From Macrostomum lignano (Eukaryota), in NCBI GenBank assembly GCA_002269645.1, contig NIVC01000001.1, positions 186,001-250,000 on the forward strand: DNA of 64,000 bases, given 5' to 3'. Of the stretch, positions 1 to 64,000 are shown piece after piece. Within the stretch, counting starts at the first letter, position 1; each line of letters opens with the position of its first letter. Below the pieces are notes generated by a model. That model saw nothing but the letters and a program-made list of their open reading frames with translations. It had not been told where the DNA came from and searched no databases. The translations under genes and the position numbers were made by a program.

Positions 1-758
1 TCTATAAGTCAGACAATGCTGCAGTTACAACAATCTGCAAGAAAATCCTATGGCTTTTGTTAAAACTGACATTTTGATTCTGAGCTTTCGACTTCAACGC
101 ATTTTTGCGGTTTGCCAAGATTGCGAAACTGCATGAGAACAGTGGAAAGATTCCAAGGTCCCACACCATCAATCAATCTTGAAGATAAGTAATCAATTCA
201 CGTATAGGTTTGTCGCCAAGCAGAAAAAAGAGAGAAGAACTTTAAAGAAATTGCAAGAAACTTTTGGAGCGAAAAATATTACACTAACAATATTCAAGAG
301 CTGATCCTTCAGTGAAACGGTGAACTGATAAGATAGCAGATTTTCTTAGTTTGAGTTTTTAAATCGAGATATACCGCTGTCTAAACCAAAGTCGTCAATG
401 TCAAAAAGATGTCATCTATGAAAAACTTGCTTATGAAAACTTTCAAGTCAAGCTAGAGATAAAGCGACAGTGTTTTGACAAACTGATAACGTCACCCAGA
501 AACCGTCACAAACAGGCCACCAAAGTTGTTGGCCTAGGTCCCTGAGGAACGGTAAATTCATTCAATGACATTCTAAAATTCAACTGGAGGGTGTGTTAGT
601 TTATATTCGCACACCCTAAGCTTAGGCGTCCGTTTTTGAGGCATTTTGGCTGATGCCTCACTCACACGGCTGGCTCTACAGCAAATGATCCTGCATGACA
701 CGGCCGTGTCAATTTTCCTATCGAAAGAAAATTCCTAATCAGTTCACCACTAGCTCAC

Positions 759-1545
759 CTTGTCGCCCAGGCTCTTAAACATCAGCTTGGCGTAGTCCAC
801 AAAGTGCGGAATGATCTGCTCGCTCTCCCAGCCCTCAAACTCATTCTGCAGAGTCAGCGGCAGGTCCCAGTGGTAGAGAGTCGCCATGGGCTGAATTCCG
901 TTTGCCAGCAGTTCGTCCACCAGGTTTACGTAATATTGAATGCCTTTCTCGTTGATGCCACCCGCCAGGGTTCCGTTGGGCAGAACTCGAGGCCACGAGA
1001 TCGAGAATCGGTAACCATTGACGCCTAACTGTTTGAGCAGCTGGACATCCTCTTTGTACTTTTCATAGCTTCTGCAGGCTATGTCGCCGGTGCTGTTGTC
1101 CTTGATGGTGGTGCCGTTTCGGCGGACAAACTCGTCCCAGATGCTCATTCCTTTGCCTGAGAATGGTGTGGTTCAAGACTGGAGTTATTTCCAGGCGTAA
1201 TTTCCAAGCTATTTCCAAGCAACGTCATCAATTTCCAGACGCCATTTCCAAGCTATTTCCCAGCGATGCCATCAAAGCCCCTTAACAGATACTACATCAA
1301 AACGGGATGAAATACACAGTGATCTTTAATTGTTCGCTTATAGCAAGTACCTATTTCTTGCCTTTACGAGCGTAATCGCCACTCAAAGCTGGTATACACT
1401 TACCGTCAACATCCCAGGCACCCTCGATCTGGTAGGAGGACGTCGCCGTGCCCCAGATGAACTCCTGAGCGGTGCACTGTCGGGACATGCTGGTCAGCAG
1501 CAGAGTTAACGAAATCGCAGCGACTAGCGGCATTTGCAGCGTCAT
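759..1545 (-). CDS. Glycoside hydrolase family 1 (lactase-phlorizin/beta-glucosidase-like), copy A, exons 1-2; gene continues beyond the left edge
   Basis: Exon 1 1545-1404: signal peptide then [22 protein letters not shown] donor. Exon 2 1156-759: [10 protein letters not shown]...[12 protein letters not shown]...TLYHWDLP...LGDK, AG/GT boundaries. Same exon borders as copy B. Confidence 0.93.
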
Positions 1546-1685
1546 TTTAAAACAATTTTTGTAGCACTGGGTCAGCTAAAACTTGGGAAAACTACACCGA
1601 TTTCCGGCTGGCGAATTCTCACGGGAATTTAAGCTCGCACAAACGAATCGAGTATCGAAGTCCAGGGAGCGGGGTGTGGCCGATA

Positions 1686-1740
1686 TTTTATAACCATGGC
1701 ATTGCACTGCATGGTGCCTGGCATGCTGTTATCTTATCTT
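1686..1740 (-). promoter_or_regulatory. Putative TATA box plus tandem GATA sites upstream of GH1 copy A
   Basis: Minus strand reads AAGATAAGATAA (1740-1729) then TTATAAAA (1693-1686), about 140 nt before the ATG; the same arrangement precedes copy B. Confidence 0.55.
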
Positions 1741-3234
1741 GGACGTTTGCCATGGGCTATGCAGCAAAAAATTAAGCATTCGGGCAGGACACCCGTTGAG
1801 TTTTCCACGCCATATTTACTGTACCTGGCTTGCTCTGACTGATTTTAAATGAATAATCTAAAGACCTGATGAAACTCCCTCTCCCATATCGACTCACTGT
1901 CAGTATTGGGCTTGCTGCAATGGAGCTGGTTAAGCAAAGTAATAAATTATTTGGATCTAGCCAGCCAATTTCTCACTGCCTCTTCGGCACAAGTCATTTT
2001 ACAATCAACCGCCTCTACTGATTAATTGACAAGGAGCGCGCATAGTTAAGCCACACAATCTAGATTTAAATCCATCGTCCATTACTATTCTGGCTCCAGC
2101 TGGTTAGGCCACAACATCCGCGTCGAATCTCGTTCGTTCGCGCCCAGATTTCCAGACTGCGATTTCTAAACGAGCCCTAACACAACAGATACTGTGGCGC
2201 ACAATGAATTAAGACCACCAGGTAAAATTATTTTATTTTTGGCAAACTCTGGTCATTAGGCTAAATTCAAGTAACTAAATTAAAAGTAAACTTGTAGGAA
2301 TGTTACTTTACTCGTATGTTATTTACGAGCTACATAGCATTTTGGCTCACTTTCCAACAGTTTTTAGTTTAAAAAGCTGAAATTTGAATGAGAAGTACAG
2401 TTTTAGGTTTAACATTGAAATAAGATCATATATAAATACTAGGGAAATAGGTAAAGCAAATGTCACTGATACCAAACTATCTACTCTGCATGTCCTTTTG
2501 ACTTAATCACAGCATTTTATCGCATAGGCATACTGTCCACCAGCTTCTGACACACACACTGCACACTTCTGCCGCGATGGCAGCCCACGAGTCCTCAATG
2601 ATGCGGTACATCTGATCAAGGGAAGCTGGATGCTGCCTCTGGTAGGCGGCTGCTGAGGATGTCACGGTACTTCTGACTGTCCATGATGCCCTCAATGCGA
2701 GTTATTGACCCAGGTCCGGCTCTGGAGAATGTAGCTCACACCATGACATTGCCATCTCCATGCTTCACGATAGCAACAGTGCACCTGGGATCGAATTCCT
2801 CGACACCAACTCTGCGGCGCACATACCGGCAGCCGTCAGAATCAGTGCGGTAAAATTTGCTCTCGTCACTCCAGATGGTCTTGGCCCAGTCCTGGGGTGT
2901 CTGTCCAGATTGCATGCTGCATCGCCCAGTTCAAGCGCCGCTTCCAGTTTTTGTCGGAGATAAATGGCTTCTTAGCAATGCACCTTTATAGCACCTTTTA
3001 ACCCAATTGATGAAGTGGTCTTATTTACTGTGTGACTTATCAAATTCGAAAGTGAGACAAGTGACTCAAATTAAACACGCTAAATTGCAAGTAATTACCC
3101 AACACATCACTAATTTAATTGATTGATACCATGGTTATCTATAACTTATTAGATTAAAATGCTTCCGCAATCTGTGTAGGTTATGAAGTTAAAAGTTCGA
3201 ATTTGTGTTAGTTGGTCTTATTTCATTGTGCGCC

Positions 3235-6062
3235 CAGGGACAACTAAAACCCTCGGGACGCGAAACGAGCCAATTCATGGCAAAAAATCTGAGGGGCTCG
3301 CTTAAAAGTATTGTTCTATGGCTTTTTCAAGTCTTCTCTGCTATCAGGCATTAACGGTTAGATTAAATAGTAAAGCGAGGCAATGTCGAGTATCTAATTT
3401 AAAGAATAGAAACCAGTGATATAATTACAATGTATTTACAATAAAGTAACCGCCATATCAACAAAAAAACTCCAACGGCAAGAAGATAAAAGATGAAAGC
3501 AAAGATGAAACTCCAACGGCAAGAAGATAGAAGCAAATACGGAACTCCAAGGACAAGACGACACAAACAGTCAGTAGCTCGTACATAAAGGAAACGCTGG
3601 AACTTCACCCACTGAGCATCTAACTTCCGAAGCTTTCTATCATGGGATGTCGTCGGTATTGGTGGGAGTTTTGACGAGAGTCTTACTAGTCCTTTGAAAA
3701 AAACGTTGGCTAGCCGACGGGACACACTGTCCATGCTGAACTGTGTCTTAGTTGGAAAGTAAAAGTCCTTAATAACATAAAACAGCTTCTGCACGCGAGT
3801 TGCGCACGTAGGAGAGTGCAGAATAAAACTGCTGTAGCAGAGACAGGATAAGTCTAACAGCCATTGTGGAGGATGGCAAAGCTTTCCGTGAGATAACTCT
3901 TCAGTGAATTCGCTGGCTGGAATGCTCGTCTCTGATATCAAATCTGTTCCTTTGATGCCTTCTTTAGTCGCTGTATAACCTGTCAATTTCCAATTAAGCA
4001 CGGTTTGAATTGTTTTTATGAGATTGTGTAAAACCTCGTTGTGAATTAAATTTTAATTAATATCCAGCTTACCTGCGATATAGTAGAGCGAAGCCATCTC
4101 CGAAATGGAAAGCTCCTCTGATTTAGCAGCACAATTATCAATGATCGCCAGTTCAATTTCATTCAGCTGTTCATTGCAACATTTGCTCCGATCATGCTTG
4201 TAGTCTGCTAATTCAAGGGATGCGAATAATTTCATTCGTCGGAGTCGAGCACTGAGCAGCACTTGCTCCACAGATACATAGTAGTTGCCGCCGCTCATTT
4301 GGCGATACACGCCAAACTCAGCCTCAAGTGGATCACTGTGAAAGTCAGCCAGCAGAACGTAGCTGATTCGTGGGTCGGACAAAAGAACCTCACACATCTC
4401 ACAGGCTCCGCGCAGTGAGTTTACTAGCGCTGACTTGGTCTCGGGCGTCAATGAATGATGGCGAGCTCGGCCTTTTCCACAGTGTCGAATCAAACGAATC
4501 CGCGAGCGCGCTAAGAAATTGTATGCTTTCATCTTGAACGGAATAGACTGGTCGCCTGTCCGGATCCCGTAGTCGTGCGTGTAGATCAGGATTTTTACAA
4601 TTGACAATTTTTCAGAATCTCACTATGGTTTTGATAAATTCCGCAGTGTCTGAGTATCCATCACACTTCAATGCAGCGGCAACCCTTTCATCGAGAACTT
4701 GGAGAGCGAGACTGACTTTAGTTTTCTGAATGCTTGTGGGATAACAGGCCTCATGAGTTAGACATGTGCGCTTGACTACGTGGTCTTTCTCCATTTGGTA
4801 CAGGCGTACCACGTCTGACCATTTAGCGGATATCTGTCTGTCAGCGCCAGGAGGTTGAATGCTTAAAATTCCATTCGCTTCCATTTGCCAATTGTTGCGA
4901 ATGCATTTGATAATGTGAACGAAATCGAACAGCATGAAGACTTCCGACTCATGTGCAGCATCCGTTCCAATCCATGGCTTCTCTCTTCCATCGCTAAATA
5001 AAGCAAAACACTTGCGGTTGGTAGGGTAATTGTCGCTGACGAGAGCAACGACACGGCCACCGTTGTTGTTAATTGCTTTAATACATTGGCTGACGCATTT
5101 TCGCAGAAACTCCGCAGACAAAATTTGTCGGCAATAGTCGGACTACAAACGGTTTTCCACCAAGTAATGGCTTTACCATTATGGCCAAAATTGTCCTAAC
5201 AACCTGGTCCGGATCGTCGACGGCTCGACCCAGAAGGTGACGGCATCGATATCGAACGGACGGTTGTATGTACATTTCGTCAAACATAATTACGCAGTTT
5301 CGCTGAGCTCAATCAAGCAGCTGAAAAGCGTCCATCTCATCGATGTTGCCGCACCTCGCGTCAGAAAGAACACCGCGCTTTTCGGCCTGTCGGTCCTGGT
5401 CTGAAATAAGAGTAAAAATAAAAGTTAGATAATTGTGAGCGGCAAAATCGATATAGACGCTAAGTGTTGAGCAATCTTTAAGTTACGTACCTTGGTTCTG
5501 AACAAAACACGAGCTAGGAACTCCATTAAAAACAGAAGGAGAATTAATTGGCCTTTCGGTACAGTTTTTCTTGACCATTGGAGCATCGCTTGGCCAATGC
5601 TTTACGCACACGCCCATATTGTCAGTCACTCTCTAAAATTTTGGGTTTCAAGTTGTTTGGACGAGACTGGCATGCAGAATTGAAGCGGAATTATGCAGCA
5701 GTAATGACAGCAAATTATCTGGTTTCTTACATGGAGAATATTTGGCAGCGCCTTTCTCCATCGCTCTCGCTCCTGTGGATCTCTGGGAAACCAAATGTCC
5801 GTGTTCGAACGGCTTCAGAGTTGTAATTTGATGAGCACGGAAATACGCTGCACTTTCTTGGCATTTCATCAAGTGAATAAAAAATTCTTCTCTTGATATA
5901 GTTCAGCTTAGCTTCACTGCTGGCCGCAGCTAAAGCAATTTTAATTTGCTTGATAGCAGAGAAGACTTGAAAAAGCCATAGAACAATACTTTTAAGCGAG
6001 CCCCTCAGATTTTTTGCCATGAATTGGCTCGTTTCGCGTCCCGAGGGTTTTAGTTGTCCCTG
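3235..6062 (-). mobile_element. P-superfamily (THAP) DNA transposon, 2828 bp, perfect 112-bp TIRs, 8-bp TSD
   Basis: TIRs 3235-3346 and 5951-6062 are exact reverse complements starting CAGGGACAAC; TSD TGTGCGCC at 3227-3234 and 6063-6070. Confidence 0.95.
3600..5864 (-). pseudogene. THAP-domain P-element transposase, disrupted, with three introns
   Basis: ATG 5864 MPRKCSVFPCSSNY...FGFP...WRKALP...VCVKHWP...PSVF (THAP); then MFDEM, SDNYPTN, FDFVHIIKCIRNNW, SDPLEAEFGVYRQMSGG, LYYIAG|Y. Introns 5730-5633, 5490-5401, 4072-3980 rejoin motifs in frame. Frameshifts near 5790, 5110 and 4480; in-frame TGA near 5310 and at 4612. Confidence 0.88.
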
Positions 6063-6079
6063 TGTGCGCCACTTTACAT

Positions 6080-6905
6080 GTACAACAAAATACGCTGTCA
6101 GTGTCACATGGCGCCTCAGGGCCAAGTCACGAATGAACGCCACGCCGCCGGCGTCAGCCAGCAGGCAATCAACGAAACGCCAAGTGCGGGCGCCTGCCCT
6201 CGCCGGTAGGGTGCCTGCAGCGTCAGCAGCAGCACCTCCTGCACCGGCTGTGGACAGTACGTCTCTGCGCGGATGATGTGGCCTGTCAGCTGGAGTCGCC
6301 GATGGCGCCACAGGTCGCTTCGGCGCGATAATACAAAGCCGCGTTGGTCACTCGCTCGTAGCCGATCTTGAACGCTTGAGCGAATCCATCAGCGTCCAGG
6401 CCTCGGCGTTGTACAACAGGACGGACTCGACCACCGCCTGGAACAACGCCGCCCTCTGGCGGTCAGGTAGGGCCTTGGACTGCAGGACTGCCTTCACAGA
6501 ACGAAAAGCAGCCTAGGCAAGGCCAGGGCGACGCTGCAAATACTCGCGGACGCCGGAAACCAGACCGCCGTGGTAGACGAACTGCTGACAACGCGAAAGC
6601 TCTGTCGCCTGTCCATCAGCGCCTTGAAACAAGATCTCAGCCTCGATGTCGTCTGGCACGCAGAGCACGACGGTCATCTGCGTGTTGACCACCAGGCCGA
6701 CACTCGCCGCAACAGCAACTAGCTTGTCCAGTTGTCGCTGGGCGCCCTCGACAGTTGAGGACAGCAGGCCGGCAAGGTCGTCGGCGTAGCCAAGCACGCT
6801 GAGTCGTCTCTCCGCACGTCGTCGAACCACGCGTCGCCGCAACAGAAAGCCGTCATCGTTAGTAGGTAGACTATCCGCAGCAATCTCGCTGTCTGCAACT
6901 CGCAT
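6080..6905 (-). mobile_element. RTE-clade non-LTR retrotransposon, 3' fragment
   Basis: LGYADDLA...VGLVVNTQ...FVYHGGL; clearly related to the copy at 21461-23951; short AAC tail at about 6083. Confidence 0.88.
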
Positions 6906-6939
6906 ACGTCGACGACATCGCCCTTCTGCGTCGCGATCC

Positions 6940-7790
6940 GGCTGCCGCTCAATGTGCTCCCACGCACTAGGCTCTTATGAGGAGGGTAACCCACGTTGGA
7001 CTGGTGATTAACGCCTCCAAGATGCAAGTGCTTCATGTAGCTACTGACACGTCTGCTCCAGGCTCTGCCAAACGGAGATGTCATCAAGGTGTGCGAACAC
7101 TTCCATTACCTCAGCTCCAGCAATCCCGCGCGGCTGTCCCCTGTCCTTTCCCGCCCTGCGTAGGGCCCTGCTTGGACTCAACCGCAGGGACCTCAGGGTG
7201 GTGACCATGGCCCTCTCGGGTCACGGCTGTTTTGCCAGGCATCGCTACCTCCAGGGAAAAATCCGCAGTGAGAAATGCCCATTCTGCCTCTCCGGTGTCG
7301 AGAATGCGGATCACTTCATCTGTGAATGCCCCGCCTTTACTCAGAACAGGATCACCTACTTAAAACCCGGACCTCTCCGACGTTTTCAGGCCCGAGAATC
7401 TACCAGCTCGTCCGCTACCTGAGGCTACCAAGCGAGCGACCATCCACCTCCTGGACTCTCCGGAGGGGGACCACGCTGCGGACACCGGCACCACCGGAAC
7501 TCCCTGCGCGACACCGCAGCACTACTAGCTGCCCGTGGTCACCAGGCGTTAGCGAAATGGGCGGCAACGCCTCCTCGCTGTTTCCAGACGCACGGAGCCC
7601 CCAGGCCCCAGCTGCAGCTAAGTCAAGTAAGTCAGCTCCCTTGTGTTGAGCCTGAACAGAATCGTCTCCAACAGAACTCGGGCCTGGTGCGTGTCCCGTC
7701 TGCTTAGGAAGACGCGACAACACGCCCTGGATGCGCACTAAATCAGCACTGGTTCTCCTTCATCAGCCCACTGAGCGTCTGCGGAGCGGG
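6940..7790 (+). mobile_element. Short RTE-like RT fragment fused to the C-terminal zinc knuckle and 3' end of an I/R1/LOA-type LINE
   Basis: VGLVINASKMQVL and NGDVIKVCEHFHYL (6960-7115), then LSGHGCFARHRYLQGKIRSEKCPFCLSGVENADHFICECPA (CCHC knuckle typical of I/R1/LOA ORF2). Confidence 0.7.
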
Positions 7791-9039
7791 CCGTATGTCA
7801 ATCAGCAAATCAATTATAAAGAAGACACAAACCAATTGGTTTCCAATTCCTGCACCCATGCAGGAAAGGCCCAAAAATGATGGACCAAATGTGTTTCTAT
7901 GTATATAGTTAAATATATAAAATATATATATGCATACCATGGTGTCCATAGGCAGTGTGGACAATCAGGGCAATGTCCACAAAGCAGCTCGCGGCAGTAC
8001 CAAATTCAAACAAATTGCAATATTCGTTAAAACAATTATAAACAATAAAGCACGCAGCATGCATTAAGATATGAAGAATACTAAATTTCAAAAGGGTATT
8101 AAATTGTTTAAATTAATTTAGCAGCATATTCAATTGCAAACAGGCATCTCACAATTCCCGTCTCCGTGGATCATAAGCATTATATAATCATATACTAGAT
8201 CTATTATTGATGTTAACCAGCATTGAGAACAACAATTATAAGCTTTTCATAACAGTCAAAAGCTGCTACAGGCTTCAAAACTCCAAAGATTCGGGCCTCT
8301 TAAAGCATCAAAGGCGTGCATTGGAAAATCGAGGCGAGAGCAGTGCGAAATTTTTTGTTTTACAAATTTCCAGTCATAGTCGCATTCAACTACTGATTCA
8401 GTAGAAACACGCGCAGGCAAATTATATGAAGCCAAAGCGCTGTGATGATCAATCTGGGAGTTAATTAGGTGCCAATTAAAAACACAAGCATAAGTAGGTG
8501 AAAGCTACAGGTGACAATATAATAACTATAAATATGCTAATATAAAAAACTCGCAGAATTCTCTTTTTCAACAACACGACCTTATATGTACTACTTTAAG
8601 CACTAAAGACGCAAAAGGAAGGCTGCATAATATTAATTAGATCAGGAGAAGAGCAGGATAGACGGCGGTTAAAGTGCACATGTACTGCAGAATGCGACAT
8701 GTAAATAATAGACAGATCTTTATGCATATATAATTAAACAATATGGAAAACATTGGGCTCGCATGTCTGTACAAAACTCTCTCTGCATGGACAGACTATC
8801 CCGGCAAAAAATGATTTATTAATTGTTCAACTATTAAGTAATAAAACAACACAATAAGCAATGCGTTGTTCACGGCGTGCTCTACTAGTAGTAATATATA
8901 AGCATTCGCTGAATATATAATGTAATTACAAGCATAAAAGTTATATATGCATACCGGATTAGCAAGAAACCGATAAACAAAGCATTATTAGAATTCTAGC
9001 AATACTCAATGCTACTCGTAGTAGCAACTTCAATTTGTG

Positions 9040-9712
9040 TCGGATCGGAGAAGAGGTAATGGGAAGCCTGAAGGATCGGAGGAGAGGTAATGGGAGGCCT
9101 GAAGTATCGGAGGAGAGGTAATGGGAAGCCTGAAGGATCGGAGGAGAGGTAATGGGAGGCCTGAAGTATCGGAGGAGATGTAATGGGAGGCCTGAAGGAT
9201 CGGAGGAGAGGTAATGGGAGGCCTGAAGGATCGGAGGAGAGGTAATGGGAAGCCTGAAGGATCGGAGGAGAGGTAATGGGAGGCCTGAAGTATTGGAGGA
9301 GAGGTAATGGGAGGCCTGAAGTATCGGAGGAGGGGTAATGGGAGGCCTGAAGGATCGGAGGAGAGGTAATGGGAGGCCTGAAGGATCGGAGGAGAGGTAA
9401 TGGGAGGCCTGAAGGATCGGAGGAGAGGTAATGGGAGGCCTGAAGTATCGGAGGAGATGTAATGGGAGGCCTGAAGGATCGGAGGAGAGGTAATGGGAGG
9501 CTTGAAGTATCGGAGGAGAGGTAATGGGAGGCCTGAAGTATCGGAGGAGAGGTAATGGGAGGCCTGAAGTATCGGAGGAGATGTAATGGGAGGCCTGAAG
9601 GATCGGAGGAGAGGTAATGGGAGGCCTGAAGGATCGGAGGAGAGGTAATGGGAGGCCTGGAGTATCGGAGGAGAGATAATGGGTGGCCTGGAGTATCCCT
9701 AAACCTGAAGTA
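9040..9712. repeat. 31-bp minisatellite just downstream of the PAK stop codon
   Basis: Unit GGGAGGCCTGAAGGATCGGAGGAGAGGTAAT, about 21 copies; explains ORF 8996-9721. Confidence 0.95.
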
Positions 9713-9823
9713 CTTTCTCAAGATTTTAAATACTCCCGAGAATTTAATTTACACCGAAAAATTCAAAAAATAAAAAACTGAATGAATCCGATCCAGGCAA
9801 TAAAAAGAAGTCCTTGAACCGAC

Positions 9824-12800
9824 TCAAGCCTGCTGGCTGGCGTCTTTAGCAGCCAGAATCAGCGGCGTGAGACTGCTCAAAGGTTTAGCCAGCCGAATAA
9901 ACGGATGGCTGAGCAGCTCGCTAGCCGTGGCTCGCCGATCGACATCGACTTCAAGGCAGCGGTCTAAGAAGTCCTGGAATACTGGCGACAGCTTCTGACG
10001 GTCCTTGATGTGCGGCTTGCCGTTGGAGGCGATCAGGTAAAGCGCGCGCAGCGGGTTCTCGTTCAGGTAGGGCGGCTCACCGTCGATCATCTCGATGGCC
10101 ATGATGCCTAACGACCAGATGTCCACCTTGGGGCCGTAGGCCTTGCGGGACACCAGCTCCGGGGACATCCAGTAGGGCGTGCCGACCATCGTGTGCCGCT
10201 GGCCGCCGCCCTCCAACTGGGCGCAGAAGCCGAAATCCGTCAGCTTCACAGAGCCGTCCATGCCTGAGTCAGGGGCAGATGGGGAGGGTTGTACAGCTCT
10301 GCGATTCTCATATGGGGTTGTACATGTACAGCTCTGCGATTCTCATATGGGGTTGTACATGTACAGCTCTGCGATTCTCATATGGGGTTGTACATGTACA
10401 GCTCTGCGATTCTCATATGGGGTTGTACATGTACAGCTCTGCGATTCTCATATGGGGTTGTACAGCTTGGCGATTCTCATATGGGGTTGTACAGCTCTGC
10501 GATTCTCATATGGGGTTGTACAGCTCTGCGATTCTCATATGGGGTTGTACAGCTCTGCGATTCTCATTTGGGGTTGTACAGCTCTGCGATTCTCGTATGA
10601 GGTTGTACAGCTCAGTGATTTTCATATCGGGCTGCAGGGCAATTCTTATATCAGGCGGTGCCTACGGCCAACAAACAACAAATAGGCGGACAAAACAAGG
10701 TTAATAATGGAATAGATAAACATAAAAAACCGAACTTTAAGAAAGTCATGCAAACATGTGCAAGTATTCTGCCCGCAAACTCTCTACAAAAATTTCTTGA
10801 CTTAGTCTTAGTACCCGAAAGCTTTGCGACATAAACTGCCCTGTCTAGATGAGCTGAGACTAACTAAAATCAATGCATAGTGTATCCATAATGCTATACA
10901 ATAGCCTAATGATATATGGATGGATCAAGCATAATTCTATAGTTTTGTTACATGCTGACTTGTTATGCAGATCAGTTTTAATGCATTTGGTCTAGCGCTC
11001 TCTCCCTCTCTCTCTCTCTCTCTCCCCTAAACTCTGCGCACATCGGCATGGCTGGCAGAGAATGCAGGCAAATATGACTTTAATAAAATATGTGCACCGT
11101 TACCCGTAGCATCGGCCGCGCAAACACAAATACGCCTTATGTGCGTTTTTATGACTGCTAATTGGAATTAACTGACGCAAGCAAAACCGGTGGATACGGA
11201 CGGGCGGTGAATAGGGACAGATAGAAACAATAGTGAATAGGAACAGGTAGAAACACCGGTGAATAGGGACAGGTAGAAGCACCGGTGAATAGGGACAGGT
11301 AGAAGCACCGGTGAATAGGGACAGGTAGAAGCACCGGTGAATAGGGACAGGTATAAACACCGGTGAATGCGGACAGGTAGAAGCACCGGTGAATAGGGAC
11401 AGGTATAAACACCGGTGAATGGGAACAGGTAGAAACACCGGTGAATAGGAATAGAAACACCGGTGAATAGGGACAGGTAGAAACACCGGTGAATGGGGAC
11501 AGGTAGAAACACCGGTGAATGGGGACAGATAAAACACCGGTGAATGGGAAGGAACAGTTTGCTGGTGACAAGATGAACTGAATTTTCCCAATGCCATAAA
11601 AATACAGAGCAAGACTCACCCAGCAGCACATTATCGCTCTTTATATCGCGATGGATGACGCCGTTTTCGTGCAGAAATTCCAACGCTTTCAGCACCTCTT
11701 TGCACACGGCTCCGATCTGGCCTTCGTCCATGCAGGTCTCGGTAACAACATCGGTCAGGGACCCGCCGGCCAAGTAGTCCATGACAACCCAGAGCTCCTC
11801 GCCAACCAAATAGCTGTCCATGTAGTTCACAATGTTCGGATGCTTATTCTCCTTCATCACTAGAATCTCATTAATAATGAGATCTTTCTTGGGCTGCTGG
11901 GCCAGGTTCATCTGCTTAATGGCCACCTCGCGGCCAGTGGCCACCTCCCGGCCCATGTGGACGACCCCGGACGCGCCCTGGCCGATCTGGCCGATCTTCT
12001 CGTACTTGGCTGACGGCGCCCCGGCGCTCACGATGAAGCGCAGCCTCTCCTGAACCTCGGCGTCTGTCAGCTTCTTCTTCTGGGGCCGCTTCTGCTGGCG
12101 CGGTTGCTGTTGCAGACTCTGCTGTTGCTGCTGCTGCTGTTGTTGTTGTTGCTCCGGTTGTTGCGAAACAGATCCGCCATTGTTTACAGAAAGCTTTTGC
12201 TGCTGCGGCTGCTTCTCCGTTACGGATTTCTGCTGCATTAGCGGCGTCTGAGGTGGCTGCTGCTGCTGCTGCTGCTGAAACTGAGGCGGTTGCTGACCAG
12301 GAGCTGCCTGCGGCGGCGGGGTCACCGGCTTCGTCCAGACAGATTTGGTCTTCTCCGGCCGCTGTGCGATGGGGGGCGGAGGCGGGGTGGCTGCGTCGGA
12401 CGCAGCGGATCCGGAGCCGGAGGGCTGCGGGAAGCGGCGGGGATTAAGGGTGAATTTTTAATTTATCTGGAATTCTCAATCAATCTGAGAGTTATGGGGA
12501 TCAATACGAATATTAGGGATACGATGGGGACAAATCTGAGGATTAAGAAGACAATGGGGATCAAGCTGAGGATTAAGAAGACAATGGGGATCAAGCTGAG
12601 GATTAAGAAGACAATGGGGATCAAGCTGAGGATTAAGAAGACAAGGGGGATCAATCTGAGGATTTGGGATACGATGAGGATCAATCTGAGGATTAGGGAT
12701 ACGATGGGGATCAATCTGGGGATTAAGAAGACAAGGGGGATCAATCAGAGGATTAGGGATACGATGGGGACCAATCTGGGGATTAGGAAGACAAGGGGGA

Positions 12801-13939
12801 TCAATCAGAGGATTTGGGATACGATGGGGATCAATCTGGGGATTAGGAAGACAAGGGGGATCAATCAGAGGATTTGGGATACGATGGGGACCAATCTGAG
12901 GATTAGGGGTTGATGATTCGAAAGATGACAAGTAAAAGACATAAAATCTGGGAGTTGTAGATAAGACAGGGGATTAAGGGAAAACTCACGGACAGCACTG
13001 CTCTTGGAGCGCACAAAATAAAAGCTTTCATCTTACCCGAAACCCTGCGCCAGGCGCCTCAGCGGCGCCAACGTCACCCGAGCCGAGCGCCGAGCCGACA
13101 GAGTCGTTGCTAGGCAACCGAAACGACGCCTGCGCCCCAGCAGCCGAAGACGCAGGAACGGGGCCACCGGCTGAGGAAGAGTTACCCTCGTGCGGCACGG
13201 TGGTCATGTACTTGTCCCGTTCAATATGATGGAAATACTGCAGCACATCGAGCACAGCCTGTGGATTCTGCTGCTGTTCCTGCTTGCTAATATTCGAGGT
13301 CTTCAATAAGTTGTTCCACACCTCAGGCATGCCGGTGAACTCCTGCCTATTGTGATCGTAGCTCACGTGCATTGTGTGCTGGAAGTTGTGCGGACTGGAA
13401 ATGCTCGGCTTTGGCGCGTCTTTCAGCATGTTGAGGGCCGCCGCCGCCGCGGCTGATGAAGGCGAAGAGGCCGCGCCTCCAGATGAGGATTTGCCGCCGA
13501 AGAAGGAAATCTTCTCCTTCTTGCCGCCGCTGCTGCCGGACTTGTCCTTGGCCTTGCTGGATTTGCTGCCGCCGCTGCCCAGGCTGCTCGAGGAGCCGCC
13601 GCCCCATTTCTTCTGGTCCGGGGTGTGCGGCAGCGGCTTGCTTGGCGGCGGAGGCAGGGCCTGCTGCTGCTGCTGCTGGCTGGCGGGACTCCCGCCACCG
13701 ACTAAGCGCGAGCTGCTGCTGGCGAGGCGCATCGGCGGCGCCGGCGGTCGTTCATCGGCTTCGGACTGCTGGTGCCAGCGCTGCGGCTGCTGCTGCTGCG
13801 GCTGGAACTGATGAAGCTGGCCCGGCTTATAATGATGAAATTGATGCGGCGTCCGACCGCCGCCTCCGCTGCCTGTGGCGCTCATGCCGCTGCCGCCGCT
13901 GCTGTGCGAATGGGCGGCGTCATTTTGGTGGCGGTGCAT
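9824..13939 (-). CDS. PAK: Group I p21-activated kinase (PAK1-3-like), about 715 aa
   Basis: Exons 13939-13037, 12424-11620 and 10263-9824 with GT/AG ends sum to 2148 nt in frame. Motifs: [13 protein letters not shown] ([13 protein letters not shown]), [45 protein letters not shown]. Confidence 0.96.
10290..10620. repeat. 29/35-bp minisatellite at the acceptor end of PAK intron 11619-10264
   Basis: Unit GTACAGCTCTGCGATTCTCATATGGGGTT(GTACAT). Confidence 0.95.
11190..11550. repeat. 26-bp minisatellite near the donor end of the same PAK intron
   Basis: Unit CACCGGTGAATAGGGACAGGTAGAAG. Confidence 0.95.
12470..12905. repeat. 30-bp minisatellite filling PAK intron 13036-12425
   Basis: Unit GATTAAGAAGACAATGGGGATCAAGCTGAG and variants. 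Confidence 0.95.
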
Positions 13940-13964
13940 GCATGATTTTGGGAATGGCTGCGAT

Positions 13965-14827
13965 GTGTCAGCAGCTGCGGAACCCTGAGGGTGGAGAGTC
14001 AGCAGCTGTGGAATCCTGAGGGTGGAGAGTCAGCAGCTGTGGAACCCTGAGGGTGGAGGGTCAGCAGCTGTGGAATCCTGAGGGTGGAGAGTCAGCAGCT
14101 GTGGAATCCTGAGGATGGAGAGTCAGCGGCTGTGGAATCCTGAGGGTGGAGAGTCAGTAGCTGTGGAATCCTGAGGGTGGAGAGTCAGTAGCTGTGGAAT
14201 CCTGAGGGTGGAGAGTCAGCAGCTGTGGAATCCTGAGGGTGGAGAGTCAGTAGCTGTGGAATCCTGAGGGTGGAGAGTCAGCAGCTGTGGAACCCTGAGG
14301 GTGGAGAGTCAGCAGCTGTGGAACCCTGAGGGTGGAGGGTCAGCAGCTGTGGAATCCTGAGGGTGGAGAGTCAGCAGCTGTGGAATCCTGAGGGTGGAGA
14401 GTCAGCAGCTGTGGAATCCTGAGGGTGGAGAGTCAGTAGCTGTGGAATCCTGAGGGTGGAGAGTCAGTAGCTGTGGAATCCTGAGGGTGGAGAGTCACTA
14501 GCTGTGGAATCCTGAGGGTGGAGAGTCAGTAGCTGTGGAATCCTGAGGGTGGAGAGTCAGTAGCTGTGGAATCCTGAGGGTGGAGAGTCAGTAGCTGTGG
14601 AATCCTGAGGGTGGAGAGTCAGTAGCTGTGGAATCCTGAGGGTGGAGAGTCAGCAGCTGTGGAATCCTGAGGGTGGAGAGTCAGTAGCTGTGGAATCCTG
14701 AGGGTGGAGAGTCAGCAGCTGTGGAATCCTGAGGGTGGAGAGTCAGCGGCTGTGGAATCCTGAGGGTGGAGAGTCAGCAGCTGTGGAATCCTGAGGGTGG
14801 AGAGTCAGTAGCTGTGGAATCCTGAGG
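13965..14827. repeat. 31-bp minisatellite upstream of PAK exon 1, probably intronic
   Basis: Unit CCTGAGGGTGGAGAGTCAGCAGCTGTGGAAT, about 28 copies. Confidence 0.95.
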
Positions 14828-16251
14828 GCATGTGAAAGCGAACCACAAGGGGGGGGGCTCAGGGTTGAATGATTAGGCTAAAGGATCTCAATAATTATTA
14901 TTTTAAATTTCCCACTTAATCTCACCATGTTTGAGCAGCCGCACAGCATTGCATGTGCATGAATAGACAAGAGTTTTTTTATCACTTAGAATATTTTTTC
15001 CCAATTTCTGTTACTCTATTTATTGACACAAAAAGTCAGGTGAGAAGCGCTTAGTATTAATAAGATTCATAGCCACGACTCTGCCGTCATAGGAAATAGG
15101 AAATCAGTCAATATAGTAACTGTGAAAACTAGCCAAATAGTAAACTCTCTCTCTGTGTCCATAGAATTCGGCCATGCGCACTTCCTATCCAATGTAATTA
15201 TCAATGCAAAGTGCTAACCTGCAGTCGGAAATTAATTAATACAATGATCACACCTTTTAAGATTTCCTGTGCTTTAATCATTAATAGGCCAGGGAAAAAT
15301 AAATTTTTATCACAATACTTTTGCTCAATACTACTTGAAGTGTCATGAAACATCAACTTTGGCATCTGGAATTTTGATTCCCAGATGCCAAAATAAAACT
15401 TCATTGGACCAAATAGACTCAGTAATACAAATGGTAGAGTAGAGATATTGCTATTTTATATGAAAATGTTATAGAAAAAACCCTTTATGGCTAATAATTT
15501 GGTTAATTATGTATCTTTTTGCCTATGCTATTTATAGCAGAAAATTGATATGCACAATTTTCTTAAATGCCTTATTAGGATAAGGATCTTAAAAACTAGA
15601 AAGCTTAAAATTTATACTATTAAAAATGAACTTTCTAATCTTTTTTCCTCTTAATATTAACTCTTCCACATGATTCTATAAAGTGTATACTAGTACTAGG
15701 TCAGTCAAGGTATATATGCAAACTATTTTCTTAGGAGTAATGTATACCAATTGTAAACACCAATTTTTAGGGCGTATACCATAGTTTGGATCATGCTGGG
15801 TGCATGCCCAAACAAAAACTGACTAATTACAAATGCATGCTAAAAAAATTTAGTGCATGCCCATTCTTAAAAATATGCTGATGTTGCGACAATAAATGAC
15901 CTTTTTTTAAATTGCATAATAGACATTTTTAGCAAATAATTTTGGTTGATTTTTATGCTTTTTCAGCAATACTAGGCCCTATTTACAGCAAAAAAATGAT
16001 ACCTGCAAAAATTTGTATAAATGCTTTTTACAAGCTTAAAAATGAACTTTTTTCATCTATTTTCTACTTCATAGTAACTCTTATGTGTGATTCTATAAAG
16101 TGCATACCAGGTATGCATGTATACTATTTTCTCTGCAATGATGCATGCAGAGAATTGTGACCAATTGTGCATACTTACTTTTGGCATGCAAGGCCAATGC
16201 ATGCCCAAATTTTTGGGTATAGGCCTATACTACATGATTTGGAGTGTGGGA

Positions 16252-19200
16252 TAGGGGTTGCAATCCTGGGATCCCAGGATTTAGACATTTTTCAGGATTA
16301 TGGGATCCCAGAATTGGAAGTCAGGATTATGTCAGGATTTGGGATTTAAATATTGAAATATGAAAAATAGAAACTAAGTTATTGAAATAGTAAAAAGCAA
16401 GATATTATGATTAATTTATGATAGTATGGTATATGTACATGTGCATTGTGCTATGCACTATGTAGTGTGCAGTCCAGGAAGATAGCAGGGATAGATAAAC
16501 TCCAATTGTGGTCATTGGTCAAACTTAAAGGCATCAATAGCAGGCAGACCCTGGCTCCTAGGACAGGGAGAGAAATGAAACTTGCTAAGATAGACTGGGG
16601 TAGGGTCTGGGCTCTAGGTATATGATTGGGTTTGGCTAGGTGGGCTAAAGGGGAATAAGAGCTTTGTGTATGTATGTACACCATAGTATATATACACTTT
16701 ATTGACTTTAACAATCTGCTTTGCCTCTGCATGAGGTGGTGGGTGCAGGGAGGCCTAGAGGGTGGATGGCTTCAGGATAGGGTTGGGCCGCTGCACACTG
16801 AAGGCCCTTTCCCTGGTTGTGTTTTGTTTACCCCAAGTTCTTGTTTCTCTTCTTATTTAGATCAAAGTGGAACTTGGAAGATCAATAAGTTACTTGATGC
16901 TTGATGGATATGATTAGTGTTCCGCCATAGTCATAGCTATGGCTATGGGATCCTATGGCAAATATGGTAAAATAGGTGCCTACAGCAGCTATGGATATGC
17001 CTATGGTAGATAGCTGCTCTTATGGCTACAACTACGGAAATATGGTGGTTGCTGTCATATTCTATAGATTTGGCTGCAGCCATAGTTATAATTTTTTTAA
17101 ATTAAAAAAGTATTAGAAACAGGTAAAATAAAACAAAGATACTTTAGTAAAGTGTATCATAGTTTACAAAATTTTAAAAACACTAACAAATTTCAACTCT
17201 AATCCATATGAATAAGGTCAGTTTGTTTGGTGTATCACCAGATTATTTGGTATAGTCAACTATGAATGTATTAACAAATATACTTTATAGTTTAAACTTT
17301 ACTATAGAAAAAAAGTTCACTAGGTGCTAGTTTGCTCATTGTATTGAATATATATATATATATTTTTATTTTATTAAAAAACTTTCTTTTGTTGGATTAA
17401 GGTTAGTTAATTTGGAATCATGGTTTTTAGTATAAATAAACAAATATGGCAAATAAATGCTTTCTTAGTGTTTCCTCTGCTTTTATACATGTTTTTGTAT
17501 TGTTGGTAATAAAACTTTTATGTTTGACACTGCTAGTTTGCTGAGTTTTTTTTGCAAAAAAATGCTTTTCTTTGCAGTCTTTTAAATGACCTTTGTAGTT
17601 ATTCAAGTACCAAGCTTATACCTTTCTAATTTAAAGTACTTTATTTCCAAGAATTTTTGTCAAAACTACAGCTACGGCTATGGCTATGGGAATATGGTAA
17701 TATTGGAGTCCTTACGGCTACATAATATGGAAAATCGGAATAAGCTGTAGTTTTGCTTATAGCTATGGCTATGGTACATGGACCCTTCTTATGGTGGAAC
17801 ACTAGATATGATATAGTTGTATGATACAACTTTTGACTGAAACGAAAAATTTATATGGGTTTTTCCCATATTAATCGTTTCCTTCTGCCAACAGTTCAGG
17901 AAGACAACGAACAATGGACCTCGATGGTAACTTTCTCTGTGTGATCTCTAGAGTCACATTCTCAAACTTCAGGCGAGGATCTTTCCTCTTCAATCAGTAT
18001 ATTTTATAAGCTAGCACACTGTACGCGAGCAACGAGGAATAGGAGCAGTAGGGAGAGAGAGTGGGATTTCGAGGCCCAATAGGCAGTGTCGGTCAGAGGT
18101 TGTGCATGCATCACGCGAGGGTCGCATGGCTGGGCTTCTTGCTCGCCGATCATCAAGACTATTTTTAGGCATGCAGATCTTGTGCATCTGGGGAGTTGCT
18201 GCCAAGGCTGGATGCTTGTTCACGCATCACGCGCGTGTCGGCTGATTTCTCCCATCCTCTTGCTAACGGCGCTTTCGTTTCACTTCAGTCGCTCTTTTTT
18301 CAGGGAAGCGAGGCCCTCCGAGCTCTGTTGAAAATAAGCTTGGAGCAATGATGACATGGAGTACAGTTGTGCATTTGCTTGCGATACGCAGTCCCACTTG
18401 GTAACTTGCAGTTGAGTTGATGTTGTTGAAACACGAAACTTGGTCAAGGGGCAAAGTGAACTTGTGACAACAGTGGATGAATTGTACCAGCATATCCTCC
18501 TGACTATTTAATCAGATCTGAGAGGGGGATTCACGTGAACTCGGAAACTCGACAAATTGAATGGGCTTTTCGATGCCCTAAACAGTGACGCAAATAGGAC
18601 TGGACACGGAGACTCGACAAATTGAAACAGCGTCTGGTAGACAGTCAGATCGGGATGCTGGCTGAAGGTACATTGCAGTTAAATAGGACGTCAAAAAATA
18701 CCGTCTTGACCAAATTGATTGTGTAGATCTCTCAACGAAAGTTTCTTCTTGGAAGGGTAAACTGCATCGCTTCTTGATCTTCGTCCATTGGTCTTATCTA
18801 GTTCGAAGTTTTCCTTTACTGAAGGCAGGAAAGTCTCAGTTCTCGATTTACTCGGATGGCTGTGGAAGACATGCAGCAGAGCGATAACTGCATGGTGTCT
18901 GAGACTTCTGTCTAGCGGCGACTCACGCGGTCAGTGGAACCAATTGAAACAACAATTTATATGGCTTTTTCCCATATTATCGTTTCCTTCTGCCAACAGT
19001 TCAGGAAGACAACGAACAATGGACCTGATGTTAACTTTCTCTGTGTGATCTCTAGAGTCACATTCTCAAACTTCAGGCGAGGATCTTTCCTCTTCAATCA
19101 GTATATTTTATAAGCTAGCACACTGTACGCGAGCAACGAGGAATAGGAGCAGTAGGGAGAGAGAGTGGGATTTCGAGGCCCAATAGGCAGTGTCGGTCAG

Positions 19201-19773
19201 AGGTTGTGCATGCATCACGCGAGGGTCGCATGGCTGGGCTTCTTGCTCGCCGATCATCAGGACTATTTTTAGGCATGCAGATCTTGTGCATCTGGGGAGT
19301 TGCTGCCAAGGCTGGATGCTTGTTCACGCATCACGCGCGTGTCGGCTGATTTCTCATATCCTCTTGCTAACGGTGCCTTCGTTTCACTTCATGACTATGA
19401 AGACTGAACTCAACTCAGAACACTAAATCTATGATGTGACAGCAATATGGTGCTATTGCTATGCAATGAAAGCTAAAGTTGCTAACATTTTAACCATGTA
19501 GAAAATAAAAGTAAAAAGTAAAAATTGTTTATTAGATTGCATTTTGTTCTTCTTGAGTTCTTTTATTAATTTTTTAATATTAAGCAAGAACAATTGGGAG
19601 CAACAAGCAAGCTAAATGGTGTTAAAAACTTGAAAATGCACAAATGGGATGCTTGTTTTGTCACAAAAATCAGAATTTATAACATGATCAAGGTAGACTA
19701 AGAGGAAATCTCCAATCCTAAAGTCAATCCTGGGATCCCAGGATTGAAAAAAGCTGGGATTTTGCAACCCCTA
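16252..19773. mobile_element. Non-autonomous hAT-type DNA transposon, 3522 bp
   Basis: Termini TAGGGGTTGCAA...TTGCAACCCCTA; 8-bp TSD GTGTGGGA (16244-16251 and 19774-19781); subterminal GGGAT/ATCCC repeats; no transposase recognised. Confidence 0.88.
17838..19391 (-). mobile_element. Small non-coding LTR retroelement (TRIM/LARD-like) nested in the hAT
   Basis: Near-identical TG...CA direct repeats 17838-18287 and 18945-19391; 4-bp TSD TGAC; PBS TGGTTCC(A)CTGACCG 2 nt inside the 5' LTR on the minus strand; purine tract GAAAAAAGAG before the 3' LTR. Confidence 0.85.
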
Positions 19774-19844
19774 GTGTGGGATGTATAGGCCTACTATATG
19801 ATCTGGAGTACAGCCTTTTTGCTATATATATAACTTGTTATATA

Positions 19845-20407
19845 GGGAGCACAAGAAATGCCTGCAGACGAATTGCCAGCCAAGATTTGCCCGCCAGCTT
19901 TTCCTACCAAGATTCACCAGCAGTGCATTTTGCCCGTAAGTGAATTGCCTGTGGAGATTTGCCTGCAGTGCAATTTGCCTGCGAGTAAATTGCCCACAAG
20001 CGAGTTGCCCACCGAGTTTTTTTCCTGGCAAGGTTTGCCTGCAATGCTTTTTCCTGCAGCGCATTTAGCCATGCAGCAGATTTTGTCTGCATTGCTTTCC
20101 TAATGCTTAGTACGTGTTAATCTTAATAAAGAGATTTACACAATCAAAACATTTTGATAATAACTGCATATCAAATGCATATTTTTTTAGGGGAGGGGGG
20201 CAATGTAGACAGAATCTAGCTGCCAAATGCATTGCAGTAAAAAAGCATTGTGGGCAAACCTTGGTAGGAAAAAACTCGATGCTGGTGGGCAATTAACTTG
20301 CGGGCAAATTGCACTACAGGCAAATCTTGGCAGGCAATTCTCAGCAGGCAAATCTTGGCGGGCAAATCTCGGTGGGCAATTCGTCTGCGGGCAATTCTCA
20401 TGGACCC
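19845..20407. mobile_element. Foldback/MULE-like MITE, family 1 copy a
   Basis: Ends GGGAGCAC...ATGGACCC; arms of TTGCCCGC-type subrepeats; 9-bp TSD TGTTATATA/TGTTATATG. Confidence 0.85.
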
Positions 20408-20900
20408 TGTTATATGTGATATAGAACATTTTAAAATAAATCTATATGCATTGCAGATTGCTATAAATAAAATATATAAATACTTAGAAAAGAATCATAA
20501 TAATTTAACAAGGCATCTATTCTATTATAAGCTAAGTCTAAAGTTCTATACTTTATAGGCCCTACCCCTACTAAGTTTTATAGGGCCTGTGTTTGTACTT
20601 TTTAATGCTTGATACAAAATTAACCTATTACTTTAATAAGATGTCAATTTTTTACACTTAGTGAAGCCTTTATGAGTCTATTTTATTAGAAATTGAAAAC
20701 ATTTGGTATTGGGGGTCTAAAATCTGGATGACAAATCCTGGATCCAAAATTTAAAAGGCCAATGATATCAACTATAATAAAGCCATTTAAAAATAAAAGA
20801 CAGAAATGAAAGGCACAGAAATGACATAGCCATAAATAGGACTAACGCCAATATATTTAAGTTATAATACCGAATAAATTAAATTATTTAAATAGATTTC

Positions 20901-23900
20901 ACGCATTTGTTTCCCCATTGATATTCGCATTGATATTCAAATTTTAACAAAAGCAAAATACTAAAAGCAACCCGTAGCGTGAAACTTTACACAGAGTAAA
21001 CTGCAACCGTGAAACGACTATTGGTCAAGTTTCAGCTCGATATGTAACTTTGGCTCTGAGCAGGAGCGATTTTCGATGTGTTCCATTTAAAATACATGTG
21101 ATTCCAAAATTCATATTGATATTCGAGTACAGGTACTTCTGCTTCACCGATCTTGATGAAACTTTACACAGAGTAAACTGCAACCGTGAAACGACTATTG
21201 GTCAAGTTTCAGCTCGATATGTAACTTTGGCTCTGAGCAGGAGCGATTTTCGATGTGTTCCATTTAAAATACATGTGATTCCAAAATTCATATTGATATT
21301 CGAGTACATGTACTTCTGCTTCACCGAGCTTGATGAAACTTTACACAGAGTAAACTGCAACCGTGAAACGACTATTGGTCAAGTTTCAGCTCGATATGTA
21401 ACTTTGGCTCTGAGCAGGGGCGATTTTCGATGTGTTCCATTTAAAATACATGTGATTCCAAACAACAACAACAACAACAGAGTACGCTGCCAGTTCGCAA
21501 AAGCAGCGTCAGATGGCGCGCTTCGAAGCTTGGGCGCGAACAAAAGCCGCACCGCCGGCAGAGTCCGGGGCGCCGGCGTCAGCCAGCAGACAGTCGACGT
21601 AGCGCCGAGTCCTCGCCTGTCCCCGCCGGTAGGGTGCCTGCAACGTAAGTAGCAGCACCTCCTGCACCGGCTCCGGACAGTAGGCCTCGGCGCGGATGAC
21701 GTGGCCTGCCAGCTGGAGTCGCCGACGGCGCAGCAGATCGCTAGGACGGGCCAGGCCGGCGCGATGATAGAGCGCCGTGTTGGTGACTCGCTCGTTGCCG
21801 ATCTTGAAGGCGGCGCGCAGCAGGCCAGCGTGCGCCGCGTCGACTTGAGCCTCGAGCGAGTCTGTCAGCGTCCAGGTCTCGGCGTTGTATAACAGGACGG
21901 TCTCGATCACCGCCTGGAACAGCGCCGCCCTCTGGCGGTCCGGTAGGGCCTCGGACTGCAGGACTGACCTTATAGAACGAAAGGCAGCCCAGGCAAGTCC
22001 TCGGCGACGCCGCAGATCCTCGCGGACGTCGGGAACCAGACCGCCGAGGTAGACGAACTGCTGACATCTTGGAAGCTCACTCGCCTGTCCGTCAGCGCCT
22101 CGGCAGAAGATTGCAGCCTCGGTGTCGTCCGGCACGCATAGCACGACGGTCTTCTGCGTGTTGACCACCAGGCCGACGCTCGCCGCAACGGCAACCAGCC
22201 TATCCAGCTGTCGTTGGGCGCCCTCGACGGTCGAGGACAGCAGGGCGAGGTCATCGGCGTAGCCAAGCACGCTGAGCCGTCTCTCCGGTTGGCGTCGACC
22301 CACGCGTCGCCGCAGCAGGAAGCCGTCGTCGTTGGAAGGCAGAGCAGTCCGTAGCACCCAGTCAAGCACCAGAATAAATAGGAACGGCGCTAGCGTATCT
22401 CCCTGGAGCACCCCGGAGGATGTCTCGAAGAAATCCGATAGGCCGTCCGGTGTTGAGACAGCAGCCGTCGTGCCGTGGTACAGCGCCATGACAGCAGAAA
22501 TCAGCAGCTCTGGCACGTTGTACGCACGGAGCACCTCTGGGAGCGCGTCCCTCACGACCGAGTCGAAGGCCTTCCTGAAATCGACGAAGATCAGGATCAG
22601 GGTCAACTGGCGGATGCGCGCCTCCTCGATGACTCGCCGAAGAGCCAGGATCTGCGTCACTGTGCTGCGATGGGGCCGGAATCCGTTCTGCTCAGGCCAC
22701 AGGTACGGGTCCAGCACAGTCTGTAACCGCGATAGCAGCATGCGGCTGAACAGCTTCGCGGCGCAGGATTGTAGGCAGATGCCTCGATGCTCCTCGAGCT
22801 TGGTGGTGCCCGGCTTCTTTGGAATGGCGACGATGTGCGCCGTGGTCCATTCGTTTGGCGCCACCTCACCGGAAAGCACGCGGTTCATCACTCTGGCGAC
22901 CTCAGTGGCCACGCAGTGGATCCGCAGCGCCTCGGTGGGCATCTCGTCCGGACCAAGCGCTTTGCCGCCCGGCGACTGCCGAGCGAACTTCACAACGTCG
23001 GCTGTGCTGACTGGGGCAACGTTGAAGCTCTCCTCCGCCGGCAACGGCGTCTCCGGCGGCAGCCTCAGATTTTCTGGAAGCGGAGGGGGCGGCGCGTTGA
23101 CAATGGCGGCGAAGAACTCGCGCAGCTCGTACCTGCGCTCATCCGGAATGTCGCCTGCCTGGTTGAGCGCGATGCGCCGCTTTCGCCCCGTCAGAGTGTT
23201 GATGACGGACCAGGCCACGCGCCCTCTGGAATCGGGCCCTGCGGCAGAGACGGCTTGGGTGGCGTCATCGACAGCGGACTGCTGCCGCTGCAGGTAGACA
23301 GCCGCCAGAGCCTCCTCCGCCTCGCGAGTTTGCCGCCCACTCAGACGGAGCCTCTCCAGATCTTCCCTCGCTTCGTCGATCGCGGGTCGTCCTGCCAGAC
23401 CGCTGGGCCGGTCGCATCAGTGGGACTGCTTGCTCCGCATCGGCTCGAACTGCAGCGCTCACCTCCGCGTACTCGGCTCCTCCACGCTTGTCGCCCAGCG
23501 CAGTGACAAAGGCACCGGCAAAGCGACGTAGTAGCGCCGCGGTGGCCGCTTTGGCGGACGGTAGAGCGGGTCCCGAAGCCGAAGGTCGCAGATGAGCAGC
23601 CGATGGTCGGACCGCAGAGCCAGCGGCGTAATGGTGCGGCAGTTGGTGACGCGGCGGCGCACACGAAAGCGCACAAGCACGTGGTCGAGCTGTGCCAGCC
23701 TCCGCGTAGCGTTCCGGCCGCGCGCGTTCCGCCGCCTCCGCTTGCAGCCCACGAAGGTCGCGAGCCTGCCCGGTGACTTGCGGAATCTGGTGTTGGCCGA
23801 CACCATGTCCTGTCTCTCCAGGAAGTCCTCTAGCGCTCCGGAGTTGCCGTTCTCGCGCGCTGTCACAAACAGCGATCGCTCGGACCTACGCAGAACTGCG

Positions 23901-24359
23901 TTCAGGTCTCCGAGAATGACCACTGTGTCACGTTGCGCCATCTCCTCCACCTGTACTCGAACATCAATATGAATTTTGGAATCACATGTATTTTAAATGG
24001 AACACATCGAAAATCGCTCCTGCTCAGAGCCAAAGTTACATATCGAGCTGAAACTTGACCAATAGTCGTTTCACGGTTGCAGTTTACTCTGTGTAAAGTT
24101 TCGTCAAGATCGGTGAAGCAGAAGTAGCTGTACTCGAATATCAATATGAATTTTGGAATCACATGTATTTTAAATGGAACACATCGAAAATCGCTCCTGC
24201 TCAGAGCCAAAGTTACATATCGAGCTGAAACTTGACCAATAGTCGTTTCACGGTTGCAGTTTACTCTGTGTAAAGTTTCATGCTACGGGTTGCTTTTAGT
24301 ATTTTGCTTTTGTTAAAATTTGAATATCAATGCGAATATCAATGGGGAAACAAATGCGT
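20901..24359. mobile_element. Foldback element with arms built of a 177-bp tandem unit
   Basis: Left arm 20901-21460 and right arm 23952-24359 are reverse complements; unit starts at 20984, 21161 and 21338; perfect 9-bp TSD ATAGATTTC (20892-20900 and 24360-24368). Confidence 0.9.
21461..23951 (-). mobile_element. 5'-truncated RTE-clade LINE (partial APE endonuclease plus RT)
   Basis: ILGDLNA, QLDHVL, SDHRLL (APE); QNGFR, DFRKAFDSV, GVLQGDTLAP, YADD, LLYNAETW, LQLAGHVIR (RT and C-terminus); (AAC)n tail at 21461-21478; frameshift between EN and RT. Confidence 0.95.
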
Positions 24360-25264
24360 ATAGATTTCGCTATCGTTGAGTTTCAAAAAGGTATCAATTG
24401 TTGACATTTCAATGAACGTTTTCTGGTTATAACAACTCTTCGGCATTGAATGAGGAGGATCCATTTATTAAGTTCCTCGGACATTGTAAAAGTTTATTAT
24501 TAAGCTGAGCAATCTAATTTGATGAATCATCTTAAAATATCTGCAAGCGGGGATAACAACCTGCCGACCTGGTTAATTTGATTTGAATTTCCCCTCTAAG
24601 TATTCTTAAACTACGATTCCGAAGCTTTAATGCTTTTACTATTACTGCGAGTAGTCATCACTGACGCCAACTATTTTTACTCATTGTCTGAAAAATATTG
24701 TTTTCCAAAACGTAAACATTGGCTTTTTATACACAGCAAGAACTCTTGTGCGTGTGTGTATACCAATTAAGGACGACTTATATAAGTATTTAAGTCGTCC
24801 TTGGTGTATTACGCTGAGCGGTGAGCGCATTCAATTGTTGATGGTTTCGGATTCTCTATGGCTTGACAGGTTAACACAAAGACAATTAATTGAATTAATT
24901 AAAATTTAAAATGTAAATATTAATGTTATACAAGGGGCCTGTCAACTTAAGGCAAAATTGGAGCTCGTGCAACCATATGTACCCAAATGATACGTCATTC
25001 TGCTCACCATGACGCCAGGAAACTCGGCTTGGCAAAAAACGCGATGAAAATTGGACTTGGGAATATTTAGGAGAGAACAAGCAATTGGCCGTTCCGCTGA
25101 ACCAATATCAGGCTAAGGGCTACGACGTGATGAAACTCCTGCTTAGGAAGGCCAAATATTTTATTGTACCTGCTGTTTTAATCACTTAAATCTGACAATT
25201 TGAACAAAAGATTGTTGCGTCTTAATCAATATGATGTTTTGATACTCTAGCTGAGTATACATGT

Positions 25265-25733
25265 TAACAACAACAACAAAATACGCGGCGCCGGATGCAA
25301 AGTTACAGTTAGAGCGGGCGCGCCAAATGGCGCGCCGCAGAGTCTGGGAGCGAACGAAGTCCGGTCCGTTTGCAGTGTGGAGCAGCAGGACGTCCTGAAA
25401 AGGTTGGGGGCAGTAGCCCTCGACCCGGATCACGTGGGTGGCACGCCAGTTGAAGGTGCATGCAGGATGGTGGACGGGCGCTGCAGCTTGGCCCGATCGT
25501 ACAGGGCCTCGGTCCCGACGCTCTCGTCAGCTCGAAAGGCCGCACGGAGCAGCCCTGAGTGCGCCGAGTCCAGCTGCCGCTCTAGCGTAGCCGTCAGTGT
25601 CCACGTCTCGGCGTTGTAGAGCAGGACGGTTTCGACCACCGCCTGCCACAGCCGAGCCCTCTGGCGGTCGGGCAGCGCTTCCGACTTGAGGACGGCTCGG
25701 CTCAAACGGAAGACCGCCCAGGCAAGTCCTCTG
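25265..25733 (-). mobile_element. RTE 3' fragment (third relative)
   Basis: EALPDRQRARLWQAVVETVLLYNAETWTL; (AAC)4 tail at about 25265. Confidence 0.88.
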
Positions 25734-27439
25734 GGTAATTATATCTTGACTTTGCTTCACTAATTAAGTCTCCACATTTTACCACCAGAATATACTGCTT
25801 TGGATTTATTCGCAGTTACCTCGCTGTTTTTATTATTTATAAACCCTACCTCGCAATTACTTATCAAAGTTCTGCTGTAATATTTCTTAAAAAATTAAAT
25901 AACTGGTTTACTATGCACTGCAAATGATGGATAACTTGGCATGTCCGAGTTGTGGATCTACTCGTTCAGCAAAGCTGCGAATTTGGATCGGCACATGCTG
26001 AAGAGCCGCTGCTCTCGGGCTGCGCAGTTGGAGGCAAGCGGCAATTCGCCATCTCAGTTCTGCAACGCGCCAGGGAGATGCGCAACTTCATTGCCACACC
26101 GCTGGAGGAGCATTGAAGGCATTTCTCAACCCGAACCTCTTTCCCGAGATCTCTAGCCACCGTTGAACGAGTGACTGGGCTCAAGCGAGGCTACTTCGAT
26201 CAGTTCTGCGACATGCTGCCTGAAACCTCACGCATGCGATTCCTCTAGAAGGAGAATGGAGCTTTTCTGTATCTGAAGAAGCTAAGGCAGGGTCTCAGCG
26301 CTTTAATTCTTTAGGCTTTGACTTTAAACTTTCTAGCCAGCGAGCTTGCAAAGTTTTTTTGTGAGTTGCTGCCGACCAATTCAAGCTGAATCCCTATCAG
26401 CCTCATCACATCGCAGCTGATCCGCCATCAGCCATGCTGAACTCCATTGTGAAAGATGAATTGATCTTGGGCGTCTTTCACAATCTGCTGCGGGGGGCGC
26501 AAGCTAGTGCTGCTGATTAGCGATCACACATACTTCTACGCGCTATGTGCAAGGACCATACTGAAGTCTATGTGCCAAAGAGCAGCAGCCAGCACGTGCA
26601 GAGGCACACCCATCTCTGTCACCAAAGCTCGAACGTCAAGAAGAAGATGGGTGCTGGTAAATAGCAGTGGCCATATTATGTACAGCTCACCATTCGCAGG
26701 TGCGATCTCCCCAACTCTTGGAGATGGAAACCTGACCGCAATGCAGCTCGATTGAGCCGGAGCTGACTTGCTTCTGTGCTTCAGGAACTCTAGTTGCAAG
26801 TCGTGAGGATTTGACAAGGGATACAACAGGATACGACAGACGTCAATTTCGCTGACTTCGTGCGGCGGCAAAGTGGGGGCGATAATTTGCTTCTGTTTCC
26901 TAGCTCACCAGGTGATCCAGTGCTGAATGCCAACTTTGAGCACGTCGCAAACTTTTACCAATCAAGGATCGGCCAATTTCTGGTAAGCTGACAGCAGCTG
27001 AGCTGAGGCCAATAATAGCAGATGCGCAACCATGTTTCACTACCTTGTCCAATGCACATTTGCCGCGATCAAGCAGGACAAGTGCATTAACACGAGGCAA
27101 GCCATATCAGCCCTGTAGCTTCGCTTCGATGTGATCGTTGAGAATTCCATGGCCAAGTACAACCGCAGTCAACTGGGATTCCGATACAAGAAGCAGCTGC
27201 CGCCTTCATGGAAAGGTCAGTCAATGTTTGAATTCGGCAGGAACTTCGCCAGAAGAATGTATCTGTCAAATGAATTCCACGACAATGAGAGGCTCCGATT
27301 TGACTGCGATGTCACTCGCATTCCGACTCTGAATTCGCGCAAATGGATCGCTGTTAATGCACTTGATCCGACCAGCTCCAAACTTCTCGCATCTGTGCCT
27401 TGAATCTGGAAGAGGTGTACGTACCAGTTTCAGCCTATT

Positions 27440-27945
27440 ACTCTTCAGCCAAGGTCGGCAGTAGAACTGCAGGCACGCGCCTCTCGGACACCGAGCTGTC
27501 CATCACCGTCATCCAGCGGCTCGGTCTGCAAACTGCTGCTTCTGGAGTGTGCGAGTGCCGCCAGCCACTCGATGCCCTGGGGGGACCACGCCCTCACCTG
27601 TAAACGTGGCGTCGAGCCCTTCCGGCGACACGACGAGTTAACTCGCGGCTCCGGGACATCCTGGGGGAGGCCAGCTTTTCATCGGTGCTCGAACCAGATG
27701 GCTTCGATGGCACCGCGGTGGCAGCTTTCGAGCGGCGTCGGCTTGGGACGCGACTATCACGCACACCTGCGCCCCAGGACACATGCATGCTTTTTCCGTC
27801 GTTCCCCCGCGCAGCTGCCACCAGGCCGGCAAATCAGCCAAGTACACCGACCTGGGCGACCACCACGACTTCCGCCCGGTCGGGGTGGAGACTGGGCGCC
27901 CTTGTCCCCCATGCTCTGGAGCTTGTTATCGCTCTTGCGGCTCCC
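27440..27945 (+). mobile_element. C-terminal fragment of a CRE-clade (REL endonuclease) non-LTR element
   Basis: QRLGL...CECRQPLDALG-DHALTCKRG...RRHD, VLEPDG, AWDATITHTCAP, KSAKYTDL...FRPVGVETG across shifted frames. Confidence 0.72.
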
Positions 27946-28917
27946 CTTATGAGCTTAACTTGACATAATATTCCCAATTATCCCGTTTGTTCTCCCCTAT
28001 CCCAAGTCAAAATTTCGTCGCACTTTTTTTACCAAACCCAGCTTCCTGGCGTCACTGTGAGCAGAATGACGTATCATTTGTGTAATTGGTTACTCGGGCT
28101 CCACTTTATGAGCTTGAGTTGACATAATATTCCCAATTATACCCTTGTTTATTCTCCACCTTAACATAAATTCTGGTAGCACTATTACTCATGTGAAAAG
28201 GCTGGTTTACATTAACGCTGGAAGCTCCACGGGTCAAATATTGCTCAAACCAATTTACAGTTGGTTTATTCCAATTCTAAAATTAAAATCTAAACCGGCC
28301 TTAAAGCACTGGAGACCATGAAATGGTGCCCTTACTAATGTCGTGGCTCTGCAATGAGTGTGATTCTCGATAATTTTCATACTCATGAACTATGGTTCAG
28401 AATAACGAATGACATGTAAAACTTGATTCATACAAATTATCTGACGTACATAATAAAGTAGCTGTATTGAGAAAAAATTTGTTTTTCTACGGTTCGTTGG
28501 AAATTCTTGTTAAAACTGGACTTTGATCCATTTTCTCATTTTAGGATAAAATTGTTTAAATTTCAATAACATTAGAAATCTACCGAGTGCATGTCTGCAT
28601 GTCTGCGTTGGTTATTTGCTACTGCAGTAGCTATGCATGTTGCTACAATATAAATGTATTTATGTCGCTTGGAGAATGAGAAAAGCATCATTCTATGCTG
28701 AGCTTGAAGAAAGCAGTCTCTTGAATGCTATAGACAATGGTTGTATATGTAAGACTACAGGTGGTTGTTTTTGTGTCAGTAATTTCTGACCATGACGCAC
28801 ATTAGGTCTCGTGATTTCATCGACTTGAAGCGTTACAGCAGAAGGTCGAATTAAGTTTTTCTGGAGCGTTGTACCTACGTAGGCAGGCTAGCTCTGCTAA
28901 TTGTGATGATTAGCTAA

Positions 28918-28976
28918 AGATAAGATAAGATCGATAAGCAAGTATTTTAGCCAGAAGAGAACCACGCAGTATAAAA
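28918..28976 (+). promoter_or_regulatory. Putative GATA cluster plus TATA box upstream of GH1 copy B
   Basis: AGATAAGATAAGATCGATAAG at 28918-28938, TATAAAA at 28970-28976, ATG at 29101. Confidence 0.55.
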
Positions 28977-29100
28977 TCTCGGCTACTCGTCGGACCTCTG
29001 CGCCACTGATAAGCTTATTCCAAGAGTTATAGATTGTTTTGCGCCCATGCGTCAGTTTTTAAACATCGTTAATTTGCTCAGCGCTGCTCCCAACTCGAAA

Positions 29101-32100
29101 ATGGCGTCGCGAATGACGTTTGTCGCTGCGATTGCAGTCACTCTGATGCTAATCAGCTCGGCTCCTGCACAGTGCACTGCTGAGGAGTTCCTCTGGGGCA
29201 CGGCAACCTCCGCCTACCAGATCGAGGGCGCCTGGGATGTTGACGGTGAGCGGATATTGCTGCAAAGTAGCTTTTTACTCGTACTTGACCTAACTTGACT
29301 TAGCTGCAGGGTGGCCCGAATGTACAGCAGGGAGCTAGAGGTGAAGGTCACCCATTCCGCCCACTCCTGTAGGCCAGCAGACAGGTAAAGGCGAGGGGTC
29401 GGTCAGGTGGTCCGCCAGTCCGTTCTGCAGCGTTATCTTCCATGGGGATGGCTCGGAGCTGAAACTGGATGAGATGTGGGATGCTGTCTGGCTGACAGAC
29501 CTCGTCGATGGACGGATTGGGCCCGAGGTACGTAGCGTAGCCGGTCTCTGGTGAAAAAGGGCAGTGACAGACAAAGTGCTGAGCCTATTAGAGGGCAGCG
29601 TAGCTGGGATCTCGGAAGCGTTTCTTTTTTCACTTCCATTGGAGTTGCCTAATCATTGATATAGAATTTTGAAGTTTCTTTGAGCCAATAACACACCATT
29701 CGCAGGCAAAGGAATGAGCATCTGGGACGAGTTTGTCCGCCGAAACGGCACCACCATCAAGGACAACAGCACCGCCGACATAGCCTGCAGAAGCTATGAA
29801 AAGTACAAAGAGGATGTCCAGCTGCTCAAACAGCTGGGTGTTAACAGTTACCGATTCTCAATCTCCTGGCCTCGAGTTCTGCCCAACGGAACCCTGGCGG
29901 GTGGCATCAACGAGAAAGGCATTCAATATTACGTAAACCTGGTGGACGAACTGCTTGCAAACGGAATTCAGCCATTGGCGACTCTCTACCACTGGGACCT
30001 GCCGCTGACTCTGCAGAATGAGTTTCAGGGCTGGGAGAGCGAGCAGATCATTCCGCACTTTGTGGACTACGCCAAGCTGATGTTCGAGAGGCTGGGCGAC
30101 AAGGTGAGTTAGTAGATGGGCGATTAGTTAGCATTTTGGACTGCAGAGTGATTAATGCCTGTACAACTCAGAGGGTCTTAAAAGAGTACGAGCTACTCTA
30201 AGATTAAGAACTTGTCGAAGAAGTCGGTTAATAACATTTTACGACAAATCTACGAGTATGTTCGAGTCCTTCAAGTTCATGCATTGGCCTTTACAATTTT
30301 GATGACAACAAAATTGTGGTTTATTGAGAGGACGCATTTCTCTAACTGAGTAGCCAATGAAAACAGCCAGATTAGCACGGCAAGGCTCGTATTTCTGGCG
30401 ACACGAGAAAACCCAACTGAAATACAATATAAACGTCGATTCTGAATTCAAGCGAAATTTCGAAATGATAAGATATTAACTTTTGCTTAGTTAGCCTTGA
30501 ATATTCCAGACCTGTCCAAAATTGCCGAGTTGATTAATACTGAACTTCGACTAAGTATCTCTAATCAGTTCGGAAATTTCCATACCTCAACCCCGGCCTA
30601 GCAAATTGATAATGGGACAGACCAAATATTTTGATAGAGTTGCCAAGTTACCCCCCTTCAACCTAGAAAAATTGACGAAATAAATGACCTGTTCCATAGT
30701 TGCCAGCGCTCAGAAATCACAGAGGAAGGTCACCTGTGCAGTGAGTATCAGCAGTGAGCTGTTTCACAAGAAAATAGTTGTAAAAAATTGAGACTTCAGA
30801 CACACACACCAATATTGCGTAGCATGGGTTTCTCCCATTTTTCTAAATTCCCCAATAAATAGCAATGCATTTTGATGAATTGTTTTGGTTAGCACATAGT
30901 ATACTCGATTGCCTGGATAATCTAGTTGACTACATGTACCCCATTATGCACTTTTTATCTAGAGCGCAATCTAAAACACAAACTATATTTCTCATAGTTA
31001 CGGAGATTCTAATTTTGCATCTCCCGACAAGGCAACAAAATCTTTACAAGAAACGACTTCTGCATAGAAACCAAACCCTTTTCCATTGCATTCCAGGTCA
31101 AGTGGTGGCTCACATTCAATGAGCCCTGGGTATTTACCGTGCTTGGTTACGGTCTGGGTGCCCACGCGCCTGGAACAAAAGACCTTGTGAACACAGTGTA
31201 CATTGTGTCGCACAATCTCCTGCGCGCCCACGCCAAGGCCTACAGGCTCTACGAGAAAGACTTCAAGCCAAGGCAGCAGGGCAAAGTTGGCATCACGCTC
31301 AATGGCGCCTACGTATTGCCGAAGAACACGTCCAGCGAATTGGACAAGAAAGCCGCTCAGCGCTCGATGGAGTTCTCGTTTAGCTGGTACTCCGACCCGG
31401 TGTACTTCGGCGACTACCCCGAGGAGATGAAGACCCGGATCGGTAACAAGAGTGCGGCAGCCGGCTTGCCAAAGTCAAGGTACGCTATATGATAAGCATC
31501 CTAAATTCAGTTATGTCAGGGTTACCAGGCAAAATTGGCCGAAAATAATTATCGACTAAAACGGCTACCAGACATTTTCCCGCCTCTGGCGTTTCCCTGA
31601 GTCAATAAAAACAAGCATGAAATGGGTCGCGGAATACGAGTAAAAAAGCGCTTTGGTGGCATCATCATATGTCTAAAGTGTCTATCTCACCCTTCTCTCT
31701 CCCACTCCCCCTCTTTATTGGCAGCAATGTGGATGTACGATGTACATGTATCCATTTTATTCAACTAACTTCCGGTGATAGACAGAGAGAATACACGCGG
31801 ACATGGACATAGGGATTCGGGATCGCTCATAATTTCATCCCAAGACCTACAACTACCCTTAACTCCCAACTCCAAAGGGTCGCCCTCTCTCGTGTGTGTG
31901 TGTGTGTGTGTGTGCTTGTTTATTCCTATATGTCTCTATCGGGGCAATGTCCGGGAGGAGGAGGAAACGCCGAAGGGGAAACGGTGGAGGGTAAACGTTA
32001 GAGAAAATGTCAATCACGTTCAGAAGGAAGGCTAGAGAGAGGGAATATTACTCGTACTTTGCCTGGATGATGCATCTTTGGCTATCTCCTGGAGGTTTTT

Positions 32101-33060
32101 ATCATACTCTCAATGAATCAAATCCTGTCCCCAGAGGTCAAACGATGGGACAGCACTCAAGTCGAGACTCTAAAATCTCATTCCTTATCATCGTTTCCCT
32201 CAGACTGCCCGAGTTCACAGCGGAAGAGAAAGCCGAACTGAAAGGCTCCAGCGACTTCTTCGGCCTGAACTATTACACCTCTAGCCTTGCTGAGCACAAA
32301 ATACTGAGCAACGATGGCGGATACTATGACGATCAGGACATAGTATCCACCATGGACCCCAGCTGGCCTGGAAGCGGTAGTCCTTGGCTCAAGGTGACAC
32401 CATTCGGCATTCGCGAGGGCATTAAGTGGCTCAGCGCGCGGTACGACAACCCGCCCCTTGTTGTCACGGAGAACGGAGTTTCTGACAATGACGGGACCAC
32501 CAGTGATCAACACCGGATTGACTTCTACAGAGAGTACATCGGAAACGTTACGCAAGGTATATTTAAAAGTACATTTAAATAGCTACGTTCTTACGATGAA
32601 ATTGAAGCTTCTGAATTTTGACAGACAGTTTTTGTGCACAAGTTGGTGTGAATCACGCATTGAAAAAAATAATTTCGATGTTTCTGTGTAACTAAATCTT
32701 TAACTTGGTCTGACTATATATTTTAACCATTTTAACCTGCAATCCCCAACGAACACTGCAGCCAAGAACGAGTTCAAGTGCAACGTAGTCGGCTACTTCG
32801 CCTGGTCCCTCATGGACAACTTCGAATGGGCCGAGGGCTACACAGAGTACTTCGGCATCGTCGCGGTGGACTTCAACGATCCTGAGCGGCCCAGAACCCT
32901 GAAGGACAGCGCCAAGTGGTACCGAGATTTCATTGCTGCTGAGATGACCACTCAGGCTCCAGCCACAACGCCAAAGGCTGGCTCGATTGTCACCGCGGCT
33001 CTGGGAGTCCTGACGATGGCTTTCGGACTGGCTCTGTCCTTGGCTAAGCTGCCTTTTTGA
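29101..33060 (+). CDS. Glycoside hydrolase family 1 (lactase-phlorizin/beta-glucosidase-like), copy B, complete, secreted with hydrophobic tail
   Basis: Exons 29101-29245, 29706-30103, 31097-31479, 32204-32556 and 32762-33060. Catalytic motifs TFNEP and VTENG intact; FFGLNYY and [13 protein letters not shown] present; Thr/Pro linker then hydrophobic C-terminus. Confidence 0.95.
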
Positions 33061-33748
33061 TCCTGGGTGCGATCACAAGTAGTCACTGAGCCTGACGGAT
33101 TAAACACATTTTGATATATGATTTGCGGGCAAAAGTTTTTGTTTTCTATTTTTGGCGCGAATTCACATTAAAAATACTTCAACCAACTCGAGGTCGTAGA
33201 TCAATAGACCCGTTACTCAAAATTATTAAGTAATATACAATATATACGCTATAGTACCATCAATATTTCAGAATCAGTGTTTAATCCTCTGATTAGCAGT
33301 TTAGTTTTATGTTTAAAAAATCCAGAGCTATAACTCTTTTTGATTCAAGCTACAAAAAAATTCTGCATGAATTATTAATGAGCGGATTTTTCTGTTGTTC
33401 CATTTTAAAAGGCCTGATTTCCATGTAATAATCCAGCTATGCTAAATTTCTCTCGGCAAATTCAGCTTTAAACACAGTGAGTCGATATTTCGATAACCAA
33501 GGATGATATTCAGTGTGTACATTTATTATATCAATACCATAAAATACACCTTGTGAAGTGCAGCATTGTGTCATTTGAACCCATTAAAGCTGAGGAAGCT
33601 TACGTGTAAATTTACTTCCCCTGGTTGGTCAGGTCATCCCCCTAGTCGCCTCGAAGTGTTCTATACATGTGCCTTTATAGTAAAAAAGGCCTTGATTACC
33701 AGCTTAGGATTATGACCGCAAGCATCTATAAGTCGATCGTTCTCCTTC

Positions 33749-33910
33749 CCTGGAGCCGCATCTCGAAGGACTCCAGCATCTGGAGCCGCATCTCGAAGGA
33801 CTCCAGCATCTGGAGCCGCATCTCGAAGGACTCCAGCATCTGGAGCAGCATCTCGAAGGACTCCAGCATCTGGAGCCGCATCTCGAAGGACTCCAGCATC
33901 TGGAGCAGCA
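33749..33910. repeat. 30-bp tandem repeat, about 5 copies
   Basis: Unit CTGGAGCCGCATCTCGAAGGACTCCAGCAT. Confidence 0.9.
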
Positions 33911-35916
33911 GGCGTCTCTTCGCCCGCAGGCCTTGGCGTCAGATTCAGATTCTAATCTCTTCTCAATTCAGACATAAGCTCGTGCATGCCGTAGATGCGC
34001 ATTAGATAGATCATTAAATCAGGCGCTATAAAATGTATTTGTCGTATCGCTGGTGCGCTGAAGGGGCCGGGTTTTGCCATATGACAATTTCTCGAAAGAG
34101 TCGCGAGACTGGCTAGTCTGACTCTATCCTTGGTGCAATCAGGACAAAGGACACAGTAGACACAGTACAGCTTTAGTATGGAACATGAAATTTACTTGCA
34201 TCAAAATCACTGAGGGTCAATTTCAAACGTTCGAAGCCTTTGGTCAACAAACAGCAATTTTGGTTGTTGATTAAATAAAATTGTTGCCAAGTCTACGCTC
34301 GTACACACAGATAAAAATGGCTATGGCTTGACAGGTGTGTCCCGCGATAATTTCTCTAAGCCAATAATGGCACCGTTGTATTTTTTCACCTTATCGCGTT
34401 ACAATTGCCTTTTCTATAATGCCTACAAAACAGAAGAAGCCCAGCAGTGTTCAGCTGAGTGTGCCAAAACTGGCATGTTGCATGATGATCAGACACCGTC
34501 AGATACCACCAATACATTGCCGTTGCGTTATCTGTTGAATATTATTTTCTGGAATACATTTTCTGGCCATAAGCTTAAATTAAATATTGCTTCTTTTCTT
34601 GTAACTATCAGCAACTCAACTTCAGAACATATTTGTGCGCACGTTCAATAAGTTTCTGTGGGGAGGGGGTCAATCTGACTCCCTCAATTAACCCCAGGCC
34701 TCAATCATTCATTATACGTGGTGTCCGCTTCAGCACAGGGCGATGAGCATAAGAAACAGATAAAAAATCCCGACTTTGAGGGGCCAGAAGGCTTTTCCAT
34801 GTATAGTTGTCAAAGCTGTCAAGCGTCTGAAAAAAACGAGAACAAATTATTCTGCAAGACATTCATAAATAATGATTGCAATGCCAAAAAGATGAGAAGA
34901 GGCATGCAAATGCACTTGAGATCCCATAGACAGCTACATGTAGCTCTGAAAAGGTTTTAAGCTAAATTGCTACTGACAGTAGACTCATATGCGTTAAAAG
35001 TTAATTTAAAATTAGGACACATGTACATGTAGCTAGAAAAAAGGCGCCTTTACTGCAAGCAGAAAAGGTGTACATGGCCGGTGGAAAACTCATGTGAGTC
35101 AATCCAGAGCAAAGTAAGCTGGATTATCCTATACGGCTAAAGCTTTGTACCTTCAAAGGCCTATCGTTACCCAAATAGCTACATGTATAAAACACGTTAC
35201 TATTCAGCAGAGCGTCGCCATGGATTTTATGGTGGACAAAGCCAAAGAATTCAACATGTACATGTACATTTACTCCTGACATAATTAAATTCCAAGTTTT
35301 CCATTACTTTGAGAATCGTGCTGTCAGCGCTCATTTTGGCGCCACAGGTACTTATTTTAGCGCCACAGCTAGGCACTCTTTTTGGCGCCGCACGCCCTCA
35401 TTTTGGAGCCGAAGGTGCTATTGGCGCCACCTGAAGAAAAAATTATTGATTACCACAACGTACGGGGCACAAGGAGGGGTGGGGGGGGGGGACAAAGCAT
35501 TTGGCATGTTCCCCCAAATAGCTTTTACTGGGGGGGGGGGAGAAGTCTGCGCCAATCAGTATTAATTGCTAAATTTTGTTTCTTGAAAAACCACTTTTAA
35601 ATGCATTACTCAATGTTCAAGTGGAATCCATGAATAAATATTAATAGCGGCTTTGTTTTGCAGCGTACTGGACTTTAGGTCAGATAGCTATGCCTAGTAC
35701 AAACTTTTTCAGATTGTTAATTAGCAAGTTAACAAGCATGTGTATATGTGCGCGTAGTCAAATTGTTTTATAATATAACTTTTTATGTGTACGTGCTAGA
35801 AATCCAAAGTCAAATAAATTTCAAGGTCAGGTGACGAGTCAGTTTTACCTGATTCTCGAGTGTAGCGTTCTTCTACTTGCATGGTGTCTATTAGTTTATT
35901 GCTTGATGATTCATCA

Positions 35917-36517
35917 GGGAGCACGAGAAATGCCCGCAGACGAATTGCCCGCCGATCGAGATTTGCCCGCAGGAGATTTGCCCGTGAAGATTTGCCCGCC
36001 GAGCTTTTCCCGCGGAGATTTGCCCACCGAGAATTGCCCGCCGAGTTTTTTCCCGCCGAGGTTTGCCCGCAATGCTTTTTTCCTGCAGCGCATTTGGCAG
36101 CTAGATTCTGTCTGCATTGCCCCCCCCCCCCAAAAATATGCATTTGATATGCTGTTACTATCAAAACGTTTTGATCGTGTAAATCTCTTTATTGAGATTA
36201 ACACGTACTAAGCATTGGGAAGGCAATGCAGACAAAATTTGCCGCGTCGCTAAATGCGCTGCAGGAAAAAAGCATTGCGGGCAAACCTCGGCGGGAAAAA
36301 ACTCGGCGGGCAACTCGCTCGCGGGCAATTCACTCGCGGGCAAATTGCACTGCGGGCAAATCTCGGCGGGCAAATCTCCACGGGCAATTCGCTCACGGGC
36401 AAAATGCACTGCGGGCAAATCTCCGCGGGAAAAGCTCGGCGGGCAAATCTCCACGGGCAAATCTCCTGCGGGCAAATCTCGGCGGGCAATTTGTCTGCGG
36501 GCAATTCTCATGGACCC
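35917..36517. mobile_element. Foldback/MULE-like MITE, family 1 copy b
   Basis: Ends GGGAGCAC...ATGGACCC; perfect 9-bp TSD GATTCATCA (35908-35916 and 36518-36526). Confidence 0.92.
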
Positions 36518-37320
36518 GATTCATCAATCTTGATGATAAACAGCCCAAAAGTTTACGGCATTGTCAATCATCATGAAAATTTTAACTATAGATTAATAAT
36601 TTGATTGTCTTACCTTTAAGTTAAAGAACACGTAACAATGATTTTTATAACTTAGTTCTTTAAATTAATCAAACTTACAGTAAAATTAAAACACTTTGTT
36701 TAGCCAAAATTATTTAAAATTATTCTTCATCAAAAAAATTCTTACGCGATTTTTATTAAATTGCGTTCAGTTTCAGCGTTCAGTACGATTTTTGCTTGGC
36801 CTGTTCTTAACATTGTCATTGTATGCCCTTCAATATCCGATATTTTTGTTTACAAAAATATATTAAGACTATGTATTAAAATAGTTTTTAAATAGGCCCT
36901 AATTAATGAAACAATTTAAATAATTTTAGACTTCTAATTTCATTTCATAGCATATAGCATAGGATAGGCCTAGTATATCATAAATACCTTCACACTACCT
37001 TCTTAAAAAAACTAAGGATAGGCCTATTGGTCACTCAGTCAATATCCATATACCAAAAATGGTTTTGTCTAACTGAAACTTATGACTTAGAACCTAAAGA
37101 CTTTAAAGTTGGTATTGGATTCTATGATTCAATCTATTCAATAGACTAAGTTTCAATCAGTGCCACAACATATTTATTGCCTCTGTCCTCTGAGCTCTAG
37201 ATAGAGCAATTGATAGAGAAATAAATGGAACAGTAGCTAGAGCAATGTGATAGATAGGCCCTAGGGCAATAAAAGTAGCAATAGGTAGAGCAGCAGGCCA
37301 GCAGATAGAGCAATGAATTC

Positions 37321-39588
37321 CAGGCATTTTGGTGACAGTTAGGCTAATTTTGGCGACATGGAAAATGGTGACTTCGGTGACAAGCAATGTTAAATTCGGC
37401 AAAAAGTTTCTCTTTCACTTTCACAAATCACTATCTATGGCTATTTATTTAGTCTTTTTATTATATTCTTACTAACATAACGTATAGTCAGAATGATGTA
37501 CATTATGTCAGAAATTTCCGGTGTACAATTGAAAATTTTACTTTTTTGGTGTACAATTGGCATAAAAAATGAGGCAAAATATATTTGGTGTACTTTTTGG
37601 CGTGACGCTGTGGTGTAAATACACCAAGCAGCATACGCCACGTATATGCGCAACAGTTGGCCAAGTCGGCCGATCCAGCTGACCGATTTGGCGGCCAACC
37701 AAGGAAGTCGCAAAAATGCCCACCCGAAAAATACCAAAGTAGTAGTACTAAGTAGCTGACAAGGCATTTTGACTTAATAAGACAATAAGACAGTCATAGT
37801 TACTCCTGCCGTTTACCCCATGTTGCATTAATTTTGCGTTAGGGTTTTTCTACATGTAAGTTGCATTTTTGGCCAAAAACTGTCGCATTTTTGTTAAAAC
37901 TAAGTTGCATGGCCGACCAAATTTTGGAGGTAGTGCATGTATGATACGCCAACTCCAACCTTCACGCCAAAGTTAATATTAACAATTGTTGGCATAATGC
38001 TATAACCTCAGAATCTTATTATAAAATCATAAAAACTGTAAAACTGTAAGATGAAAGTTCAAAACTATTCGTGATTTATAAAAATTTAAAATTCCACACA
38101 AACTAATCGTGTTAATTTTCTAAAAAAAACTTAAGCAAAAATTGATTTTTGTTGGAATTATCTGTAAGCCAATTTACTTTAAATGAAAACGACACATTTG
38201 TTAAATTTTTATTATTAAAAAATATGTAACACGCAAAAAAGGTCATTTATTGTCGCAAAGCCTAGAAAACCTGGCTTAAGTTCCTAGGACCTTGGCGTAT
38301 GTTTCAGTATGAAGTGGCATAGATTTTTTAGGGGACTTTTTATTCCGGCGTATACCATGACATGATCCTGACTATGGAACATAACCAATGCATCTATATC
38401 CTACTATAACCACCTACAGCCTATGAAATACTTTCACTTTTTGTTAAATCTAATGAACACGTGTGCTCTGACAAGCAATCCTGTGACGTGCTGATTGTTT
38501 GTCAGGATAAAAAGCTTTGATAAATATCCTCACTCTGACTTTATACCCACCAACCTGAAGAGACCGACCAAGTGTATGAGTGAGCCCCACCACCAAGGCA
38601 GCTTTGTCACAGTACAATCTGCAACTCCGATCCTATGAGAACATTTACATATACTGTGGTTTCCGTGTTTATTGAATCAAAATTTCAATTTATTGTATAG
38701 TTACATCTTAAGTACCATGCATGCAAAATACAAATGTTTCACGTAATTTGTTGTAAAATGTAGTACGTGGCTATACCACAAAGCTAAAATTCACAAAGTT
38801 AAAATACTCGACATTAAGACATGACTGTGTGGAGATAAACACGCATTAAAAGAGTGCAGTCTCAGTTTTGAAAGGAAAAGTTAGCATAAGATTCACCCCA
38901 AAAAGAACAAACAGCATTGCATTATGCTAAAAGCATTAAAGGGCATTTAGCCATAGAACATTTAGCCAACTGCAAGCTTCCAGCAGTGCTTCCTCAGATC
39001 ACAGTTCTTCAGAAAATTCTTGTCAAAGCTTTTAAAAAATGGCTTTTTGCCTACGACGCAAGTGCACTAGCAACAACGCTGGTCACCCTGCCTGACGAGG
39101 CAGGCATCCAGAATGGCCTGATGAGCTTCATTATGCAAATCAAGCTTTTAGGAATCCTGGTGCGATGAAAGTGTCACACAACTCAAAATCTGCACTATAC
39201 TGGAGATTTATACTGCGCCAGAGAAATGGCTGCATTTCCAGTCAAGCAAGTTTGGTGATGCCAAAAGTTGCATCTATCACACAGGACTCCCTGTTGACAC
39301 TCGGACTTTAAACCTGCACAATGTGCACACTTCCATGATAATGGTTGCAGTTTTGCGGTCAGGGGTGGGTAAGGGCATTGCATCATTCGTGCGGCTTTTG
39401 GGTCTACAGTTTTCAATGACAACTGCATTGACTTTGACTTAGATTGAGTTAAAATGCTCTTGGAAACACAGTTGTACTCAGACAATAAGCATTGTTGACA
39501 AAATGTACTTGTTGCCAAATTTAATATTGCTTGTTGCCGAAGTCACAATTTTTCATGTCGCTGAAATCAACTATCGCCAAAAAGCCTG
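37321..39588. mobile_element. Old DNA transposon candidate with diverged TIRs of about 90 bp and an internal PHD-like fragment
   Basis: 37321-37410 and 39505-39588 are imperfect inverted repeats (CAGGC...GCCTG); minus ORF 39195-39518 has CAHC...LCDRCNFWHHQTC; no TSD seen. Confidence 0.5.
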
Positions 39589-40740
39589 GCACCCAGAGCA
39601 ATTACTAGGGGTAAACTTCTCTCTTAAAATTCTTACCAAAGTTGTGAAAAGGCTTCTCCTCTGTCTCTACAAATGTCCTATTGCTGCCACCAAGACTTCT
39701 ATTATAAAATTATTATTCTAGAACAAGTCTGAATAATATTGTTTATATAGGACTGGCTATTTGTCTGAGTATTTATCTAAGCATAGATCTAAGTATTTGT
39801 CTAAGAATTATTCTAAGTATTGATCTAAATATTAGTTACACAAAATAGGTAGCATTTTTACTGTTATTCTAATAGCATTTTACTATTATTTTGGTAGCAT
39901 TTTTACTGTTATTCTGGCTTGAGCTATATATTCTACTAGTATATATATTGCAAGTATTTCTGGTCCTAGGCATTTACTGAGATCAGAGGGTCATAGCCTC
40001 CTATACTTTATATGTATTGTTAGGATCTACTTTGTATTCTTCTACTTAACACTTCTGCTTCTCACTAGTGTATATGGTATATAGTCCTACTTTACTTCAC
40101 TAGAAAATGAAGTAACTTAGGAAATCAATCTTCAATTATATTTACTTGGAACAATTATTATTAACTGGTAACTTCTTTCTTATCAAACCACAATGGGCAA
40201 GGTTTGATTCAAAGCTCAAATGAAAGTATGCTTCTCTTTGTCCCAAATTTGTTTCTATCTATACTAAAATTTCAGTTCATTTATAACAAAAAATAAAGTG
40301 CAAACATATTTTGAAAAATACAGTTATTACAACAAAATGTTTTCTAAGAAACATATAGATTTCAAAATGGCATAGAAAGTTAGATTTTTGCATATAAATA
40401 AAGAATAGAAAGAGGCCTTCCACATTTACTATATTATTGTGAATGATTTAAAAAACTATTGCCATTGATTTTTATATATTATTAAAAGTTACAAGAAATT
40501 AATAAGATCTAGATATAGATCAGCTATGGAAAAAAATAGATAGGGGGCCTATAGCTGTCAATATAGATATGATAAAATTGGTTAGGCCTACTATTGATAT
40601 TTGTATTTGTAGTGGTACAAAATGCCTATTTATTGACCAAATCAGAATTGTACACCCTAATCCTTATTGTCATGTTTTTATGGTGAATTTTATAGTTTTT
40701 ATTTGCTTTAACTAAAGAAATACAAATCTGTTGCTAAATA

Positions 40741-43700
40741 ATGGCTCATAATCCTAGTCAGCAGCCTGATGTCCCAAAAACTGAACTTGAAGAGATTCAA
40801 ATGGTTATGAACCAGAAAACTGATGAGGTGAGTTGATGCGTACTATTTATTTCTTGTTATGCAAATTCTTTATGCTAAGTCAACATCAATATTTATGTTC
40901 ATGTATACATGTAAAGCTTACAACTACTTGATGTCTTCATGTCTTTTTCCTAACTTCCTTTTTATATAGACAGTAGGAATATCTACTAGTATATATCGTA
41001 ATAGACTTTTTTGCTAGTGTTTGTCATGTTCATGAATTTTTCATATTATTGTACTGTTAGTAGTCAATATATATTTATCTCTTTTTTGTGCTTAGTAGTA
41101 ATAAAAATCAAATTTTACAGAAATCATCCTCTTTTAACCTTAATAGCTTGTAATATAGTTCGCCTGTGTTTGTCTTTGAATTTGAGAAAGAATTTAATCC
41201 TCTCTGTTTTGAACTTTTAGTTTGTAAAATTTTACATACATTAGTCATAAGGAATGAATATATATAAGAAAGATCTTTCATTGGTTGAGAAGTGAGAATG
41301 TCGACTTTGGGGTCTCAACCAATACCTTTAGTAGGCCTGGCTTGTTTCCCCATAAAATATACTCAAAACACAGAATTTTATGAATGCTGACTTATCAGAT
41401 AATTTAGTAGAGGCCTACAGTGTGTAATGTCTGTGCCTAGTGCTAGCGGAGTTATTGCTGATTCTGCCCAATGGCTACTGGACGCCAAAGGAGAGCCGCA
41501 ACCCCTAACCGAAGCCGAAGAGCTGCTGCTAGATGTTGATGGGTGCCAGAGAGTTGTAAGAATGACTGTGCTGTTGTGCTTGTGTCCATCTGTGCGTTTG
41601 TGTTCATCTGTGCTATCTGTCCATCTATGCTGTTGTGCTTGTGCGCATCTGTGCGTCTGTGTCCATCTGTGCTATCTGTCCATCTATGCTGTTGTGCTTG
41701 TGCCCATCTGTGCGTCTGTGTCCATCTGTGCTATCTGTCCATCTATGCTGTTGTGCTTGTGCCCATCTGTGCGTCTGTGTCCATCTGTGCTGTTATGCTT
41801 GTGCGCATCTGTGCGTCTGTGCCCATCTGTGCTGTTGTGCTTGTGCCCATCTGTGCGTCTGTGCCCATCTGTGCTATCTGTCCATCTATGCTGTTGTGCT
41901 TGTGCGCATCTGTGCGTCTGTGTCCATCTGTGCTGTTATGCTTGTGCGCATCTGTGCGTCTGTGCCCATCTGTGCTATCTGTCCATCTATGCTGTTGTGC
42001 TTGTGCCCATCTGTGCGTCTGTGTTCATCTGTGCTATCTGTTCATCTATGCTGTTGCGCTGTCTGTTTATCTGTTCTGTTGCGCTGTCTGTTCATCTGTG
42101 CTGTTGCGCTGTCTGTTCATCTGTGCTGTTGCAAAAGTATAGGCATTAAATTTTTTAAAATTTTGTTCCGATTTCAGTATTACGAACTAAGCTTAACCTT
42201 CAATTTTTGTAGTTTGTAACTACATCGCTTTCGCTTTATCATTACAGTCTCTGGAGTCTACTCGGCGCATGGTTACCCTCTGCGAAGAGGTGAGCATTTT
42301 TGCTGTTTTTTTTTCTGTTCGTGCTTGGCTTAACGTATTCTTCTTAAGCCTCTTAATTTAGCAATTATTGACTCTAACTTTCACTTAGTTAAATATAAAT
42401 TTTTAATAACTAATTTGTTTTCTTTGCCGTGCCGAATATTCATAGTGAATGATTTTATAAATTCAGCAATGCTATATATGCTACGAGCTACAAATATAGA
42501 TTTAAAAAGTTAAAATTATATCCTTAGTAAAACTGCGTTTCTACTTCCAGTTCAGTAGCAAAGAAGAATACATAAGCTATTTTATAAAAATTAAAGCAGC
42601 TGAAATGGCTTTAAATGTTTAAAAGTCAAGAGCTTGCAGTCGTAAACAACTTGCTAATTGATTTAGCCATATGTACATTAGCCAGCGTCACTGAAATGTA
42701 CATGGCAGCTGAGACTGGAATGCCCAGAAAGGCAATAAAAATGGGCGGCGGGCGGAGGTAGAGGTTCTGTGTGGAAAGGCGCAATTAGACGGTTTCAGCT
42801 TAGGGGGTTAAGAGCCAATGAATGAGCCTCGTCTTAAAAAAACATTAAAATTTTTGTTTAACTTGCTACCAGAGTAAATAGTCAAGGCTGCTAAATTGAC
42901 TTTGATAAGTTAGAAGCCCAAGCTTGCAGGCGTAAACAGTTTGCTAATTGGTTCAGCAGTAATGTACATTAGCCAGTCCACTGAAATGTACATAGCAGCT
43001 TTAGGCTGAAAATTCCGAGAAAGGCAATAAAAAATGGGGGGTGGGGGTAGTGTGGAAGGGGAGGCTTCACAAGCGCTAATTTTCATAAGCGCTAACTCAC
43101 CTACTTTCACAAGCGCTAAATTTCACAAACGCTAAACTTCATAACCGCTAACTCACTTACTTTCACAAGCGCTAAACTTCATAATAGCTACAAATTCGCC
43201 ACCTACTTTCACAAACGCTAAATTTCACAAGCGCTAAACTTCAGAATAGCAAAACCACTTACTTTCACAAGCGCTAAACTTCACATTAGCTACGAATTTG
43301 TCACCTACTTTCACAAGCGCTAAACTTCACAAACGCTAAACTTCACAACCGCTAAAACACAAATGTCGCCTACTTTCACAAGCGCTAAACTTCACAAACG
43401 CTAAAACACAAATGTCGCCTACTTTCACAAGCGCTAAACTTCACAAACGCTAACCTTTACAATCCCCAAAACACGAATGTCGGTTTCTTTTACAAGCGCT
43501 AAAATGTTAATTTACTATATATACTAATATACTAATACTAATATACTATACTAATATACTAATATACTATTTTAGCGCTTGTGAAGTTTAGCGCTTGTGA
43601 AAGTAGCCGACATTCGTATTTTAGCGGTTTTTAACGTTTAGCGTTTGTGAAGTTTAGCGCTTGTGAAGTTTAGCGCTTGTGAAAGTAGGCGGCAAATTTT

Positions 43701-46700
43701 TAGCTATTATGAAGTTTAGCGCTTGTGAAAATTAGCGCTTGTGAAAGCGACCCGTGTGGAAAAGCGCGGTTGGAGGGTTTAAGCGGGGGGGGGTATAAGC
43801 CAATAAATGAGCCTTGGCTTTAAAAATACATTAAAATGGTTCTGTTTAACTTACTACTGAACTGAAAGTAGCTTACACGCAAATGTGCTGAGTGGCCTAT
43901 CTAGTTATTCTAGTTTATAAGACAAAGGAATGATAGGTTTCATAGGTAAGTCCCCCCTGACTTCTCCCTGTTTCCTTCAATATTGAGTTGGATTTCCTAA
44001 TAAATATCATTTATTATACGAGTATGATTGCAGTTAACACGGTTTACTCTGGTACCCAATAGCACAATGTTTTACACTGCCAGCATTCTATTTACTCTGT
44101 GCTATTACATTAGATTTGAATTGCAGCAGAGTTATCAGTTATAATATTCAGTACACGTATTTTTTGACTCTCAGGCTAAAGAGGCGGGCATATCCACTCT
44201 TGTCATGCTAGACGATCAGGGCGGTGAGTATGTAATAATAAACCTAAATCTAGCATAGCGCAACTATGAAATCGGATGTGTTGCCAATTATTTGTTAATT
44301 ATTTTTTAATGTTTTTTTAATGCCAGCGAAAATTGCATTCGATTGATTTGAAGGGGGAGGTTCATTCGGGTGATTTTTCAATTTTGTGCGCGTTTTTTTG
44401 TTTTTTGTGCAAGGTTGGTGCTGTCATTATAGGAGCTACTGGGTGAATCAATGAGTCTGTTAGTATTAAGCAGGAGTCGGCAAACTCTTCTCCATCCGGC
44501 CCTTGGATCCTTTAAAACTTCACAATAGCAATCCGACCCGCTAATCTCCTCTCTCCCCTCGTCTCTCCTCTCATCTTCTCACCCACCCCGTCTTTTCTTT
44601 CCTCTCTCATCTTGCCCGCAGCTATTAGCTAAGTGTCTACCAGGCTCTTAAGGTAAAAAAGGTTTGCCGACTCCTGTTAAAGAGTTTATATGGTGGTATT
44701 TATCTGAAATTTAAGCGCAGTAGATCTTATTCCCTGCTTGTAGTCTACTGGTCATGCGTTTATGCGTCAGCATAATGCATCAATTTGTGTGTTAATTTAA
44801 TTATAGTTGATGGATAAACGTTGGATTATCCTTCTTGATTTTTGTTATAATCTTGTCAGCCTCCGCCCCTCTGAGCTGCCTGCTTTTTGCGCGGTGTCTT
44901 GTTGCTTTCCTGCCGTTAGTCTTGTGCTTATTAACAGTTATAATCCCTTTCATTCGAATGAGTTGCGCTTATTAGCAATATAATGGGGTAGACAGGTGAC
45001 CTTACGGATACTTAAACTCGATGATTGGGTTCATAAGGCCTAAATTTCGTATCGCAAAAAAATTCAAGCATCCACCTTTAGGGAACTTTTATTTAATCCA
45101 ATGCCCCTGACTGGGGGCCAGAGAGAAGAGAGAGAATATCTAAGGAGAAGATAGGAGCGAGCATAGGGGAGAGGAGACAGGAGAAAGGAGAGAAGACAGG
45201 AGAGAGGAGAGATGGGAGAAGGGAGAGGAGAGAAGGGAGAAGGGAGAGGAGAGGAGTGGAGAGATGGGAGAAGGGAGAGGAGAGATAGGAGAAGGGAGAG
45301 GAGAGATGGAAGAAGGGAGAGGAGAGATAGGAGAAGGGAGAGGAGAGATGGAAGAAGGGAGAGGAGAGATGGGAGAAGGGAGAGGAGAGATAGGAGAAGG
45401 GAGAGGAGAGATGGAAGAAGGGAGAGGAGAGATGGGAGAAGGGAGAGGAGAGATGGGAGAAGGGAGAGGAGAGATGGGAGAAGGGAGAGGAGAGATGGAA
45501 GAAGGGAAAGGAGAGATGGGAGAAGGGAGAGGAGAGATGGGAGAAGGGAGAGGAGAGATGGGAGAAGGGAGAGGAGAGATGGGAGAAGGGAGAGGAGAGA
45601 TTGGAGAAGGGAGAGGAGAGATGGGAGGGAGAGGAGAGATGGGAGATAGGAGAAGGGAGAGGAGGGATAGGAGAAGGGAGATGAGAGATAGGAGAAGGGA
45701 GAGGAGATTAGAGAGAAGAGAGCTGGGAAGAGACAAACCTTTATTGCTATTGTCAAGTTTCAAAGGACCCGAATGACGGATAGGAAAGTTTCGCTTGTCG
45801 CGGTTTTGCTGAGCCTTGTTTAATGCGATGCAAAAATTACGTCTTATGAACTTTTAGGTCTTATGAAGTTATCAAGCGCCCTCTTTGACTGACAGACAGG
45901 TATTCGCTAATCCATCTTGATTAATATCTTTGCTTATTAATAATTGACATGATGGCTATCTATTTAATTTTAAATAAAGACTTTATTGATTCATCATTTA
46001 GGCTAGAGAGTCTGGACTTCAAGCAATTGTAATGCTTGATGATCAAGGAGGTTTGTTTGATATTTTTTCTTCTAAATACTAAAAGTCAGGGTCGTGAAAT
46101 TCTACTAAAATTTAATTAACAAAATATTGATTAGGCTTAAATCAGGGTGTGTTTTGGTACTAAATTTGAAGAATGCCAGCTGTTGTCTTTGTTGCTTTGA
46201 GTCTTTATTCGGCTTATATTCTCATAATTATCATATTCGGTAGCGAGATGCACCACAGGTTTACTTGGGTTATTGATGCGCATAATTAGATATTCAGTAG
46301 GTTATTGCAACCCAAGTTTATCACCTGTAATAAATCCATTGATTAACAGAGCAACTGGACCGCATCGAGGAGGGCATGGACCACATTAATCAGGACATGA
46401 AAGATGCCGAGAAGAATCTGGACGATCTTAACAAGTGCTGCGGACTCTGCATCCTGCCTTGGAATAAGTGAGTTGTTGCTCAACTTTCTGTTCCCCAACC
46501 TGTGTGTTCCCCAACCTGTGTTCCCCAACCTGTGTGTTCCCCAACCTGTGTGTTCCCCATCCTTTGTGTTCCCCAACCTGTGTGTTCCCCATCCTTTGTG
46601 TTCCCCAACCTGTGTGTTCCCCAACCTGTGTTCCCCAACCTGTGTGTTCCCCAACCTGTGTGTTCCCCATCCTTTGTGTTCCCCAACCTGTGTGTTCCCC

Positions 46701-48541
46701 AACCTGTGTTCCCCAACCTGTGTGTTCCCCAACCTGTGTTCCTCAACCTGTGTTCCCCAACCTGTGTGTTACTTATTCCATTTGTACATGTATAATTTGT
46801 ATACATGCTCAAATTCATATTAGGAAGCATCTGTTTCTTCTTGCTGATGATTCTATTAATAGAAAATACGGGCCAGAAATGTAGAGTTCATGTCACGTGA
46901 TGGGGCCGAGAATTGTAGATACACTGGTAGAATTCGTGCTTGAATTATTTATCAACATTTACTTGGTCTGTGGGACAAGAAAATTATATAGAGGCTGGGA
47001 TAGAAAAATGTTGGTTTAGAGTTCCTGTGTGAGCGAGTCTGGAAGGGAAACAGGAGGCTGCATTTGTCATTTCTTCGAATCTTTATATGGATTGCCCGGC
47101 CAACCAGCTAATTACGCGCGTATCTTAGTTGGCTATTATTGGCATTAATATTATTATAACCCTAAGTAAAGTTTCTTTAGTTGGTTTAGAGACAAAGGTT
47201 TACTTATCTGCACAAGTATGCCTGTATCTAATGCCTCTGTCTGTCTTTTGTCTGTATCTAATACCTCTGTCTGTCTTGTGTCTCTATCTAATACCTCTGT
47301 CTGCCTTGTGTCTCTATCTAATACCTCTGTCTGTCTTGTGTCTCTATCTAATACCTCTGTCTGTCTTGTGTCTCTATCTAATACCTCTGTCTGTCTTGTG
47401 TCTCTATCTAATACCTCTGTCTGTCTTGTGTCTCTATCTAATACCTCTGTCTGTCTTGTGTCTCTATCTAATACCTCTGTCTGTCTTGTGTCTCTATCTA
47501 ATATCTCTGTCTGTCTTGTGTCTCTATCTAATACCTCTGTCTGTCTTGTGTCTCTATCTAATGCCTCTGTCTGTCTTGTGTCTCTATCTAATATCTCTGT
47601 CTGTCTTGTGTCTCTATTTAATGCCTCTGTCTGTCTCGTGTCTCTATCTAATGCCTCTGTCTGTCTTGTGTCTCCACCTAACGCCTCTGGCTGTCTTTTG
47701 TCTCCATCTAATATCTCTGTCTGTCTTTTGTCTCTATCTAATGCCTCTGTCTGTCTTGTGTCTCTATCTGATACATCTGTCTGTCTTGTGTCTCTATCTA
47801 ATATCTCTGTCTGTCTTTTGTCTCTATCTAATGCCTCTGTCTGTCTTGTGTCTCTATCTAATATCTCTGTCTGTCTTTTGTCTCTATCTAATGGCTCTGT
47901 CTGTCTTGTGTCTCTATCTAATGCCTCTGTCTGTCTTGTGTCTCTATCTAATGCCTCTGTCTTGTGTCTCTATCTAATACCTCTGTCTGTCTTGTGTCTC
48001 TATCTAATGCCTCTGTCTGTTGCTAATGTTTGTTTTCTTTGCCGACTCCAACCTCTCTTTTAGTTTCAATATGCTAATCGCAATAAATCATCTTCCTACT
48101 CAGAGCCGGCAAAGGCAGTTTCGACAAGAACTTCAAAAAAGACGAGGATGGCACAGTTAACACTAGCGGGCCGCGCGTTGTTATGGACCAGAACGGCATG
48201 GCGCATCAGGGCGGCTACGTGACTAGGCGAGTATCTGCTGCCAGCTGTGCTTTGCTGCGCTTACCCTACTTTAACTGTTTTAACTTAGTTTTGCATCTTC
48301 AATGCAACTGCAGGATCACCAAGGACGCCAGAGAGGACGAGATGGACAATAATCTGCAGGATGTCAGCACCATGGTTGGCAACCTGCGCAATATGGCCAT
48401 CGATATGGGCAGCGAGATTGAATCGCAGAACAGGCAACTCGACCGCATTAAGGATAAGGTGAGCTTCAGTATTGGCCTCTGTCTTTCATTCGTAGTGCCT
48501 CTCTGTCTTTCGTTGTCTTAGTGTCTGTCTGTCTGTCTATC

Positions 48542-48574
<33 letters not shown>

Positions 48575-48615
48575 ATGTCTGTCTGTCTGTCTGTCTGTCT
48601 ATCTGTCTGTCTTAG

Positions 48616-48712
<97 letters not shown>

Positions 48713-48827
48713 TGTCTTTCTGTTCGTTTGTCTGTCAGTTTCTGTCTACCACAGTATTTTCTACCATAGTGTCTGTCCGTCTCCTTAAAGTATCCGCCAG
48801 CCTGTCTGCCAGAGTGTTTATCTGCCC

Positions 48828-48895
<68 letters not shown>

Positions 48896-48910
48896 GTCTG
48901 TCTTAGTGCC

Positions 48911-48955
<45 letters not shown>

Positions 48956-48972
48956 CTCTGTCTGTCTATCTC

Positions 48973-49007
<35 letters not shown>

Positions 49008-49279
49008 TTCTGTTCGTTTGTCTGTCAGTTTCTGTCTACCACAGTATTTTCTACCATAGTGTCTGTCCGTCTCCTTAAAGTATCCGCCAGCCTGTCTGCC
49101 AGAGTGTTTATCTGCCCGTCTGGCTGCCTGTCTGTTTTGCTTGTGTCTGTGACCTGTAAACTTCCCTCTGGTCTAACAGAATTTAATAGAATTTGAATTT
49201 TCTCCCTTAACTACAGGGCGACTCTAACCAGACCCGTATTGAAGAGGCCAACAAGCGGGCCAACAAGATGCTGAAATGA
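40741..49279 (+). CDS. SNAP25: SNAP-25 (Qbc SNARE), 208 aa
   Basis: Exons 40741-40827, 42248-42289, 44175-44223 or 46002-46050, 46350-46467, 48104-48226, 48314-48458 and 49217-49279 give 627 nt in frame: [61 protein letters not shown]. Confidence 0.96.
41427..41555 (+). CDS. SNAP25: Probable alternative first coding exon (1b) of SNAP-25
   Basis: ATG 41427, 43 codons, phase-0 donor GTT|GTAAGA; its end [18 protein letters not shown] aligns without gaps to exon 1a [18 protein letters not shown]. Confidence 0.68.
41565..42130. repeat. TG-rich complex minisatellite directly after the exon 1b donor
   Basis: Repeats of TGTGCT/TTGTGCCCATC/TGTGCGTC; source of the Cys/Val-rich ORFs. Confidence 0.9.
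43059..43753. mobile_element. Foldback MITE (family 2) in a SNAP-25 intron
   Basis: Arms of (T)TTCACAAGCGCTAAAC subrepeats inverted about a (TATACTAA)n core; ends GGGAGGC...GCGACCC; TSD GTGTGGAAG/GTGTGGAAA; it interrupts the second copy of a local duplication (about 42641-42885 vs 42932-43870). Confidence 0.85.
44175..44223 (+). CDS. SNAP25: SNAP-25 exon 3a ([16 protein letters not shown])
   Basis: 49 bp, TCAG| acceptor and |GTGAGT donor. Confidence 0.92.
44471..44676. mobile_element. hAT-like MITE
   Basis: Perfect 15-bp TIR CAGGAGTCGGCAAAC / GTTTGCCGACTCCTG; no clean TSD. Confidence 0.65.
45170..45720. repeat. 21-bp purine minisatellite between exons 3a and 3b
   Basis: Unit GAGAAGGGAGAGGAGAGATGG. 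Confidence 0.95.
46002..46050 (+). CDS. SNAP25: SNAP-25 exon 3b ([16 protein letters not shown])
   Basis: 49 bp, TTTAG| acceptor and |GTTTGT donor, same phases as 3a, no stop. Confidence 0.88.
46488..46770. repeat. 14-16-bp minisatellite after the SNAP-25 exon 4 donor
   Basis: Unit CCCCAACCTGT(GT)GTT. Confidence 0.93.
47215..48020. repeat. 30-bp minisatellite before the SNAP-25 exon 5 acceptor
   Basis: Unit TCTCTATCTAATACCTCTGTCTGTCTTGTG. Confidence 0.95.
48500..49150. repeat. (TGTC)n microsatellite with an internal duplicated block
   Basis: TGTC runs; block 48715-48830 recurs at about 49005-49125. Confidence 0.92.
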
Positions 49280-49894
49280 GCTAAATAATCAGCCTACTGT
49301 GGACTACATTGCGTCTTAAACTGTTTTATTTTATATCCTTGAGGTGTCGGATTCGCAGCCGTTATTACGCTGCTCTGTTGTTACTGTTTGGTGCAAGGAA
49401 TATAACTATAAGGTCAACCTACTAGCAGTAGTGCGTGCTGCATTCCACATTTATGTGAGTGCGTATCGAAGTTGGTTTTCTCTGGCGACTCTGTGCTGTA
49501 TAATTGTCATACATACCAGATTTTGTTATAATCCCCTGGTGTCAGTGCCTGGCCGTCTGCCTGCGGGCGGCATAAAAATTGTTGCATATACATATTTGTT
49601 AATTGCTTCTATTTATTCTATACAGTGGACATTGCAACGAACACAACACAGCATAATACGCATTCTGTTGCTCTACTGGTCACAGCAGCCATGTGACGTC
49701 ATTCTAAAGCCATTAATGGATTACACGAGAATTTTGCGTTTGTTGTGTTTTGCTTTTTTATATGCATATGCAGAGTCCGATGGCTTGCCGTGTTATTTTT
49801 TCAATTTTTGTATTCATATTATTAAAGTCATGTTAACACGTGTCCCCCTCCTTCCTTTATGTAGTATGGCCGTTCCCCAACCCCAGAACCCCAG

Positions 49895-50075
49895 TTTCTG
49901 AGCCACCCTCCCAGACCCTCAGTTGCTGGGCCAGCCTCCGATCCTCAGTTGCTGGGCCAGCCTCCCAGATCCTCAGTTGCTGGGCCAGCCTCCGATCCTC
50001 AGTTGTTGGGCCAGCCTTCCAGATCCTCAGTTGCTGGGCCAGCCTCCCAGATCCTCATTTGCTGGGCCAGCCTCC
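49895..50075. repeat. 28-30-bp minisatellite in the probable SNAP-25 3' UTR
   Basis: Unit CCAGATCCTCAGTTGCTGGGCCAGCCT(C). Confidence 0.9.
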
Positions 50076-50655
50076 AAAGTCCCATAAGTTATGCAGTGCA
50101 AATATTATTATCAGATTTTTTAGAGTCCAAAGCGCGGCTGATCGATCTGTGTTAATTTTTAAGTCTCAAGTCATCTCACCCAGTTATCCGCAAGCCATCG
50201 CGACTGATTAAGTTAAATGATTTATTATAATAGCTTATTAGCGTTGTGCCGTAAAGCCTCATCCCAATGTCTTATTGGTGTCGCTTGTGCCCTTGTATTT
50301 TACACCGTTGTAACACTTTTATCCCGCCTAAAGTTTTGACACAATTTTTTCATTTCACCTTTGGCGGCAATCTTTATTGAAAATGTTTTGTTTTTTAAAT
50401 AAATGATTATCTGATGTATACTACTTGTCATGATCTTCACTGTAAGCCGTCTCAACGTTATTTTATTTTCCTCGGTTTTCCTCTAGCTAGCAATGTAAGA
50501 GATTCAATTTAGACTACTGAGAAAAGTAGACAAATAAAGATTTGAATTGTAAAATCTCTCAGATAGGTCGAAAAATGTCGTCATAAAGTGTCAAAACAAT
50601 TGCAATTTTTCTTAGTAACAGTTCCTATGTACTTTTAAACACTGGATAAACCGAT

Positions 50656-51147
50656 ATGTATCGAAATGTATGTAATGCTTTCATGTCGTCACCAGCAGCC
50701 GCTAGCACAGGCCGCCTGTCCTGGCTGGCCAGGCTGTACATCTACTCGCTGCACGGTCTGGCAATCGAGGTGTGCTTCTGCGCTGTCTGGTACCTCATCG
50801 AGCGGTTCGAAGTCCGCCTGCACGGCTACTCGAGCGTCTGGTCGCTGCCGATTTACGGCCTGTCCCTGCTGTGCATGGAGGCGCAGTCGGACTGGCTGCA
50901 GTCGCGCCAGGTGCCAATGCCACTGCGCGGCCTGGTGTACCTGGCCTGGACCTACGCCTGGGAGTTCGCCTGCGGCAGCGTGTTAAAGCTGTTTGGCGCC
51001 AATAGCTGGGATTACACAGACTATGCCAATTATCATATTTATGGTTTGGTTAATTTTGACTACGCCCCATTGTGGTTCACTTCGGGCCTGCTGTGCGAAC
51101 GCTATCTGCTTGTGTGGGCTCGGAGTCTTCGCTGGGACTCTGGATAA
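50656..51147 (+). CDS. TMEM229B: TMEM229-family membrane protein, single exon
   Basis: RLYIYSLHGL..EV.F, GYSSVWSLPIYG, YLAWTYAWEF, SWDYT, GLVNFDYAPLWF match the TMEM229B pattern; start could be 50656 or 50683. Confidence 0.85.
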   Translation: MYRNVCNAFMSSPAAASTGRLSWLARLYIYSLHGLAIEVCFCAVWYLIERFEVRLHGYSSVWSLPIYGLSLLCMEAQSDWLQSRQVPMPLRGLVYLAWTYAWEFACGSVLKLFGANSWDYTDYANYHIYGLVNFDYAPLWFTSGLLCERYLLVWARSLRWDSG

Positions 51148-51879
51148 GTGCTGGTTTAGGTGCCTGGCAACCAATTTATCAGACTGTAGTGTAGTTACAA
51201 GTACAAACACGATTTGTACTTTTATTCGCGCTTTCCTATTGCATTATTATGAGTACACGCGCGTTATATTTACGAGTACTAGTAAAAAACTACTGAGCTT
51301 TTTTAGCAATGCTAATTTGTGTCAAATTTAGATTTGCGTAAGATATAAAGATTAAAGAGTCTAGTGTATACTTTTCAACTTATTGTTTATCGCACTTGCT
51401 TGAATAACCAAACCTTTAATTGTTATACAATATAACAGAAAACATGCTGTACTTTTTCTGTTTTATCGGAAAGATCTTTCTATTGAATTATAGTTTTCTT
51501 TAAATAATTATCGTCTATAAATTCTTTATAGATTGTGTATGCGTTTGTTTAGGATGCAATTGCCGTATGATCTCAGTTAAATTTGCTGTCTTTTTCTGTT
51601 CTAATTAGAATTTTATTTGCATAATTGTTTTAAATTGCTGATTTTTAATAAATCATTGCTATAGAATGAAATATTGAGATGGTTTAGAAAGTTTAAACTG
51701 TTGCTCTTAAAATAGGCTCCTATAAATTTTCCGATATACTACTTAGGTGCAGTAGATAAAGACTTACAATGTCTAAGAAGCATTGCTTTATGATGTTTGA
51801 GTAGATATTACAGTTTGCCTAATTTACACAATTTACACAATTGTGTAATATACAAATTTACACAATTCTAGATCTCAAA

Positions 51880-52160
51880 CAGCATGGCGTCATTCACCCA
51901 GGTAAAAGTTTCATGACGTCATTCTCCCAGATAGCAAACAGAATGACGTCATTCGGATAAGGAATTTGCTCATAGATAGCAAACAGAATGACGTCATTCA
52001 TATAAAAATGACATGATTCACATGACGTCATTTTCCCAGATAACAAAGCATGACGTCACTCCTCCAGATAGCAAACAGCATGACGTCATTCCTCCAGATA
52101 ACAAATAGCATGATGTCATTCTCCCAGATCCCTAAATAGCATAGTCATTCTCCTAACTAA
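51880..52160. repeat. About 30-bp minisatellite containing TGACGTCA, upstream of CCT2
   Basis: Six perfect TGACGTCA in units like CCCAGATAGCAAACAGCATGACGTCATTCT. Confidence 0.85.
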
Positions 52161-52373
52161 CCAGCTACATAAGGTTCAGCACTGCTAGATTAAGACAATG
52201 AATTTCTAGAAGCATATCCATTGTTCCATGCTCCAGAAAGCAGGCAATGCATGTCAGATTTGCACAGTGCCAAAACCCCTCGCATTATTGCATGCTGTTG
52301 CAGCGTCAGTCCATCCTCAGCCTTTAATCTCGTCAAATACGCAACTAATAAATCGGCCAATCGATAATCCACC

Positions 52374-54660
52374 ATGGTGTCCCTCATGCCAATCTCGGTT
52401 CTGTCGCAGGGAGCGGAGGAGGAGCGCTCGGAGACCGCCCGCCTGTCCTCCTTTGTCGGCGCCATCGCTGTTGGGGATCTGATCAAGAGCACCCTGGGCC
52501 CGAAGGGCATGGACAAGATCCTGCTGGGCGGTCGCAATGGCGACGGCGTGGAGGTCACCAACGACGGCGCCACCATTTTGAAGTCGCTCGGCGTGGACAA
52601 TCCGGCAGCTAAGATTCTTGTCAACATGAGCAAAACACAGGACGACGAAGTTGGCGACGGCACCACCTCGGTCACCGTGTTGGCTGCCGAGCTGCTTCGC
52701 GAAGCCGAGCAGATGATGGCGCACAAGCTGCACCCGCAGACCATCATCTCCGGCTGGCGCAAGGCCTGCGACGCCGCTCGTCAGGCTCTGGAATCGGCCG
52801 CTATTGACAACTCAAAGGACACGGCCAGGTTCCGCGAGGACCTCATGAACATTGCCCGGACTACGCTGAGCAGCAAGCTGCTCACACAGCACCGCGATCA
52901 CTTCGCCGAGCTGGCCGTCAACGCCATCCTTCGGCTGAAAGGATCCGGCAACCTGGAGGCTATCCAGCTGATCAAGAAGCTGGGCGGATTGCTCGGCGAT
53001 TCCTACCTGGACGAGGGATTCCTGCTGGATAAGAAGATCGGAGCTCAGCAGCCGAAGCGAATTGAGAAAGCCAAGGTGTTGATTGCTAATACGCCAATGG
53101 ACTCTGATAAGATCAAGGTGTTTGGCTCCAAGATTAAGGTAACTTCAATTGGTCTCTGTCATTCTGGATATTAGGTCTCATTCACGCCATTCTTTTAAAT
53201 CCCAGAATTGCATGACGTCATTCTCCCAAATCTCAGAATTGCATGACGTCATTCTCCCAGATCCCAGAATTGCATGACACATTCACACAGATCCCCCAAT
53301 TGCATGACGTCATTCTCCCAGATCCCAGAATTGCATGGCGTCATTCTCCCAGATCCATGAACTGCATGACGTCATTATCCCAGATCCTCAAATAGCATGA
53401 CGCCATTATTCCAGATCCCTAAATCGCATAACATCATTCTCCCAGATCCCAGAATTGCATGACGTCATTCTCCCCCAGAGTCCCAGATCCCAAATCGCAT
53501 TTCCTCCATCCGAAACGAACCTGCCTCAATCCAGGTGGACGCCGTGGCCAAACTAAGCGAACTCGAGCTGGCCGAGAAGCAGAAGATGAAGGCCAAGGTT
53601 GAGAAGATTGTCGCCCACGGCTGCAACGTGTTCATCAACCGGCAGCTCATCTACAACTATCCCGAGCAGCTGTTCTCCGATGCCGGAGTTGTGTCCATTG
53701 AGCACGCCGACTTTGAGGGCATCGAGCGCCTGGCTCTGGTTAGCTCTTTTCTCAAATTTATGCATTCGTGTCCCAATGTTAATCAGTCCTGTATTTGTCC
53801 CTTCATCTTGATTACTATATTCACCTTTTAATTCCCTTTCTTCATTCCCTTCACTCTCATTCACCATTCCCTTCACTCTCATTCACCATTCCCTTCACTC
53901 TCATTCACCATTCCCTTCACTCTCATTTACCATTCCCTTCACTCTCATTCACCATTCCCTTCACTCTCATTCACCATTCCCTTCACTCTCATTCACCATT
54001 CCCTTCACTCTCATTCACCATTCCCTTCATCCCCAGGTACTCGGCGGCGAGATTGTATCAACATTCGACTCGCCCGGCTCGGTGAAGCTGGGCGAATGCG
54101 ACCTCATAGAGGAGGTGATGATCGGCGAGGACAAGCTGATCCGCATGAGCGGCGTGCCCCTTGGCGAGGCCTGCACCATCGTGCTGCGCGGCGCCACCCA
54201 GCAGATTTTGGACGAGGCCGACCGGTCTCTGCACGACGCCCTGTGCGTGCTGCAGCAGACTGTGCAGGACTCCCGCGTCATCTGCGGCGGCGGCTGCGCC
54301 GAAGCCCTCATGGCCGTGGCTGTCAGCCGCCTGGCCGCCCAGACAGCCGGCAAGGAGGCCATCGCCATGGAGGCCTTCGCCAGGGCGCTGCTGCAGCTGC
54401 CCACCGCCATCGCTGACAACGGCGGCTACGACTCGTCCGACCTGGTCGCCCAGATTCGCGCCTCGCACGTGGCCGGCCAGTCCTACATCGGGCTGAACAT
54501 GACGGACGGCGTGCCGGCCGACATGCGCCAGCTGGGCATCACCGAGTCGCTGCGCGTCAAACGCCAGGTGCTGCTGTCGGCTGCCGAGGCCGCCGAAATG
54601 ATTCTGCGCGTTGACGACATTCTGAAGGCCTCGCCCAGGCCGCGCCGCCAGGAGCACTGA
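52374..54660 (+). CDS. CCT2: T-complex protein 1 subunit beta, 530 aa
   Basis: Exons 52374-53138, 53535-53738 and 54037-54660 (1593 nt); [32 protein letters not shown]. Confidence 0.97.
53190..53490. repeat. 31-bp TGACGTCA-containing minisatellite in CCT2 intron 1
   Basis: Unit CCCAGATCCCAGAATTGCATGACGTCATTCT; five perfect TGACGTCA. Confidence 0.9.
53830..54030. repeat. 22-bp minisatellite abutting the CCT2 intron 2 acceptor
   Basis: Unit CATTCCCTTCACTCTCATTCAC. Confidence 0.93.
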
Positions 54661-55289
54661 GCGAAGCAATTTGGCCGAGTTCCGTGTAACTTCATCTTGA
54701 GGTGGAAACTATTATAATTGTTTTTCTACTTGCTGCTAACTATTGTCTCCCCGGGGAAAGCATGCAAGAATCTGTCTGCAGCCGTTTGTCCTATATCTAT
54801 ATCCAGCCGCCTAAGTGCGTGTCTACAATAACTACTGAAGTGCTTTTTCTACTACGCCTTTTTGTTACACCTTGTCACCCCTGTCTACTTTGTTACAAAT
54901 TGCAGCAGACTGCTTTAGTTGCTAAGGCTTTTAAGAAGTTCTAAATATAGGAGTTCTGCTTGAAAAATTAAATATTGAAGTGTACCGTACTGGCAAACAC
55001 CACAGTATGTCTCTGTCCATCTCTGCTTACCTTTGTTTTGCAACAGCGAGTCTGTCTCCCCCTCCGATCACCAATGCAGCTTGTTAATCGAACACGCAGG
55101 TTTGTTTTCTAAGCAAAATATCGTAATATATTTTCAGCGCTTCTTTATTGACAAGATCAGCTGTCAAGTTGAAACTAGCTGCCGAAATTCCAAGCGTATT
55201 GATGCTTATTGTTGGATACATAATTGGCTTAATGTGTCTTTGTGCTTCATGAATCCCCGGTCATAGACCGGCTATGATTCAGGTGATAG

Positions 55290-56880
55290 AATGTAATAGA
55301 ATTCCAGGTCATTGAATGTACTAGAATGTAGAATCCCAGGTCATAGAGTTTTGTAGAATCCCAGGTCATGGAATGTACTAGAATCCCAGGTCATGGAATG
55401 TACTAGAGTCCCAGGTCATATAATGTACTAGAATCCCAGGTAATGTAATGGCTAGAATCCCAGGTCATACAATGTACTAGAATCCCAGGTCATAGAATGT
55501 ACTAGAATCCCAGGTCATAGAATGTACTAGAATCCCAGGTCATAGAATGTACTAGAATCCCAGGTCATAGATTGTACTAGAATCCCAGGTCATAGAATGT
55601 ACTAGAATCCCGTGTCATAGAATTTACTAGAATCCCAGGTCATTGAATGTACTAGAATCCCAGGTCATTGAATGTACTAGAATCCCAGGTCATGGAATGT
55701 ACTAGAATCCCAGGTCATACAATGTACTAGAATCCCAGGTCATAGAATGTACTAGAATCCCAGGTCATAGAATGTACTAGAATCCCAGGTCATGGAATGT
55801 ACTAGAATCCCAGGTCATGGAATGTACTAGAATCCCAGGTCATAGAATGTACTAGAATCCCAGGTCATTGAATGTACTAGAATCCCAGGTCATAGAATGT
55901 ACTAGAATCCCAGGTCATAGAATGTACTAGAATCCCAGGTCATGGAATGTACTAGAATCCCAGGTCATACAATGTACTAGAATCCCAGGTCATACAATGT
56001 ACTAGAATCCCAGGTCATAGAATGTACTAGAATCCCAGGTCATATAATGTACTAGAGTCCCAGGTCATATAATGTACTAGAATCCCAGGTAATGTAATGG
56101 CTAGAATCCCAGGTCATACAATGTACTAGAATCCCAGGTCATAGAATGTACTAGAATCCCAGGTCATAGAATGTACTAGAATCCCAGGTCATAGAATGTA
56201 CTAGAATCCCAGGTCATGGAATGTACTAGAGTCCCAGGTCATATAATGTACTAGAATCCCAGGTAATGTAATGGCTAGAATCCCAGGTCATACAATGTAC
56301 TAGAATCCCAGGTCATAGAATGTACTAGAATCCCAGGTCATAGAATGTACTAGAATCCCAGGTCATAGAATGTACTAGAATCCCAGGTCATACAATGTAC
56401 TAGAATCCCAGGTCATAGAATGTACTAGAATCCCAGGTCTTAGAATGTACTAGAATCCCAGGTCATTGAATGTACTAGAATCCCAGGTCATAAAATGTAC
56501 TAGAATCCCAGGTCATAGAATGTACTAGAATCCCAGGTCATAGAATGTACTAGAATCCCAGGTCATTGAATGTACTAGAATCCCAGGTCATAGAATGTAC
56601 TAGAATCCCAGGTCATAGAATGTACTAGAATCCCAGGTCATACATAGAATGTACTAGAATCCCAGGTCTTAGAATGTACTAGAATCCCAGGTCATTGAAT
56701 GTACTAGAATCCCAGGTCATAGAATGTACTAGAATATCAGGTCTTAGAATGTACTAGAACCCCAGGTCATATAATTTACTAGAATCCCAGGTTCCCAGGT
56801 CATAGAATGTGCTAGAATCCCAGGTAATAAACCGGCTAGAATCCTAGGTTATACAACGAATAAGAGTCCCTGGTCATAGG
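55290..56880. repeat. 25-bp minisatellite between CCT2 and ACSS2, about 60 copies
   Basis: Unit TAGAATGTACTAGAATCCCAGGTCA; no unique spacers. Confidence 0.96.
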
Positions 56881-56974
56881 AACTCTAACTATCAATTCGT
56901 TTCCAACCCACAGCAATCAAGCATCGCATATTCTAAGAAACCAGTCTGAAGGTTCTGACTCAAACGGAAGAATC

Positions 56975-59900
56975 ATGTCATCGGCGCAGCTTGAGCAGCA
57001 CCACTTGGATCTGCAGCAGCTTCAGCAGGTGTTCGAACCACCGGCCGCTATCCAATCCCGAGCCCACGTGACCAGCATAGAGGCCTACAGGGACATGTAC
57101 CGCCTGTCAGTCTCCGATCCAAATAAATTTTGGCGCCAGATTGCCTCGGAATTTTACTGGCACAGCAAGCCGGATGGCGCGGAAGAAGCCCCGATTCTGG
57201 ACTACAACTTCGACCTGAGCAAAGGCGGCATTTACGTTCGCTGGTTCAAGGGCTGGCGCACCAACATCTGCTACAATGCGCTCGATAGGCACGTGCTGGC
57301 GGGCCGCGGTGATCGCGTCGCCTTCTACTGGGAAGGCAACGACCCAGAGGACAGGACGTCAATTACCTATGCTGAGCTGCTGCGACAGGTGTGCTAAATT
57401 TCATTACTTTCGATTAAAAATGCTCATCATACTACTACATGTTGCGTAACAAGTAGGTTGTACCGTTTAAAAATTCCGACTGGAGTTTATTATTTTGTTA
57501 GTATCCGACTTGGCGCCATATTTAGTATCCGACTTGGCGCCATATTTAGTATCCGACTTGGCATCATATTTAGTATCCGACTTGGCGCCATATTTAGTAT
57601 CCGACTTGGCGCCATATTTAGTATCCGACTTGGCATCATATTTAGTATCTGGCTTGGCGCCATATTTAGTATCCGACTTAGCGCCATATTTAGTATCTAA
57701 CTTGGCGTCATATTTAGTATCTGACTAGGCGTCATATTTAGCATCTGACTTTGCGCCATACTTGGTATTCCACTGGGCGCCATATTTAGTATCTGGCTTG
57801 GCGACAAATTTAATATCCCACTCGGCGCCATATTTAGTATCCAACTTGGTTTGCCTATTTTCTGCTATTAAACACAATCCCAATGATCAGGTGTGCCGTT
57901 TTGCCAACGTGCTTAAGTCCAACGGCGTTAAGAAAGGCGACCGTGTGGCCATCTACATGCCCATGGTGCTGGAGCTAGTGGTTGCTATGCTGGCCTGCGC
58001 TAGGATTGGCGCAGTTCATTCTATTGTTTTTGGCGGCTTCTCTGCCGGTTCGCTTGCCGATAGGATTATCAATGCCAAGTGAGTGGCTGCCTGCCTTCCC
58101 GCACTCCCCTACCCTCCTGTCTGCCTCCCTGTCCTCTCCCCCTACCCTCCTGTCTGCCTCCCTGTCCTCTCCCCCTACCCTCCTGTCTGCCTCCCCGCCC
58201 TCCCCTACCCTCCTGTCTGCCTCCCCGCCCTCCCCTACCCTCCTGTCTGCCTCCCTGTCCTCTCCCCCTACCCTCCTGTCTGCCTCCCCGCACTCCCCTA
58301 CCCTCCTGTCTGCCTCCCCGCACTCCCCTACCCTCCTGTCTGCCTCCCCGCACTCCCCTACCCTCCTGTCTGCTTCGGTATCTTCGTTTCGAATATTTCC
58401 CAATTTGGGGATATTGTCCTCTACTGCATGTCCTCTATTGTCTCGATGCCACCCGCACTAACAGATGCCACATCCTGATCACCTGCGACGGCAACTGGCG
58501 CGGCACTAAGCTGCTGTCATTGAAGAGCATCGCAGACAAGGCCATGTCAATCTGCATCGAGGAGGGCAACCCGGTTGTCACCTGTCTGGTTGTCAGCCAC
58601 GTCAAACGGCCCCGATTCGGCTCAGACGAGGCAGGCGGCGACTCGCACAGTTCGAAACCGGGATTCCGGCCGGCCAAAGATTGTCCGGTTGAGATGTTGG
58701 CCGGCAGAGATGTCTGGTGGCACGAGGCGATGGCCAAGGAGGACATCAGCGACGACTGCCAGCCGGAGTGGCTGGAGGCCGAGGATCCGCTGTTTATGCT
58801 GTACACCAGCGGCAGCACCGGCAAGCCCAAGGGCGTGCTGCACACTGTGGGCGGCTACATGGTCTACTCAGCTACTACTTTCAAGTATAGCTTTGACTAT
58901 CACATGGTGAGTCTGTTGTTTTCACTTGTGTTTTTTGCTGTCTGGGTGAGTGATTCCACTAAATACCTTGGTCATATTCCATTAAACCCCTGATGACCAG
59001 CTGAGTGATATTCCAAGAAACCCCTGATCACCGTCTGAGTGATACTCCAAGAAACCCCTGATGACCATCTGAGTGATATTCCAAGAAACCCCTGATGACC
59101 ATCTGAGTGATACTCCAAGAAACCCCTGATGACCGTCTGAGTGATACTCCGAGAAACCCCTGATGACCATCTGAGTGATATTCCAAGAAACCCCTGATGA
59201 CCGTCTGAGTGATATTCCAAGAAACCCCTGATAACCAGCTGAGTGATAATCCAAAAAACCCCTGATAACCAGCTGAGTGATACTCCAAGAAACCCCTGAT
59301 GACCAGCTGAGTGATACTCCAAGAAACCCCTGATGACCATCTGAGTGATACTCCAAGAAACCCCTGATGACCGTCTGAGTGATACTCCAAGAAACCCCTG
59401 ATGACCATCTGAGTGATACTCCAAGAAACCCCTGATGACCAGCTGAGTGATATTCCAAGAAACCCCTGATCACCGTCTGAGTGATACTCCAAGAAACCCC
59501 TGATGACCATCTGAGTGATACTCCAAGAAACCCCTGATGACCATCTGAGTGATACTCCAAGAAACCCCTGATGACCGTCTGAGTGATACTCCAAGAAACC
59601 CCTGATGACCAGCTGAGTGATATTCCAAGAAACCCCTGATGACCGTCTGAGTGATACTCCAAGAAACCCCTGATGACCATCTGAGTGATATTCCAAGAAA
59701 CCCCTGATGACCATCTGAGTGATACTCCAAGAAACCCCTGATGACCGTCTGAGTGATACTCCAAGAAACCCCTGATGACCATCTGAGTGATATTCCAAGA
59801 AACCCCTGATGACTGTCTGAGTGATATTCCAAGAAACCCCTGATGACCATCTGAGTGATACTCCAAGAAACCCCTGATGACCATCTGAGTGATACTCCAA

Positions 59901-62678
59901 GAAATCCCTGATGACCATCTGAGTGATACTCCAAGAAACCCCTGATGACCATCTGAGTGATATTCCAAGAAACCCCTGATGACCATCTGAGTGATACTCC
60001 AAGAAACCCCTGATGACCATCTGAGTGATACTCCAAGAAACCCCTGATGACCAGCTGAGTGATGATACTCCAAGAAACCCCTGATGATCATCTGAGTGAT
60101 ACTCCAAGAAACCCCTGATGACTATCTGAGTGATATTCCAAGAAACCCCTGATGACCGTCTGAGTGATATTCCAAGAAACCCCTAATGACCGTCTGAGTG
60201 ATATTCCAAGAAACCCCTGATGACCATCTGAGTGATACTCCAAGAAACCCCTGATGACCATCTGAGTGATACTCCAAGAAACCCCTGATGACCGTCTGAG
60301 TGATATTCCAAGAAACCCCTGATGACCAGCTGAGTGATACTCCAAGAAACCCCTGATGACCATCTGAGTGATACTCCAAGAAACCCCTGATGACCGTCTG
60401 AGTGATACTCCAAGAAACCCCTGATGACCAGCTGAGTGATATTCCAAGAGACCCCTGATGACCATCTGAGTGATAATCCAAGAAACCCCTGATAACCAGC
60501 TGAGTGATAATCCAAAAAACCCATGATAACCAGCTGAGTGATACTCCAAGAAACCCCTGATGACCAGCTGAGTGATACTCCAAGAAACCCCTGATAACCA
60601 GCTGAGTGATAATACAAAAAACCCCTGATAACCAGCTGAGTGATACTCCAAGAAACCCCTGATGACCAGCTGAGTGATACTCCAAGAAACCCCTGATGAC
60701 CATCTGAGTGATACTCTAAGAAACCCCTGATAACCATCTGAGTGATACTCCAAGAAACCCCTGATGACCATCTGAGTGATACTCCAAGAAACCCCTGATG
60801 AACATCTGAGTGATATTCCAAGAAACCCCTGATGACCGTCTGAGTGATACTCCAAGAAACCCCTGATGACCAGCTGAGTGATACTCCAAGAAACCCCTGA
60901 TAACCAGCTGAGTGATAATACAAAAAACCCCTGATAACCAGCTGAGTGATACTCCAAGAAACCCCTGATGACCAGCTGAGTGATACTCCAAGAAACCCCT
61001 GATGACCATCTGAGTGATACTCCAAGAAACCCCTGATGACCATCTGAGTGATATTCCAAGAAACCCCTGATGACCGTCTGATTGATACTCCAAGAAACCC
61101 CTGATGACCATCTGAGTGATACTCCAAGAAACCCCTGATGACCAGCTGAGTGATGATACTCCAAGAAACCCCTGATGATCATCTGAGTGATACTCCAAGA
61201 AACCCCTGATGACTATCTGAGTGATATTCCAAGAAACCCCTGATGACCGTCTGAGTGATATTCCAAGAAACCCCTAATGACCGTCTGAGTGATATTCCAA
61301 GAAACCCCTGATGACCATCTGAGTGATACTCCAAGAAACCCCTGATGACCATCTGAGTGATATTCCAAGAAACCCCTGATGACCGTCTGAGTGATATTCC
61401 AAGAAACCCCTGATGACCATCTGAGTGATACTCCAAGAAACCCCTGATGACCATCTGAGTGATACTCCAAGAAACCCCTGATGACCGTCTGAGTGATACT
61501 CCAAGAAACCCCTGATGACCAGCTGAGTGATATTCCAAGAGACCCCTGATGACCATCTGAGTGATAATCCAAGAAACCCCTGATAACCAGCTGAGTGATA
61601 ATCCAAAAAACCCCTGATAACCAGCTGAGTGATACTCCAAGAAACCCCTGATGACCAGCTGAGTGATACTCCAAGAAACCCCTGATGACCATCTGAGTGA
61701 TACTCCAAGAAACCCCTGATGACCGTCTGAGTGATACTCCAAGAAACCCCTGATGACCATCTGAGTGATACTCCAAGAAACCCCTGATGACCAGCTGAGT
61801 GATATTCCAAGAAACCCCTGATCACCGTCTGAGTGATACTCCAAGAAACCCCTGATGACCATCTGAGTGATATTCCAAGAAACCCCTGATGACCATCTGA
61901 GTGATACTCCAAGAAACCCCTGATGACCATCTGAGTGATATTCCAAGAAACCCCTGATGACCAGCTGAGTGATATTCTAAGAGACTAATGCAGTTGGTTT
62001 ATAAAGCAATCATCAACCATCCGGTGCGCGCAGGAGGACATCTACTGGTGCACAGCGGACATTGGCTGGATCACCGGCCACTCGTACGTTGTTTACGGAC
62101 CAATGGCCAACTGCGCCACATCCGTGATGTTCGAAGGCCTGCCAACTTGGCCTGACGCTGGCCGCTGCTGGGATGTTGTTGACAAATATAAGGTGAGCTA
62201 ATGACATCCACTGCTGTGGCAAAACATTCTCATTTGTATTCAACCTCTGTAATTTTCACTCCGCCAGGTCACCACATTCTACACCGCGCCCACCGCTATT
62301 CGCACTCTGATGAAGTCCGGCGACGCCTTCGTTGAGCGTAGCAGCCGGGCCAGCCTCCGCATCATCGCCTCAGTTGGCGAGCCAATCAACCCCGAGGCCT
62401 GGCTCTGGTACCACCGCGTGGTCGGCCGCTCCCGGTGCTCCGTGGTTGACACGTTTTGGCAGACCGAAACTGGCGGTCACGTGATCACCCCGCTGCCCGG
62501 CGCCACGCCTACAAAGCCCGGCTCCGCCTGCTTCCCGTTCTTTGGCGTCCAGCCGGTGCTGTTGAACCCGGAGACTGGCGATGTTATTGAAGGCCCCGGC
62601 GAGGGCTACCTGGTCTTCGCCGGGCCCTGGCCTGGCATCATGCGGACCGTGTTTGGTGACCACCCGCGCTATGAGCAG
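56975..62678 (+). CDS. ACSS2: Acetyl-CoA synthetase (ACSS2-like), exons 1-5; continues beyond the right edge
   Basis: Exons 56975-57388, 57891-58078, 58465-58906, 62034-62192 and 62268-62678 splice in frame: [66 protein letters not shown]. Confidence 0.95.
57495..57850. repeat. 24-bp minisatellite in ACSS2 intron 1
   Basis: Unit TATTTAGTATCCGACTTGGCGCCA. Confidence 0.93.
58085..58375. repeat. About 30-bp pyrimidine minisatellite in ACSS2 intron 2
   Basis: Unit TACCCTCCTGTCTGCCTCCCCGCACTCCCC. Confidence 0.93.
58985..61980. repeat. 34-bp minisatellite (about 88 copies) filling ACSS2 intron 3
   Basis: Unit CTGATGACCATCTGAGTGATACTCCAAGAAACCC. Confidence 0.97.
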
Positions 62679-62714
62679 GTCTGCTCACACTACTCTCTGG
62701 TTTCTGATTTGCTT

Positions 62715-64000
62715 GCCTCTCCGCTCCCTACTGAGCCCGCCTCTCCTCTCCCTACTGAACCTGCCTCTCCGCTCCCTACTGAATCCGCTTCTCCTCTCCC
62801 TACTGAGCCCGCCTCTCCGCTCCCTACTGAGCCCGCCTCTCCGCTCCCTACTGAATCAGCCTCTCCGCTCCCTACTGAGCCTGCCTCTCCTCTCCCTACT
62901 GAGCCTGCCTCTCCGCTCCCTACTGAGCCCGCCTCTCCTCTCCCTACTGAACCTGCCTCTCCGCTCCCTACTGAGCCCGCCTCTCCGCTCCCTACTGAAT
63001 CAGCCTCTCCGCTCCCTACTGAGCCTGCCTCTCCTCTCCCTACTGAGCCTGCCTCTCCGCTCCCTACTGAGCCCGCCTCTCCTCTCCCTACTGAACCTGC
63101 CTCTCCGCTCCCTACTGAGCCCGCCTCTCCGCTCCCTACTGAACCTGCCTCTCCGCTCCCTACTGAGCCCGCCTCTCCTCTCCCTACTGAACCTGCCTCT
63201 CCGCTCCCTACTGAGCCCGCCTCTCCGCTCCCTACTGAGCCTGCCTCTCCGCTCCCTACTGAGCCCGCCTCTCCTCTCCCTACTGAACCTGCCTCTCCGC
63301 TCCCTACTGAGCCCGCCTCTCCGCTCCCTACTGAATCAGCCTCTCCGCTCCCTACTGAGCCTGCCTCTCCTCTCCCTACTGAGCCTGCCTCTCCGCTCCC
63401 TACTGAGCCCGCCTCTCCTCTCCCTACTGAACCTGCCTCTCCGCTCCCTACTGAGCCCGCCTCTCCGCTCCCTACTGAACCTGCCTCTCCGCTCCCTACT
63501 GAGCCCGCTTCTCCTCTCCCTACTGAACCTGCCTCTCCGCTCCCTACTGAGCCCGCCTCTCCGCTCCCTACTGAACCTGCCTCTCCGCTCCCTACTGAGC
63601 CCGCCTCTCCGCTCCCTACTGAACCCGCCTCTCCGCTCCCTACTGAGCCCGCCTCTCCGCTCCCTACTGAGCCTGCATCCGCTCCCTACTGAACCTGCCT
63701 CTCCGCTCCCTACTGAGCCCGCCTCTCCGCTCCCTACTGAACCTGCCTCTCCGCTCCCTACTGAGCCCGCCTCTCCGCTCCCTACTGAACCCGCCTCTCC
63801 GCTCCCTACTGAGCCCGCCTCTCCGCTCCCTACTGAGCCCGCCTCTCCGCTCCCTACTGAGCCTGCATCCGCTCCCTACTGAGCCCGCCTCTCCGCTCCC
63901 TACTGAGCCTGCCTCTCCGCTCCCTACTGAGCCCGCCTCTCCGCTCCCTACTGAGCCCGCCTCTCCGCTCCCTACTGAGCCCGCCTCTCCGCTCCCTACT
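62715..64000. repeat. 24-bp minisatellite in ACSS2 intron 5
   Basis: Unit CCTCTCCGCTCCCTACTGAGCCCG; continues to the window end. Confidence 0.97.

Follow-up and report, generated by a model that had tools for sequence, protein, structure and literature searches.

The SNAP-25 gene on the plus strand of the window, by which we mean the whole 64,000-nucleotide stretch of Macrostomum lignano DNA analyzed here, with 100% identity to scaffold NIVC01000001.1 (L009), very likely contains a genuine alternative first coding exon at positions 41427-41555. We refer to it as exon 1b, or the type B exon, and to the first exon upstream as exon 1a, or the type A exon; that the window copy of exon 1b is used we infer from the sequence. 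Since an alternative first exon that very probably corresponds to it occurs in molluscs, an annelid, and other flatworms, exon 1b represents a correction to the annotation rather than a new kind of exon.

Exons 1a, 1b, and 2 follow each other in this order on one strand. The coding part of exon 1a (40741-40827) encodes 29 residues, identical to the N-terminus of the M. lignano UniProt entry A0A1I8H8I6 (P0003), and ends at a phase 0 donor (GAG|gtgagt). Exon 1b has its own ATG and a frame of 43 codons that is open up to a phase 0 GT donor, one codon before SLESTRR. Its last 26 residues (41478-41555) form a conserved core, in which a helix was predicted to start at residue 29 and to run into exon 2. 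The 5' splice donor GTAAGA (41556-41561) matches the M. lignano donor consensus GT[G/A]AG (PMC8629364), and is followed by a non-coding intronic minisatellite (41566-42132; TRF periods 42, 59, 101, and 143). Exon 2 (42248-42289) encodes 14 residues, is in phase 0 on both sides, and would be the common acceptor exon for exons 1a and 1b. Further downstream are exon 3a (44175-44223) and the candidate exon 3b (46002-46050), which agree in phase and in length (16 residues plus 1 nucleotide).

Five of the loci used for comparison represent two older SNAP-25 paralogs in M. lignano (L001, L002, and L005 for one, L003 and L004 for the other), while L008 is a close homeolog of the window gene. Exon 3a was identical in amino acid sequence in all paralogs. 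Exon 3b, which has a weak donor (gtttgt), was found in the window and in L008, and not in L001 to L004.

A sequence-only reading of this DNA had pointed to a second, diverged first exon at the head of a repeat ORF. The ORF was found at 41427-42149 with an ATG start and a length of 240 amino acids, and its first 43 codons precede the array called by TRF. The length of this ORF is no evidence of coding, because the minisatellite is open in all three plus-strand frames, giving ORFs of 240, 199, and 194 amino acids. Upstream, the frame of exon 1b is open only from 41403, corresponding to 51 codons ahead of the donor. The array has no counterpart in L008, in which about 50 nucleotides of the motif are left and exon 1b is separated from exon 2 by only 177 nucleotides. 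The phase 0 donor (GTT|GTAAGA, at 41555/41556) was also as described, with the phase that exon 2 requires, and the last 18 amino acids of exon 1b aligned to exon 1a without gaps, with 5 of the 18 residues identical.

The putative 3' acceptor CTACAG (41415-41420), which could serve in cis- or spliced-leader splicing, was likewise in place 6 nucleotides before the ATG. It fits the [T/C]TNCAG motif carried by spliced-leader acceptors in M. lignano (PMC8629364). Such motifs occur no more often than by chance in the window (326 YTNCAG on both strands of the 64,000 nucleotides, 324 expected), and the chance of finding one within 30 nucleotides upstream of a given ATG is roughly 8%. The counterpart in L008 is CTGCAG, and there is no such motif upstream of the ATG in L001 and L003. 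The M. lignano spliced leader itself, 35 nucleotides long, ends in ATG (PMC8629364); if joined at this acceptor, it would supply an ATG that is in frame with exon 1b for the window copy and out of frame for L008.

The protein-level match of the exon 1b end exceeds chance. The 18-mer encoded by 41502-41555 obtained a score of 45 against SNAP-25 exon 1 ends from species other than Macrostomum, and ranked second among the 58,598 stop-free 18-mers from the six frames of the window; exon 1a ranked first, and the next best score was 32. At the DNA level, a blastn comparison with L001 and L002 identified 41478-41524 as one of only a few islands of non-repeat similarity. Known exons accounted for the other islands of this kind, with the exception of a single short intronic match of unexplained nature; the introns otherwise aligned only in repeats.

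Copies of exon 1b were identified in both older paralogs, at 14406-14528 in L001, 14254-14376 in L002, 10001-10123 in L005, 12424-12516 in L003, and 12436-12528 in L004, while the copy in the homeolog L008 ends at position 6596. In L001, L002, and L005 it is an exon of 41 residues with the donor gtgcgt, and in L003 and L004 it reads MAGAEEPADATAPPLTEADEIMLLVDRAQTE|gtaaac; in each case it is located between exon 1a and exon 2. Every paralogous copy has its own ATG and a phase 0 donor at the homologous codon.

Exon 1b evolves as a coding sequence between the old copies, with pN below pS. The values were pS 0.62 and pN 0.21 against L001, and pS 0.71 and pN 0.25 against L003, with synonymous sites nearly saturated; for the core of the exon against L001 they were 0.61 and 0.25. 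In comparison, exon 1a gave pS values of 0.90 to 1.00 and pN values of 0.11 to 0.19, and the remaining exons, when pooled, gave 0.56 to 0.67 and 0.08. In a stretch of 12 codons, 6 codons differed synonymously and only 1 residue was changed.

Two claims of the sequence-only reading apply, at most, to the window gene and its close homeolog. The additional cysteine is indeed encoded by the window copy, which contains GC where the paralogs have RA, but it is not conserved, the residue being alanine in both older paralogs and the cysteine being absent from this position in the type B ends listed for other species. Likewise, the four versions of the Qb helix that would result from combining exons 1a and 1b with exons 3a and 3b are a possibility for the window gene only, because exon 3b is limited to the window and L008.

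A dispersed repeat or transposable element origin of 41250-41565 was ruled out, as this segment was single copy in the window and in the fetched loci. No match to Rfam was obtained in the 38-50 kb region of the window, and a scan for bacterial promoters and terminators gave hits at background level, the models being bacterial and the host a eukaryote.

The same arrangement was observed in other animals. Schistosoma haematobium (L007) has exon 1A at 3001-3084, followed by exon 1B (5579-5701) and exon 2 (6092-6133). Its annotation includes both isoforms (P0015 and P0009), each with one first exon or the other. The order (1A-1B-2) and the phase 0 donor are those of the window gene, as are the separate ATG of each first exon and the occurrence of x-T-E-x-E-x-L-x-x-x-(I/V)-D before SLESTRR. 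In the annelid Capitella teleta (L010), the exons are located at about 8199-8333 (1A), 10001-10051 (1B), and 10292-10333 (2). The order of the three exons is thus common to the window, L001 to L005, S. haematobium, and Capitella. In the RefSeq molluscs Pomacea, Biomphalaria, and Physella (isoforms X1 to X6), where the likeness is known from the proteins, both types of N-terminus were present among the isoforms. Neither Pomacea isoform X4 (P0020) nor S. haematobium P0015 was on record as a gene product, in the latter case presumably because only the longest isoform is stored.

The N-termini most similar to exon 1b were of type B, and included those of Liolophura (PITEAGQLQLDIDDATRE), P0021 (TPTEAEQMQLDIDGGVLE), rotifers, and P0122 (LDANGNPILTEAEQLQLEIKNATLE). 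Types were assigned by nearest neighbors together with a rule-based split, and 9 of the 12 nearest neighbors of exon 1b, the best with a score of 45, belonged to type B. The B/A log-odds were +30 for exon 1b and -32 for exon 1a, although these values are partly circular, since two of the positions also served to define the sets. Average-linkage clustering of the N-terminal 18-mers gave no clean split into types A and B. The 18 C-terminal residues of exon 1b were closer to the type B than to the type A ends, except that the type B glutamate or aspartate at the last position is replaced by valine; glutamate or aspartate is found here in both older paralogs and, with three exceptions, in the N-termini listed. 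Exon 1b is therefore better described as the version in the window gene of an old type B exon, present in flatworms, annelids, molluscs, and rotifers, than as a private copy of exon 1a that diverged recently. The suggestion of a second first coding exon that is spliced to exon 2 is supported by the two old paralogs, in which the location and the ATG are conserved, as are the reading frame, the phase of the donor, and the motif in the peptide, and by the architecture in Schistosoma and Capitella.

Three other explanations were considered. It could be argued that exon 1b is a functionless open frame that by chance heads a stop-free minisatellite: the length of the ORF stems from the repeat, 51 open codons before a repeat are not rare, and the acceptor motif occurs at chance frequency. 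This is extremely improbable given the rank of the 18-mer and the architecture shared with Schistosoma and Capitella, and because two old paralogs, for which pN lies far below pS, retain the motif and the donor as well as the frame, its ATG, and the location of the exon. We also consider it quite improbable that 41421-41555 is an in-frame cassette inserted between exons 1a and 2, as had been offered as an option, which would add 45 residues to the N-terminal helix. An in-frame unit of 135 nucleotides does exist in the window, delimited by the CTACAG acceptor and the phase 0 donor and beginning with the in-frame bases TGTGTA (41421-41426), which contain no stop, but this unit fails in length or frame in every other copy. 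It is 133 nucleotides in L008, due to a 2-nucleotide deletion, and 124 nucleotides from the nearest AG in L001 and L002, where reading in from exon 1a meets a TAA after two codons; in L003 and L004 the frame is interrupted by a TGA six codons ahead of the ATG, with no AG from there to the ATG. Furthermore, the exon has kept its own ATG in every copy, and the annotated Schistosoma isoforms hold either one first exon or the other.

A less remote, though still unlikely, explanation is that exon 1b is real in the gene family but a decaying or unused relic in the window paralog, where only exon 1a would be used. The window copy and L008 end in GCQRV rather than RAQxE and have lost the near-universal terminal glutamate or aspartate, and the window branch has accumulated slightly more change than the others (about 5.5 versus 3.5 and 4.5, based on three-way amino acid distances of 9, 10, and 8 of 20). 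Exon 1b of the window and L008 differed by 5 substitutions, all of which were non-synonymous and located in the N-terminal half. These changes are compatible with neutrality (P about 0.24), so that constraint on the first 25 residues may be absent. The two loci are 93% to 99% identical throughout, such that exons and introns are inseparable, and the comparison gave no signal of selection beyond the intact frame. In opposition to the relic explanation, neither homeolog has lost the ATG, any of the 43 codons, or the GTAAGA donor, which is of consensus grade and better than the gtgcgt and gtaaac donors of the paralogs, although synonymous sites have diverged from the paralogs nearly to saturation. 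Nor do the window and L008 differ in any of the 18 C-terminal codons. Exon 1b is also missing from the GenBank CDS of the window gene. However, this CDS starts in exon 4 and leaves out exons 1a, 2, and 3 as well, and its silence on exon 1b is therefore uninformative.

The only annotated appearance of exon 1b in M. lignano was on one contig, where the GenBank gene BOX15_Mlig011916g1 (P0136) represents the exon 1b ORF of a paralog read through the donor. The contig stops before exon 2, and the product is filed as a "hypothetical protein" of 58 amino acids. As the M. lignano GenBank annotation behind P0136 is based on transcripts derived from RNA-seq only (PMC5730564), this gene model provides an indirect hint of transcription of the paralogous exon 1b. 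A profile search with three N-termini composed of exons 1b, 2, and 3 recovered P0136 and type A and B fragments from other animals, and no spliced 1b protein from M. lignano. The predicted isoforms combining exons 1a or 1b with 3a or 3b, and the paralogous 1b isoforms, had no exact match in a collection of 15 billion proteins, in which only the 1a form of L001 was present. This is weak evidence against the 1b isoforms, since the full 1a isoform of the window gene was also missing, as was any Logan-derived M. lignano SNAP-25. The Schistosoma and mollusc isoforms are publicly annotated, whereas exon 1b is included in no SNAP-25 annotation of the three M. lignano paralogs.

If exon 1b is used as an alternative first exon, a transcript would start at or just upstream of it, with a 5' end provided either by its own promoter or by spliced-leader trans-splicing near 41421, and translation would begin at the ATG at 41427. 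Splicing from 41555/41556 to exon 2 at 42248 would skip the minisatellite and yield a SNAP-25 protein of 222 amino acids, in which 43 residues take the place of the type A N-terminus of 29 residues. The first 25 or so residues are variable between copies and poorly modeled. AlphaFold2 predicted a single helix at residues 29-61, across the junction of exons 1b and 2, with pLDDT values of 72 to 79, and according to this model the last 15 to 18 residues of exon 1b may lengthen the first SNARE helix at the N-terminal end, which is distal to the membrane. Judging from ric-4a/b in Caenorhabditis elegans, exons 1a and 1b are most likely under separate control in different neurons or other secretory cells, presumably in a mutually exclusive manner, and these cells would then have SNAP-25 proteins with different N-terminal ends.

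Exon 1b would correct the models of all three SNAP-25 paralogs in M. lignano, which is a transgenic flatworm model. It would also represent a second regulatory entry to a pan-neuronal marker gene, and could give a promoter for subtype-specific reporters. The layout with two first exons in flatworms and an annelid, along with both types in mollusc isoforms, suggests an old and conserved diversification of the release machinery, while the understanding of how SNAP-25 itself acts is unchanged.

The closest known system is the C. elegans SNAP25 gene ric-4, which has alternative first exons, ric-4a being distal and ric-4b proximal, that are used in a neuron-type-dependent manner (PMC12084653). As in the M. 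lignano gene, two first exons are joined to one common downstream exon, and the proteins differ only at the N-terminus. Some of the nematode proteins among the hits have a B-like end (P0103, MSDELQGLNVDIEERCVE), and in P0143 an apparent retained intron of 63 nucleotides separates the B-like end from SLESTRR, from which it follows that the B-like exon is proximal, like exon 1b. Sequence homology of the nematode B-like exon to the type B exon of flatworms is possible rather than established, the exons being short and the nearest neighbors of exon 1b being spiralian. Moreover, expression data are available for the worm gene, whereas M. lignano exon 1b is known from its sequence. We tentatively suggest that the pair of a distal 1A and a proximal 1B exon might be an ancient, as yet undescribed module in Platyhelminthes, Annelida, Mollusca, and Rotifera, possibly homologous to ric-4a/b, in which the exon order would be conserved along with the phase and a TExE..L...(I/V)D motif that extends the helix. 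If so, the nervous systems of protostomes have retained two SNAP-25 N-termini that differ in regulation for more than 500 million years, and the type B end would be expected to have a partner or an assembly property of its own.

The vertebrate isoforms SNAP-25a and SNAP-25b are produced from the mutually exclusive exons 5a and 5b (PMC7073020, PMC12256890). These exons are tandem duplicates that agree in length and phase, and each encodes its own version of the region of the first SNARE helix. They are internal and cover the C-terminus of helix 1 together with the cysteine cluster, and in this respect their position is nearer to that of exons 3a and 3b in M. lignano than to that of exons 1a and 1b.

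Probing the window for SNAP-25 recovered the exons of a SNAP-25 gene, all on the plus strand: exon 1a at 40741-40827, exon 2 at 42248-42289, exon 3a at 44175-44223, exon 3b at 46002-46050, which equals exon 3a in length and phase and has a weak donor (gtttgt), exon 4 at 46350-46467, exon 5 at 48104-48226, exon 6 at 48314-48458, and exon 7 at 49217-49279. The window was 100% identical to the GenBank scaffold NIVC01000001.1, and the isoform that starts with exon 1a matched the Macrostomum lignano UniProt entry A0A1I8H8I6, except for errors in the model of that entry. The GenBank CDS of the gene (P0224; BOX15_Mlig006816g1 / Mlig016640g1; 140 amino acids) begins at a Met in exon 4, from 46376 onward, so that exons 1a, 2, and 3, as well as the candidate alternative first exon at 41427-41555, which we refer to as exon 1b, lack coding annotation. 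The window gene has a close homeolog on locus L008, and 2 older M. lignano paralogs were identified, P0001 (loci L001, L002, and L005) and P0002 (L003 and L004). Exon 3b was only present in the window and L008, and was absent from the older paralog loci. It was also noted that the exon 5 donor (window 48224-48232; about 13826 in L008) is of the GC type, AG|gcgagt, and that L003 and L004 have gtgaga at this position. A0A1I8H8I6 omits the residues VTRITK here, probably because of the GC donor.

The sequence-only reading had described exon 1b as an ATG at 41427 followed by 43 non-repetitive codons, a phase 0 donor at 41555/41556 (GTT|GTAAGA), which is the phase needed by exon 2, and a CTACAG motif ending at 41420, 6 in-frame bases upstream of the ATG. 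All of these signals were confirmed in the sequence, and the acceptor motif alone occurs at chance frequency. The exon is followed by a minisatellite (41566-42132) in which all 3 plus-strand frames are open, and the length of the 240-residue ORF therefore has no meaning. L008 lacks a counterpart of the array: about 50 nt of its motif are left there, and the distance from exon 1b to exon 2 is only 177 nt.

An exon 1b element was located between exon 1a and exon 2 in both of the older paralogs, encoding a 41-residue peptide followed by the donor gtgcgt in L001, L002, and L005, and MAGAEEPADATAPPLTEADEIMLLVDRAQTE followed by the donor gtaaac in L003 and L004. Every paralog copy starts with an ATG of its own and stays open to a phase 0 GT donor at the homologous codon. 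These paralogs are old: across the gene as a whole, synonymous sites approach saturation (pS 0.56-0.67 between paralogs). The non-repeat DNA matches to the paralogs covered the exons, including the core of exon 1b at 41478-41524, and one short, unexplained intronic match, and the remaining matches were minisatellites. Against the older paralogs, exon 1b showed a pN of 0.21-0.25 versus a pS of 0.62-0.71, and 6 of the 12 codons in a 12-residue stretch had a synonymous difference only. With pN values of 0.11-0.19 for exon 1a and 0.08 overall for the core exons, the constraint on exon 1b is close to that on exon 1a and weaker than that on the core exons.

All stop-free six-frame 18-mers of the window (58,598) were scored against the ends of exon 1 in 135 SNAP-25 proteins from outside Macrostomum. 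The highest score was that of exon 1a (67), the end of exon 1b came second (45), and the next best 18-mer scored 32. Taken together, the paralog element, the age of the paralogs, the pN and pS values, and this ranking demonstrate that the 43 codons of exon 1b are not a chance open frame. In the hit lists, many spiralians have 2 kinds of N-terminus preceding the invariant SLESTRR exon: type A, with the pattern ..(T/S)EL.E(I/L)Q...N..TDE, and type B, exemplified by PMTEVELLQRKIDETTSD in Schistosoma, PITEAGQLQLDIDDATRE in Liolophura, MTEDELLQFDIDKNTNE in Capitella, TPTEDEQLQIDINEGTAE in Lamellibrachia, LLTEEEQVLLAMDQTVHE in rotifers, and LDANGNPILTEAEQLQLEIKNATLE in a Logan transcript. The closest neighbours of the window exon 1b were of type B. 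A B-like N-terminus, MSDELQ.LNV.I(D/E)...., was also observed in nematode SNAP-25 proteins of the hit lists (P0143, P0090, and P0103). Of these, the nematode-like metagenome protein P0143 apparently retains a 63-nt intron between the B-like exon and SLESTRR, which would make the B-like exon the proximal first exon, as in ric-4b.

The order 1A-1B-exon 2 was found in both species whose DNA was compared, S. haematobium and Capitella teleta. In S. haematobium, 1A is located at 3001-3084, 1B at 5579-5701, and exon 2 at 6092-6133, and each of the two isoforms is annotated. In the C. teleta scaffold KB292627.1, a type A exon that lacks annotation (about 8199-8333) precedes the annotated type B exon (10001-10051) and exon 2 (10292-10333). 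The C. teleta type A exon reads MSKGKAG...IRTELQDLQMQMNVATDE|gtgaat and is located 1.7 kb 5' of the annotated start; at 10878-12948, exon 3 (10878, 11237, 11582) and exon 4 (12320, 12555, 12910) each appear to be present in 3 tandem versions. The type B neighbours and the common genomic order indicate that exon 1b is the version, in the window gene, of an alternative first exon that is old, and not a duplicate of exon 1a private to this gene. The proposal of a second first exon of SNAP-25 is supported. Types A and B probably share an origin through exon duplication: up to the boundary they are of equal length, their phase is the same, and a P-x-T-E-x-E start is common to both.

The sequence-only reading had also considered an in-frame cassette of 135 nt, which was present in the window and in no other copy. 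A 2-nt deletion in a GTGTGT run leaves 133 nt between acceptor and donor in L008, counting from the nearest AG gives 124 nt in L001 and L002, and L003 and L004 have an in-frame TGA 6 codons upstream of the ATG and lack an AG between the two. Since the ATG is conserved in every copy, the comparison favours a first exon over a cassette. In M. lignano, 30% to 39% of the genes receive by trans-splicing a 35-nt leader with ATG as its last 3 nt, and [T/C]TNCAG is enriched at the leader acceptors (PMC5730564, PMC8629364). This motif fits the window (CTACAG) and L008 (CTGCAG), and not L001 and L003, and the window is the only copy where a leader ATG, if spliced on, would be in frame. No predicted 1b isoform was present in the protein collection, and the full 1a isoform of the window gene was likewise absent. 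An indirect hint of exon 1b transcription in a paralog is provided by P0136 (BOX15_Mlig011916g1), which corresponds exactly to a paralog exon 1b ORF read through the donor, on a contig that stops before exon 2; RNA-seq-derived transcripts, cut at leader and poly(A) sites, were the sole basis of the underlying annotation (PMC5730564).

A further alternative is that exon 1b has decayed to a relic in the window paralog. All 5 differences between the window and L008 were non-synonymous and located within the first 26 codons, a count too small to separate neutrality from selection. The exon ends in GCQRV in the window and L008, and in RAQ(N/T)E in the other paralogs; Glu or Asp ends exon 1 in all but 3 of the listed SNAP-25 N-termini, and the window ends in Val. 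With frame and donor intact, a relic is considered unlikely, and a functional first exon is retained as the preferred reading. The extra Cys predicted for exon 1b is indeed present in GCQRV, but is not conserved, being Ala in the paralogs, and no Cys was found at the matching site in the listed type B ends of other species; from these alignments, we attach no meaning to it.

Other repeats were observed in the introns. Two minisatellite arrays at 43065-43503 and 43571-43745 have units that are mutual reverse complements (TTTCACAAGCGCTAAA and TTTAGCGCTTGTGAAG), and together make up a large inverted structure within intron 2. Nothing in L008 corresponds to the block 43050-43750. The intron between exons 3a and 3b consists of purines only (GA) over about 600 nt (45100-45700; GC skew 1.0, AT skew about 0.8), and tracts similar to this one are also located 3' of the paralog gene in L001 and L002. 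The minisatellite of the last intron (48478-49150) belongs to a repeat family that recurs at the paralog loci, in several introns and in flanking DNA; one of these sites is the intron between exons 1b and 2 in L001 (14824-15290, opposite strand). A tandem repeat with a 21-nt unit begins about 19 nt past the exon 1b donor of the P0002 paralog (L003 12535-13033, L004 12547-12726); that the window has an unrelated minisatellite at a similar place is probably a coincidence in a repeat-rich genome. A 70-nt segment with about 80% identity is located after exon 2 in the window (42523-42594) and after exon 1a in L001 (10571-10639) and L002 (10566-10638), and may represent a short element of a mobile or regulatory kind.

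With aligned type B proteins as input, AlphaFold2 predicted one helix that starts at residue 29 (E in PLTEAEE), spans the junction of exons 1b and 2, and reaches residue 61, with pLDDT values of 72-79; residues 14-28 were non-helical (about 55-72), and residues 1-13 were below 50. Both types have hydrophobic residues at 18-mer positions 8 and 12. According to this model, exon 1b would exchange the N-terminal extension of the first SNARE helix, at its membrane-distal end, and add a variable tail. The SNARE layers, which we take to be encoded from exon 2 onward, would hence be left unchanged. Exons 1a and 1b may provide SNAP-25 forms under separate regulation. The closest functional precedent is ric-4/SNAP25 in C. 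elegans, with a distal and a proximal first exon whose proportions of use differ by neuron type (PMC12084653). In C. elegans, alternative first exons of SNAP-25 homologues were already known, and the public annotation of Schistosoma and molluscs contains them as well. New here are exon 1b in all 3 paralogs of M. lignano and the 1A-1B-2 layout common to flatworms and an annelid, with both types of N-terminus also found among mollusc isoforms.

What the first reader, a model, noticed from the sequence alone, without database searches (positions are those of the whole stretch)
44175..46050. SNAP-25 has a duplicated, obligately mutually exclusive exon that is not the vertebrate exon 5
Seen: two homologous 49-bp exons with matching phases and intact splice sites, [16 protein letters not shown] (44175-44223) and [16 protein letters not shown] (46002-46050). 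Because 49 is not divisible by 3, using both or neither shifts the frame. Synonymous sites are heavily diverged while the frame and MLDDQG are kept, which implies old selection. Known: vertebrate SNAP-25a/b comes from duplication of the 118-bp exon 5, which is single here (46350-46467). Inference: an independent, convergent isoform switch one exon upstream, changing residues in the Qb SNARE helix. I cannot check whether it has been described.
Basis: partly seen in the sequence, partly recalled or inferred. Interest (0 to 1): 0.85.

Follow-up and report, generated by a model that had tools for sequence, protein, structure and literature searches.

The report
Flatworm SNAP-25 duplicated alternative 49-bp exon
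One SNAP-25 gene of the flatworm Macrostomum lignano carries two homologous 49-bp exons that can only be used one at a time, but insects, molluscs and annelids duplicate the same exon and the fly case is already catalogued, so this is a new example of a known arrangement.

Summary
Window 44175-44223 (3a, [16 protein letters not shown]) and 46002-46050 (3b, [16 protein letters not shown]) are two 49-nt, same-phase, AG/GT-bounded homologous exons of a SNAP-25 gene of Macrostomum lignano. Using both or neither gives an early stop codon. Synonymous sites are saturated (pS 0.84) and replacement sites are constrained (pN 0.21), so 3b has long been kept as coding sequence.

The event is distinct from the vertebrate exon 5a/5b duplication; the 118-nt exon is single here. 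It is not new as a kind. The same 49-nt exon occurs in 2-3 tandem copies in a wasp, a snail and an annelid locus. Database isoforms in many insects (Drosophila included), crustaceans and molluscs differ only in this 16-residue block. A 2022 catalogue already lists fly Snap25 against human SNAP25 as "different region, convergent".

New here:
- The flatworm copy is unannotated.
- It is present in one of three M. lignano paralogues and absent from Schistosoma.
- 3b most resembles flatworm-type 3a, which suggests a separate, lineage-specific duplication.

Whether 3b is expressed could not be tested. Verdict: new member of a known kind, modest interest.

The parts
40741..40827 (+). SNAP-25 coding exon 1a ([29 protein letters not shown]), phase 0, donor gtgagt
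   Evidence: 100% match to UniProt A0A1I8H8I6 of M. lignano
41427..41555 (+). Candidate alternative first coding exon 1b ([43 protein letters not shown]), donor gtaaga, phase 0
   Evidence: homologous 'PLTEAEEL...' exons lie in intron 1 of both M. lignano paralogues; alternative first exons also in Schistosoma and Biomphalaria
42248..42289 (+). Exon 2, 42 nt ([14 protein letters not shown])
44175..44223 (+). Exon 3a, 49 nt ([16 protein letters not shown]+g): the canonical flatworm version, used in all existing M. lignano gene models
44224..46001 (+). Intron between 3a and 3b (1778 nt), filled with repeats: a roughly 205-bp element with terminal inverted repeats at 44471-44676, and a 21-nt GA-rich minisatellite at 45168-45722
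   Evidence: its long ORFs are repeat artefacts
46002..46050 (+). Exon 3b, 49 nt ([16 protein letters not shown]+g): the duplicated alternative exon, with a weaker donor (gtttgt); not in any existing gene model
46350..46467 (+). Exon 4, 118 nt ([40 protein letters not shown]): the equivalent of vertebrate exon 5, single copy here
48104..48226 (+). Exon 5, 123 nt, with a GC donor (AG|gcgagt)
   Evidence: the GC donor explains why model P0001 lacks VTRITK
48314..48458 (+). Exon 6, 145 nt (second SNARE motif)
49217..49279 (+). Exon 7 with the stop codon ([20 protein letters not shown]); no second terminal exon found

Best explanation
The window holds one of three SNAP-25 paralogues of Macrostomum lignano (contig NIVC01000001.1). 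The 49-nt exon that encodes human-equivalent residues 39-54 of the first SNARE helix has been tandemly duplicated. Because 49 is not a multiple of 3, only transcripts with exactly one copy encode SNAP-25. Transcripts with both copies or neither hit an early stop codon and would presumably be removed by nonsense-mediated decay (inferred). 3a is the default exon: it has a consensus donor and is the only form in existing models. 3b, with a weaker donor (gtttgt), is a regulated alternative, probably chosen in a subset of neurons or secretory cells (inferred). 3b changes six residues in human numbering: K40R, A42S, I44L, S45Q, T46A and L47I. It keeps G43, L50, D51, D52 and the zero-layer Q53. This would subtly alter packing in the membrane-distal half of the SNARE bundle and the edge of the synaptotagmin-1 primary interface, and so tune release properties (inferred). 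The arrangement belongs to a widespread protostome class of mutually exclusive 49-nt exon clusters in SNAP-25. The flatworm 3b most likely arose by a separate duplication of a flatworm-type exon.
For: Gene identity: the isoform built with 3a is identical to UniProt A0A1I8H8I6 at every aligned residue (that model lacks VTRITK and the last exon); the window is 100% identical to L006; Pfam PF00835 at 45.6 bits; PDB SNAP-25 at E=8.5e-70. Exon pair, frame logic and stop codons. Coding constraint on 3b: pS 0.84 against pN 0.205, and none of 400,000 neutral-decay replicates kept the open frame, both splice sites and >=10/16 aa identity. Both exons are intact in the second genomic copy L005. Same class elsewhere: 49-nt AG/GT tandem copies between the 42-nt and 118-nt exons in Biomphalaria (2), Owenia (3) and Cotesia (3). 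Isoforms or gene models of one species differ only in this block in molluscs and arthropods, Drosophila included. Fly Snap25 is catalogued as 'different region, convergent'. Separate origin: among 105 distinct versions of the peptide, 3b scores highest against flatworm 3a (BLOSUM62 58, 10/16) and no more than 51 against any alternative (B/C) copy of other phyla. It shares the rare A at position 1 (4/105) and D at position 14 (6/105) with flatworm 3a. The two other M. lignano paralogues and Schistosoma have one copy. Residue mapping: gapless alignment, M. lignano position = human + 5. K40, D51 and E52 are synaptotagmin-1 primary-interface residues (PMC7220375).
Against: No RNA evidence for 3b. 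Neither full-length isoform sequence is in the protein collection, all M. lignano models use 3a, and a focused short-query search failed technically. The 3b donor departs from the consensus at +3 and +4. The comparison with L005 is uninformative because the flanking intron is about as conserved as the exons. Sixteen residues cannot resolve orthology; the shared A1 and D14 could come from gene conversion or parallel constraint. The SNARE layer assignment (T46 = layer -2) comes from heptad arithmetic and memory of the published SNARE structure, not from a model made here. NMD enforcement and cell-type specificity are inferences.
Confidence: 0.75

Rival explanations
1. 3b is the orthologue of the ancient protostome alternative copy (the SQDVG/SHEVG type of molluscs, annelids and arthropods). 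It was retained in one M. lignano paralogue and lost in the other two and in parasitic flatworms. The cluster would then predate the protostome radiation.
For: Same position and same order (canonical copy first, divergent copy after) in the snail, annelid, wasp and flatworm loci. 3b shares I at position 9 with mollusc and dipteran B copies and R at position 2 with Biomphalaria 3b. Synonymous sites between 3a and 3b are saturated, so great age is allowed.
Against: 3b is closer to flatworm 3a than to any B or C copy. It lacks the recurrent S-Q/E-D-V-G signature and carries the flatworm-specific A1 and D14. This reading needs at least three independent losses. pN of 3b against Biomphalaria 3a and 3b is the same, 0.27 and 0.26.
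Confidence: 0.3
2. 3b is a relic pseudo-exon: once functional or never used, now silent intron sequence that merely has not yet decayed.
For: No transcript or model contains it. The donor is weak. The two other paralogues and Schistosoma do without it. The two genomic copies are too similar to show ongoing constraint.
Against: Open frame, exact length, both splice sites and the MLDDQG core are kept, while synonymous sites are saturated. Neutral simulation gives under 1e-5 for this. The same exon is a proven alternative in many other protostomes. Recent silencing cannot be excluded.
Confidence: 0.1
3. The similarity is chance, or 3b belongs to a repeat or transposon or to a gene on the other strand.
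For: The intron is full of minisatellites and repeat elements.
Against: E=1.3e-4 in the window with the next hit at E=6, plus exact boundaries and phase. 3b lies in unique sequence outside the repeat arrays. No ORF of 50 aa or more on either strand overlaps it.
Confidence: 0.01

Closest known systems
Arthropod Snap25 49-nt exon cluster (D. melanogaster Snap25, FBgn0011288; RefSeq isoforms in many insects and crustaceans; Cotesia typhae locus)
   Same: The same exon is duplicated (between the 42-nt and 118-nt exons), with the same 49-nt length and phase, so the frame forces mutual exclusion. Isoforms differ only in the 16-residue block equivalent to human 39-54. Catalogued as convergent with the vertebrate event.
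   Different: Arthropods have up to three copies (A, B, C). Their alternative copies often lose the acidic residue at human position 52 (MLDHQG). The flatworm has two copies, keeps DD, and its 3b does not resemble the arthropod B or C copies.
Mollusc and annelid SNAP-25 exon 3a/3b(/3c) (Biomphalaria glabrata, Owenia fusiformis; RefSeq isoforms of Physella, Mya, Mercenaria, Pomacea, Littorina, Babylonia, Haliotis)
   Same: Tandem 49-nt AG/GT copies in the same place and order. Isoform pairs differ only in this block. An alternative first coding exon is also shared.
   Different: The mollusc B copy has a conserved SQDVG(V/I)KTIV signature that 3b lacks. Molluscs also have alternative last exons, which are not found in the window.
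Vertebrate SNAP-25a/b (mutually exclusive exons 5a/5b, 118 nt)
   Same: A tandem duplicated exon in the first SNARE helix of the same protein, used mutually exclusively, producing isoforms with a few substitutions. 118 is also not divisible by 3. (Johansson et al. 2008, PMC2581893.)
   Different: A different exon: residues about 55-94, which include the palmitoylated cysteine cluster, against residues 39-54 here. Separate origin: the 118-nt exon is single in the window.

Membership tests
SNAP-25 (Qbc-SNARE) gene | Sequence homology to SNAP-25 over both SNARE motifs and the linker domain | tested here: met
   PF00835 at 45.6 bits (cut-off 25); PDB SNAP-25 E=8.5e-70 over residues 13-207; the 3a isoform is identical at all aligned residues to M. 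lignano A0A1I8H8I6
SNAP-25 (Qbc-SNARE) gene | Zero-layer glutamines and a cysteine cluster after the first helix | tested here: met
   The Q aligned with human Q53 is kept in both 3a and 3b (MLDDQG). CCGLC is present in exon 4. The second-helix Q lies within the aligned SQNRQ block.
Mutually exclusive exon cluster / tandem duplicated exon substitution | Neighbouring internal exons of equal length, the same phase and intact splice sites | tested here: met
   49 nt each, phase 0 in and 1 out, AG/GT boundaries, no other exon between them
Mutually exclusive exon cluster / tandem duplicated exon substitution | Sequence homology between the exons | tested here: met
   10/16 aa, 32/49 nt, E=1.3e-4 in the window
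Mutually exclusive exon cluster / tandem duplicated exon substitution | Transcripts contain exactly one of the exons (RNA evidence) | not testable with these tools
   No M. lignano transcript data could be reached. Frame logic predicts exclusivity.
Protostome SNAP-25 49-nt exon cluster (fly/mollusc/annelid type) | The duplicated exon is the one between the 42-nt exon and the 118-nt exon | tested here: met
   Same flanking exons in the window, Biomphalaria, Owenia and Cotesia
Protostome SNAP-25 49-nt exon cluster (fly/mollusc/annelid type) | The alternative copy is orthologous to the B/C copies of other phyla (common descent) | tested here: inconclusive
   3b is closest to flatworm 3a (58 against no more than 51) and shares A1 and D14 with it. 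It also shares I9 with B copies. 16 residues are too few to decide.
Vertebrate SNAP-25a/b exon 5 duplication | Two copies of the 118-nt exon | tested here: not met
   Only one match to human residues 55-94 in the window, at 46349-46468

The most novel reading that the evidence does not exclude
The 49-nt exon of SNAP-25 encodes SNARE layers about -4 to 0 and three of the five SNAP-25 residues of the synaptotagmin-1 primary interface. It may be a hot spot where tandem duplication into mutually exclusive copies happened repeatedly and independently: in arthropods, in molluscs and annelids, and, as seen here, in a macrostomid flatworm. That would make it a protostome counterpart of the vertebrate 5a/5b switch that has never been analysed as such. 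The flatworm copy would be a separate third or fourth origin.
Probability: 0.45. Interest if true: 0.5.

Novelty: new member of a known kind. Interest (0 to 1): 0.33.

Why it matters
SNAP-25a/b is a textbook case of a small exon swap that tunes neurotransmitter release. This work shows that protostomes swap the neighbouring exon instead, and that a flatworm probably reached the same solution on its own. That supports the published view that tandem exon duplication recurs convergently in synaptic genes. It also points to residues 39-54 as a tunable part of the SNARE machine; they include K40, D51 and E52 of the synaptotagmin-1 interface. Practically, the M. lignano annotation misses exon 3b and probably exon 1b, and truncates or mis-splices this gene. 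M. lignano is a transgenic model in which isoform-specific reporters or knock-outs could be made. The general phenomenon is already annotated and catalogued for other animals, so the gain is incremental.

Tried and rejected
1. Searching for 3b-containing proteins. The full-length 3b isoform query returned only a-type flatworm sequences. An exact look-up found neither full-length isoform sequence. A 40-aa query centred on 3b failed for lack of indexed words and cost one search. Expression therefore stays untested.

2. Comparing the two genomic copies (L005 and L006) as a test of selection. There were 0 differences in 3a and in 3b, but the flanking intron is also about 97-98% identical, so the test has no power.

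3. Looking for docking-site/selector RNA pairings in the exon 2 to exon 4 interval. The inverted repeats found are all minisatellite or repeat-element arms (43100-43750; 44487-44532 against 45743-45788). None can be argued to control the splice choice.

4. Looking for a third copy of the exon, or for a second 118-nt or terminal exon, in the window. None was found.

5. Testing orthology of 3b by pN/pS and BLOSUM62 scores against copies from other phyla. No B-type affinity appeared.

6. Literature. Six of the eight full-text searches looked for a description of an invertebrate SNAP-25 alternative exon and found no paper that discusses one. A seventh search led to the supplementary tables of PMC9741552, the only record found.

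7. Five locus look-ups found no gene on record: Physella, Cloeon (two proteins) and Chironomus. One further look-up returned an intronless Nesidiocoris copy that was useless for exon structure.

Full report
**What is there.** Reading window 43900-46700 confirms the finding to the base.
- 3a is 44175-44223: ...ctctcag|GCTAAAGAG...CAGGGCG|gtgagt.
- 3b is 46002-46050: ...catttag|GCTAGAGAG...CAAGGAG|gtttgt.
- Both are 49 nt, begin in phase 0 and leave one base for the next codon.
- A tblastn of human SNAP-25 and manual splice-site reading give the whole gene on the + strand: e1 40741-40827, e2 42248-42289, 3a, 3b, e4 46350-46467 (118 nt), e5 48104-48226 (GC donor), e6 48314-48458, e7 49217-49279.
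- With either 3a or 3b the product is an open 208-aa SNAP-25. With both, a stop appears at the first 3b codon. With neither, a stop appears 17 codons into exon 4.
- The product hits Pfam PF00835 and solved SNAP-25 structures at E=8.5e-70.

**More than chance, and under selection.**
- The two exons share 32/49 nt and 10/16 aa. Third codon positions match at 6/16; first and second positions together match at 25/32.
- The 3a peptide finds 3b at E=1.3e-4 in the 64-kb window, with the next hit at E=6. Both splice dinucleotides also sit at homologous positions.
- Nei-Gojobori counting gives pS 0.84 (saturated) and pN 0.205.
- In 400,000 neutral-decay simulations at the observed third-position divergence, none kept the frame, both splice sites and >=10/16 identity.
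- 3b has therefore been maintained as coding sequence for most of its history. No ORF on either strand and no repeat array overlaps it.

**Source and copies.**
- The isoform built with 3a is identical, at every aligned residue, to UniProt A0A1I8H8I6 of Macrostomum lignano. That model lacks VTRITK and the last exon.
- The window is 100% identical to contig NIVC01000001.1 of assembly GCA_002269645.1 (L006).
- A second copy (L005, NIVC01000172.1) keeps 3a and 3b with no differences. Its flanking intron is almost as conserved, so this says little.
- All existing models use 3a or are truncated. The NCBI model starts inside exon 4.
- The two other M. lignano SNAP-25 paralogues (81-84% identical; L001-L004) and Schistosoma mansoni (L007) have a single 49-nt exon of the 3a type, with short introns after it.

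**The same exon is duplicated widely.**
- In the first homology search, isoforms of one species differed in exactly this 16-residue block: Physella, Mya, Mercenaria, Pomacea, Littorina, Babylonia and Haliotis. So did two gene models of the mayfly Cloeon.
- Genomic loci confirm tandem 49-nt AG/GT exons between the 42-nt and 118-nt exons:

| Species | Locus | Copies (locus position, peptide) |
|---|---|---|
| Biomphalaria glabrata | L009 | 38144 SKEAGIKTLVMLDEQG; 65558 SRDVGVRTIVMLDEQG |
| Owenia fusiformis (annelid) | L010 | three copies at 53416, 56539, 57643 |
| Cotesia typhae (wasp) | L012 | three copies at 3928 (A), 7329 (C), 8640 (B) |

- A search with the mayfly B isoform shows up to three variants across insects and crustaceans: A SKEAGIRTLVALDDQG; B SHEVGMKTLVMLDEQG; and C, which is variable and often MLDHQG.
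- Drosophila yakuba, D. santomea and D. innubila carry A or B (SAEVGMRSIVMLDEQG).

**Literature.**
- I found no paper that discusses an invertebrate SNAP-25 alternative exon. Johansson et al. 2008 treat only vertebrate exon 5 and note that Drosophila lacks that duplication.
- The supplementary tables of Martinez-Gomez et al. 2022 (PMC9741552) do record it. Table S4 lists D. melanogaster Snap25 among genes with tandem duplicated exon substitutions. Table S5 lists SNAP25/Snap25 under "Different region, convergent".

**Origin of the flatworm copy.**
- Among 105 distinct versions of the peptide, 3b is most similar to flatworm 3a (BLOSUM62 58, 10/16). Its best score against any alternative copy of another phylum is 51.
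- It shares with 3a the rare alanine at position 1 (4/105) and aspartate at position 14 (6/105). It lacks the S-Q/E-D-V-G signature of mollusc, crustacean and many insect alternative copies.
- Together with its absence from two paralogues and from Schistosoma, this favours a lineage-specific duplication. I put that at about 0.55-0.6, against about 0.3 for retention of an ancient copy.
- Sixteen residues and saturated synonymous sites cannot settle the question.

**Likely mechanism.**
- Shown: only single-copy inclusion preserves the reading frame. 3a has a consensus donor and 3b a weaker one.
- Inferred: aberrant products are removed by nonsense-mediated decay, and the choice is regulated by cell type. 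The intervening 1.8-kb intron rules out steric exclusion. I found no credible competing RNA pairings; the inverted repeats are all repeat elements.
- The alignment to human SNAP-25 is gapless here, with an offset of +5. The exon covers human residues 39-54, and 3b changes K40R, A42S, I44L, S45Q, T46A and L47I.
- K40, D51 and E52 belong to the SNAP-25 side of the synaptotagmin-1 primary interface (mutant K40A/D51A/E52A/E55A/D166A; PMC7220375). M. lignano 3b keeps the acidic pair, whereas many arthropod C copies and mollusc B copies replace position 52.
- By heptad arithmetic from Q53, T46 is the layer -2 residue. This rests on my recollection of the published SNARE structure and was not modelled here. 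T is present at that position in 100 of 105 versions, so the alanine in 3b is the most unusual change.
- The probable effect is fine tuning of N-terminal zippering and of regulator binding (inference).

**Verdict.** This is a new, unannotated flatworm member, probably of independent origin, of a known and widespread kind of alternative exon. The main gap is the absence of RNA evidence for 3b.

Noticed in passing
window 41427-41555 (+): A second candidate first coding exon (1b) sits in intron 1: [43 protein letters not shown], with its own ATG, donor gtaaga and phase 0. Homologous 'PLTEAEEL...' exons occur in both M. lignano paralogues (L001 14475-14528, L003 12433-12516) and in L005. Schistosoma (L007 5088-5210) and Biomphalaria (L009 17481-17573) also have alternative first exons. 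It is not in any M. lignano model seen.
   Followed up: partly
window 48226/48227: The exon 5 donor is GC (ACTAG|gcgagt), so this is a GC-AG intron. The UniProt model A0A1I8H8I6 skips VTRITK here, apparently because a GT donor and a downstream AG were forced.
   Followed up: partly
window 46350 onward; L006 10001-12904: The NCBI gene model for this locus (PAA88907.1 / PAA94740.1, 140 aa) starts at a methionine inside exon 4 and misses exons 1-3. The UniProt models are truncated at the C-terminus. The gene is therefore mis-annotated in all records seen.
   Followed up: yes
window 41566-42132, 43065-43745, 45168-45722, 46489-46770, 47225-48020, 48522-49037: Every intron of the gene carries a large minisatellite or microsatellite array (units of 59/143, 16, 21, 16, 30 and 4 nt). 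The 43065-43745 array is two blocks in inverted orientation. These arrays produce long spurious ORFs.
   Followed up: partly
window 44471-44676 and 44487-44532 / 45743-45788: A roughly 205-bp element is bounded by 15-nt terminal inverted repeats (CAGGAGTCGGCAAAC ... GTTTGCCGACTCCTG), which looks like a miniature inverted-repeat transposable element (MITE). A related segment lies in inverted orientation next to the GA-rich minisatellite. Both are inside the 3a-3b intron.
   Followed up: no
L005 (NIVC01000172.1) against the window: The second genomic copy of the whole gene is 89-93% identical in BLAST blocks. It has a P9H change, a few synonymous changes and a TGA-to-TAA stop change. The intron after exon 4 is much longer (about 3.6 kb against 1.6 kb). 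This fits the known partial genome duplication of M. lignano, or divergent haplotypes.
   Followed up: partly
L011 (Nesidiocoris tenuis AP028921.1, 1001-1630): This is an intronless SNAP-25 coding sequence (630 nt, translates directly), so it is a candidate retrogene in a mirid bug.
   Followed up: no
proteins P0035/P0049, P0034/P0065, P0052/P0024, P0056/P0113: Mollusc SNAP-25 genes also have two alternative last exons (for example SESNEERIKEANTRAAKLLKTA against GDSLNDRVEGANKRANKILRNQ). Some insect isoforms differ there too. The M. lignano window has only one terminal exon.
   Followed up: partly
window about 50701-51147, 52374-54660, 56927 onward (+): The downstream neighbours, as called in the public record, are a 148-aa PF06541 protein, a TCP-1/Cpn60 chaperonin subunit (530 aa) and an acetyl-CoA synthetase. 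The same order is seen in L005.
   Followed up: no
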